A stretch of DNA of 47,920 nt from Ferruginibacter sp. (GTDB taxonomy: Bacteria > Bacteroidota > Bacteroidia > Chitinophagales > Chitinophagaceae), in contig JBDSXS010000087.1 of NCBI GenBank assembly GCA_039926045.1, forward strand, positions 1 through 47,920, given 5' to 3'. The notes under the pieces are model-generated. The model was not told the origin of the DNA, did no database searches, and saw only the letters and a list, made by a program, of their open reading frames with translations. The position numbers and the translations under genes were made by a program. How positions within the stretch are numbered: position 1 is the stretch's first letter; each line of letters begins with the position of its first letter. Positions 1 through 47,920 of this stretch are shown here, in pieces.

Positions 1-2
1 TT

Positions 3-101
3 TTTGATCTTGATTTCAGCAGCCTGGCCAGGGGATTGTATTTTATTGAAGTGAGGTTGAAAGCCAATAATGCGAAGAAAGTAATTAAATTATTAAATTA
101 G
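3..101 (+). CDS. 3' end of a T9SS type A sorting domain-containing protein (partial)
   Basis: The frame from nt 3 reads FDLDFSSLARGLYFIEVRLKANNAKKVIKLLN*, matching the CTD pattern 'D.S.L..G.Y.....K(L/I)'. Stop TAG at 99-101. Confidence 0.8.
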   Translation, partial: FDLDFSSLARGLYFIEVRLKANNAKKVIKLLN

Positions 102-111
102 GAGGAGAAAA

Positions 112-238
112 GATACTGGATGCTGGAGATTCTTGATACTGGATGCTGGATAAGAATATTCTGGTCATCCTTACTTTGTAAATTAGAAGCTGTTACCAAC
201 TATTGAGATGTTTCATCCAGTATCTAGTATCCAGTATC
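112..238. repeat. Inverted heptamer-repeat hairpin between convergent genes
   Basis: GATACTG/GATGCTG units at 112-152 and complementary CAGTATC/TAGTATC units at 214-238. Confidence 0.8.
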
Positions 239-1265
239 ACTCCAACATCAGTTTCCCGATCCTCCCTCCACCACCCGAAAAATAAACGGCCTTCCCTTTC
301 TTTGCCTTTCGTACAGCATGAAAACTGTCTTTGTTTATCCATGACCAGGTTTGCCCTTCATCGGTACTGTAATCAACACCATTCAGTCCGCAGCTAATCC
401 AGGTTTTTTTATTAAGGTATTCAACACAGCTGCGGTAACCATGTGGGCCACCAACGGGTTCTGTAAAAGTTTCGCCTCCATCCAATGTGATCACACAATT
501 TTTTACAGTATCATCTTTAGCCGTAAAATCTCCCCCAACAATGATCATACATTTTGTATTCTTTACAGCAATAGAATTGGATCCCGTACTTGTTTTTCCC
601 TGCAGTATCGGCAGATCAATTTTTTTATCCCGCATAAATAAATGGGCACGCAAACCGCCACTTACAAAAACAGCTTCCTGCTTATTCAGTTTACGCACAT
701 TGGTTCCGCTGCTGGCAAAAAATGCTTCGCCTTTATCGGCTGTAGGAATATTTGCTGCAGGAATGCCACGCCCCGCAGGGGTCTGCGACCAGTTTTCGCC
801 GCCATCAAAAGTTCTTGCTATAAAGATCTTATCGCCGACAGGATCGCCAATAACAATTCCGTTTTGCTCATTCCAGAATTCCATCGCATCTAAAAACATG
901 CCCTTCGTGGTATCTTCAAAAACAACTTTCCAGCTTTGTCCGCCATTGGTTGTCTTTAAAATATAAGCCGGGTCTGCAATACCCATGATGATGGCTGTAC
1001 TTGAATCAAATGCTTCTATATCCCTGAAATCGGCTTTTTCAAAACCCTTTACCGTCGTCCATGTCCAGGTATCACCAGCATCAACCGACCTGCCCACCGA
1101 ACCTGCAGTGCCGCTTACCCAAATAATTTTATCGCTAACAACACTTAACCCCCTTAAGGATGCTTTACTGCCGGAGTTGAACAGTTTAACGGTTTGTGCA
1201 GTTGTTGCCAGATAAAAAAGACAAATGAAAAGTATTGCCGGTATTTTAAAAATAATTTTATTCAT
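237..1265 (-). CDS. Exported BNR/Asp-box (Ycf48-like) beta-propeller protein
   Basis: Signal peptide; repeated S/T-x-D-G-G-x-T/S-W Asp-boxes (SVDAGDTW, TTNGGQSW, TFDGGENW, STDEGQTW). Confidence 0.85.
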   Translation of the reverse strand: MNKIIFKIPAILFICLFYLATTAQTVKLFNSGSKASLRGLSVVSDKIIWVSGTAGSVGRSVDAGDTWTWTTVKGFEKADFRDIEAFDSSTAIIMGIADPAYILKTTNGGQSWKVVFEDTTKGMFLDAMEFWNEQNGIVIGDPVGDKIFIARTFDGGENWSQTPAGRGIPAANIPTADKGEAFFASSGTNVRKLNKQEAVFVSGGLRAHLFMRDKKIDLPILQGKTSTGSNSIAVKNTKCMIIVGGDFTAKDDTVKNCVITLDGGETFTEPVGGPHGYRSCVEYLNKKTWISCGLNGVDYSTDEGQTWSWINKDSFHAVRKAKKGKAVYFSGGGGRIGKLMLE

Positions 1266-1283
1266 TTTGTTGAATTTAGAAAT

Positions 1284-1344
1284 TAACCTCAGATAACCTC
1301 AGATTTTTTTACAGATGGCCACAGATCCGTGGCCATCTGTGGTT
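1284..1344. repeat. 10-bp-period direct/inverted repeat hairpin
   Basis: AACCTCAGAT x2, then ACAGATGGCCAC...GTGGCCATCTGT inverted pair. Confidence 0.7.
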
Positions 1345-1351
1345 AGGATTT

Positions 1352-2083
1352 TTAAAGAACATCATGCCCTCCCTTGCTCATCGTATCAATATTTACAAAA
1401 TGGGCTTTTGATATTTCCTGTTTCCTGCGGATCAGTTTTAAAGAAAGTCTTACAGCAACAATAAATGAGATCACAGCTCCTCCAAAGAATAGCAAACTGG
1501 TCAATTCATTTTCTTTAGGGAGGAATAAAAGGAAATCGAATGTGCCGTGAAAAAGCACCGGCCAGAAAATGGCTTGCCGCATATGTTTCTTCCTGTTGGC
1601 CGGATCAAATTTTGCAAGCCCCACATGATAGCCCATAAGCACAGCAAAAGTGCCATGTGCTGGTACAGATAAGAACATCCGCAATAAACCCGTACCTATG
1701 CCGTGCTGCATCACATACCCAATATTCTCCAGCGTGGCAAAACCCATACCCACCATCACCGCATAAATAATTCCGTCAAACGGGTCATCAAAAGCTTTAC
1801 GCTTGTATGGAATATAACGCAGTGCTAAAAACTTACTGTACTCTTCACTCAATGCCACGATCAAATAAGCAAATACGGCGGTATACAGGATCCCTTCTCC
1901 CATTAACCGCTCTACGGGTTTGGTTAACAATACCTGTATGACCACTGCCGGAATAATGGTCAGCATGCCCATAAAAAAACTTAATATCAATAAGCCTAAA
2001 GGTTCCCTGTTGTATTTGTCTTTAAGATAAATAAAAAGGCAGATAGCAATTCCGGGGGCGATGGCAAGGGCTAATAATACCAT
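1352..2083 (-). CDS. prsW: PrsW family intramembrane metalloprotease
   Basis: Multi-TM protein with motifs EExxK (SEEYSK), GFATLEN, AHGTF and FHGTFD. Confidence 0.9.
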   Translation of the reverse strand: MVLLALAIAPGIAICLFIYLKDKYNREPLGLLILSFFMGMLTIIPAVVIQVLLTKPVERLMGEGILYTAVFAYLIVALSEEYSKFLALRYIPYKRKAFDDPFDGIIYAVMVGMGFATLENIGYVMQHGIGTGLLRMFLSVPAHGTFAVLMGYHVGLAKFDPANRKKHMRQAIFWPVLFHGTFDFLLFLPKENELTSLLFFGGAVISFIVAVRLSLKLIRRKQEISKAHFVNIDTMSKGGHDVL

Positions 2084-2258
2084 ATTTAAAAGAGGTTTTT
2101 GTATTACTTTTGACCAAGTTACTACTTCGCTATTGGATAGTAAATTTTTTCAGCATTATTTGCGAAATTTATAAGTTGCATGTAAACTGCGTATCTTTTA
2201 AGCTTCGTAGTACAAGTATATTTTTTTAACGATTGCCCAAACTAATAGAACATTTTAG

Positions 2259-3749
2259 ATGAGTTATAACTATTTACCCCTGGATAAAAATCCCACCGAT
2301 TTTCAGCAGATCAGGAATTTACTGGCTCACGATCAACTGGTTTCCATAACTTTCGACGCACACGAACGCATTACCAAATGCCGCAAATACCTGGATGAAA
2401 AGATCGGTAATTCAGATGGCCTTTTTTATGGTATCAACACCGGCTTTGGCTTTTTACAAAACGTACAAATTGATAAGGCACAATTGCAGGAACTGCAGCG
2501 CAACCTCATTAAATCTCATGCCTGTGGTATGGGAGAGGAAGTACCAAAAGATATTGTGAAACTGATGATCGCTTTTAAAATTAAATCACTCAGCTATGGC
2601 CACACCGGTGTGCACACAGATACCGTTGAAAGACTCATGGATATGTATAATAATGATGTACTGCCTGTTATTTACACACAGGGTTCTTTGGGTGCTTCGG
2701 GCGATCTTGCGCCGTTAAGCCATTTAAGTTTACCATTACTGGGTTTGGGAGAAGTATATCATCAAGGAAAAAAAATGCCTGCTGCCGATGCACTAAAAAA
2801 ATTCGACTGGAAACCCATTGAATTAAAAAGCAAGGAAGGGCTTGCTTTGATAAACGGTACGCAATTCATGACGGCTTATGGTTTATACAATCTCGTTCAG
2901 GCTGACCGCTTGATGAAATGGGCCAATATCATTGCTGCCATCAGTTTTGATGCCTTTGATTGTACCCCGGAACCGCTGCATGAAAGTATTCATGCCATAC
3001 GTTCACATAGCGGGCAGGTAGAGACCGCCGCAACCATGCGCCGCTTATTAAGCGGAAGCGAAATTACTGCAACAAAAAAATCACAGGTACAGGATCCGTA
3101 TTCTTTCCGCTGCATACCACAGGTGCATGGCGCTACCAAAGACAGTTTTGATCATATTCTCAGCGTTTTCATTAGAGAAATAAATTCGGTGACAGATAAC
3201 CCCAATATTTTTCCTGATGAAGACCTGATCTTAAGCGGCGGAAATTTTCATGGTCAACCCCTGGCAGTCAATCTGGATTTTTTAGCCATTGTAATAAGTG
3301 AACTGGGCAGCATTTCTGAAAGAAGGACCTACCAGCTCATCAGCGGACAAAGAGGGTTGCCGCTATTCCTGGTAAAAAATCCCGGGTTAAATTCCGGGCT
3401 GATGATACCACAATACACGGCCGCAGGAATAGTGAGTGAGAACAAACAGCTTTGTACACCAGCATCTGTTGATACCATACCCAGCAGCAATAACCAGGAA
3501 GACCATGTGAGCATGGGCGCCAATGCAGCCACCAAATGTAAAAGGGTAGTGGACAATGTAGAAAAAGTATTGGCCATCGAATTATTAACGGCTGTACAGG
3601 CATTGGAATTTCGCAGGCCATTAAAAACATCGCCACAGCTTGAAGAAATTGTAACTGCCTTCCGCAAAGAAGTAAGTTTTAATGAAGCGGACAGGATTTT
3701 GCATGATGATATGATGAAAGCAGTGGACTTTATTAAAAAAGAAATATAA
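2259..3749 (+). CDS. hutH: Histidine ammonia-lyase
   Basis: YGINTGFG, GSLGASGDLAPLSH (ASG MIO motif), KEGLALING, QDPYSFRC, NQEDHVSMG; adjacent to hutU. Confidence 0.97.
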   Translation: MSYNYLPLDKNPTDFQQIRNLLAHDQLVSITFDAHERITKCRKYLDEKIGNSDGLFYGINTGFGFLQNVQIDKAQLQELQRNLIKSHACGMGEEVPKDIVKLMIAFKIKSLSYGHTGVHTDTVERLMDMYNNDVLPVIYTQGSLGASGDLAPLSHLSLPLLGLGEVYHQGKKMPAADALKKFDWKPIELKSKEGLALINGTQFMTAYGLYNLVQADRLMKWANIIAAISFDAFDCTPEPLHESIHAIRSHSGQVETAATMRRLLSGSEITATKKSQVQDPYSFRCIPQVHGATKDSFDHILSVFIREINSVTDNPNIFPDEDLILSGGNFHGQPLAVNLDFLAIVISELGSISERRTYQLISGQRGLPLFLVKNPGLNSGLMIPQYTAAGIVSENKQLCTPASVDTIPSSNNQEDHVSMGANAATKCKRVVDNVEKVLAIELLTAVQALEFRRPLKTSPQLEEIVTAFRKEVSFNEADRILHDDMMKAVDFIKKEI

Positions 3750-3803
3750 CCGCAGAGACGGGGAGGCGCTGAGGATTTCTCCGCGCCTTTGCGTCTCCGC
3801 GGT
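3749..3803. repeat. GC-rich inverted repeat between hutH and hutU
   Basis: ACCGCAGAGACGGGAGGCGC...GCGCCTTTGCGTCTCCGCGGT. Confidence 0.75.
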
Positions 3804-3821
3804 AAAAAAAATATAACATTT

Positions 3822-5627
3822 ATGTCAACAGTTACAACAAGAAAATACGACCCCATAAAATACAAAACCCCAACCGGCAACCAAATTACCTGCAAAGGAT
3901 GGATCCAGGAAGCCGCCTTGCGTATGCTTTTAAACAACCTTGATCCCGAAGTGGCAGAACGCCCCGATGACCTGATCGTTTATGGCGGCAGGGGAAAAGC
4001 AGCCAGGAATTTTGAGGCTCTTGATAATATCATCAAAGCTTTAAAGGTTTTGGAGAATGATGAATCACTGTTGATCCAAAGCGGCAAACCCGTAGGCATA
4101 CTGCAAACACATAAGGATGCACCCAGGGTATTGATCAGCAATAGCCAGCTCGTTCCCAACTGGGCCAACTGGAAACACTTTGACGAGCTGGAAAAAAAGG
4201 GCTTGATGATGTACGGACAGATGACCGCCGGTAGCTGGATATACATTGGTAGCCAGGGTATTGTACAGGGCACTTATGAAACTTATGCAGCAGTTGCAAA
4301 CACACATTTTAGCCCCCCCGCCCCCCAAGGGGGGAAGCAGGAAATACCTCAATTACAAGAAGGATCTACAAATAATCAAACTCCTGGGGGGGCTTCTTTA
4401 AAACATACACTCAATGTAACCGCCGGGCTTGGTGGCATGGGTGGTGCTCAACCTTTAGCTATAACCATGAATGAAGGTGTTGCTTTAATTGCTGAAGTGG
4501 AAGAATGGCGCATTGACAAACGCATTGAAACAAAATACCTCGACGAGAAATTTACAGACATTGATGAAGCCATTGACAAAGCACTAAGCTACAAGCAACA
4601 AGGGGTAGCCAAAAGTATTGGGGTATTGTGTAATGCGGTTAACCTTTTACAAAGATTGCTTGAAAGAAATATTATTCCTGATACATTAACCGATCAAACA
4701 TCGGCGCATGATCCATTGGTTGGTTATGTACCACATGATATGAGCAATGAACATGCAAACATACTTCGTGAAGGAAATCCTGAAGAATATATTGCACGCA
4801 GTTACGAAAGCATGTACCTGCATGTGCAACTGATGATTCAATTAAGAGATAAAGGCTCAATCACTTTTGATTATGGTAACAACATAAGGGCCAGAGCAGT
4901 GGAGCAGCATGAAAAAATAAACGCCACTAAACCAGAAGGCTCTAAAGTTCCTCCTTTAGGGGGCGGAGGGGGTCTCTTCCCCGGCTTTGTCCCCGCATAC
5001 GTACGTCCTCTTTTCTGTGAAGGCAAGGGTCCGTTCCGCTGGGCAGCACTCAGCGGCGATCCGGAGGATATTGCCGTAACAGACCAGGTGATGATGGAAC
5101 TATTTGCCGATAATAAAAGCCTGATGCGCTGGTTCAAACTGGCGCAGGAAAAAATTGCATTCCAGGGACTGCCTGCCAGGATTTGCTGGATAGGACAGGG
5201 CGACAGGGAAAAAGCCGGCCTGGCTTTTAATGAACTGGTACGCACAGGAAAAGTAAAAGCACCAATCGTGATTGGCCGCGATCATTTGGATACCGGTTCA
5301 GTGGCCAGTCCTAACCGTGAGACCGAAGCCATGCTCGATGGAAGTGATGCTGTTGCCGACTGGCCTGTATTAAATGCATTGGTAAATACGGCAGGCGGCG
5401 CAAGCTGGGTTTCTTTGCATCATGGCGGTGGTGTAGGTATGGGATATAGTATTCATGCAGGTATGGTTATCGTTGCTGATGGAACGCCTGAAGCAGCAGC
5501 AAGGCTTAGCCGTGTATTGCGTAATGATCCGGGAATGGGCATAATACGCCACGCTGATGCAGGATATGATGTAGCAAAAGATTTTGCAAGAAAATTCAAG
5601 CTCGATATTGCTGAGCGGCTGAAGTAA
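3822..5627 (+). CDS. hutU: Urocanate hydratase, with two in-frame repeat-derived inserts
   Basis: [50 protein letters not shown] 3822 is preferred over TTG 3789, which lies inside the upstream hairpin. Confidence 0.97.
4311..4394. repeat. 84-bp palindromic element in frame within hutU
   Basis: Ends AGCCCCCCC / GGGGGGGCT form a perfect 9-bp inverted repeat; exactly 28 codons (SPPAPQGG...TPGGA). Confidence 0.8.
4948..4974. repeat. Right-arm copy of the same palindromic element, in frame within hutU
   Basis: TTCCTCCTTTAGGGGGCGGAGGGGGT matches the reverse complement of 4311-4336 at 21 of 26 positions; encodes VPPLGGGG. Confidence 0.75.
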
Positions 5628-5628
5628 A

Positions 5629-5658
5629 GCCGTGGCGTGGTCTCCGACCAGCCATGAA
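5629..5658 (+). repeat. REP-like element copy 1 (GGCGTGGTCTCCGACCAGCC family)
   Basis: Hairpin TGGTC-TCC-GACCA; copies recur at 5818, 7661, 7713 (inverted) and 9038. Confidence 0.85.
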
Positions 5659-5682
5659 AAGAATAAGTCTCCGGTGTTTTTT

Positions 5683-5778
5683 CCGTGCTTCTATGCCTCT
5701 GTGGCAAACCAAAATTCCCGCAGCGAATTAATTTGCCTGCGGCAAATAAGACTGCCACAGAGGCACAGAAGCACAGAA
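5683..5778. repeat. 9-bp-period inverted repeat hairpin
   Basis: GTGCTTCTATGCCTCTGTGGCA...TGCCACAGAGGCACAGAAGCAC, with inner CCGCAG...CTGCGG. Confidence 0.8.
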
Positions 5779-5817
5779 CTGCCATTATTTTTCCATGTAG
5801 CAAACAAATAAATTTAA

Positions 5818-5847
5818 CGCAGTGGCTGGTCTCCGACCAGCAATGAA
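5818..5847 (+). repeat. REP-like element copy 2
   Basis: CGCAGTGGCTGGTCTCCGACCAGCAATGAA. Confidence 0.8.
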
Positions 5848-5880
5848 GAACAATCTCCTTAATTTTAAAGTCTCCTCCAC

Positions 5881-5978
5881 TTGAACATAGAAAATTGAGC
5901 GTTGAATATTGAATATTCATTCAGATATTTAAAACCGAAAAAATGCTCAATAATCAATATTCAATGTTCAATACTCAT
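5881..5978. repeat. Inverted heptamer-repeat hairpin
   Basis: TTGAA(T/C)A units followed by complementary T(A/G)TTCAA units. Confidence 0.75.
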
Positions 5979-6056
5979 TTACACGTTCCTTATTAGGCTG
6001 TACGTTTGTTATTCCCGCCACATTAGCTTATTTTGTTAATCCAAAACTTTTAGCAC

Positions 6057-7616
6057 ATGAACAAACAACTTTCCTCCCTCATTCTTTTTTTCTTTGTCAT
6101 AAACCTTGCAGCCGCACAGGAAACTGTGGATATGGCCATGATGCAAAAAATAAGAACCGAAGCCAATACCAATTCGCAGGTGGCTATGATCGCCCATAAT
6201 CTCACGGATGTTTGCGGTCCACGCCTCACCAACTCACCGGGCTACAATCGTGCTCTGGACTGGGTTACGCAAATATGTAAAGAATGGGGATTACAAAATG
6301 CCGGCCGTGAAGCCTGGGGCCAGTTTGGAAGAGGATGGCAAAATGAGAGCGGTACACTGGCCATGAAAATGCCTTACTACCAGGATATCACTGCCTATCC
6401 TGTACCCTGGTGCAAGAGTACCAGAAAAGCTGTTAAGACGGAACTGGTCATGCTGGACTACCTTGATTCAGCTTCCATTGATAAAGCAGGAGCTTCTTTA
6501 AAAGGAAAGATCGTGATGATAAAGCCCGGCAGCTTAGGCATACCTGATGCCTTTAAAGCCTATGCAACAAGATATGGTGATACCAGTCTTGAAAATATTG
6601 GCCCAAAATATATGGTTGACCGCAAAATGATGGAAAGCTTTTTACCTTTTGTAAAAAAAGATTACTACACCAGGTTATACCTCGAAAAAATGGGTGCAAC
6701 TGCTTTGGTGATCAGTGGCCGAAACAACAGGGACGGTACCGTATTTGTTGATGGTGGCACCGGTTATGCAAAAGGCTATGAAGCCACTTTACCCGAATTA
6801 AAGATAGGCAGGGAAGATTATTTAAAACTGATGAGGCTTATCAAGGATAATAAGAAAGTAGAAATGGAAATAAATGTGCAGAATAGTTTTTATGATAATG
6901 ATCTTACCGGCTATAACGTGGTAGCCGAAATACCCGGCACTGATCCCACACTTAAAAGCCAGGTAGTTATGCTGGGCGGACACCTCGATAGCTGGGCAGG
7001 CGGCACGGGCGCTACCGATAATGCGGCAGGATGCATTGCAACGCTTGAAGCCATGCGCATTTTAAAGGCGCTCAACATACAGCCACGCCGTACCATACGC
7101 ATTGCCTTATGGGGTGGGGAAGAGCAGGGCCTCTATGGCAGCTTTGGTTATGTAAAAAAACATTTTGGCGATCCCATCAACATGCAGTTATTGCCCGAAC
7201 AGCAAACCATATCAGCCTATTTTAATTTAGATAATGGCAGCGGAAAAATAAGAGGAATTTTTGCACAGGAGAATACAGCCGTACGTGATATTTTTAAAAG
7301 CTGGCTTTCACCATTTGCCGATATGGGTGCCACCGGCGGCGTTACCCTCAGCAATACCGGCAGTACCGATCATATCAGTTTTGATGCGGTGGGCATACCC
7401 GCCTTCCAGTTCATACAGGACCCACTGGAGTACGAGACCCGTACCCACCACAGCAATATGGATACCTACGATCACCTGAGCATTGCCGACCTGCAGCAGG
7501 CCGCAGTAATCATTGCCGCATTTGTGTACAACACAGCCATGCGTAATGATATGCTGCCACGCAAGCCTTTGCCAAAAGCAGAGCGGTTTGTGTTTGATTT
7601 TGATTTTCCGATATAG
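6057..7616 (+). CDS. Exported M28 family metallopeptidase (carboxypeptidase Q-like, PA insert)
   Basis: Signal peptide; GPRLTNSPG, GGHLDSW, GATDNAAG, GEEQGL, NLDNG, TDH, HHSNMD. Confidence 0.92.
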   Translation: MNKQLSSLILFFFVINLAAAQETVDMAMMQKIRTEANTNSQVAMIAHNLTDVCGPRLTNSPGYNRALDWVTQICKEWGLQNAGREAWGQFGRGWQNESGTLAMKMPYYQDITAYPVPWCKSTRKAVKTELVMLDYLDSASIDKAGASLKGKIVMIKPGSLGIPDAFKAYATRYGDTSLENIGPKYMVDRKMMESFLPFVKKDYYTRLYLEKMGATALVISGRNNRDGTVFVDGGTGYAKGYEATLPELKIGREDYLKLMRLIKDNKKVEMEINVQNSFYDNDLTGYNVVAEIPGTDPTLKSQVVMLGGHLDSWAGGTGATDNAAGCIATLEAMRILKALNIQPRRTIRIALWGGEEQGLYGSFGYVKKHFGDPINMQLLPEQQTISAYFNLDNGSGKIRGIFAQENTAVRDIFKSWLSPFADMGATGGVTLSNTGSTDHISFDAVGIPAFQFIQDPLEYETRTHHSNMDTYDHLSIADLQQAAVIIAAFVYNTAMRNDMLPRKPLPKAERFVFDFDFPI

Positions 7617-7618
7617 GG

Positions 7619-7643
7619 TTGAGGTCCCGACCGGATTCGAACC
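7619..7643 (-). other. 3' fragment of a tRNA (tRNA-Cys-like), possible att site remnant
   Basis: Minus strand GGTTCGAATCCGGTCGGGACCTCAA = T-loop, 3' T-stem, acceptor strand and U discriminator. The 5' part of the tRNA is absent. Confidence 0.65.
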
Positions 7644-7660
7644 ATGTGCATCAAACTGAA

Positions 7661-7740
7661 CGCCCTGGCGTGGTCTCCGACCAGCCGGAACCATTAGCAT
7701 ATTCCTATTTGCATGGCTGGTCATAGACCACGCCACGGCG
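7661..7740. repeat. Inverted pair of REP-like elements (REPIN/BIME-like)
   Basis: CGCCCTGGCGTGGTCTCCGACCAGCC...GGCTGGTCATAGACCACGCCACGGCG. Confidence 0.85.
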
Positions 7741-7895
7741 CTCACGGAGTTAAAAGCTGGCTTACGTATAGCCTGGAACACCAACCGAGGCAGAAGGTTG
7801 GTAGATAATTCAGAATTATTTTTTTATTAAAAAATATCACCAGCTATTGCATTATTTAAGATAAAAAATTAATTTACATTATAAAAAAATAATCT

Positions 7896-8213
7896 ATGGC
7901 ATTTTCTTCACAAAGAGCATCGGCTTTAATTGACAAATCAAGGTTAGAATATCAATGCAATCATGTAGTAAATGAAGTCATATACGGAAATAAAAATGTA
8001 GGTGGAAATGCAATGGGATATTTACTGTATGGCGTTAAAGTGGGGAAGCCATCTGCAGGTGTTGTAGTAGTTGGAAAAGATGGAGTTCATGTTGGTGTAT
8101 TTATTAACGATACAGAGTTTATTCATTCGAGTTCTAGTAAATACAAGGTTATTAAAGCCCCATTGTCTCAATTACCTTACGTTTTTCCAAGAGGTTATGA
8201 ACTAAGGAAATAA
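7896..8213 (+). CDS. Minimal NlpC/P60-like cysteine hydrolase
   Basis: Cys (YQCNH) plus HVGVFINDTEFIHSSS, resembling the NlpC/P60 'HVGIY.G...FIHASS' motif. No signal peptide; AT-rich codons. Confidence 0.65.
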   Translation: MAFSSQRASALIDKSRLEYQCNHVVNEVIYGNKNVGGNAMGYLLYGVKVGKPSAGVVVVGKDGVHVGVFINDTEFIHSSSSKYKVIKAPLSQLPYVFPRGYELRK

Positions 8214-8221
8214 TAAAGCGA

Positions 8222-8437
8222 ACACACAACATTACATTTACGCAATTAAGGTTTGGCAGCTTAATCCTCAACATAACTCAACATTCACCATTGGTTCTTG
8301 CCCACTGGTAGCATTGTGTGGCCTTTTTCGTCGTAGGTAGCTACACTGCCGTCTGGGCTTCGACCAACGACGTATCAGATATGTATTTGAAAACAAATCT
8401 GTACCAGGAGTTGTGTATATTTATGAGTTGACAGCAA
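8222..8437 (+). mobile_element. Long attC-like recombination site (complete copy)
   Basis: AAC-8nt-TACGCAA ... TTGTGTA-9nt-GTT inverted architecture directly after a stop codon. Its right ~85 bp is repeated at 11224-11308. Confidence 0.55.
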
Positions 8438-8485
8438 GCAATACATTCAACTCAATAAATTGATTTTAACCAATAACTTTTATTT

Positions 8486-9031
8486 ATGAAATTCTTTTAT
8501 TTTGTTTTAATGATCAGTTGTCTTTCATTTATTTCATGCAATACTTCAGATACAAAAAACAACACTGATGTTCTTCCCCATGCGAACGAAGCAGACGCTA
8601 TAAAAAAAGCAGTTGATGATGCATACCGTGCTATTTGCTTTAAACATCGCCAACAGTTTACTTTTACTGATATAAAAAAATCTTTTATCCCGCAAGCTCA
8701 GTTAGTAAACTTTGGAGATGATACATTACAAGTATTAACAATCGACCAATTCGTTGATTTTTATAAAAAATTTATTGACTCAAACAAGGTTAGTTCATTT
8801 TACGAAGAAGAAATTAACGGAACTACTGATCAATTTGGCAGGATTGCACAAAGGATTAGTTCTTATAATACATACATAAATACTATGGATTCAGTAGCGC
8901 AACGGGGAGTTAATAGTTTTCAATTGGTAAAAACTTTGCAAGGATGGAAAGTGTCGAGTATTATATGGGACATAGAATCTCAGAAGTTAAAAATCCCAGG
9001 CTATTATCTTAAAGTTGATTCCACACGATAA
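8486..9031 (+). CDS. NTF2-like (SnoaL/DUF4440-type) lipoprotein
   Basis: Lipobox FISC; 'FYEEEI...FGRIAQRISSY...RGVNSFQLVK..GWKVSSIIWD'. Confidence 0.8.
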   Translation: MKFFYFVLMISCLSFISCNTSDTKNNTDVLPHANEADAIKKAVDDAYRAICFKHRQQFTFTDIKKSFIPQAQLVNFGDDTLQVLTIDQFVDFYKKFIDSNKVSSFYEEEINGTTDQFGRIAQRISSYNTYINTMDSVAQRGVNSFQLVKTLQGWKVSSIIWDIESQKLKIPGYYLKVDSTR

Positions 9032-9037
9032 ACCTTT

Positions 9038-9071
9038 CGCCCCGGCGTGGTCTCCGACCAGCCGGAACCAT
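9038..9071 (+). repeat. REP-like element copy
   Basis: CGCCCCGGCGTGGTCTCCGACCAGCCGGAACCAT, nearly identical to 7661-7694. Confidence 0.85.
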
Positions 9072-9199
9072 GATCATGTTCTACATAGTTTGCTGAAAAC
9101 CAGGCGATGGCATGCATGACCCGTTTTGCTGTCTCAACATATTGTGTTAATTTGTTTTACAACAGGTAACAACGTTTTGTTACAGATCAAACGACTAAC

Positions 9200-11170
9200 A
9201 TGAAAAAATATGTCCTGCTTACCGTCTTTATCATCTTCATCAATAACTGCTTTGCACAAAATATTATTGACAGCGGGAGTTTTTTCCTGCACAAATTTGC
9301 GCAAAATATTGGCAAAGAAACCTATACTCTAAGTAAGAACGGAAATGAACTTACTTATGATGTCAACTTTAAATTCACCGATCGTGGCTCGCCCGTACCA
9401 TTGAAAGCTAAACTGGTTACCACAAGCAGTTATGAACCGATCAGCCTGTTTATAAAAGGAAATACTTTCCGGTTTTCTGCCATCAACGACAGCATCGGGA
9501 TCAAGAATAAAAAAGCAACCATTTGGGTTGATAGTATTGTGCACAACGAAACTATGAAGCCCATTTCATTTCCGGTAGCCGGTTATTCGCCGGGCACCGT
9601 GCAAATGATCCTGTTGAAGTACTGGAAAAATCACGGTGAGCCTGGAAGAATTACCATGCTGCCAAAAGGTGAAGTAATCATAAAAAAAGACGGAACGGAA
9701 GACCTGGTCTTTAATAACAGCAACCTCGTGCTTAACAGGTATATTATCAGCGGTTTGATCTGGGGTAATGAAATTGCATGGACAGATACTAAAGGAAATC
9801 TTATATGCCTCATCACCAATGATGCAGAAGGTGATAAACTGGAAATGATGAGTGAAGTATATGAATCACTGCTTCCGCAACTCATCAGTAAAGCGGCCAC
9901 TTATGGCATGAAATTATTCAGCAGTTCCATGAAGATGGATCTGGCAAAAAATAAAATACTGGCTATCGTGGGCGGTACTGTGATTGATGTGGAAGGGAAT
10001 AAAAATATTGAAAATGCAGTGATCATCATTCAGAACGGCATCATAACAAAGCTGGGAAGTTCTTCTAACACCAGTATCCCTCCACAGGCAACAATCATTC
10101 ATGCCGAAGGGAAAACCATTTTACCCGGACTTTGGGATATGCATGCACATTTTCAACAGGCAGAGTGGGGGCCTGCTTACCTGGCTGCAGGAGTTACTAC
10201 TGTAAGGGATTGCGGTAATGAATACGATTATATAAATGCCATCAAATCGGCCATTGATTCGCATAAAGGCGTAGGGCCGCTGATCATTAAAGCGGGTATC
10301 GTTGATGGTCCGGGCGCCATGGGGTTGGGTATTGTTCGGGCCACTACAAAAGAGGAAGCAGTAAAAGTGGTGAACATGTATAAAGACAACGGCTTTGCCC
10401 AGATAAAAATATACAGCTCTGTTAAACCAGCCATTGTAAAAGCCATTTGCGACGAAGCACATCGCCTCGGGATCACCGTTACCGGCCATATACCACAGAA
10501 TATGAGTACGCAGGCAGGTATCGATTCAGGTATGGATATGATCAACCACATGCAGTATGTATATACCATGATGAAAAAGAATAAGGACAAATCGTTAGAC
10601 ATCAATGATTCTATGAGTGTGGCAGCCCTTGAATTTCTGAAAACGCATCATACAGTAGTAGATGCAACTGTGGGTGTATATGAAATGATCTTCAGGCCGG
10701 TGAATGAAGACATACGCATTATGGAACCCAATTACTTTAACCTGCCGTTACCACTACAGCAATTATTTACAACTATGGGTATGCCTGCCGAAGCAGCAAA
10801 AGCCAATAAGCCAAGGTTTGAAAGTATGCTGACTCTCGTAAAAATATTACATGATAACGGGATAACCCTGGTGGCCGGCACCGATATGGGTTTCCCGGGT
10901 TACAGCCTGGCCCGTGAACTTGAACTTTATGTACAGGCAGGTTTGACACCCATGCAGGCCATACAAACTGCTACGATCACTGCTGCACGGGCAATGAATA
11001 TGGATAAAAACACGGGCTCCATTAAAGCCGGCAAGCAGGCCGACCTGTTGATATTAGATGCAAACCCTTTGACGGAGATCCGTAACATACGCAAAGTGGC
11101 TATGGTTATAAAAGAAGGGCAGCAGTATGATCCGCATGTATTGCATAAGATGGTGGGATTTGCGAATTAA
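9200..11170 (+). CDS. Exported amidohydrolase family protein
   Basis: Signal peptide; PGLWDMHAH, GVTTVRD, VTGH, AGTD, GSIKAGKQADLLILDANPL. Confidence 0.92.
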   Translation: MKKYVLLTVFIIFINNCFAQNIIDSGSFFLHKFAQNIGKETYTLSKNGNELTYDVNFKFTDRGSPVPLKAKLVTTSSYEPISLFIKGNTFRFSAINDSIGIKNKKATIWVDSIVHNETMKPISFPVAGYSPGTVQMILLKYWKNHGEPGRITMLPKGEVIIKKDGTEDLVFNNSNLVLNRYIISGLIWGNEIAWTDTKGNLICLITNDAEGDKLEMMSEVYESLLPQLISKAATYGMKLFSSSMKMDLAKNKILAIVGGTVIDVEGNKNIENAVIIIQNGIITKLGSSSNTSIPPQATIIHAEGKTILPGLWDMHAHFQQAEWGPAYLAAGVTTVRDCGNEYDYINAIKSAIDSHKGVGPLIIKAGIVDGPGAMGLGIVRATTKEEAVKVVNMYKDNGFAQIKIYSSVKPAIVKAICDEAHRLGITVTGHIPQNMSTQAGIDSGMDMINHMQYVYTMMKKNKDKSLDINDSMSVAALEFLKTHHTVVDATVGVYEMIFRPVNEDIRIMEPNYFNLPLPLQQLFTTMGMPAEAAKANKPRFESMLTLVKILHDNGITLVAGTDMGFPGYSLARELELYVQAGLTPMQAIQTATITAARAMNMDKNTGSIKAGKQADLLILDANPLTEIRNIRKVAMVIKEGQQYDPHVLHKMVGFAN

Positions 11171-11223
11171 ACATTATTGATGAACCGCTTTTGCCAAAGT
11201 ATGTACTTGCATTATTGTCTTCC

Positions 11224-11308
11224 GGGCTTTGACCAACGATGTATCAAAGATGGTATTTGAAAAAGAAATCTGTACCGGGAGTTGCGTATATTTATGAGTT
11301 ATTGGCAA
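11224..11308 (+). mobile_element. Right half of attC-like site (second copy)
   Basis: GGGCTTTGACCAACGATGTATC...CTGTACCGGGAGTTGCGTATATTTATGAGTT aligns with 8355-8437. Confidence 0.6.
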
Positions 11309-11324
11309 CCGCAATTGACATACC

Positions 11325-11846
11325 ATGCGTATCATATCTTTTCTTTTACTGTTGACAATTTCTCTTACCACAAAGGGTCAGACAAAGAACCCATTTCTAA
11401 ATCTTAAGTTTGACAAAGTAGTATTTTATGACTTTGAAGACATTGGCGAAAAAGGCTCTTTAATCGTTGATTATAATGGTAAATATCTTCAAACAATATT
11501 AAAGCAAGTTCAACTTGACACAACGACAATAAAGAAATTGAATATAAAACTTGTTGACAAAAAATCTTATGGCAACGGAACTGCTGCTTGTTTTGACCCA
11601 CACTGCGGATTTGTGTATTTTTTAAAAGGCAAGCCTCTTGGACAAATTACAATTTGCTTAGGGTGCAATAGACTTTATTCTAATATTGACATTCCTGCTC
11701 AAAAGCAAGGAAAGCAAGGACAAGGCAAAGACGCTTATTATATGCTTGACGGACTTAGTAAATCCTTTCGCCAGTTTATAAATGGGCTTCTGAAAAAAAA
11801 TAGATTTGCTCACCAAATTGAACAAGGTTCACACTTTGACGAGTAA
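11325..11846 (+). CDS. Exported hypothetical protein with four conserved-looking Cys (cassette-like gene)
   Basis: Signal peptide; CFDPHCG and ICLGCN motifs; codon usage (GAC, CTT, ACA rich) looks different from neighbours. Confidence 0.8.
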   Translation: MRIISFLLLLTISLTTKGQTKNPFLNLKFDKVVFYDFEDIGEKGSLIVDYNGKYLQTILKQVQLDTTTIKKLNIKLVDKKSYGNGTAACFDPHCGFVYFLKGKPLGQITICLGCNRLYSNIDIPAQKQGKQGQGKDAYYMLDGLSKSFRQFINGLLKKNRFAHQIEQGSHFDE

Positions 11847-11896
11847 AGCGGCATGCCTATATTGGGTTTTATGCAAATCCTTAAACTGCTCATGTT

Positions 11897-12415
11897 ATGA
11901 TAAAATCGTTCTTCATTATGACTATCTTTTGGTCGCTTTTAAGTTGCAACCAATCTGAAAAACGCATAAAAGAAACTGCTAAAACGGTAAACTTTGAAAA
12001 ACTATATTTTCATACCACTTCTTGTGATGGAGCCTGCCCGGTTTATCATGTAGAGGTTACTAAAGATAAAGGAGTGAGACTTTTTGCGGAAAAAATATAT
12101 AAAATTAATGGCACAACTGTTTCTGATGATTCAGGTAAAATGGGATATTTTGTGGGATCAGTTACAGATAGCACATTCAATAAGTTGATCGCTGAAATTC
12201 AAAACATTAATATTGATGCCCTCAGTTTTGATAAAGCAGACTGTTGTGACGGATCAATAACGACAATTATTATTTATTATAATGGTAAACGAAAATTTCT
12301 AAGGTCTATGTTCCCTCCTCCAAAATCTGAAAAATTAATTTCCATATTAAATGATATCTGTGAAAATAGTAGTTGTACTAAAGTGAATGAGCCTTTTAAT
12401 TTAGAGTCGGAATAG
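11897..12415 (+). CDS. DUF6438-like lipoprotein
   Basis: Lipobox LLSC; 'TSCDGACPVY.VEV' motif. Confidence 0.75.
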   Translation: MIKSFFIMTIFWSLLSCNQSEKRIKETAKTVNFEKLYFHTTSCDGACPVYHVEVTKDKGVRLFAEKIYKINGTTVSDDSGKMGYFVGSVTDSTFNKLIAEIQNINIDALSFDKADCCDGSITTIIIYYNGKRKFLRSMFPPPKSEKLISILNDICENSSCTKVNEPFNLESE

Positions 12416-12438
12416 GCCAGCAGTTAGTAATTGATAAA

Positions 12439-12466
12439 TTTCGGTTGGTGAAGACACCAACCGAAA
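12439..12466. repeat. REP-like perfect hairpin / bidirectional terminator
   Basis: TTTCGGTTGGTG-AAGA-CACCAACCGAAA between convergent genes. A related half-site ACACCAACCGAGGC lies near 7778-7791. Confidence 0.75.
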
Positions 12467-12468
12467 CT

Positions 12469-12927
12469 CTAAAATAACCAGACAAATATTTTATAACTTA
12501 ACCAGGCCAAAGCAGCGATAACCAATAAAAGTAAAAGCATTACCGGAAGTATTATTTTCCAGGCACCACCTCTATGACGACCTTCAATATAATGTTCATG
12601 CATAAGCTTAACATTGCGTTGATTGGCTTTAAAAGCAACATCAAATACATCACCTAAAATGGGTATGGATCCAATTAGTGCATCTATCAAAATATTTAAT
12701 GTCATTCTTGCAAGTACAAATCCGCTGGCCCCGTTTTTTGCCAAAACTATAACCATATAACCGGAAATCAGAAAAGTAGCAAAATCACCCGCTCCCGGTA
12801 CCAGTCCAATTATTGCATCCAGACCAAACCTGATATTAGTGCCCGGAATTGTAAATTGCGAATCCATTAATTTTGCTAATGAATCTATATTAGATATTGC
12901 TGATCCGTGATTTGACTTTGTTTGCAT
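12469..12927 (-). CDS. DUF4112 domain membrane protein
   Basis: LMDSQFTIPGTNIRFGLDAIIGLVPGAGD ... IGSIPILGDVFDVAFKAN.RN. Confidence 0.92.
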   Translation of the reverse strand: MQTKSNHGSAISNIDSLAKLMDSQFTIPGTNIRFGLDAIIGLVPGAGDFATFLISGYMVIVLAKNGASGFVLARMTLNILIDALIGSIPILGDVFDVAFKANQRNVKLMHEHYIEGRHRGGAWKIILPVMLLLLLVIAALAWLSYKIFVWLF

Positions 12928-13002
12928 TGATATTTATTTACCTGGAACACAAATACTAACATTATGCCAGATATATTCAGCAGAAAAGATGGGGATAAAC
13001 TA

Positions 13003-13278
13003 TCAGCTTTTAAGATCAACCTGGAACCGGTATTCAAGTAGTTGTTCACCGTTCAGGATCTGCCGCAGAACTTCTGTGGGTTTATCGTCTTCGCTGAGCA
13101 GTTGCAGGTGGTATTGGTCAAATTCCACTTCTATGATTTCGTAAACCCTGTAACCATTATCCCTTCTTTCCCTTACCAGGGAATGAATAGTGATCTGTTT
13201 TCCGCAATCCCGGATCGGCTGCCACATAGTTTTACATTTTAATGAAGAATAATATTGTATAGCGAAATAACGTGCCAA
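13003..13278 (-). CDS. Hypothetical protein
   Basis: 91-aa ORF with protein-like composition filling the intergenic gap; TTG start uncertain. Confidence 0.55.
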   Translation of the reverse strand: MARYFAIQYYSSLKCKTMWQPIRDCGKQITIHSLVRERRDNGYRVYEIIEVEFDQYHLQLLSEDDKPTEVLRQILNGEQLLEYRFQVDLKS

Positions 13279-13328
13279 TGTTCTCCCAGTCCCTTATAGT
13301 GCATTAGTTGCCCCCATTAACAATTGTA

Positions 13329-13401
13329 CTGTCAGGTTGAGCTCGTCGAAACCAGGGCATATCAAATTAACCTGTCGTCGACGAACACAGAAGACTGACA
13401 G
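13329..13401. repeat. Degenerate REP-like inverted pair (TGTCAGGTTGAGCTCGTCGAA family)
   Basis: CTGTCAGGTTGAGCTCGTCGAA ... TCGACGAACACAGAAGACTGACAG followed by T-run. Confidence 0.6.
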
Positions 13402-13533
13402 CTTTTTAAACTGATCTATTTCTATGTCACCCAAACATCATAATCTCCATTATTTTGCAATTTTAAAAAAAATATTTTAACTTAACCATCCTGTTACCCC
13501 TCCCGGCATTTTCATTTTTAAAAAATCATCATT

Positions 13534-14517
13534 ATGAAACAGATCATTTTCTTTTCTTTCCTGGTATGCCTTCTTGCTACAGGCTGTAATAAAACCAATA
13601 ACCCCGAAATGACTACCGTGGAAAATGCGGCAGCTCTAAAGGATCGTACCTGTGCATCTGCAGATATTCTTACGGCACAGCTTGCTGCCGATCCGGGTTT
13701 AAGAGCCCGAAGGGAAGCATTGGAAAGCTTTATTGGTAATGCAATTAAGAATGGTGCGGTTAACAATTTCGCAGCGATAACAATACCGGTAGTGGTAAAT
13801 GTTGTTTATTATACAGCAGCAGAAAATATCTCGATAGAACAGATACAGTCTCAAATAGATGTATTGAATGAGGATTTTAATAAAGGGAACAGCGATGTGA
13901 ATAATGTTCCTGCTATCTACAAGAACCGGGTAGGGGATGTGGGTATCAACTTTGTCCTCAGCTCGGTGGTACGCCGGCAAACAAACCACAAATCATGGGC
14001 CCCTGTTGATGGCATGAAAAAAGCATCAGGCGGAGGGATCGATGCTACGGATCCCGAACATAAATTAAATATGTGGTCTTGTAACCTGGGCCAGAATTTA
14101 CTGGGTTATGCGTATTATCCGGGCACTATTTCACCTGACAGAGATGGCGTGGTGATACTCTATAGTGCATTCGGAAGCAGGGAAAAATGTCCCGGTGGAA
14201 CCTACATTAATAACTATGACCTTGGAAGAACAGCAACGCATGAAATAGGGCATTGGATGAACTTAATTCATATCTGGGGCGATGACGGGGGATCATGCAC
14301 CGGTTCCGACCAGGTTGATGATACACCAAACCAGGGCCATGAAAATTACGGCTGCCCTGCATTCCCAACTATCAGTTGCAACAATACAGGTGATATGTCG
14401 ATGAACTATATGGATTATACATATGATGCCTGCATGTTTATGTTCTCAAAAGGTCAAAAGGCGAGGGGGCTTGCTGTGTTTGCGCCGGGTGGGCCACGTG
14501 TTCCTTATATTCAATAA
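13534..14517 (+). CDS. M43 (ulilysin/pappalysin-like) zinc metalloprotease lipoprotein
   Basis: Lipobox ATGC; cysteine-switch RTCAS; GRTATHEIGHWMNLIHIWGD; Met-turn NYMDY. Confidence 0.93.
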   Translation: MKQIIFFSFLVCLLATGCNKTNNPEMTTVENAAALKDRTCASADILTAQLAADPGLRARREALESFIGNAIKNGAVNNFAAITIPVVVNVVYYTAAENISIEQIQSQIDVLNEDFNKGNSDVNNVPAIYKNRVGDVGINFVLSSVVRRQTNHKSWAPVDGMKKASGGGIDATDPEHKLNMWSCNLGQNLLGYAYYPGTISPDRDGVVILYSAFGSREKCPGGTYINNYDLGRTATHEIGHWMNLIHIWGDDGGSCTGSDQVDDTPNQGHENYGCPAFPTISCNNTGDMSMNYMDYTYDACMFMFSKGQKARGLAVFAPGGPRVPYIQ

Positions 14518-14563
14518 GCTAGTTTAGCACATATAAAAAGTAAAAATCAAAAATCAAATTTTC

Positions 14564-14589
14564 ATGGCCAACAACAGTGTTTCGTTTCA
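14564..14589 (+). pseudogene. Truncated duplicate 5' end of the downstream SRPBCC gene
   Basis: ATGGCCAACAACAGTGTTTCGTTTCA (MANNSVSF) versus ATGTCCAACAACAGCGTTTCTTTTCA (MSNNSVSF) at 14990; similar A-rich leader. Confidence 0.7.
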
Positions 14590-14591
14590 AT

Positions 14592-14850
14592 TTCTCAGGC
14601 GAGTCTCTGTTATGGTTTTGTGAGTTTGCTTACAGGACTTCGTTCTACGGAGCGTTAGAAGATTTTGATTTATGGCGAGTCCGGGCTTACGCTCATTGCT
14701 CAGGCAGAGACTAGTGTAATGTTAACTCTATTCATGCGCTATAAAATTTTCATACTAAGCCGCAAAGCACACTAAGAAAAGCCTTTGTGTTCTTTGTTCC
14801 TTTGTGGGGAAACCTGTCAACTTATGTTTAACTCAACACTCGCCTGAGAA
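14592..14850. mobile_element. MITE-like element with 13-bp perfect terminal inverted repeats and nested repeats
   Basis: TTCTCAGGCGAGT (14592-14604) / ACTCGCCTGAGAA (14838-14850); inner imperfect IR pair at about 14711-14842. No clear target-site duplication. Confidence 0.5.
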
Positions 14851-14989
14851 TAGCATTTCGTATTCACCCATCAAGATTGTCGCATTTACACTGCAATGGT
14901 ATGGAGTTTACGGACGAGATTTGTATCGTAACCAGCATTCCGGTCTGCCCGGATAACCATTTAAATTGTAAATCTTAAAAATAAATTTT

Positions 14990-15436
14990 ATGTCCAACAA
15001 CAGCGTTTCTTTTCACAAAGTTCTTAAAGCCTCTCCTGAAAAAGTTTTTCGTGCATTTACAGAAGCAAATGCCATGGCATCCTGGTTACCTCCTTATGGT
15101 TACACCTGTACCGTGCATGAAATGAATGTTCAGATAGGCGGAACGTACAGGATGTCATTTCATAATTTCTCAACCGGTAACAGCCACTCATTCGGTGGAG
15201 AATACGTAGATATAAAACCAAATGAATTTTTAAAGTACACAGATAAATTTGATGACCCCAATATGCCTGGTGAAATGATCACTACTGTCTGGCTTCAAAA
15301 GGTTTCGGTTGGTACCGAAATAAAAATTATTCAGGAAGGTATACCGGAAATGATACCTGTAGAAATGTGCTACTTAGGTTGGCAGGATTCTTTAGATAAG
15401 TTGACTAAATTGGTTGAACCGGTAATTCCGGATTAG
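14990..15436 (+). CDS. SRPBCC/AHSA1 family protein
   Basis: ASPEKVFRAF...WLPPYG...GGTYRMSF...CYLGWQDSLDKL. Confidence 0.92.
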   Translation: MSNNSVSFHKVLKASPEKVFRAFTEANAMASWLPPYGYTCTVHEMNVQIGGTYRMSFHNFSTGNSHSFGGEYVDIKPNEFLKYTDKFDDPNMPGEMITTVWLQKVSVGTEIKIIQEGIPEMIPVEMCYLGWQDSLDKLTKLVEPVIPD

Positions 15437-15468
15437 TAATGTCTTTTTACTTTGGTTGCAGAGCCACG

Positions 15469-15936
15469 TTATACGACTCTTGACCTGACATAACCGGCAT
15501 AAGGATTAATTCCAAGAACGGGCAGCCAGCAAAAAATATTTTTTTGAATACGGAGGTCTTTGTTTGAATACATTTCAGAAGACGGCTTTTCATTTACCCC
15601 GTACTTCTTACAAAGTTGTTGAATGAGCTGCGGATAAGTATCCAGGCCTTTTACACAGGGATTTATTCCCTGTGCTTTTAATTGGTTAAGGGTGTAGCTA
15701 AAACTGAAAATATACAGGTATAAAGACAGTTTTAAGTTGCTCCTCGTTAAAGCATTTTGCTCCCTTAGTTCCAACCAGGTGTCCATTAATAATTTCTCAG
15801 CTAAAATTTCATCCCGGGTGAAAATGGAAATGGCCCCCAACATGATGGGCGAATATTTTTCATAAAGGTCGTCCCACGCTGTAATATCATTGTTTTTTAT
15901 CCTTGCCAGAATTTGTTTGTCGGTTGTAGTGCTCAT
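15469..15936 (-). CDS. ECF sigma region-2-like protein lacking region 4
   Basis: 'AWDDLYEKYSPIMLGAI....DEILAEKLLMDTWLEL' resembles ECF sigma region 2; no HTH-like C-terminus seen. Confidence 0.6.
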   Translation of the reverse strand: MSTTTDKQILARIKNNDITAWDDLYEKYSPIMLGAISIFTRDEILAEKLLMDTWLELREQNALTRSNLKLSLYLYIFSFSYTLNQLKAQGINPCVKGLDTYPQLIQQLCKKYGVNEKPSSEMYSNKDLRIQKNIFCWLPVLGINPYAGYVRSRVV

Positions 15937-16103
15937 GTTGATAGTTTAGACTGACTATTAACAATTCCGTACCAATTTTTTTTAAGCGGAAGAAGCATGA
16001 TTACTGTGGACATAATTCCACAGTCTGGCCTCAACTGAGGAATAGATAAATAACTACTTCATCCCTGTTTTAATTTGTTTTTTTTAATACTTACTTTTAC
16101 AAA

Positions 16104-16550
16104 ATGCAGTCTTATCCACTTAATTTACTGTTGGCTGATGACGACAAAGATGATTGTATCTTTTTCAAAGAAGCATTGGATGAAATACCTGTTGACACAA
16201 AGCTGGTTACAGTAAACAACGGCGTTCAACTAATGAACCTATTGTTAAAAGAAGAAACCATGCTGCCCTTTGTACTCTACCTTGATCTGAATATGCCCCT
16301 CAAAAATGGTTTTGATGCTTTAAGTGAAATAAAATTGAATGAAAAGCTAAAAAAAATCCCCGTGATCATATTCTCCACTTCTTTTAGCCCGGAAATTGCA
16401 GAGCAATTACAACAACAGGGGGCAACATATTATATACAGAAGCCTCCCGAGTTTGAGAATCTAAAAAAAATAATTCACAGGTCGCTTAACCTGATCATGA
16501 AAAACGACGATAAACAGGATCATGAAAATGATTTTTTACTCATCCCTTAG
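16104..16550 (+). CDS. Stand-alone response regulator receiver
   Basis: LLADDD, LDLNMP (phospho-Asp), IFSTS, YIQKP. Confidence 0.93.
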   Translation: MQSYPLNLLLADDDKDDCIFFKEALDEIPVDTKLVTVNNGVQLMNLLLKEETMLPFVLYLDLNMPLKNGFDALSEIKLNEKLKKIPVIIFSTSFSPEIAEQLQQQGATYYIQKPPEFENLKKIIHRSLNLIMKNDDKQDHENDFLLIP

Positions 16551-16609
16551 TAATTATCAGTCATATTTTTTTAGATCTAACTTAAATTGAATAACTATAA
16601 AAATCAGTT

Positions 16610-18067
16610 ATGAAGAAAGGTTTAACTGCGGTATTCCCAAAAACCCCAACAGGGATTGATGGACTGGATGAAATAACCGAAGGTGGTTTACCACGGGGCC
16701 GCCCCACACTTGTATGCGGCAATGCCGGTTGCGGTAAGACTTTATTCGGGATCCAGTTTCTTGCAAAAGGAATTTCTGTATACAATGAGCCGGGCGTATT
16801 CATGAGTTTTGAAGAAACCAAAACTGACCTGGCAAAAAATGTACGATCGCTTGACATTGACCTGGAAAAATTGATCCAGGAAAAAAAGTTACGCGTTGAC
16901 CATGTAAGGGTAGAACGCTCTGAAATTGAAGAAACAGGAGAGTATGACCTGGAAGGTTTATTCATTCGCCTCAATCATGCTATTGACAGCATCGGTGCCA
17001 AACGCGTTGTACTCGACACCATTGAATCGCTTTTTGGCGGAATTGAGAATACGGTTATGCTGCGTTCCGAATTACGCAGGTTGTTCCAATGGCTGCGGGA
17101 TAAAGGTGTAACAGCCGTGATCACCGGTGAAAGAGGTGAAAGAACTTTAACAAGACAAGGACTGGAAGAATATGTTTCCGACTGCGTGATCCTGCTCGAC
17201 TTCCGCGTGATCGAGCAAATTGCCACCCGCAGGTTACGTATTGTTAAATATCGGGGTTCTACCCATGGTACCAATGAATACCCGTTTCTTATTGACGAGA
17301 ATGGGCTTTCCGTGTTGCCGATCACTTCATTAAAGTTAGAGCACAATATCTCCAGCCAGGTCATTTCGACAGGACTTGACGGACTTGACCAGTTTTTTCA
17401 TAAAGGCGGAGTATTTAAAGGCAGCAGCATACTTGTTTCCGGTTCTGCCGGCACAGCCAAAACAATTCTTGCCTCCTGTTTTGCAAAGAGCAGTTGCAGC
17501 CGTAAAGAGCAAACTTTATATTTTTCTTTTGAAGAGTCTCCTGCGCAATTAGTACGTAACATGCAATCAGTTGGTATTAATCTTAATCCTTTCATTAAGG
17601 CAAAACTGCTGCATATTCATGCTTCCCGGCCATCATTGCAGGGACTTGAGCATCATCTTTTGATATTGTATAAGCTTATCGCAAAACATAAACCCCAAAC
17701 AGTTATTGTTGATCCCATCAGCAGCCTCATCTCCATTGGTTCTATGAATGAGGTCAGGGATATGCTGGTGCGCCTGATCGATCTGTTAAAGACCCATGGG
17801 ATCAATGCTTTTTTTACTTCGCTTACCAATGAGGTCTTTGAAGATAAAGACCTGACCGTAAATGCAGTATCATCCCTTGCTGATATATGGATAAAACTAA
17901 AAAATGTGAACACGGGTTTGAACCAGGTACGCTCACTTCGTATTGTAAAAGCACGTGGTCTTGGACACAAGACAGAGTCACAACATTTTACCATTACCGG
18001 TAAAGGCATATCACTCACTAATGAAAATGAAAAAAGCAGGCAAAAGATCCTGGCTAAAACTGTATAA
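16610..18067 (+). CDS. kaiC: KaiC family double-RecA ATPase
   Basis: [18 protein letters not shown]; Walker A GNAGCGKT and GSAGTAKT; SFEE twice; VKYRG and VKARG; VSSLAD at the phosphosite position. Confidence 0.95.
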
Positions 18068-18074
18068 AATCTAC

Positions 18075-18383
18075 ATGATGGCTAAAGAAAAAGAAATACA
18101 ATACGAATTACGCTTATACATTGCCGGTCAAACTCCAAAATCGCTGGCCGCATTGAATAATATCACTAAATATTGTAAAGAACATTTAGCAGGAAAGTAT
18201 TCTATTGAAGTAATTGACCTGCTCAAAAATCCGCAGCTTGCCGAAGGTGACCAGATATTTGCGATCCCAACACTTGTTCGCAAAGTACCTGTACCCATCC
18301 GAAATATAATTGGCGACCTCTCTAACGAAGAAAAAGTTTTAGTCGGCTTAAATATTCGTAAGCTCAACACTAAAATAATATAA
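18075..18383 (+). CDS. kaiB: KaiB family protein
   Basis: [14 protein letters not shown]...[24 protein letters not shown]...IIGDLS. Start reassigned to ATG 18075/18078. Confidence 0.95.
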
Positions 18384-18384
18384 C

Positions 18385-18696
18385 ATGAAAGAAGCCTCAA
18401 AATATAAATTTGTAGTTGAGGGTACATTGGTATTACAGCTTTATGTTTCGGGCATGTCGGTAAAATCTATGGAAGCCATTGGGAACATCAAACAGCTTTG
18501 CGATGAGCATTTACAGGGTGCCATTGACCTGGAAATAATAGACCTTTATAAAAATCCCGAGTTGGCCATTGAACAGCAGATCGTTTTCAGTCCATCATTA
18601 ATAAAACAATTGCCCCTACCCAAAAAAACATTGATAGGAACTTTTGCAGATACTGAAAAAGTAATAAAGGGTTTGGGTATCAGAATAATAGAATAG
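18385..18696 (+). CDS. kaiB: Second, divergent KaiB family protein
   Basis: LQLYVSGMSVKS...LEIIDLYKNPELA..QQIVFSPSLIKQLPLP. Confidence 0.9.
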   Translation: MKEASKYKFVVEGTLVLQLYVSGMSVKSMEAIGNIKQLCDEHLQGAIDLEIIDLYKNPELAIEQQIVFSPSLIKQLPLPKKTLIGTFADTEKVIKGLGIRIIE

Positions 18697-18697
18697 C

Positions 18698-20401
18698 ATG
18701 AAAGCCCCGTTAGTTGAAAATCTTTTATCTGAAATAGACGAATTAAAAAACCGGCTTGGCGAAGCCGAGCAGCTTATAGAAGCCATTAAAGCAGGAGAAG
18801 TGGATGCTTTTGCTTTCTCTAAAGCTGACAAGCTTGAAGTTTTCACACTTGAAGGTGGTGATTATGCCTACCGTATATTGGTGGAAAATTTAAGAGAAGG
18901 TGCATTGAATCTTTCAGAAGATGGTTTGATCGTTTATACGAACACTTATTTTCATGAGCTACTCCATCTCCCTTATGAGAAAGTGATCGGCACTTCCATT
19001 TTTGATCTTATTCATTCATCATCAAAAGAGGCATTTAACCGGCTTTTTGTAAAAGGTTTGGCAGGGCTAAGCAAGGGAGAAATAACTCTTTGCACCGGGA
19101 ACAAAATAATCCCGGTATATGTTTCTCTTAGTTCCTTATATCCAACATTGCCAACAGTGGGCATGATCGTAACCGATCTCACGGCAAAGAAAAAACAGGA
19201 AAAGATCCTTGAAGAAAAGAATGCACAGCTCGAAAAAATGAATAAAGAGTTTCAGTTGGGAGAGGAACGGTACCACAAAATGGTAAAAGAAGTAAAAGAT
19301 TATGCCATTTTATTTTTAAGTACAGAGGGTATAATTATGAACTGGAATGAAGGCGCACAAAAGATAAAAGGGTACAGCGCAGAGGAGATCATCGGGAATA
19401 ATTTCAGCATATTTTATACCCAGGGGGATAAGGATAACGGCTTGCCCGAAAAATTATTAACTGAAGCAAAAGAAAAAGGTACGGCCAATCATGAAGGATG
19501 GAGGGTTCGCAAAGACGGCAGCTTATTCTGGGGAAGCATTGTAATTACTGCGCTCCATGACCACGATAAAAACATCATCGGGTTTTCAAAAGTAACCAAG
19601 GACCTGACCGACAAAAAAATTACAGATGACAGGATAAAAAGATTCAACCAGGAACTTAAACTTAAGAACGAGGAACTCGAAAAAATGAACAACGAGTTAC
19701 AATCATTTGCTTATATCTCCAGTCATGACCTGCAGGAACCGCTCCGCAAAATTCAAACCTTCGCTACACGTATACTGGAAAAAGAAGAACAAAATTTATC
19801 CGCCTACGGAAAAGACCATTTTAAAAGAATGCAGGTAGCGGCTAAAAGGATGCAAAAACTGATTGACGATCTATTGGCTTACTCACGAACCAGTACAGCA
19901 GACCGGGTATTTGAAAAAACAAACCTGAATAAGATCGTAGAAGAGGTAAAAGAAGATCTGAAAGAAGATATACAGGAAAAGCAGGCCATTATAGAAACTT
20001 CCGACCTGGGTGAAGTGGATATTATTCCTTTCCAGTTTTACCAGCTTATTTACAATATCATTGGTAACTCGCTGAAATATTCAGGCAATGTTGAACCACC
20101 GCATATCAAAATAAAAAATGAGGTCTCCAACGGATTTAAATTCAATGATAAAATAGTTTCTCCACAAGAGAAATATTATCATCTTATCATTTCAGATAAT
20201 GGAATTGGTTTTGAACAGCAATACAGCGAAAAGATATTTGAAGTATTTCAACGGCTTCACGGCAAAACCGAATATAAAGGCACAGGTATTGGGCTTGCCA
20301 TTGCAAAAAAAATTGTAGAAAACCACAACGGCGTTATTACAGCCAGCGGAGAACCAAACAAAGGTGCAACCTTTGAAATTTATCTTCCCCTCATGCAATA
20401 A
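18698..20401 (+). CDS. Cytoplasmic PAS-PAS sensor histidine kinase
   Basis: Two PAS domains; H-box SHDLQEPLRK; N, G1 (DNGIG), F and G2 (GTGIGL) boxes; no TM segment. Confidence 0.93.
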   Translation: MKAPLVENLLSEIDELKNRLGEAEQLIEAIKAGEVDAFAFSKADKLEVFTLEGGDYAYRILVENLREGALNLSEDGLIVYTNTYFHELLHLPYEKVIGTSIFDLIHSSSKEAFNRLFVKGLAGLSKGEITLCTGNKIIPVYVSLSSLYPTLPTVGMIVTDLTAKKKQEKILEEKNAQLEKMNKEFQLGEERYHKMVKEVKDYAILFLSTEGIIMNWNEGAQKIKGYSAEEIIGNNFSIFYTQGDKDNGLPEKLLTEAKEKGTANHEGWRVRKDGSLFWGSIVITALHDHDKNIIGFSKVTKDLTDKKITDDRIKRFNQELKLKNEELEKMNNELQSFAYISSHDLQEPLRKIQTFATRILEKEEQNLSAYGKDHFKRMQVAAKRMQKLIDDLLAYSRTSTADRVFEKTNLNKIVEEVKEDLKEDIQEKQAIIETSDLGEVDIIPFQFYQLIYNIIGNSLKYSGNVEPPHIKIKNEVSNGFKFNDKIVSPQEKYYHLIISDNGIGFEQQYSEKIFEVFQRLHGKTEYKGTGIGLAIAKKIVENHNGVITASGEPNKGATFEIYLPLMQ

Positions 20402-20430
20402 TATTGATCACTAAAGTATTTGAAAGCAGA

Positions 20431-20832
20431 TCATAAATTCTGTGTAGTAATAACAATCCTGGGTGAAAGATCGGCCCTGTTAACTACCAGGTCTGTTTTT
20501 ATTTCTACCGATCCTTTATCAACCATCGTTGGCGCTATCTTTTTCAATTGTTGTATGAACTTTAGTCTTTGCGCCTTATTCAATTCCTTTAAACGAAATG
20601 CCAGGTAGTATTCACCTTCTTTGCCCATGGGGCCTATATTGTCCACTGCCATACGTTTTATCCTGTTCTGCTTTTTAAAATTCTTTACCAATTCCATCAC
20701 CGGGGCATTGTCGGGTACACCGCAGCACATGCTATTGAAAGAAACCACCACAGCATAGAAATTACTTTTTTGAGCAGAAACAGCTGTAGTAAGCAGGGTT
20801 ATTGCGAGGATCGATAAAATAAATTTTTTCAT
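20431..20832 (-). CDS. Exported hypothetical protein
   Basis: Signal peptide; SFNSMCCG and GKEGEYY motifs. Confidence 0.8.
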   Translation of the reverse strand: MKKFILSILAITLLTTAVSAQKSNFYAVVVSFNSMCCGVPDNAPVMELVKNFKKQNRIKRMAVDNIGPMGKEGEYYLAFRLKELNKAQRLKFIQQLKKIAPTMVDKGSVEIKTDLVVNRADLSPRIVITTQNL

Positions 20833-20981
20833 AATGATGTTTTGCTCTTATATAATTGTAAGACGCCGAAATTATAATAAAGTTCACCAGTATAATTTTA
20901 TTTAACAAAACTCATATGGGCATTGCCTGTTTTAAAATTCAGGCCGGAAATTTCTTAATTTAGCATAAAATTGATCGAACA

Positions 20982-21371
20982 ATGGAAGCAAATGCAGAAA
21001 CCTATAATATTTATTTCGACGGGGAAATTAATGCCGTGGTTATGCAATGGGATGGCTATGCCACCAGCAGCCAGTTCAAAGAAGGTACAGAGTTGATGCT
21101 GAACACGCTGATCAAACATCATTGTATTAAAGTACTGGCCGATATCAAGGATATGGTATTGATAGGTATGGAAGACCAGCAATGGTTAGACCAGCATTTC
21201 TTACCACGTGCTATAGAATTTGGTTTTAAGGCGCTCGCCATCATCAGGCCTGAAAATTATTTTAATAAAGTAGCAGTAGAAAGCATTTCCTATAAAGTTG
21301 ATAAAGACAAGCTGGCCATCAATTTCTTTGAAAATGTTGACGAAGCCAAAGCATGGTTGAAGAGTATATGA
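20982..21371 (+). CDS. STAS/SEC14 (SpoIIAA-like) small protein
   Basis: W.GY.TS..FKEG...KVLAD...DQQWL...FLPRA...FFENVDEAKAWL pattern. Confidence 0.75.
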   Translation: MEANAETYNIYFDGEINAVVMQWDGYATSSQFKEGTELMLNTLIKHHCIKVLADIKDMVLIGMEDQQWLDQHFLPRAIEFGFKALAIIRPENYFNKVAVESISYKVDKDKLAINFFENVDEAKAWLKSI

Positions 21372-21904
21372 TGTTTTCATGCTCCATCCCACATATCAGC
21401 ATTGCCACAACTGCAGATATACCGTCCATAAATGTACTGCTCAACAATACATACCGGGGAGAAGCCTCCAGGCAGGGCTGGACAACAGAAGCCGATCTTA
21501 TTGCGGGCGATACCCGTGCAGATGAGCATATGCTGCAGGAAGTGATGCATATGCATAGCAGTGTTTTCTTAAAATATACCGGTGAAGAACAGATCACAGG
21601 ATGTGTAAACCTGCAGCAGCATGGTAATAAGCTGTACCTGGGCATGTTCAGTGTTGCACCGCAATTGCAGGGTGGGGGCATTGGCAAACAATTATTAAAA
21701 GCTGCAGAAGAATACGCACAGCATATTCAATGCAACACCATTTATATGCATGTGGTGTCTGTTCGTACAGAACTGATCAACTGGTACAAGCGGCATGGTT
21801 ATACAGATACCGGTGAAAGAAAACCTTTTACTGAAGATGGACTGACCGGTAAGCATTTACAGGTGCTGGAGTTTATGGTAATGGAGAAATCATTGGTTCA
21901 ATAA
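21368..21904 (+). CDS. GNAT family N-acetyltransferase
   Basis: YRGE.SRQGWTTEA; motif A VAPQLQGGGIGKQLL; WYKRHGY. Start uncertain. Confidence 0.9.
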   Translation: MMFSCSIPHISIATTADIPSINVLLNNTYRGEASRQGWTTEADLIAGDTRADEHMLQEVMHMHSSVFLKYTGEEQITGCVNLQQHGNKLYLGMFSVAPQLQGGGIGKQLLKAAEEYAQHIQCNTIYMHVVSVRTELINWYKRHGYTDTGERKPFTEDGLTGKHLQVLEFMVMEKSLVQ

Positions 21905-21991
21905 ACCGGGATCTTTTTTAAAATTTCTTACCTCCAGTAAAAGCTGTATCTTATACCTATCCTAACCATTTTCTTAACCGGCAAATACCAT

Positions 21992-23368
21992 ATGCAAAAA
22001 AGCAAGGCATTAAAGCTTTTCATCATCCTTTTTTTTACCCTGCAGGGTTACAATCTTCATGCACAAAGCTTTTATGAGTTCTCTTATTATTTTGAAGTAA
22101 ATAATGTGCGCAAGCAGTATAAAGCTTTCCTGGTAAGGCATGCAGATGGTACTGGGTTTATGATCACACGTTATTTTTATGAATCTGGAGAAGGTGCAGG
22201 GGAAGGTCGGCGGTTTACGATTGAAGAAGATTATGCCAGGGGAAAGGATGGTTTACCTGACACAACATTACTGGTATTGAAAAGCACAGGACTTCCTGAT
22301 CCTGCACTTATTAATGCCAGTGTTTACACGCAAACACAAAACGACACAGCTTATGATAACTATCAAGGCCCGCTGGTCTTGTTTAAAAAAGACAGCAAAA
22401 CAGGCTATTTTGAGCCAGCAGCAATTATTTCGCCTTATCCAAATGTTGAAGTGCCGGTAACTATCCTGCAAATGAATTACCTGCCGCATGGTTTAGATGA
22501 ACGAACATTTCCTACTTACTTCATGGAAAACGATCCGCTGTATGGACAATTGTTCTTTGCTAAGTCAGGCCTACCCAATCCGAAGACAACGAGTTTGCAT
22601 TTGATCATTGTTGCCAACACCAATGACAATTCTATTGGCAATAGTTGTGTAATAGATAAAGATGGGACCTATAAATTTTTTAAGCAGATCTGCGAAGTCT
22701 TAAATGTAAGTTTTAAGCCTAAAATAATATTTGGTTCAACCTACAGTAAGAAAAATGTTGACCTGGCTATTACTAACCTGCGTCCCAAGAAAGATGATAT
22801 TGTAGTGTTTTATTATTCGGGCCATGGCTTCAGTAATACGGGCGATAAATATTTTTATCCTTACCTCGACCTCCGTGAAAAGACCTCGCAAAAATATGGA
22901 GGCAAATATGCATTAAATATCCAGGACATCTATGAGTCATTAAAAAGTAAAGGCGCCCGGCTTACGGTGGTGGTGAGTGATTGCTGCAACTCCGATCCCA
23001 GCATTGGCAGTACGGTCATTAGCAATATTGCAACAACAAGGGATATTTCTCTTGGTTGGAATGAAGACCTATGTAAGCAACTCTTTATGGACTCTGTTCG
23101 CAGATCTATTTTAATGACCGCTGCTTCAAAGGGAGAAGTGTCTGCAGGGAATAATAATATAGGCGGCATTTTCAGTTATAACATGAGGGCATCATTGGAG
23201 AAATTTATGAGCCCCTTCAATGGTAGCAATGTTTCATGGGAAGAAATATTGGTTAATGTAAAACAAAAAACCATATCCAAAGCGGCGAATACATTATGCC
23301 CCCAGGCCGATGAAACGTATAAGCCCTGTACACAAAACCCGCTTTTTAAACTGGAGAAGGGTAAATGA
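21992..23368 (+). CDS. Exported caspase-like (C14) peptidase
   Basis: Signal peptide; DIVVFYYSGHG (catalytic His) and VVSDCCN (catalytic Cys); AASKGE.S; GGIFS. Confidence 0.85.
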   Translation: MQKSKALKLFIILFFTLQGYNLHAQSFYEFSYYFEVNNVRKQYKAFLVRHADGTGFMITRYFYESGEGAGEGRRFTIEEDYARGKDGLPDTTLLVLKSTGLPDPALINASVYTQTQNDTAYDNYQGPLVLFKKDSKTGYFEPAAIISPYPNVEVPVTILQMNYLPHGLDERTFPTYFMENDPLYGQLFFAKSGLPNPKTTSLHLIIVANTNDNSIGNSCVIDKDGTYKFFKQICEVLNVSFKPKIIFGSTYSKKNVDLAITNLRPKKDDIVVFYYSGHGFSNTGDKYFYPYLDLREKTSQKYGGKYALNIQDIYESLKSKGARLTVVVSDCCNSDPSIGSTVISNIATTRDISLGWNEDLCKQLFMDSVRRSILMTAASKGEVSAGNNNIGGIFSYNMRASLEKFMSPFNGSNVSWEEILVNVKQKTISKAANTLCPQADETYKPCTQNPLFKLEKGK

Positions 23369-23381
23369 AATAAAATATCAT

Positions 23382-24359
23382 ATGCAGCAGATCAACTGGG
23401 GTATTATCGGATGTGGGGATGTAACGGAAATTAAAAGCGGGCCTGCCTTTAATATCGTGGAAAATTCCCGGTTGGTAGCCGTGATGCGCCGCAACCCCGA
23501 AAAAGCAAAAGATTATGCCATGCGTCACAACGTGCCCCATTGGTACACGGATGCAAACCAACTCATCAACGACCGGGAAGTAAATGCTATTTACATAGCC
23601 ACGCCACCATCATCTCATGAAGCCTATGCTATTGCTGCGATGAATGCGGGCAAACCTGTATATGTAGAAAAACCCATGGCCCTTAATTATGCTGCTGCAA
23701 AAAATATGGCTGATGAGGCCAGCGCAAAAAACATGAAACTGGTTGTGGCACATTACCGCAGGGAATGGCCGCTTTTTAAAAAACTGGGAGAATTGATTCA
23801 TGATAAGGTCATTGGCGATCTAAGGCTTGTGCGGCTTATATTGTATAAAACCCCTTTTAGTAAAGAACAACTGGAAGATGAAAAGATCGCCTGGCGGGTA
23901 AATCCTGCCATTGCGGGAGGCGGCATCTTTCATGATCTTGCCCCGCACCAGCTGGATATTATGTATCATCTCTTTGGTGCGGCTAAAAAAATAACCGGCA
24001 TTGCAACAAACCAGGCAGGCAACTATGCTGCCGATGATATGGTGGCAGGCAATATCCTTTTTGAAAATAATATTGTCTTTAGCGGTGCCTGGTGTTTTAG
24101 TGCAGATATACAAAGCGACCATTGCGAAATAATTGGCAGTGCAGGTAAGATCAGCTTTAGTTTTTTCGGCGGCGATCATATTGAATTGGTTAAAGATAAT
24201 GCGACCACTGTTTTTAATTTTGATCTGTTGAAACATGTGCAGCAACCGATGATCGAAAGGACGGTGCAATATTTTTTAAATAAAGCTGAGAACCCCTGTA
24301 GCGGGGAAGAAGGAGTAGAAGTAATGCGGTGGATGGAGGAGATGGTAAATAAAAAGTGA
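23382..24359 (+). CDS. Gfo/Idh/MocA family oxidoreductase
   Basis: WGIIGCG, YIATPP, EKP, AGGG.FHDLAPHQLD. Start reassigned to ATG 23382. Confidence 0.93.
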   Translation: MQQINWGIIGCGDVTEIKSGPAFNIVENSRLVAVMRRNPEKAKDYAMRHNVPHWYTDANQLINDREVNAIYIATPPSSHEAYAIAAMNAGKPVYVEKPMALNYAAAKNMADEASAKNMKLVVAHYRREWPLFKKLGELIHDKVIGDLRLVRLILYKTPFSKEQLEDEKIAWRVNPAIAGGGIFHDLAPHQLDIMYHLFGAAKKITGIATNQAGNYAADDMVAGNILFENNIVFSGAWCFSADIQSDHCEIIGSAGKISFSFFGGDHIELVKDNATTVFNFDLLKHVQQPMIERTVQYFLNKAENPCSGEEGVEVMRWMEEMVNKK

Positions 24360-24470
24360 GGATCAATCGCAGGGGATGTTCATACAATAAACATTTAGCA
24401 GAACTCATCAAACTAATTTCCATCAACTGCATTATTTTCTTGATAATACGAATATTCCTGCTTGCACGCC

Positions 24471-24502
24471 AAAAAAATGTTCCGCCCATGGGACGGAACA
24501 TT
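24471..24502 (-). terminator. Rho-independent terminator
   Basis: AATGTTCCG...CGGAACATT stem with an A-run on the left (U-tail on minus strand). Confidence 0.75.
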
Positions 24503-24539
24503 AGTGCTTAAGTATCATTTACATATTACCGGGAATGGA

Positions 24540-24908
24540 TCAATGCTTTTTGTGTTTTTTATAGCCATTACCATTATTACCATGGTTACCGTTATTGCCA
24601 TTATTGCCACGGGTTATCCATGTTCCCTGTATCCACCTGTTACCATGCTTGCTACGCTGCCAATAACCCGGCCTGCGGTAATAACCTGGTTGAGCCGGAG
24701 CTTCCCAATGTCCTCCTGAATACCTGTAGGAATTTCCGTTGGGTTCCCATTCTTCATTCACCCAAACATATACTGGGCTTGGTTGTGGTGGTCTTGGTAT
24801 TACGTGGTAAGTTGGACGGATCTGTACATATATCTGTGCTGAAGCAGAGAAAGTGGCTGCCATTAGAATTACCGCAACAACCAGCAGTTTACTTAATTTG
24901 TTTTTCAT
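24540..24908 (-). CDS. YXWGXW repeat-containing exported protein
   Basis: Signal peptide; YVWVNEEW, YSGGHW, RPGYW, WIQGTW repeats; GNN/GH tail. Confidence 0.88.
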   Translation of the reverse strand: MKNKLSKLLVVAVILMAATFSASAQIYVQIRPTYHVIPRPPQPSPVYVWVNEEWEPNGNSYRYSGGHWEAPAQPGYYRRPGYWQRSKHGNRWIQGTWITRGNNGNNGNHGNNGNGYKKHKKH

Positions 24909-25026
24909 TATTGAGATTTTATTTGATTTATTGATTGATGAAATAATGTGGTAAAGATGATGCATTTTTTGGTATAGGAATTACATTATTGTTTATATAA
25001 GTTGTATAAATCACACATTGGAATGA

Positions 25027-25797
25027 TCATCTCCACTTAAATGCAAAATAACTGCAAGGCTTTTCAGATGCATTGCCTACGCCGTGCATTTTACCGCTTT
25101 CGATGATATACAGATCGCCGGGGCCGGCTTTATATGTTATTCCATCAATGGTCATTTCAGTGTCTCCATCGATCATCAATATGATCTCGGTATCTTTATG
25201 CATATGTGGTGCATGACTTGGCCCTTTTTGTTTTAGATACGTAATGTGCATTTCATAGTTCTCACACATGGCTGTAGGGCGATCGAAATATTTACGGGTG
25301 CCTTTATTATTGACTTCTTTATAAGCCAGTGAATCATAATTCAATAATAATGTACCTCCGGCATTTGCACTTCCTTGCATATTCATGAGCTTTTTTGAAC
25401 GGAACATCAATACATAATAGGTGAGGGGGCCGTCACCAATATTTTCAAATAGCTGGACCTCAAAGGGCGGAACAAGCAGTACGCTGCCCTTACCAAGCAC
25501 CCCATTTTTGTTGCCAATGGTACATTTCATCGTTCCCTCTTTTATAATAATTACTTCTTCAATATCTTTTTGTGTATGTGGGGGCCTGGGTACAGCGCCC
25601 TTCATTTGGGTAGTGGTATGTATCTCAAAGTATTCAAATTCATTGGTAGTTCCTTCTGCAATTTTACGGGTTTCACGTAAACCGTCTTTTTTCACAGGCA
25701 GGTTGTTCCAATGAAAGACAGCAGATCCAATGGGTTGCAATTGTGAAAATGCATTCATTGTAATTGTTATAAGCAGCGACAGGAGTATTAATTTCAT
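25027..25797 (-). CDS. Exported bicupin protein
   Basis: Signal peptide; two cupin motifs (PPHTQ..EE; HAPHMH..E...H). Confidence 0.88.
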   Translation of the reverse strand: MKLILLSLLITITMNAFSQLQPIGSAVFHWNNLPVKKDGLRETRKIAEGTTNEFEYFEIHTTTQMKGAVPRPPHTQKDIEEVIIIKEGTMKCTIGNKNGVLGKGSVLLVPPFEVQLFENIGDGPLTYYVLMFRSKKLMNMQGSANAGGTLLLNYDSLAYKEVNNKGTRKYFDRPTAMCENYEMHITYLKQKGPSHAPHMHKDTEIILMIDGDTEMTIDGITYKAGPGDLYIIESGKMHGVGNASEKPCSYFAFKWR

Positions 25798-25970
25798 GTG
25801 GAATGTGATATTAGCTTTGATCTAAAGATAATTTTTTCTTTCGCCGGATACAAAAGATTTTAAAGCAGGAGCGAATGCATTACTGGAAAAACGGTCACCG
25901 CAATTTCAATAAGGGGCAAAGATGAGTGCAACAGGTAATCTAAAAAAAATGATATGGCTGTTGGCAATAT

Positions 25971-26141
25971 CTATTTCAACACATTATCAATTTCCGCATC
26001 GCCTTCTTCATCTTTCGACTTGTGAAAATCTTCGTTGAGATCCTCCTCCACTTTTTCTTTGTCTTTTTGATTACGAACTACCAGGAAAACAATGAGTGCA
26101 ATGGCTGCAACTCCAAACAATATCAATACAGGCATGTTCAT
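25971..26141 (-). CDS. Small single-TM membrane protein (56 aa, not in the ORF track)
   Basis: MNMPVLILFGVAAIALIVFLVVRNQKDKEKVEEDLNEDFHKSKDEEGDAEIDNVLK*; ATG 26141, TAG 25971-25973. Confidence 0.8.
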   Translation of the reverse strand: MNMPVLILFGVAAIALIVFLVVRNQKDKEKVEEDLNEDFHKSKDEEGDAEIDNVLK

Positions 26142-26294
26142 GATATAAAGTTTGAAGATAAAGTTAAAACGATTTTTTTAGGTTGTATGTTAAGTTTTCT
26201 TACCCAACTGCCGTAAGTAAATATGTGAATGATGTAAGATTTTTTTAAGATTGTGTAACAATAAAAATTAAAATGAAACGCATCTTTGTTAAAC

Positions 26295-26371
26295 GATTTT
26301 AGCGTTCAAGCAGGATTTCTCATACAGTTAGTTTTAGGTTTAAGCTCCTTCTAATAAAAGGAGCTTTTTTA
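26295..26371 (+). ncRNA. Candidate small RNA
   Basis: Promoter-like TGTAAC...CATCTTTG upstream and terminator AGCTCCTT/AAGGAGCT+T-run, in a divergent intergenic region with no ORF to terminate. Confidence 0.4.
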
Positions 26372-26433
26372 TTTCAAAAAGTTGACCGCATGTTATCTTT
26401 ACTATTTCCTGCATAAATCGTAGATTGGGTGGT

Positions 26434-28074
26434 ATGGATAATTTTAAAATCGTTGTATTTATTATGGCGATCCTGATCAGTTTGACAGCGATCGCTAATA
26501 AAAGGAAACTGCCATTCCCGGTCATTCTTGTTTTTGCTGGGCTTGTCATTGGCTTTATACCGCAATTACCCGACCTGGCACTGGATCCTGATGTTGTTTT
26601 TGTAATTATGCTTCCGCCCTTATTGTATGATGCAGCTTCCAAAACATCCTGGCTTGAATTCAAGACATCGATAAGGCCCATATCGGCATTGGCTATTACC
26701 CTGGTCTTTTTTACAACACTGGCTGTAGCAGTTACAGCACACTACATGATCCCAGGATTTACCTGGCCCCTGGCTTTTGTGCTTGGCGCTGTTGTTTCTC
26801 CTCCAGATGCTGTTGCAGCATCTGGTATCATAAAAGGATTGGGGCTTAATAAAAAAGTCATCACTATTTTAGAAGGGGAGAGCCTTGTAAATGATGCATC
26901 GGCCCTTATTGCCTATCGATATGCAGTGCTGGCTGTTACCACGGGCACATTTGTATTTTGGCAGGCCGGCCTGCAATTCTTACTGGTGGCAGGTGTTGGT
27001 ATAGCCATCGGTATTGCAACAGGTTTTCTTTTTGTATTTGCCCATAAAAGAATTGAGAATAACCCGGTGGTAGAAACCAGCCTCACTTTGCTGGCACCGT
27101 TTGTATCTTATCTTGCTGCAGAACAATTTCACATGTCGGGAGTGTTGGCGGTGGTAAGCACGGGCCTTTTGATTTCACGCAAATCTCCTGAGATATTCGC
27201 TTCACAGGCAAGAATGAGAACACGGGTAGTTTGGGACACGATCATATTCTTATTGCACGGTTTTATTTTTATACTCATTGGGTTACAGTTGCCAAAGATC
27301 ATCAAGGATCTTGGCAATTATTCGTTTTCAACTATACTGGGCTATGGCCTGGTCATCAGCCTGGTAACTATCATTGTCAGGATAATATGGGTATTTGCCG
27401 GTGCATACTGGCAAAATTATTTTCAAAAGAACGAAAAAAATAAAACTGAAATTGCTAACCTGGACAATACCTGGAAAAATGTGCTGGTTGTTGCCTGGAC
27501 AGGCACAAGGGGTGTAATATCATTGGCTACTGCACTGGCGTTACCCCTTTTTCTGCAGGATGGAACCCTTTTCCCTAAAAGGTCATCCATTATATTTTTT
27601 GGCTTCGTGGTTATCTTTGTAACACTGGTTGTACAGGGACTTTCTTTACCCTTGCTCATACGCTGGTTAAAAATAAAACCGGAAGACAATACCGATGAAG
27701 AACAAAAAGAACTGCAATTGTACCTGGCAAACAGTACACTTCATTATATCGAAAAGGAATTTCCAATACCCGGTGACAATAAATTGCAACAACAACTCCG
27801 GGATCAGTACGAACAGTTGATCCGTAAACTCACCAAAGAAATACAACTGCATAAAAAAGCACGGTATTATAACCGGGAAGTGCGGCCCTCTGAACCGGAT
27901 AACCTGCTCAATGCCAAACTGGAGATCAGTAAATTTAAAAGGGAATTGCTGATCAGGCTGCACAAGGACGGCGATTTCAGTGATGCTGCAATAAGACAGG
28001 TAGAACGGGAGATGGATATTGATGAGTTGAAATTGACTGAACAGTTGCCCAAAGAAGACAAATCAATTGGCTAA
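26434..28074 (+). CDS. Na+/H+ antiporter, CPA1 family (YjcE/NhaG-like)
   Basis: LPPLLY, VSPPDAVA, LEGESLVNDA, SGVLAVV, WTGTRGVISLA, TLVVQG. Confidence 0.95.
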   Translation: MDNFKIVVFIMAILISLTAIANKRKLPFPVILVFAGLVIGFIPQLPDLALDPDVVFVIMLPPLLYDAASKTSWLEFKTSIRPISALAITLVFFTTLAVAVTAHYMIPGFTWPLAFVLGAVVSPPDAVAASGIIKGLGLNKKVITILEGESLVNDASALIAYRYAVLAVTTGTFVFWQAGLQFLLVAGVGIAIGIATGFLFVFAHKRIENNPVVETSLTLLAPFVSYLAAEQFHMSGVLAVVSTGLLISRKSPEIFASQARMRTRVVWDTIIFLLHGFIFILIGLQLPKIIKDLGNYSFSTILGYGLVISLVTIIVRIIWVFAGAYWQNYFQKNEKNKTEIANLDNTWKNVLVVAWTGTRGVISLATALALPLFLQDGTLFPKRSSIIFFGFVVIFVTLVVQGLSLPLLIRWLKIKPEDNTDEEQKELQLYLANSTLHYIEKEFPIPGDNKLQQQLRDQYEQLIRKLTKEIQLHKKARYYNREVRPSEPDNLLNAKLEISKFKRELLIRLHKDGDFSDAAIRQVEREMDIDELKLTEQLPKEDKSIG

Positions 28075-28219
28075 TTACCGGAATTGGGGAATAAAATGTA
28101 CAGATTCATTCTCTGAAATAAGTATTACTACCTGGAAATCAGCAGTAAATTAAAAAAAGGCATGGTAATTGAACCTATCCCTGCATACACAGTATATAAT
28201 TATTAACTAAAATTATTTT

Positions 28220-28489
28220 ATGAAAAAGGTACTTGCATTTTTTTCATTGACAATGGCACTGGGTGTAATATCCTGTACCAATGAAAGTAAAAGAACAGAT
28301 GAAGTGAAAGTAAATTCAAACACAGGAACAACGGAAAAAGTTGAGGTAGAGAAAGGAACTGTTGTAGTTCCGCTTCCACCTCCGCCACCGTTACCACCAA
28401 AACCCCCAACACCCGGACAGGTGATCCGAAGTTTGCCCAAGCCTCCATTACCACCACCACCACCTTTACCAAAACGTAAAGGTGGATAG
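28220..28489 (+). CDS. Small proline-rich lipoprotein
   Basis: Lipobox VISC; two polyproline tracts; basic tail. Confidence 0.8.
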   Translation: MKKVLAFFSLTMALGVISCTNESKRTDEVKVNSNTGTTEKVEVEKGTVVVPLPPPPPLPPKPPTPGQVIRSLPKPPLPPPPPLPKRKGG

Positions 28490-28532
28490 TCTGAAAGGAG
28501 GAAAGCTAAATTTTTATCTTCTAATAATGCAT

Positions 28533-28575
28533 AGGCAATAAAAAAACCAACTTAGTGTTGGTTTTTTTATTGCCT
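28533..28575. terminator. Bidirectional terminator
   Basis: AGGCAATAAAAAAACCAAC / GTTGGTTTTTTTATTGCCT perfect stem between convergent genes. Confidence 0.85.
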
Positions 28576-28597
28576 GGTGAGTTTATGCTTTGTAAAG

Positions 28598-29191
28598 CTA
28601 TACCGTTTTCAACCAGCCCGTAATACTCATCCTGCTGCGGTTGGCTTTTGTTACTTCATGCTCGGTCTCATCACTTTTAAAAAGTACAGCAGTTTGCGCA
28701 TGTGGTGCTATTTGCTGTATAATATCATTTTGGTAAACCTGCAATTGGCCGCCATCTTCGGCAAGCCAGTTATTATTTAAATAGGAGATGAGTGAATATT
28801 TTCTGTCACTGTTATTTTTAAACTGGTCTTTATGTTTTTTATAATAACTGCCTTCTTCATACACTGCATAATGGAATTCATACGCATTAATACCGGCGTA
28901 GCACGTCCTGTTGAGGCGTTCGATAAAATTTTCGGCGTGTTGTAAAAATTCCTGTTCAAAAATATTGTCGTGTTTTTTATCCATCCAGTATATCTTATCT
29001 CCACGCATTTTTTGTTTTTCATCCTTCAGTTCATTATTCCCGATGCCGGCTGCTTTCATCAGGCCATCTTTCTGTAACTGTATGATATTTTGCTGAAGCC
29101 CGGTTGATAATCTTTCTGTTAAAAAAGCCGGGGCTATGCCTACTTTATCGTTGAGGTAACTGTCGATTAAAAGATCAAATTGTTCATTCAT
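28598..29191 (-). CDS. 2OG-Fe(II) oxygenase (SM-20/prolyl hydroxylase-like)
   Basis: RGDKIYW, YKKHKD (HxD), YLN..W...DGG.L, HEV, R.SITGW. Confidence 0.9.
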   Translation of the reverse strand: MNEQFDLLIDSYLNDKVGIAPAFLTERLSTGLQQNIIQLQKDGLMKAAGIGNNELKDEKQKMRGDKIYWMDKKHDNIFEQEFLQHAENFIERLNRTCYAGINAYEFHYAVYEEGSYYKKHKDQFKNNSDRKYSLISYLNNNWLAEDGGQLQVYQNDIIQQIAPHAQTAVLFKSDETEHEVTKANRSRMSITGWLKTV

Positions 29192-29252
29192 AGTGATAAT
29201 TGAATCTTGCAAGGTAGTTTTTATTAAACTGCCAATTTATCGTTTCCCATAA

Positions 29253-29837
29253 TTAAGCCTGCTGCTTTCTTACATATTTGGTAAGAATTACAATTTGTTG
29301 TCCTTCTATCTTTCCTTCTATTTGTTCGGTATTCTCTTCAACAATGCGAATGTTCTTTACCACGGTACCCATTTTTGCATTGAGGCTTGAACCTTTTACA
29401 TCGAGGGATTTGATCAGCACCACTGAATCACCATTTTGTAATACATGTCCATTGCTGTCTTTATGCAGATCTACGCTGGAGTCATTTTCATGGTCACCTG
29501 TAGTTTTGGCCCAGGCCAGGTGCTCATCAGCCAGGTAAAGCATATCAAGGTTTTCTGTGGCCCAGCTTTCATTGCGAAGCCGGTTCAAAATACGCCAGGC
29601 AGTTACCTGTATTGCCGGAACCTCACTCCACATGGTCTCTGTTAAGCAATTCCAGTGTTTGCTGTCCAGTTCCTCTTTCTTTTCGACCTGGGCAAGGCAT
29701 TTGTCGCAAATCATAATACTGGTATCTGCTGATAAGCCTTGTTGTGGGGGGATCTCATATACTTTCAGATCGCCTGTCGATCTGCACAACTCACATTGAT
29801 TACCGCTTCTTATTGCCAATTGTTCTTCTACTTTCAT
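29253..29837 (-). CDS. PhnA/YjdM domain protein
   Basis: CELC...CDKC zinc ribbon; KDSNG..LQNGDSVVLIKSLDVKGS...GTVVKNIR. Confidence 0.92.
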   Translation of the reverse strand: MKVEEQLAIRSGNQCELCRSTGDLKVYEIPPQQGLSADTSIMICDKCLAQVEKKEELDSKHWNCLTETMWSEVPAIQVTAWRILNRLRNESWATENLDMLYLADEHLAWAKTTGDHENDSSVDLHKDSNGHVLQNGDSVVLIKSLDVKGSSLNAKMGTVVKNIRIVEENTEQIEGKIEGQQIVILTKYVRKQQA

Positions 29838-29932
29838 GGTCTTTTTGATTTGCTGCAAAAGTAAACTTTACAGAACAGAACCTAACCTACTTGTTTTGTG
29901 GTCTTATTGGTTATTTTTACAGACTTAGTACC

Positions 29933-30382
29933 ATGAAGCTGAAACAAAAAATATACGATCATTATCTCGAGGTCATCAATGCTAAAATTAACATGCTGCA
30001 ACAGGTATTGGCCGACCTGAAAGAAAGCGGCAGCAATGAAACCAAAAGCACAGCGGGGGATAAGCATGAAACTGCATTGGCCATGCTGCAGATAGAACAG
30101 GCGAATAAACGTGCACAGTTGCAGGAAGTATTAGCTCAGAAAGCGGCATTGGAAAAGATAGATCCAACCTTAACAGCACCCATGATCGTTAACGGAAGCC
30201 TGGTCAAAACGAACCGGGGTTATTTGTTCATGAGTACGGCATTGGGTAAAGCTGCCGTTGAAAATATTAACGTGATAGCATTGTCGCCCCAATCACCATT
30301 GGGTAAAAAACTGATGGGATTAAAAGTTAGTGAGGTTGCCGAAATAAATAATATTGAATACCTGGTGGAGAGCATTGAATGA
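29933..30382 (+). CDS. GreA/GreB-like protein (Bacteroidota type)
   Basis: ETKSTAGDKHET..AM.QIE coiled coil; SPQSPLGKKLMG. Confidence 0.82.
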   Translation: MKLKQKIYDHYLEVINAKINMLQQVLADLKESGSNETKSTAGDKHETALAMLQIEQANKRAQLQEVLAQKAALEKIDPTLTAPMIVNGSLVKTNRGYLFMSTALGKAAVENINVIALSPQSPLGKKLMGLKVSEVAEINNIEYLVESIE

Positions 30383-30458
30383 AGAACAAGGAACAAGGAA
30401 TGTTGAATATCGAAGTAGGATCCGATCATCATTTAATTCCTTGTTCCTTGTTCGATAT
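30383..30458. repeat. Inverted heptamer-repeat hairpin between convergent genes
   Basis: GAACAAG GAACAAG GAAT...AATATCGAA versus ATTC CTTGTTC CTTGTTC GATATT. Confidence 0.8.
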
Positions 30459-30465
30459 TTTTTTA

Positions 30466-33135
30466 TTATTTCAAAAACCTATACGTCCATTTTACTAAAA
30501 AACTATTCCGGGCATTACCACCGCTGAAAGCATTATTGAAAAGGCTGTTGAACACAGGCGTTTGCAGGTCACCATAATTATCAGATGTATTTCCTTCTGA
30601 CCATACCAAAAATAATTCAGAGCCGGGCCTGTATTCCCACCTGATCACCATATTGGATCTAAACTGCACAAAATTAAAATCAGGTTTGCCAAAACTATAA
30701 TCCGTAAGGCCATCCCTGTTCTCATCTATTAAATAGGTTCCGTTGTTCTCACTGATCTGGTTAGCTGAATAGCGTAAAAAACGGTTGCTGTATTTATCTG
30801 CGAGCGGGTCTACAACATAAGCGAATTGCTGATAAGTTGGCCTGGTAATATAGGGTTGTCCGTAATACTGAATGGTAAGATCGGGGGTGATATTATAACT
30901 GAGGCGGCCTGTAAACCTGATGGTTTTTTGCTTTAATTGCGCAACCACGGTCCGGGTGCTGTTATTATAAGTTATATTTCTTACAAACTGATCCTGCTTG
31001 CGAAATGAATAATCATAATTGGCAGCCAGGCTTATAGTGAGGGAATTGATCGGAACTACAGTTAATGAAAGGCCGGCATTACTGAAATTCAGTGTATTCT
31101 CTTCTCCCCAAAATTTAAACAGGTTCAGGCTGCCATAAACTTTCTTCCTGGAATCACTGTTCAAATTATAATTCCATCCAAGACCTGCGGGCCGGCGAAT
31201 TGAGCCTGCACCTCTTAATGCAGTATTGGAAACATCATAGGGGTTCCAGGTAAGGCCGGTATTGGTTTGCCAGTTATTTTTAAAATTTGCATTGGCATTC
31301 ACATTAAACTGAACATACAAAAGCTTGCCGCCAAAATCCCATCTTAACCAATGGTTATAATTAACGCCGGCCCTGCGGAAAATCGAAAATGGGCGTTGGT
31401 ATTGCAAACCAACCCAGGTAAAATGATTGATCTCGTTTGCAGTAAGCATGAACCCGATATCATTTAATTCCAGCCGAGGAGAACGATAGGTTAGGCCGGT
31501 CTCAAATTTTAAAACCTGTCCCATTTTACCGGCTTTACCAGCTGATTTTCCAAAACGAATGGTACCGCCTGTTCCGGTTAATGATGTGCGGTTTGAGTCT
31601 AAATTAAATTCGCTGGCACCCGGGCGTTGAAATAAATGCTCAAAAGCTGTTTGGGTTCTTAATATTACTTCTTTGTTGCCATTCACATTACTGAACACCA
31701 CATTTCCACGTATGTACCAGAAGCGATTCTTCCAGTAATGTAAAAAATCAAAGCCGCCGGAATATGCACTACGGTGTAATATATTATCCATGCCATGCTC
31801 CCGGTTTACGGCAGTAAAAATTCCACCGAAGATGGTATTGCCCCCATTGATATCTTTTTGTAAACGGCCAGTAAAATAACTGGTAAAGGGTTCTACCACT
31901 TCTTTTCGTTCTTTGCCGTTATTCTCTATGATCGCTTTTTCACGTTCGGTCACGCTTTCCAAAACACCAATGCTCCAGCCTTTTTTTGTTTTACCGCTGA
32001 ATTTTGCTGCGCCCAATATGCTGGTGCTTTGCGGATATTTTACATACTCGCCACTGGCAGTATTTGGATATCCATGTGGTGAACTGCCTATGCGGCGTGA
32101 ATAAAAAAGCAGATCGGAATTAAAGTCGCCACCGGTTTGCGCACCCGTAAGCTGGTATTCAAAAATATTCCGGCTCTCTATAAAGAATGGCCGCTGTTCT
32201 CCAAAGAAATTCTGGAACCCGTCAATGCGCACCTGCGAAGGATCGGCTTCAACCTGGCCAAAATCTGGATTGATGGTAAAGTCGAGGATCAGGTCATTAG
32301 TAACAGCAACTTTGCCATCCACGCCCCCGGTTAATTTTGTATCAGTACCATCGGCAAAAGGATTGCCAGGCTCTTTTTTATAAGTTGATGCCTGTGCAGT
32401 AACGTAAGGAGCTATTTCTACCTGGCGATGGAAAGGGATGTCTTTTAAACCATGCAGTTCGCCAAAACCGCTAACCCATACACCGGATCTTTGCGGAACA
32501 TATTGCCAGTTAGATCTTTCTTCTTTGCGAAACAGCCTGCGTGTTACCTGTATGCCCCAAACTTTATCTTTTTCATTACCATAGCGCAGTTGACTTAAAG
32601 GAATTTTTATTTCAGCCGTCCACCCGTTTTTATTAACAGCTGTTTTTGCAAACCAGATCGGGTTCCAGCTGGCGTCCCAGTTATTACCATTGTTGCTTAT
32701 AAATTCATCTCCCCTTACACCTGATACAGAAGTACTAAAAGAGAATCCCGTCCGGAGGTCATGATAGCTGTCAATATTAATTTCAACAAAGTCTCCCGGA
32801 AATGCATCACGCCGTCCCAGCCTCTTTTCAATTGATCCGGGTTTGCTGTCCAGGCAATTATAAGCTATGTATAAAAATTTATCATCGTACATGATCTTAA
32901 ACTGGGTTACCTCTGAGGGTGGCATACCTTCGTTTGGCAGATTTTGAATAAAATCTCCTCCCCATTCAACTACATTCCAGGCTTCTTCTGATGGAACACC
33001 ATCCATGGTGATCGTTGCCCCAGCCAGGCGCTTTGTATCATATATTTTTTTCTGAATAACGGTATCAACGGGATTTGCATGGGCGTTTAGAAAACCCAGG
33101 AACAGTAAGCAGGATAATAAGCAGGTTTTGTTCAT
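30466..33135 (-). CDS. DUF5916 / CBM9-like domain outer-membrane protein
   Basis: Signal peptide; GWTAEIKIPLSQLRY, NPDFGQVEADP, E.RPFF.E, LFYSRRIG; C-terminal aromatic beta signal KWTYRF. Confidence 0.88.
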   Translation of the reverse strand: MNKTCLLSCLLFLGFLNAHANPVDTVIQKKIYDTKRLAGATITMDGVPSEEAWNVVEWGGDFIQNLPNEGMPPSEVTQFKIMYDDKFLYIAYNCLDSKPGSIEKRLGRRDAFPGDFVEINIDSYHDLRTGFSFSTSVSGVRGDEFISNNGNNWDASWNPIWFAKTAVNKNGWTAEIKIPLSQLRYGNEKDKVWGIQVTRRLFRKEERSNWQYVPQRSGVWVSGFGELHGLKDIPFHRQVEIAPYVTAQASTYKKEPGNPFADGTDTKLTGGVDGKVAVTNDLILDFTINPDFGQVEADPSQVRIDGFQNFFGEQRPFFIESRNIFEYQLTGAQTGGDFNSDLLFYSRRIGSSPHGYPNTASGEYVKYPQSTSILGAAKFSGKTKKGWSIGVLESVTEREKAIIENNGKERKEVVEPFTSYFTGRLQKDINGGNTIFGGIFTAVNREHGMDNILHRSAYSGGFDFLHYWKNRFWYIRGNVVFSNVNGNKEVILRTQTAFEHLFQRPGASEFNLDSNRTSLTGTGGTIRFGKSAGKAGKMGQVLKFETGLTYRSPRLELNDIGFMLTANEINHFTWVGLQYQRPFSIFRRAGVNYNHWLRWDFGGKLLYVQFNVNANANFKNNWQTNTGLTWNPYDVSNTALRGAGSIRRPAGLGWNYNLNSDSRKKVYGSLNLFKFWGEENTLNFSNAGLSLTVVPINSLTISLAANYDYSFRKQDQFVRNITYNNSTRTVVAQLKQKTIRFTGRLSYNITPDLTIQYYGQPYITRPTYQQFAYVVDPLADKYSNRFLRYSANQISENNGTYLIDENRDGLTDYSFGKPDFNFVQFRSNMVIRWEYRPGSELFLVWSEGNTSDNYGDLQTPVFNSLFNNAFSGGNARNSFLVKWTYRFLK

Positions 33136-33394
33136 CCTGCAAATTAAAAGATTGATTACTAAGGATAAAAATCAAAATGTGACAGCGGTTATTTTTCGAG
33201 ATGTATGGTCGTCTCTGCATTTCCGGAAAATGAACAGGACCGTTTTTTACATCAGTAATTTCTTATCTCTTCATGTCAATAAAATTCACTGCAAATCATA
33301 CCCTGATAAATACCCGCCATTGTGCATACTGATGAGGATCAGGCCAGGGAATAAGCACATTCTTAAAACAAATTTGTAGATTTGAAATAAAAAA

Positions 33395-33757
33395 ATGAAT
33401 AAGTATAATACCTTTCTTACCGTATTTATCATTTCAGGAATTGCCCTGATCTTTTTTATGGTATTTTATATCCAGGGTATTTTTGGACTGGTAACAAACA
33501 TGGACGAGCTTAAAGGAGAAGATCCTAACCCGTTCCTGATCTTAAATACGATATTCAGTCCAGCTGTTATTATCTCAGCGATCATTCTTGGTTTCTCCAG
33601 CCTGGCTTACCGTATACTTGGCATTATACATGTGGCAAAGAATAAAACAGTAAAAGACGGTGAAAAAGCATTGTGGATCGTGGGTTTTATTATTATGGGA
33701 TTTATAACCGGCATCGTGTTTTTAGTGATGGCAAAGGGGAGGAAATTTGTTGAATGA
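33395..33757 (+). CDS. Small membrane protein (3 TM)
   Basis: Hydrophobic segments; 'EKALWIVGF' PLDc_N-like motif. Confidence 0.75.
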   Translation: MNKYNTFLTVFIISGIALIFFMVFYIQGIFGLVTNMDELKGEDPNPFLILNTIFSPAVIISAIILGFSSLAYRILGIIHVAKNKTVKDGEKALWIVGFIIMGFITGIVFLVMAKGRKFVE

Positions 33758-34318
33758 TCAACCCTGGATCTTTGCTTTATTTATTCTTTTAATTATCCAG
33801 TACACTAGCCCCAGTGCAACAATTACCAATATTAGTTTACCCTGCCAGCCAAATGCTGCAACTTCATATACAGCATATGCTTCTATTAAAAGGGCAGGGA
33901 TCTTCCCAAGCGAACTGGCTGTAATAAAAATGGGGGGCGATACTTTTCCAACAGCTGCTGCAAATGTTATGAGACCGGATGGAACGAAGGGGATGAGCCG
34001 CAATGAAAAGATGAGCCCAAATGCTTCTTTACCGGTTGCATTGATCAATCTTTTTAATTTTGGATATTGGTCAAGCCGCTTTTCTACCGTTTTTTTAAAC
34101 CCTTTTCGGTACAGGCAAAAAGCGATGGCAGCACCCATGGCTTCACCCAGGAAGGAAATAAGCGTACCGTTCCAGAAACCAAAAAATAAAATATTTGCAG
34201 CTGTTATAAATACACTGGGCACCACGCCAAGTAATGCAATGATGATACTGATACAAATGCTGATCAGAATGGCAAGATCATGATATTCCCTGAAAAGCTG
34301 GAGCAGGCTGTTGATCAC
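33758..34318 (-). CDS. TVP38/TMEM64 (DedA/VTT) membrane protein
   Basis: VPSVFITAAN..FFGFW.G, LRLIPFVPSG, SSLGKIP. Confidence 0.9.
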   Translation of the reverse strand: MINSLLQLFREYHDLAILISICISIIIALLGVVPSVFITAANILFFGFWNGTLISFLGEAMGAAIAFCLYRKGFKKTVEKRLDQYPKLKRLINATGKEAFGLIFSLRLIPFVPSGLITFAAAVGKVSPPIFITASSLGKIPALLIEAYAVYEVAAFGWQGKLILVIVALGLVYWIIKRINKAKIQG

Positions 34319-34341
34319 TATTTTATTGATTTAAGTATGCA

Positions 34342-34635
34342 TCAACCATTTTCAAAAATGCTGAGCCTGTTGTTGAGCCGCAGGATCTCCTGCTGCAGGT
34401 CATTCATCCTGCTTAATAAATGGGTGATGGTTTCAATTCCTTCAAGGTTTATATCCAGTTCATAAAGTCTTACAAGTTTTTCCAGGTAGGGGAGTTGGTT
34501 TTCGGGGATGTATAATTTTTCCTCCACTATTGTTAATTCTATAAGTCCTGAATCTTTCAGCGCATTCACAAAACTGAGTTGAATATTATGGTGAATACAA
34601 AATTCATTTACAATGATCATTTCTCCTGTTTGCAT
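34342..34635 (-). CDS. cbpM: Chaperone modulator CbpM
   Basis: MerR-like 'F..L.DSGLI...LEKLVRL.ELDINLEGI..I..LL'; directly downstream of cbpA. Confidence 0.88.
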   Translation of the reverse strand: MQTGEMIIVNEFCIHHNIQLSFVNALKDSGLIELTIVEEKLYIPENQLPYLEKLVRLYELDINLEGIETITHLLSRMNDLQQEILRLNNRLSIFENG

Positions 34636-34642
34636 AACGTCA

Positions 34643-35521
34643 TTATTTAAGTTTGCTCAATTCCATAAAAAGTTTTTTCTGCTCTTCAGTAAGATTGGTG
34701 GGCAGTTCTACCTCGTAAGTAATATAAAGATCGCCATGTTCCCCTTGTTTTTTATAAACCGGGAATCCCTTGCCTTTTAGTCTTATTTTGGCACCGGGTT
34801 GTGTTTCTGGCCTGACAGCCAGTTTTACTTTTCCATTCAGTGTTTCAATGGTAGTATCTCCGCCCAGCAGTGCGGTATATAGATCAATTTTAACGGTGGT
34901 GTAAAGATCATTTCCCGATCGTTTGAACGTTGCATGCGGTGCTATTGAAAAACTGATATAGAGATCTCCCGCAGGTCCGCCATTAACACCCGGCGCACCA
35001 TAACCTTTTAATTTAATTACCTGCCCGTTCCCGATCCCTGCAGGTATGGTAATGCGTATATTTTTTCCATTAACAGTAAGCGTTTGCTGATGTGTTTGCA
35101 GAGCATCCGTTAAATTCAGTTTTAATTCTGCATTGTAATCCTGCCCACGGAATTTTGCCTGGCTGCTGCGACCTGAGCCGCCAAACATCGAATCGAAAAA
35201 ACTGGAAAAATCTCCGGCATCCGCATTTTCATAAAATTGCTGCCCGCTCGTATTTTGCTGTCCTCTTGATCTTTTCTGTTCCTCAAACTGCCCGGCATGC
35301 TGCCAGTCCTTTCCGTAAGTATCGTATTTCTTTCTTTTCTCCGGGTCACTTAAAACTTCATTTGCTTCATTGATCTGTTGAAATTTCCGGTGGGCTTCCT
35401 TATCATTGGGATTCAGGTCGGGGTGTAGTTTCCTGGCTAATTTCCGGTATGCCTTTTTAATATCTTCTTCGGTGGCATTTTTATCAATCTCTAGTATTTT
35501 ATAGTAATCAATAAACTCCAT
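34643..35521 (-). CDS. cbpA: DnaJ-class chaperone CbpA
   Basis: J domain with HPD, DFSSFF, DnaJ_C domain, no zinc finger. Confidence 0.93.
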
Positions 35522-35549
35522 GATCAGTTTTTTTTAATGCAAAATATAC

Positions 35550-36377
35550 TTATTCAAATAAATCCAACTGCATGGGTTTGGCAAGCCTTACAGGGATGTG
35601 AACATGCATGCATGCCGGATTAATGGTAAAAATATCTGTAGCCTGGTACCTGGATGCAACTGAAATATGAATGCCGTTTGCATGCTGTGTAAATAATTCC
35701 TGAACCATTTCCGGCGAATTATTTTCTTTGGATAAATGTGATAGCAGGAGATGTGATAAAGCAGGGGAGCGGTGTGCAATGAACAGATCCAGGGCTTCTT
35801 TATTGGATAAATGCCCGTGTCCGCCACGTATCCGGTTCTTTAAATGCAAAGGATACCTTCCGTTTTCCAGCATGGCTTCATCATAGTTAGCTTCTAAAAA
35901 CACGGCATGGCATTGGTTAAAATAACGGATCACTTCTTTGCATACGCTGCCGATATCTGTTAACACACCAACTGTTACACCATTATAATTGATGATGAAG
36001 CTATGAGGATCTGCCGCATCATGGCATTTTGTAAAAGGGATTATATTTAAAGAGCCAACAGCAACCGGTTCATTGGCGATAAATGTTTTCGACAGGTGTT
36101 TGATCAATATGGGGCCGTTTAAGGAGGTTCGGGCAGTGATATAAACCGGCAATTTATACTTATTGGCTACTGTTGAAACCCCTTTGATATGATCCCCATG
36201 TTCATGCGAAACAAAAATGGCCTTTACCCTGTTCATATGCAGGCCAAGTTTATGCATCCTCTTTTCTGTTTCCCGGCATGACAGGCCGGCATCAATTAAA
36301 ACAGCATCCGTATTATTGCCAATATAATAACAATTGCCATTGCTGCCAGAGTTCAACGAAGTAATATATAATGCCAT
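35550..36377 (-). CDS. MBL-fold metallo-hydrolase (YycJ/WalJ-like)
   Basis: SGSNGN, SHEHGDH, HDAADP, LEANYD, GHLSN, HLSKENN. Confidence 0.92.
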   Translation of the reverse strand: MALYITSLNSGSNGNCYYIGNNTDAVLIDAGLSCRETEKRMHKLGLHMNRVKAIFVSHEHGDHIKGVSTVANKYKLPVYITARTSLNGPILIKHLSKTFIANEPVAVGSLNIIPFTKCHDAADPHSFIINYNGVTVGVLTDIGSVCKEVIRYFNQCHAVFLEANYDEAMLENGRYPLHLKNRIRGGHGHLSNKEALDLFIAHRSPALSHLLLSHLSKENNSPEMVQELFTQHANGIHISVASRYQATDIFTINPACMHVHIPVRLAKPMQLDLFE

Positions 36378-36424
36378 GTTCCTGCAAAGAAAATCAATTT
36401 TAAGGTTATCCCCCTTTAGTTTTT

Positions 36425-36464
36425 AAAAAAAACGCCTTCACAGTATAAACCGTAAAGGCGCTTT
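36425..36464 (-). terminator. Rho-independent terminator
   Basis: CGCCTT.AC...GT.AAGGCG stem with a left A-run. Confidence 0.65.
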
Positions 36465-36486
36465 AATTAAAATAAGTTATTATAAA

Positions 36487-38109
36487 TTAATTGGCATTTC
36501 TCCGTCTTCCATTATTTGAGTTTTGCCGTTGGTCATTATCATCTGGGCGCTGAACGTTGCCATTGTTATTAGCTTCGGCCCTGCGCTCCATATTTCTTTG
36601 TTGCTGAGGTGCCTGTCTTTCGTATTGTGGTTGACGCTGTTGCTGTTGTGGTTGACGCTGCTGCTCCATTTGCTGTTGGCGTTGCTGGTTTTGTTGCTGA
36701 CGTTGTTGATCCATTTGTTGTTGACGCTCCTGATTCTGCTGCTGACGCTGTTGATCCATTTGCTGTTGGCGTTGCTGATCCTGTTGTTGGCGCTTTTGTT
36801 CCTGCTGCTGCTGGCGTTGTTGATCCATTTGTTGTTGGCGTTGCTGATTCTGCTGCTGACGCTGTTGATCCATTTGCTGCTGGCGTTGCTGATCCTGTTG
36901 TTGACGCTTTTGTTCCTGCTGCTGCTGGCGCTTTTGTTCCTGTTGCTGCTGGCGTTGTTGTTCCATTTGCTGTTGGCGCTGCTGATCCTGTTGCTGACGT
37001 TGCTGTTCCATTTGCTGCTGTTGACGCTGTTGCTCCATTTGCTGCTGACGTTGTTGACGCTGCTGATCCTGCTGCGGAAAATTATTCTGCTGATCATTGT
37101 TCCTGTTTCCCCTGTTATCATTTTGCCTTCTTCCACGGTTATTGTTATCATCCGTTTGAGGGGTCCTGTTCGCATCCCTTGTTGGGTTTGCATTATTTGC
37201 ATCAGTATTAGCGCCTCTCCAGCGACGGTTATCATTTCCACCATTGTTATTATTATTTGCCTCGTCAGACCTACCGGGGCGATCTATGCTGTTCGGCCTC
37301 CTGTTTTCATTACCCCGGGTATTGTTTGAATTATTTTGACTTCCAACATCGTTATTTCTTCTACCGTTGCCCCCAGGGTTCTGTGAACGGTTATTGCCAT
37401 TTGAATTCCAGGTATTATTATTATTCCTGTTCCTGTTGCGGTAGCTGTCATTATAATCGATCCTTCTTTCCTGGATCCTGTTGCTTGTATACCGTTCAAC
37501 TTCCCTTCTTTCAGGGCCCCTGTAATACCTGCCAACCCTGCCGCTGCCATTGTAATAATTATTGATTACTACGGCATTTCTGAAATTATAATTTCTTTGT
37601 GGAGATACTGAATAGCGATAAAAGTCGCGGTCGCAAATGTTCCGGCGTGGAATGAAATTCCAGCGGTCATATGGTATAGAACCAAATGAAATATTTATGT
37701 TAAGTCCATATCCAAGCGGTGCCCATCCATAATAATCATCATAACTGCTCCAGCTAACCCAGGCAGATGCCCACTCGTAACCCGGTATCCACATCCAGCC
37801 GTAATAAGGGTCATATTCCCACCTTCCGTAATGGAAGGGAGCCCAACCCCAATCATAATCAGATTCCCATGACCAGCCATAATTGGTATATTCCCAATGG
37901 CCATCAGTGTAATAAGGTTTAAAATCGGGTTCATTATATACCCATACCTCCCCATATGTTGGGTTATCCATCCATGTACCATAAGGACTTAATTCTTCCT
38001 GAAAAGTGGAAAAGTTAACATTTACTGATACATCCTGGGCTTTTGAAGCAACCGGCGCAAAGCTGATGATCGCTAAAATCAAAATGAAAGTAAGTTTTAA
38101 ATTTTTCAT
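36487..38109 (-). CDS. DUF6600-like exported protein with N/R-rich linker and Q/R tandem repeat
   Basis: Signal peptide; LSPYG.W, WGWAPFHYGRW, W.W.PGYEW..AWVSW; low-complexity C-terminal half. Confidence 0.88.
   Translation of the reverse strand: MKNLKLTFILILAIISFAPVASKAQDVSVNVNFSTFQEELSPYGTWMDNPTYGEVWVYNEPDFKPYYTDGHWEYTNYGWSWESDYDWGWAPFHYGRWEYDPYYGWMWIPGYEWASAWVSWSSYDDYYGWAPLGYGLNINISFGSIPYDRWNFIPRRNICDRDFYRYSVSPQRNYNFRNAVVINNYYNGSGRVGRYYRGPERREVERYTSNRIQERRIDYNDSYRNRNRNNNNTWNSNGNNRSQNPGGNGRRNNDVGSQNNSNNTRGNENRRPNSIDRPGRSDEANNNNNGGNDNRRWRGANTDANNANPTRDANRTPQTDDNNNRGRRQNDNRGNRNNDQQNNFPQQDQQRQQRQQQMEQQRQQQQMEQQRQQQDQQRQQQMEQQRQQQQEQKRQQQQEQKRQQQDQQRQQQMDQQRQQQNQQRQQQMDQQRQQQQEQKRQQQDQQRQQQMDQQRQQQNQERQQQMDQQRQQQNQQRQQQMEQQRQPQQQQRQPQYERQAPQQQRNMERRAEANNNGNVQRPDDNDQRQNSNNGRRRNAN
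36630..37075 (-). repeat. Coding tandem repeat, ~24-bp unit (D/E/N-Q-Q/K-R-Q-Q-Q-M/Q)
   Basis: Roughly 18 imperfect copies visible in both DNA and protein. Confidence 0.9.
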
Positions 38110-38331
38110 GTTTTATTGTTTGTTTAATTGTTACAAATACAGTGCTATTGACTGTTAATGAATTCAAATGTTTGTTAATCGTATTGTAATAAAACCTGTT
38201 TTTATGCTGATAAGGCTACGTTTATGATATTATTAACTGTTACCAAATTAAACCTGGCCGGTAATTATATGAACGGTTGGAGATTGGCATAAACAAATTG
38301 TAGTTTAATAGTCCAAACAAAATTAATAACC

Positions 38332-38769
38332 ATGAAAAAGATCATAACTGTTTTAACATTTTGCATCATTGCGGATCTTACATATGCACAGGATAATAAG
38401 TCAATGATTGAAAGAGCTTGCTTGGATTACATTGAAGGCTTTTATGAAGGAGATACAACCAAACTGATCAGGAGCCTCAAACCCAGCTTGTACAAATTTG
38501 GTTACTGGCAGGATAAAAAAACCGGCAAATATGGCCCGGACGGGAATATGACCTGGAGAGAGGCAGTTGACTATGCTAAAAGAGTTTTTGAAAAAAAGAA
38601 ATTTGCCAAAGCAGGGTCACCCAAAAAAGTGGAAGTGCTGGATATTATGAATACCATAGCAGCAGCCAAAGTAACAGCCTGGTGGGGTGTAGATTATCTA
38701 CTGCTGGCTAAACAGAACGATGTGTGGATGATCGAGCAGGTGCTTTGGGAAGGGCCCCTTAAGAATTAA
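38332..38769 (+). CDS. Exported NTF2-like (lumazine-binding type) protein
   Basis: Signal peptide; DYIEGFYEGD, AAAKVTAWWGVDY.LL.K....W.I..VLW. Confidence 0.85.
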   Translation: MKKIITVLTFCIIADLTYAQDNKSMIERACLDYIEGFYEGDTTKLIRSLKPSLYKFGYWQDKKTGKYGPDGNMTWREAVDYAKRVFEKKKFAKAGSPKKVEVLDIMNTIAAAKVTAWWGVDYLLLAKQNDVWMIEQVLWEGPLKN

Positions 38770-38866
38770 TTACCCCATCGAAAATTTACACCTTGCCTAT
38801 GTAAAAAAATAAGCTTTTGCAAACTGTAAATACAATTAACTTTCACTTTGCAAAGAAGCTTACAAG

Positions 38867-39409
38867 ATGGTTACAGCCCCACAAATAATTGAACAAACAA
38901 AAAAATGGATCACTGATGTGGTCATAGGTTGTAATTTTTGCCCTTTTGCCGCACAGGTTATAAAACAAAAAACCGTATTCTATAAGGTCGAGATCGCCAC
39001 TGCACTTGAGATTTGTCTTGAATCATTTTTAGAAGAAGTAGCCCGCCTGGATAACGATATCAGCATTGAAACTTCTTTCCTCATTTTTCCAAATACTTTC
39101 AAAAGTTTTGATGATTACCTGGACCTTGTCTCGGTGGCTGAAAAACTGCTGAAGCAAAAAGGTTATAACGGGATCTATCAACTGGCCAGTTTTCATCCGC
39201 AATACAGGTTTGCCAACTCACCTTTGTCTGATGCGGCCAATTATACCAACCGTTCGGTTTATCCCATGCTGCACCTGCTGCGTGAATCAAGTATTGATAA
39301 AGCATTGGAACATTATAATGATCCGGAAGCCATTCCTGACCGGAACATTAACTTTGCGAGGGAGAAGGGGAGTGCCTATATGAAGCTGTTGAGGGATTCA
39401 TGTTTTTAA
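38867..39409 (+). CDS. DUF1415 family protein
   Basis: VIGCNFCPFA, YQLASFHP.Y.F, NYTNRS.YPMLHLLRE, IPDRNI. Confidence 0.93.
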   Translation: MVTAPQIIEQTKKWITDVVIGCNFCPFAAQVIKQKTVFYKVEIATALEICLESFLEEVARLDNDISIETSFLIFPNTFKSFDDYLDLVSVAEKLLKQKGYNGIYQLASFHPQYRFANSPLSDAANYTNRSVYPMLHLLRESSIDKALEHYNDPEAIPDRNINFAREKGSAYMKLLRDSCF

Positions 39410-39473
39410 TTTCCGCGTTAAATTTTCACATCCATATTTATAAGTAGATTTGTGTACAATTCAAAAGCATTTT

Positions 39474-39830
39474 ATGAGATCATTAATCACGCTCTTAATT
39501 ATCAATTTTTTTGGTTTTGCTGCGGCGGCCCAAACAACCGTTTCAAAAACAACTACGCCCGATCCATCACTGCCAATACAAACCGCAGAAGTATCCTGTG
39601 GTAAATGTAAACTTGGCCTGCCGGGTAAAACCTGCGAAATGGCCATACGATTTGATGGCAAAGCTTATTATGTTGACGGTGCCGGTATTGACAATTTTGG
39701 AGACGCACATGCACACGATGGTATGTGCAATGCTATACGTAAGGCAGATGTGCAGGGACAACTGGTTAATAACCGGTTTAAAGTTTCCTACATCAATGTA
39801 TTACCTGAAATAAAAAAGGAAGGAAACTAA
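39474..39830 (+). CDS. DUF6370-like exported Cys/His protein
   Basis: Signal peptide; SCGKC, C.MAIR.DGK.Y.VDG, GDAHAHDGMCN. Confidence 0.8.
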   Translation: MRSLITLLIINFFGFAAAAQTTVSKTTTPDPSLPIQTAEVSCGKCKLGLPGKTCEMAIRFDGKAYYVDGAGIDNFGDAHAHDGMCNAIRKADVQGQLVNNRFKVSYINVLPEIKKEGN

Positions 39831-39853
39831 TTGAAGTTAAATCGATCCTGCCC

Positions 39854-40876
39854 TTAATCATCTGCTTTTTTTAAAACCGTACGGGTTGGGAATGGAATGT
39901 TTATTCCTTCCCGGTTATATCTTGCCAGCAGCTTTTTAATGAAATCGCTTTTTACCGCAAACTGGGCATCATAATTAGTTACTCTTAATATTGCTTTTAT
40001 TCTTAAGCTGCTTTCGCCGAAAGCAAAAAAACGGATAACCGGTTCAAAATCTTTTACACCGGTTTCTGCTTCCATCAGGGTTTCTTTGATCACTTCTTTG
40101 GTAACACGTTCAACATGGTCAATGTTACTGTCATAACCCACACCCACTTCAACAATGAAAGATATTTCTTCTACCGGTAAATTATAATTGGTAACGATCA
40201 TGTCGGCCAGTTTGGAGTTTGGCACAATGATCAAATGATCGCTCATGGCCCTGATGGTAGTACTTCGCCAGGTGATGTCTTCAATATAACCATCTTCACC
40301 TGAAGCCAGTTTTATAAAATTACCCCGGTTAAAATTACCCGAAGAAATGATCTGCAGGCCTGCAAACAAATTTGAAAGCGTAGGTTGTAAAGCCAGTGCC
40401 ACAGCCAATCCCCCAACTCCCAAGGCAGTGAGTGCCGGCGTTATGGAAATACCCTGCGATTGGAGAATGATCAACAGGCCTATGCAATAAATAATGATGA
40501 TGACAATATTGCTGATGATGGAGGATGACGGAATAATAGCATCTGAACCGGCGGCTTTAATTTTTATCATGCCGGATACAACCCTGGCAATGATCAAAGT
40601 TGCTGACAACATATAAAATATCATCAGGCCATTTTCTATCCAGTAATAGACCCGGTTTTCCAGTTCCAGTTGTTTTAATCCTAAAAACAATCCCAACGCC
40701 AGGAACCAGGGTATTACCCATTTGCGTATGGTTGCAACAATAAGATCGTCGGACCTGATTGCGGTTTTAGATGCCAGCCTCGCGATCAGGGGCATTACTA
40801 TTTTGTGTAGGAAAAGCCCTATCAAAAAGCCGGAAACTATATAAATTGCTAATTGCAGAATATCATGTTCACTCAT
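39854..40876 (-). CDS. mscS: Small-conductance mechanosensitive channel
   Basis: LGVGGLAVALALQ.TLSN.FAG, G.IEDITWRST, VPNSKL, VGVGYDS, GINIPFP. Confidence 0.92.
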   Translation of the reverse strand: MSEHDILQLAIYIVSGFLIGLFLHKIVMPLIARLASKTAIRSDDLIVATIRKWVIPWFLALGLFLGLKQLELENRVYYWIENGLMIFYMLSATLIIARVVSGMIKIKAAGSDAIIPSSSIISNIVIIIIYCIGLLIILQSQGISITPALTALGVGGLAVALALQPTLSNLFAGLQIISSGNFNRGNFIKLASGEDGYIEDITWRSTTIRAMSDHLIIVPNSKLADMIVTNYNLPVEEISFIVEVGVGYDSNIDHVERVTKEVIKETLMEAETGVKDFEPVIRFFAFGESSLRIKAILRVTNYDAQFAVKSDFIKKLLARYNREGINIPFPTRTVLKKADD

Positions 40877-40949
40877 TGCAGCTAAATTTTTAAAATTATA
40901 ACTGCAAATTTACTTTATATGAGATTGATATCATAGTTAAAAATGCTTG

Positions 40950-43088
40950 CTATGATAAAACAGCTACCGGGATCTTTACTGTAATTTTTTCCGGGTTGAT
41001 TTTGAGGGGTATTTCCACCATTAGTTCGCAACCATTGCCCGGTGTTGATCTGAGTTTACATTTACCGGAGAACATTTCTGCACGCCTTTTCATATTTTCC
41101 AAGCCTATACCATGTTTTAAGCAACCGGTATCAAATCCTTTTCCATTATCAGTGATATTTAATTTTATTAATTTTTTGGTAAGCCGCACATTGATCTTGA
41201 TCTTACTGGCTTCAGCATGCTTTAAAATATTTGTCAGTTGTTCCTGTACGATCCTGTACAAATTGGTCTGTATCTCGCTGTTTACGATATTATTCTCAAA
41301 TGTATCAACATGCAGGCTGATCTCGAACTGGTTTGTTTTTCGCATGGGTTCAATTAAAAGCTCAATGATTTCTTTTAGTGAAGCTTCTTCTTTTGTATAA
41401 GGGGTTAACCGGTGCGAAAGATTCCGGAGATCATTAATGGCTGTATTGATATACGCAACGCAGCTCTTCAGCACATCTACTTCTTCCTTGCCAATATTAC
41501 CCGATTTTATTGCTACTCCAATGTAAAGCAGGGTAGCGCCAAGCAGCTGATTTACATTATCGTGTAATTCCATTCCCAATTCCCTTCTCTCTTTTTCCTG
41601 GGCATCTGTTATGGCTATGGCTATATGCCGCTCATGTTCCTTTTCTTTTGTAATGTCTTGCATAGCACCTATCATACGTACAGGAAAGCCGTTGGTATTA
41701 TAAACTATAAAAGCCCTGTCTAAAATATTTTTATAGGATTGATCAGCACATCTGTACCGATATTCAAATTGAATTGTTGCTGACCCTTTCTTAAATTCCT
41801 GGTCTAAAACCAAATTAATATTTTCATAATCATCCGGGTGAAGATTGCTTCGCCACCAGTTTGCTCCATTTTCTATTTCTGCTTTTGTATATCCGAACAT
41901 TTGAGTAATACTTTCATTGTAAAGTATCGAATCATGTATGATATCCCAATCCCAGATGGTATCACTTGTAGCCTTTGAAAGTATCTCATAGCGTTCAATG
42001 GCTTTTTTTATTTTTTCTTCATTTCTTTTTCGCTCAGTAATATCGTTAAATACCAATACGGCACCCAATACATTCCCATCCAGGTCCATCAACGGCGATC
42101 CATTATTGCTGATCACCCTGTTCTCATCATTTTTAGATCGCAGTATGGTATTATTTTCCAATTCAACAGTTTTACCTTTCTGCAGTATCTGGTTTACAAT
42201 ATTCTCAAATGGCACACCGGTTTCTTCATTATTTACATTATATACTGATTGTAAAGGTTTGCCTTTTGCTTCGATGTTATTCCAGCCGGTTAAATTTTCG
42301 GCGGCAGGATTCATGTAGATGACCTTTCCGTCTTTGCCCGTGGTGATCAGTCCTTCACCAATACTTTTAAGTGTTATGCCAAGATGTTCTTTCTGCAACG
42401 TCAATTCATTGGTTATTCTTTCTATTTTTTTGATCCCTTTTAATAATAAATAGACTACGAAACCTGTAAACAATATGGAAGCGATAATTCCCCAATAGGC
42501 GATCTTATAATATTTGTTGTTTTCCAGGTTAAATGTTTTTTTTGATTGCCCCAATGAAAGAAGCATAGAAGCATTTGCAGCATGATGAATTGCCAAAATG
42601 GAATCTGTAAGCAGAATCCCTTTTTCCGTTGCGATCAATGACCGGGCTGAATCAAAGTATTTCTTTTCGCAAAGCTTTTTTAGCATTTGCGTGAATTCGA
42701 TCTTATCTTTTACCAACCTCTTAAGATCTGAAAAAAGTACCGCATCAATTGAAGAACTTCTGAGATCCTGGAATTTTGTAAGTTGCCTGATATGTGCACG
42801 TATGGAATCTATCTGCGCTTGAAAGTTGATTATGAAACTCGGATTTCGGGAACCGGCAAATCCTCTCATGCCCGATTCCGCAGTTTGAATATTCAGGATC
42901 AGGTCTTCAAATTTATCCTGCTCGGCCGACATTTCATTTTGTTTATGATAGTCAGCCATAAGCCATTTGTTCTGCATGGCAAACCAGTACACAACAGAGC
43001 TCAGTATGATCAATGAAAAGAAAAGTGCGAATAGAAGAATTCTTTTTCTATTAAACCAGGCAGGGTTAATTTTTAAGGAATTAGGCAT
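40950..43088 (-). CDS. Membrane CHASE3-PAS-PAS histidine kinase (HisKA_3/NarX type)
   Basis: Two TMs around a CHASE3-like region (AESGMRGF); two PAS domains; ELHDNVNQ; QEQLTNILKHA; DNGKGF; GIGL.NM. Confidence 0.9.
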   Translation of the reverse strand: MPNSLKINPAWFNRKRILLFALFFSLIILSSVVYWFAMQNKWLMADYHKQNEMSAEQDKFEDLILNIQTAESGMRGFAGSRNPSFIINFQAQIDSIRAHIRQLTKFQDLRSSSIDAVLFSDLKRLVKDKIEFTQMLKKLCEKKYFDSARSLIATEKGILLTDSILAIHHAANASMLLSLGQSKKTFNLENNKYYKIAYWGIIASILFTGFVVYLLLKGIKKIERITNELTLQKEHLGITLKSIGEGLITTGKDGKVIYMNPAAENLTGWNNIEAKGKPLQSVYNVNNEETGVPFENIVNQILQKGKTVELENNTILRSKNDENRVISNNGSPLMDLDGNVLGAVLVFNDITERKRNEEKIKKAIERYEILSKATSDTIWDWDIIHDSILYNESITQMFGYTKAEIENGANWWRSNLHPDDYENINLVLDQEFKKGSATIQFEYRYRCADQSYKNILDRAFIVYNTNGFPVRMIGAMQDITKEKEHERHIAIAITDAQEKERRELGMELHDNVNQLLGATLLYIGVAIKSGNIGKEEVDVLKSCVAYINTAINDLRNLSHRLTPYTKEEASLKEIIELLIEPMRKTNQFEISLHVDTFENNIVNSEIQTNLYRIVQEQLTNILKHAEASKIKINVRLTKKLIKLNITDNGKGFDTGCLKHGIGLENMKRRAEMFSGKCKLRSTPGNGCELMVEIPLKINPEKITVKIPVAVLS

Positions 43089-43298
43089 TTTTCAAAAAGG
43101 ATATTTAAATATAACGTAGTAATAATACCAATATTTTTTAAAAATCAAAGATTTTTATATTCAAATATGATAATTATGTAAACTTTAGGTAGTTTACCGA
43201 TGATTATCAGTAGAAATAATAAATTATTTTTCATTGTAATAATTAAAACCTCAGTTGCGATAAAAGATTATTTTAGATCCTTAAAAAAATCAAAAACT

Positions 43299-46043
43299 AT
43301 GTTTTACCGAAAACTGTCTTCCCTATTGCTCTTTTTTTGTTTTGTTATAAGTACTGCGTTCAGCCAAAAAATTCCAACACCCAAAGAACATTTTGGTTTT
43401 AATATTGGCGATAACTACCAGTTAGCGAATTTTACACAAACAGAAGCTTATTTCAAAAAATTAGGTGAGAGTTCTGACCGGGCAAAATATACAGTTATCG
43501 GGAAAACCGAAGAAGGTAGAGACCAGTTCATGTTGATCGTAACTTCTGCAGAGAATCAAAAAAAACTGGCGCAGTACAAAAAGATCTCACAAAAAATGGG
43601 CAATGCAGAAATCAATTTGGAAGAAGCCAAACAGCTGTCCAAAGAAGGAAAAGTGGTTGTATGGATCGATGGCGGATTGCATGCAACCGAAACTGTAGGC
43701 ATTCACCAGCTTATAGAAACGGCTTATCAATTACTCAGCCGCACTGATGATGAAACTTTACGCATCCTGGATGATGTGATCATCTTAATGACACACGCAA
43801 ACCCCGATGGGCAGGAACTGGTGAGTAACTGGTACATGAAAGAAACAAAACCTGAAAAAAGAAGCACATCCAATTTACCCAGGTTGTATGAAAAATATGC
43901 CGGGCATGATAATAACAGGGACTTTTATATGCTCAATCTCAAAGAATCACAGAATATAGCACGCCAGTTATTTGTTGAATGGCTCCCACAGATCATGTAC
44001 AACCATCACCAGGCGGGCCCTGCAGGTTCCATTGTTGCAGGCGCACCGTACCGGGATCCCTTTAATTATGTTTTCGATCCCTTAATTGTTACCAGTCTTG
44101 ATGCGGTTGGAGCGGCCATGCAAAACCGTTTAAATGCAGAAGGAAAACCGGGTTATACCAGTAAGGCTGGTTCCGAATTTTCTACCTGGTATAACGGTGG
44201 GCTACGTACCACAACCTATTTTCATAACATGATCGGTTTGTTGACTGAGATCGTTGGCAATCCAACTCCATCAACGATACCGTTGGTTCCATCACGATTA
44301 ATACCTAATGCGGCTACGCCAAACCCGATAGTGCCGCAGAAATGGCTTTTCCGCCAGTCCATTGATTATTCTGTTTCGTTAAACTATGCGGTATTAAATT
44401 ACGCATCCAGGTACCGGGATGAGTTGTTAATGAATATTTACCAAATGGGAAGAAATTCAATTGATAAAGGCAATAAAGATACCTGGACACTTTCTCCATC
44501 CAGGATTGAAGCCATCAATAAACTTTACCAGGATTCTTTAAAAAGAAGGCCTGCTGCTGAAGCCAACAGGAGCGGAGCAGGCAATATCCCTGTCAAGTTC
44601 TACGACAGTGTGATGAAAAATATTGCATTTAAAGATCCACGTGCTTATATCATTCCTGCCGATCAACCAGACTTTGAAACTGCTGTTGAATTTTTGAATG
44701 CATTGATAAGAACCGGGATAGTTGTACATAAAGCCACCAAAGATTTTACTGTTGGCGGAAAAAAATATCCTGCCAATTCATACATTGTAAAAACCAACCA
44801 GGCTTTCAGACCGCATGTGCTGGATATGTTTGAACCCCAGGATCATCCCAATGATTTTTTATACCCCGGCGGGCCACCCGTGGCCCCGTATGATGCTGCA
44901 GGCTGGACCTTGGCTTACCAGGCTGGTGTTCAGTTCGACCGCATCATGGAAGGCTTTGACGGGCCGTTTGAAAAAAGACCGCTTGGGCAGTTAATAAAAC
45001 TTCCCTGGATACCTGCTGTGAAAAATTCATCGACTGGTTATGTTTTAGATGCAAGAGTCAATCAATCTTACAAAGCTGTAAACAATTTATTGAATGGCGG
45101 GGCTGAAGTGTACAGAATAAATAATGTTCCTGCCGGGTCGACTTACAGTAATGGGTCATTCTATATTCCATCCAACTCAAAAGCAAGATCGGTCATTGAT
45201 AAAACTGTGGCTGAAAATAATGTTCAATATATATCGGTTGATCAAAAACCAGCCTCCATATCTATAATAAAAAAAGCAAGGATTGCATTGTGGGATACTT
45301 ATGGTGGATCCATAGCTTCGGGCTGGGTACGTTTTATACTGGAACAGTATAATTATACTTTTGATGTCATTTATCCAAAGGATATTGATACCGGGAACCT
45401 GAGATCAAAATACGATGTAATTGTGTTTGTGGGTGGTGCCATTCCGGCCGTAAACACCAATAATCAAAATACGGGCAGGGCAGGTAATACCGACAGCATA
45501 CCGGATGAGTTTAAAAAAATGACCGGCAGAATTACTGCTGAAAGATCTATTCCGCAACTCAGGATATTTTTAGAGCAGGGAGGAAATATAGTAACGATCG
45601 GCAGCAGCACACAACTGGCATATCATTTAAAGTTGCCGGTTTCAAGTGCCATGGTTGAAATTGTGAATGGTGAAGAGAAAACTTTAAACCGTGATAAATA
45701 CTACACCCCCGGAAGTATTTTACAGATGAATGTTGATAATGATCAGATCGCAACTGCCGGCTTAAACAAACAAATAGATGTTTATTTTGATAACAGCCCG
45801 GTCTTTAAAATGAACCCGGATGCTGTTTCAAAAGGTATAATAAAACCATTGGCCTGGTTTGGCAATGATAAGATCTTACGCAGCGGCTGGAGCTGGGGCG
45901 AAACCTATTTGAAAAATGGAGTTACAGCATTTGAAGCAAGTATTGGTAAAGGAAAGTTGTATGCATTTGGCCCGGAGATCACATTCAGAGCACAGTCATT
46001 GGGTACCTTTAAACTTTTGTTCAACCAGTTATACAATAACTAA
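43299..46043 (+). CDS. Exported M14 family zinc carboxypeptidase
   Basis: Signal peptide from ATG 43299; GLHATE, NPDG, DNNRD, NHHQ; C-terminal GATase-like domain. Confidence 0.9.
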   Translation: MFYRKLSSLLLFFCFVISTAFSQKIPTPKEHFGFNIGDNYQLANFTQTEAYFKKLGESSDRAKYTVIGKTEEGRDQFMLIVTSAENQKKLAQYKKISQKMGNAEINLEEAKQLSKEGKVVVWIDGGLHATETVGIHQLIETAYQLLSRTDDETLRILDDVIILMTHANPDGQELVSNWYMKETKPEKRSTSNLPRLYEKYAGHDNNRDFYMLNLKESQNIARQLFVEWLPQIMYNHHQAGPAGSIVAGAPYRDPFNYVFDPLIVTSLDAVGAAMQNRLNAEGKPGYTSKAGSEFSTWYNGGLRTTTYFHNMIGLLTEIVGNPTPSTIPLVPSRLIPNAATPNPIVPQKWLFRQSIDYSVSLNYAVLNYASRYRDELLMNIYQMGRNSIDKGNKDTWTLSPSRIEAINKLYQDSLKRRPAAEANRSGAGNIPVKFYDSVMKNIAFKDPRAYIIPADQPDFETAVEFLNALIRTGIVVHKATKDFTVGGKKYPANSYIVKTNQAFRPHVLDMFEPQDHPNDFLYPGGPPVAPYDAAGWTLAYQAGVQFDRIMEGFDGPFEKRPLGQLIKLPWIPAVKNSSTGYVLDARVNQSYKAVNNLLNGGAEVYRINNVPAGSTYSNGSFYIPSNSKARSVIDKTVAENNVQYISVDQKPASISIIKKARIALWDTYGGSIASGWVRFILEQYNYTFDVIYPKDIDTGNLRSKYDVIVFVGGAIPAVNTNNQNTGRAGNTDSIPDEFKKMTGRITAERSIPQLRIFLEQGGNIVTIGSSTQLAYHLKLPVSSAMVEIVNGEEKTLNRDKYYTPGSILQMNVDNDQIATAGLNKQIDVYFDNSPVFKMNPDAVSKGIIKPLAWFGNDKILRSGWSWGETYLKNGVTAFEASIGKGKLYAFGPEITFRAQSLGTFKLLFNQLYNN

Positions 46044-46095
46044 ATTTGAAATTTTAAAATATAAATTGTAGCATTATGCTCTAAAACCTAATAAA

Positions 46096-46314
46096 ATGAA
46101 CAAAACAACCAAAACTACTCTCCAGTTTATGATCGCAGGTATTTTATTTGCATCATTCGCCTTTAGCGGCTGTAACAGCACTGAAGTAAAAAAAACAGGC
46201 ACAAATGATACTATTATTGTAAGCCCAAGTTCGATGGAAGTCACAAAACCTAAAGTTATTGACACCACTAAAAAGGATACAGCCCGTACAAGGCCAACAC
46301 CAGATGGTAATTGA
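46096..46314 (+). CDS. Small lipoprotein (72 aa) with disordered tether
   Basis: Lipobox FSGC; Thr/Lys-rich linker with DTI/DTT/DTA motifs; ends TRPTPDGN. Confidence 0.8.
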   Translation: MNKTTKTTLQFMIAGILFASFAFSGCNSTEVKKTGTNDTIIVSPSSMEVTKPKVIDTTKKDTARTRPTPDGN

Positions 46315-46316
46315 TC

Positions 46317-47711
46317 TTAAGTTACATCTGAAGGTCCCTTTACCTTGATTTTTACTTTTTTTACCCTAATTGATCCCTTTTTATGGATCAATTTTTCTAT
46401 AAGCCAGTTTTCAAAACGGTGATGGGCGGGTATTAATATTGCTGCAATAGCCACGAAGATGAACATTTCATAAACGGGAGTATGATTTGTAAATGCAGCA
46501 ACAGTAGGATGCAAAAGCAGGGTAAGGTATTCAAACAAGATCAACAGCGAAAGTATACCAAGGATCTTTATCACCCTCGTATGTATTTTAATACGGCTGA
46601 GCAAAAGTGTCATGAGAAAGAATCCGGGAATAAAAAATCCGATAAATAATAATTGCAATTGCTGCTTTCGTTCCTTACGTGCAATTTTTTTATTTTCTTC
46701 AATCTCCTGCTGGCGGAAGTTTTCGTTGCTCGTCATCAATTGTAGTTCCCTGATCTTTGCTCTACTGTTTATTGAATCGTTCAGTATTTGCACCCTGGTT
46801 AAATAAACGTAGGCACTGTCTGTATTCTCAACAGCTTTATAATAATTCGCCAGAAAATTGGCTGCATCCAGTTGCCAGGTCATAAAACCCGCTTTTTCTG
46901 CAATCTGTTGTGAAAGAGAGGCATAGTAAACTGCAGAATCGTTCTTATGCAGTTGCTGCTGGTACAGTTTAGCCAGTCCTAGTGCGGCTTCACAAAGTAC
47001 TTCATCATTATTTGACATTGTTAAATGTTCTATAGCTGTACGGTAATACAAGAGGGAAAATGGAGCATTACCTTGCTTAAAATATATATTTCCCAAACCC
47101 GTCATTGAATTGCCTATATAATCATCATTTTTTAAGTTATTGGAAATGATCAGCGACTTATTAAAATAACTGAAAGCTGAATCTGTATTATTGATCCTGT
47201 CGTAAACATCTCCGAGGTTCATGTAGATATTATATTTCACATCTTCAAGGTTATTCAGCTGGATCACTGAATCTGACTTGTAATAATATTCCAGAGCTTT
47301 GTTGTATTCTTCCTGGTATCTGTACACTATGCCGATATTCATGAGTGCCATGGCAAGATTGCGTGGATTTTTGCCTTTTTCCTCCAGTTTAAGTTTACGG
47401 AGGTTAAGTTCCAGTGCTTTAGTATAGTTTCCCATTTTACGAAAAGTATTGGCTAAAGCACCTAAAGATTTTGATTGTCCTTCTGTATATCTTATTGCTG
47501 TTGATAAACTGAGGGCATTTTGTGCATACATCAATGCCGATTCAGGATCATACACATTCATGATACCTGCAAGGTTCCACATCAATTTAACTTTAACGGT
47601 GTCAGTCCTTTCAATGCGCAATAAACCAAGCAGGCTGTCGGCTTTTTGTTTTTGGGCCGTTAAACCCACAGGCAAAAACAAAAAAATAATTACTATAGAT
47701 CTCAAAAGCAT
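46317..47711 (-). CDS. TPR-repeat membrane protein with three C-terminal TM helices
   Basis: Signal peptide; multiple TPRs (NIGIVY..QEEYNKALEYY, NLGDVY, GLGNIY); coiled coil; 3 TMs; short basic tail; no kinase domain. Confidence 0.88.
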   Translation of the reverse strand: MLLRSIVIIFLFLPVGLTAQKQKADSLLGLLRIERTDTVKVKLMWNLAGIMNVYDPESALMYAQNALSLSTAIRYTEGQSKSLGALANTFRKMGNYTKALELNLRKLKLEEKGKNPRNLAMALMNIGIVYRYQEEYNKALEYYYKSDSVIQLNNLEDVKYNIYMNLGDVYDRINNTDSAFSYFNKSLIISNNLKNDDYIGNSMTGLGNIYFKQGNAPFSLLYYRTAIEHLTMSNNDEVLCEAALGLAKLYQQQLHKNDSAVYYASLSQQIAEKAGFMTWQLDAANFLANYYKAVENTDSAYVYLTRVQILNDSINSRAKIRELQLMTSNENFRQQEIEENKKIARKERKQQLQLLFIGFFIPGFFLMTLLLSRIKIHTRVIKILGILSLLILFEYLTLLLHPTVAAFTNHTPVYEMFIFVAIAAILIPAHHRFENWLIEKLIHKKGSIRVKKVKIKVKGPSDVT

Positions 47712-47920
47712 AAATTATTTACTGAAAGGATTAGTCAATATTAAAAGCCGGGTAAAATGTAAAGACTAATATAACGGATTAAAATGTTTCCTGCATGAAA
47801 AACTTATCAGCAGCCCGTGTTCAAAAAAATAAAAGAGCATCAGTAATAACTATTTCATAAAAAATATTTACTTATCTTTTATTCCCGGAATTTATTTTAC
47901 TGTCAATAATTAAAAACATT

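Follow-up and report, generated by a model that had tools for sequence, protein, structure and literature searches.

Classical integrons, CALIN and SALIN, in those parts of the published accounts consulted here, hold cassettes whose GTT-N7 heads are complementary to N7-AAC tails, with a hairpin site after each gene (PMC9024848, PMC8618304, bioRxiv 10.1101/2022.09.11.507474). A tyrosine recombinase and a bias towards folding of the bottom strand belong to the same description (PMC9024848, PMC8618304, bioRxiv 10.1101/2022.09.11.507474). Acquisition of the I2 insertion is the explanation for hairpin DNA recombination given in the consulted portion of one study (PMC7790495), and in surveys, as excerpted, complete integrons are nearly absent from Bacteroidetes (PMC9024848). 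Class 1 and 2 integrons include delta-attI cassettes, in which an attI fragment takes the place of the cassette attC, and the resulting attI-ORF-attI layouts are recombined by IntI1, according to the sections at hand (PMC12901181).

Judged on part of its description, rAID-1 of Bacteroidales is the closest published system. These gut Bacteroidales elements are defined by an adjacent 5′ XerD-like recombinase more than 44% identical to BF9343_RS08045, immunity cargo, at least two co-directional downstream genes and a cargo GC of 41% or less (bioRxiv 10.1101/471110).

The window analysed here is a whole 47,920-nucleotide stretch of a Ferruginibacter sp. contig (JBDSXS010000087.1, assembly GCA_039926045.1; genome G000). 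Comparison with related DNA indicates that two repeats in it are likely recombinase-less attI-type landing sites of an integron-like system. Complementary cassette ends, hairpin sites, a tyrosine recombinase and the bottom-strand bias recur in this system, which differs from classical integrons, as far as the consulted accounts go, in several respects. The family recombinase is without the I2 insertion (P0001, the intact enzyme of G025, has 4 residues at the place of 45 in 2A3V) and falls below the integron-integrase cut-off (P0001 against TIGR02249, 161.6 bits; cut-off 265), and the site lies 3′ of the co-directional recombinase. The attC-like sites are hairpins of about 188 nt, compared with 57-141 bp (PMC12901181); their right spacer is longer and their stems seem mostly unbulged. 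There are several attI-type sites per genome where integrons typically have one, and attG sites have a GWT consensus only, in the material consulted, against a 19-bp core here.

In common with rAID-1, the exact core of the landing sites occurs in records labelled Bacteroidales and Prevotellaceae, and at least two co-directional genes lie downstream at the window locus. However, the consulted sections of Ross et al. make no mention of attC, cassette ends or recombinase-less copies (bioRxiv 10.1101/471110), and here we see lone sites, several per genome, with non-immunity cargo; no immunity families are among the Pfam matches in the window. Delta-attI cassettes, as described in PMC12901181, belong to clinical mobile integrons beside IntI, whereas the present sites are chromosomal, carry a REP hairpin at the junction and go with a different enzyme. 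The consulted parts of PMC13616975, PMC9723704 and PMC2864571 do not describe this system.

A recombinase, its adjacent core and long hairpin sites

Twenty-four recombinase loci of the family were picked by protein alone. At 13 of these, a core match with no more than 6 mismatches lay within 400 nt 3′ of the co-directional tyrosine recombinase, against 2/24, 1/30 and 0/30 in control windows; at no more than 5 mismatches the count was 11/24, with 0 in controls. A good core match was absent at 11/24. In relatives, the attI-type site is adjacent to the recombinase, on the 3′ side of the gene, and G025 holds a full platform of recombinase, core and four sites of 188-191 nt. The recombinase is carried by 82 of 200 sampled genomes of the family, despite the near-absence of complete Bacteroidetes integrons in the excerpted surveys. 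The window contains no recombinase gene, and no intact one was found in G000 (78% complete); the only trace is a broken remnant on contig C146, next to an attI-like site.

A profile of the attC-like sites has 21 matches on nine other contigs of this genome. In 22 of 32 attC-like sites the arms align ungapped at an offset of +2, with no conserved bulge in this ungapped comparison. The bottom strand folds better in 23/32, and G.T pairs favour it by 47 to 28. Of 80 motif loci, 15 have profile matches downstream on the same strand, 2 have them upstream and 0 on the opposite strand. The GC..ATA of the core stands in register with the attC right arm. A generic hairpin detector returned only 19 candidates, some of them false.

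Cassette ends were sought at 58 exact-motif loci, a set selected by the motif itself. Downstream of 26 we found the complement of the locus's own head plus AAC, against a mean of 4.1 (maximum 11) with heads swapped; the remaining 32 had no matching tail within 2.5 kb. At the level of the system, the complementary GTT and AAC ends and hairpin sites of integron cassettes are present. An earlier note on this DNA had tied its idea of a dispersed cassette system to copies beyond the two in the window, with a boundary at GTT and a complementary AAC end. The idea survives because further copies exist with both.

Probable landing sites, cassettes and host genes in the window

The repeats, 8352-8429 and 11221-11300, are 87.5% identical over 80 columns (E 6e-20), and both terminate at GTT. 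A repeat of about 85 bp with similarity dropping after GTT had already been described, and only its coordinates shift. Each module is a decayed REP-like hairpin on the left (8331..8383 and 11189..11252, plus strand) fused to an end of attI type, whose core is TTGYGTATATTTATGA-GTT. Copy a of the landing site occupies 8384..8429 on the plus strand (core 8411-8429), with a predicted G|TT crossover at 8427/8428; copy b occupies 11253..11300 on the same strand (core 11282-11300), with a predicted crossover at 11298/11299.

Short palindromes clustered round a REP-associated tyrosine transposase (RAYT), as in REP/REPIN systems, account for the repeat only on its left side. Its left 50-60 nt belong to a hairpin family with a RAYT among 8 copies on contig C85, whereas the right 46-48 nt are also found elsewhere without the hairpin, and behind recombinases. 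A REP doublet hairpin of the TGGTC-TYC-GACCA family lies at 7657..7744 (no strand assigned). Module junctions share no common sequence. We rejected the GTT at the core start as a second fixed boundary because it is not conserved in recombinase-adjacent sites. A CGGGCT..GAC stretch, once considered a product of attC-internal repeats, is part of the REP hairpin.

Wider searches added little. A relaxed genome census of the core at 4 mismatches gave 13 matches against 14 in the control, which is noise. The IHF consensus was exact in 9/78 motif loci, but from related sequences; with 1 mismatch it was not enriched (16 against a shuffle maximum of 16, 78 loci) and was absent from the window. No Rfam family exceeded its gathering score in 5000-14000, and Flavo-1 had no match over cut-off anywhere in G000.

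ORFs start 57 nt and 25 nt past the two GTT triplets, which bears out the spacing seen earlier; the export signals once attributed to their products were judged by eye. The second ORF belongs to a gene cassette at 11299..11876 (plus strand), as its ends and homologues establish. This comprises a head, a 173-aa ORF (11325-11846), the tail TGCCTATA (11854-11861, AAC damaged) and an attC left-arm stub (11862-11876). We call it a cassette because same-ended homologues follow attC-like sites in two other genomes, G195 and G159, where the ends are GCCTATAAC or GTCTATAAC, then an attC left arm. The head GTTATAGGCA on a contig of run X2 is an exact match to the 11325 tail. Together these strengthen the earlier claim of a damaged tail complement followed by an L-box.

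The ORF behind copy a encodes a 181-aa predicted lipoprotein with a predicted NTF2/SnoaL-like fold (8486..9031, plus strand), and is tentatively read as a cassette gene. A REP element (9038..9116, no strand assigned) separates its stop codon from a near complement of the head GTTGACAGCAA at 9126..9138 (plus strand), which has 2 extra bases ahead of AAC and may be a decayed cassette tail. This complement, noted before, is indeed there, with a chance rate of 0.16% per 800 nt, but no attC arm was found after it (a stub at 9115-9199 was equalled by 275/300 shuffles) and cassette ends, read by eye, surround 0/8 homologues. Another stub, at 11171-11215, was equalled by 148/300 shuffles and is likewise unsupported.

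Between the landing sites lies an amidohydrolase gene (9200..11170, plus strand) that looks like a host gene: 0/3 homologue loci have cassette ends or the motif, and it adjoins the M28 gene in G062. The single cassette array once proposed gives way to two landing sites with this host-type gene between them. The host anchor of the locus is the M28 peptidase gene (6057..7616, plus strand). The core motif lies 3′ of its orthologue in 2/10 other genomes, and different genes follow the core in G000, G012 and G023.

Two further ORFs on the plus strand may have been cassettes. A 105-aa ORF at 7896..8213, NlpC-like by two source labels, is possibly a decayed one; no head was found here, and homologues at 2/5 loci sit between GTT and complementary AAC ends. 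The DUF6438 predicted lipoprotein gene at 11897..12415 may be a second cassette, fused through loss of attC, and among 10 homologue loci one is a clear cassette in a recombinase-headed array and one more looks decayed. An AT-rich 20-nt match at 12416-12445 beats shuffles and is regarded as weak.

Alternative readings and the origin of the sites

The earlier note took 8228-8429 for an unusually long attC and the stretch for a decayed attC array (CALIN), which as stated is largely refuted and now seems very improbable. The letters of its inverted ends are present (AAC 8228-8230, TACGCAA, TTGTGTA, GTT 8427-8429), the AAC and GTT ends are 202 nt apart, near the 188 nt of the family, and a 7-9-bp partial match links them, but they do not make a folded site. 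The bottom-strand fold suggested as a check, run on 8214-8440, was no better than shuffles (z -0.16 bottom, -0.83 top). At most 10/17 arm positions pair, in the wrong register, where intact family sites mostly pair 14-15/17, and copy b reaches no more than 7/17. An equally good upstream match is present at 13/75 of the other motif loci; windows taken at random from the genome have one in 4.6% of cases. The full attC profile has 0 matches in the window, and the right end has the sequence that elsewhere follows recombinases and precedes arrays. The left 110 nt are another matter. Aligned to an attC-like site on C296, the stretch 8214-8330 scores 57 against its left half, a value reached by 0/300 shuffles (maximum 54); the left-half HMM gave no match to this stretch. 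With one test passed narrowly and the HMM failed, 8228-8330 likely represents a decayed attC-like left half (8221..8330, plus strand, with AAC at 8228-8230), its own right arm absent, in the same layout as in G012. The repeated element is an attI-type host site with a REP-like hairpin, not attC, and the window holds attC stubs only; the broader picture stands, namely an integron-like cassette system of Bacteroidota in which boundaries fall at G|TT, attC-like sites are long, cassettes have decayed and no recombinase lies in view.

We find it hardly credible that the repeats are a regulatory module (promoter or operator) dispersed along with REP elements and that their GTT boundary is incidental. 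Such a module leaves head-tail complementarity, the location behind recombinases and triplet divergence unexplained. TAnnTTTG, the Bacteroidota -7 box, does occur upstream in 16/78 motif loci on the plus strand (0 on the minus strand; mean of shuffles 5.4), and ORFs follow closely. A TGAWWWTCA palindrome is enriched as well (41/78 against 10.9), although the window copies fit it only at 2 mismatches; no sigma-70-type site was found on the plus strand at copy a. A promoter role may be additional to the landing-site role, not instead of it.

As landing sites, the repeats would be acted on by a recombinase encoded elsewhere, now seen only as a remnant. We infer that the attC-like hairpin of a circular cassette, folded from its bottom strand, would be the partner that this enzyme joins, at G|TT, to the landing site in double-stranded form. 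After insertion the cassette gene would stand 15-60 nt downstream of that site, and subsequent REP insertions and deletions would ruin the cassette attC, trapping the gene; cassettes without their own excision site likely become fixed. In copy a and the matching G012 site, the putative attC left half appears to run into REP and the attI end, as in delta-attI cassettes. Such junctions are likely a route for extra landing sites inside an array.

The sites may also be dead relics, which we rate at somewhat under an even chance. On what the sites are, this agrees with the landing-site reading; it parts from it on where they came from and on whether they are active now: the cores would mark former platforms with an eroded recombinase, or tandem-duplication or REP-mediated copies, once landing sites and now unused. 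Recombinase-less modules in records labelled Flavobacterium keep 93-232 nt of platform with variable left ends, and two retain the 3′ end of the recombinase gene; such scraps speak for the landing-site reading too. The broken remnant on C146, a tandem M28 duplication in G012 and the decay of all attC remnants within the window fit the relic view. Relic status does not sit well with a core that is exact or 1 base off in both window copies beside decayed REP and attC parts, with intact cassettes after recombinase-less cores on C49, or with a recombinase-less site whose contents differ at its crossover between close strains. At that site, on C50, contigs of runs X1 and X4 depart from the reference at the crossover triplet, and X2 stays with the reference. 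This variation (two contigs, one study) could also stem from older events or homologous replacement. No match to an 18-nt motif taken from the loose end of X4 was found in G000 or the loci.

It is tempting to speculate that landing sites of this kind make up a distributed integron, an idea we consider unlikely. One I2-less recombinase would serve many scattered attI-type sites in trans, recombine long unbulged single-strand hairpins and seed new sites through attI-ended units, 8428-11298 (2.9 kb) being such a unit with a captured host amidohydrolase. If so, new cassettes could arise by this route, and single-strand recombination would have a second solution.

The window by itself is a decayed example of the system. 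With several landing sites in a genome, cassettes could disperse across the chromosome and be fixed there. Both substrates needed to ask whether an I2-less enzyme recombines hairpin DNA are now defined, in the attI-type core and the 188-nt site. On an Acinetobacter plasmid, the flanks of tet(X3) carry a fragment of a related recombinase, a site in matching register and a left arm like that of attC, and the system may therefore bear on the movement of Bacteroidota resistance genes.

The repeated module

The source genome, G000, spans 3.2 Mb in 305 contigs and is 78% complete, the window being its contig C87. The gene order of the window is spanned by two contigs of sequencing run X1 (7665-9067 and 9043-12464) and by similar contigs of run X2, all from a single study that possibly included the source sample. 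The repeat reported in the earlier note, with its drop in similarity after GTT, was borne out at shifted coordinates: 8352-8429 and 11221-11300 are 87.5% identical, and similarity stops at GTT. Its core, TTGYGTATATTTATGAGTT (8411-8429 and 11282-11300), has six matches across the genome at three or fewer mismatches and with GTT intact, versus zero or one for the reversed pattern. The core is present in 6 of 36 genomes of the same genus, and none of the 24 examined from the order's other families has it. At least 114 stretches in GTDB carry the exact core 20-mer; the 80 with flanks are nearly all labelled Bacteroidota. Named records with the same module type bear the label Chitinophagaceae or Ferruginibacter, which points to a host from Chitinophagaceae.

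The module falls into two parts: on the left a decayed hairpin belonging to the TGGTC-TYC-GACCA family, on the right an attI-type end. Eight copies of the hairpin family surround a REP-associated tyrosine transposase (RAYT) on contig C85. The window copies no longer fold, and the counterpart in a related genome, G012, still does (z -4.4). The right 46-48 nt are common to four copies at the M28 peptidase locus of G000 and G012. The REP family is concentrated at 5628-5847, 7657-7744 and 9038-9116 of the window and around the RAYT gene (C85:19085-21888); on contig C161, a decayed attC-like site contains one copy.

The core end and the associated recombinase

The core end of the repeat is an attI-type site. 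In the relative G025, the stop codon of a tyrosine recombinase of 398 aa lies 145 nt before the core, behind which an array with four long sites begins. A recombinase gene stands just upstream in 5 of the 80 exact-motif loci (4 of 65 with a 1.5 kb flank, plus L056). Independently, 30 loci were picked by protein similarity and six with less than 200 nt downstream were dropped; with up to six mismatches, the core was found in 13 of the remaining 24 and absent from 11, versus 2/24, 1/30 and 0/30 in controls. The complement of a locus's own head, followed by AAC, occurs downstream of the core in 26 of 58 loci versus a mean of 4.1 with swapped heads, and attC matches lie downstream at 15 of 80 loci and upstream at two.

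The recombinase occurs in 82 of 200 genomes of the family. The system probably works as integrons do, but the enzyme scores below the integron-integrase cut-off and lacks the I2 insertion, because it has four residues where VchIntI4 (2A3V) has 45. None is encoded among the 41 ORFs scanned in the window, and in the 78% complete genome a search for an intact copy turned up nothing beyond a broken C-terminal remnant, with a variant attI-type site behind it (C146:248-491). The end of contig C146 overlaps contig C97 by 127 nt, and a cassette with matched ends follows there.

The closest published system is rAID-1, which combines a XerD-like recombinase at the 5′ end with co-directional genes and integron-like motifs between them and occurs in 226 of 423 Bacteroidales genomes (10.1101/471110). 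A search that covered subscription journals scantly, and overlooked rAID-1, found no description of multiple recombinase-less attI-type or 188-nt attC-like sites in Bacteroidota.

At L077, a recombinase homologue occupies nt 118-936 after the motif on the same strand, reversing the usual order. At L058, read by eye, the core seemingly interrupts an ABC-ATPase-like frame at the Walker A region, just upstream of the motif. On an Acinetobacter plasmid (L239:2543-4660, NZ_CP041297.1), tet(X3) has on one side a 47%-identical recombinase fragment and then a site in which GCGTATA stands in register ahead of GTT, and on the other side an attC-like left arm that is truncated. Its head and tail agree at just 4 of 7 positions, and L240 has the identical gene order. 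About half of the 80 exact-motif loci carry a TGAWWWTCA palindrome, most often 39 or 47-51 nt upstream of the terminal GTT, two positions about one helical turn apart; it is possibly an accessory binding site.

Long attC-like sites

The element had been taken for an unusually long attC. This was not borne out: 8214-8440 folds no better than its shuffles, its ends pair at 10 of 17 positions at best, and the attC-like profile has no match in the window. An upstream match of the same quality is common (13 of 75 loci). The broader claim, an array with long attC-like sites, fails for the window and holds elsewhere in G000, where the profile has 21 matches on nine contigs, including seven on C68, five on C261 and three on C50. 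The family was derived from cassette ends; 24 of 27 delimited sites measure 186-196 nt, and a few are mis-delimited. Between the arms, 14-15 of 17 positions usually pair, 22 of 32 sites have a right spacer with 2 extra nt, and G.T pairs number 47 on the bottom strand and 28 on the top (one site left out). In a seven-sequence alignment, 13 of 27 pairs show changes on both sides.

The stretch 8214-8330 aligns with the left half of an attC-like site on contig C296 (score 57 against a maximum of 54 in 300 shuffles; the same test on a control region gave 54 of 300 shuffles), and a left-half HMM did not match it. The arrangement is easier to see in G012, where an attC left half is followed by a REP and then by an attI-type end. 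Because of this alignment and the G012 layout, what the earlier note described is probably a genuine attC left half, with other sequence now in place of its right arm. Overall, the earlier observation was partly confirmed and its interpretation partly supported.

Better preserved arrays in G000 lie at C68:1423-9354, C261:9890-13576, C50:12087-15828, C49:9143-13410 and C97:6588-7443. C49 has two attI-type sites separated by 4.2 kb, and behind each comes a cassette whose ends match.

Probable trapped cassettes and possible origins of lone sites

From the sequence comparisons, the window sites are best read, with good confidence, as putative orphan landing sites of the attI type that hold trapped cassettes; a recombinase may still serve them in trans. 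The gene at 11325 has homologues in 8 of 300 family genomes. Those in G195 (84%) and G159 (72%) stand behind attC right arms with a matching tail and AAC at the end; L173 has an AAC tail, G337 looks decayed and four show nothing. DNA similarity to G195 spans GTT to tail. In the window unit the AAC is damaged and the left arm reduced to 15 nt, and run X2 holds a fully matching head; with the G195 and G159 cassette ends, this upholds the claimed start/tail complementarity. For the DUF6438 gene at 11897, one of ten homologues is a clear cassette behind a recombinase and one looks decayed.

Homologues of the gene at 7896 were not found in 250 family genomes, nor was its head in the window; two of five metagenome loci place it between complementary GTT and AAC ends. 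Read by eye, the homologues at L196 and L198 (66-67%) are cassette genes whose attC-like flanks are shorter and richer in GC, a hint that this system and classical integrons of other phyla have cassette genes in common. The complementarity proposed for the unit at 8486 stands as a match rare by chance (0.16%), but REP lies between gene and tail, no attC follows the tail and none of eight homologues resembles a cassette. Among 90 genomes of the genus, three homologues of the amidohydrolase (9200-11170) were found, none with the features of a cassette.

Twelve of 19 returned loci were analysed for the M28 gene (6057-7616), G000's included; the core lies downstream in 2 of the 11 close loci (10 other genomes), with different genes after each. 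At the C50 site, which lacks a recombinase, run X1 has a contig of depth 14 that tracks the reference with 24 differences over 1604 nt and breaks away from it at the crossover triplet into different sequence for about 1.27 kb; the first C50 cassette has no cover in X1. A contig of run X4 departs at the same position and X2 keeps the G000 form; these two diverging contigs, from one study, speak for turnover behind the site but do not date the event.

Lone sites could arise by loss of the recombinase from a platform or by copying of attI ends along with upstream DNA that varies. In Flavobacterium-type records, eight modules without a recombinase have 93-232 nt in common with modules beside one, and two of the eight keep the 3′ end of the recombinase gene. 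Copying has a tested precedent in the delta-attI cassettes of class 1 and 2 integrons (PMC12901181), although attI1 insertion into the E. coli genome was not above background in another report (10.1101/2022.09.11.507474), which argues against easy seeding.

Elsewhere in the window, a KaiC-family ATPase, two small ORFs and a PAS histidine kinase run in the same direction (16610-20401), and a DUF6600 protein (36487-38109) contains a 21/24-nt repeat array at 36593-37093.
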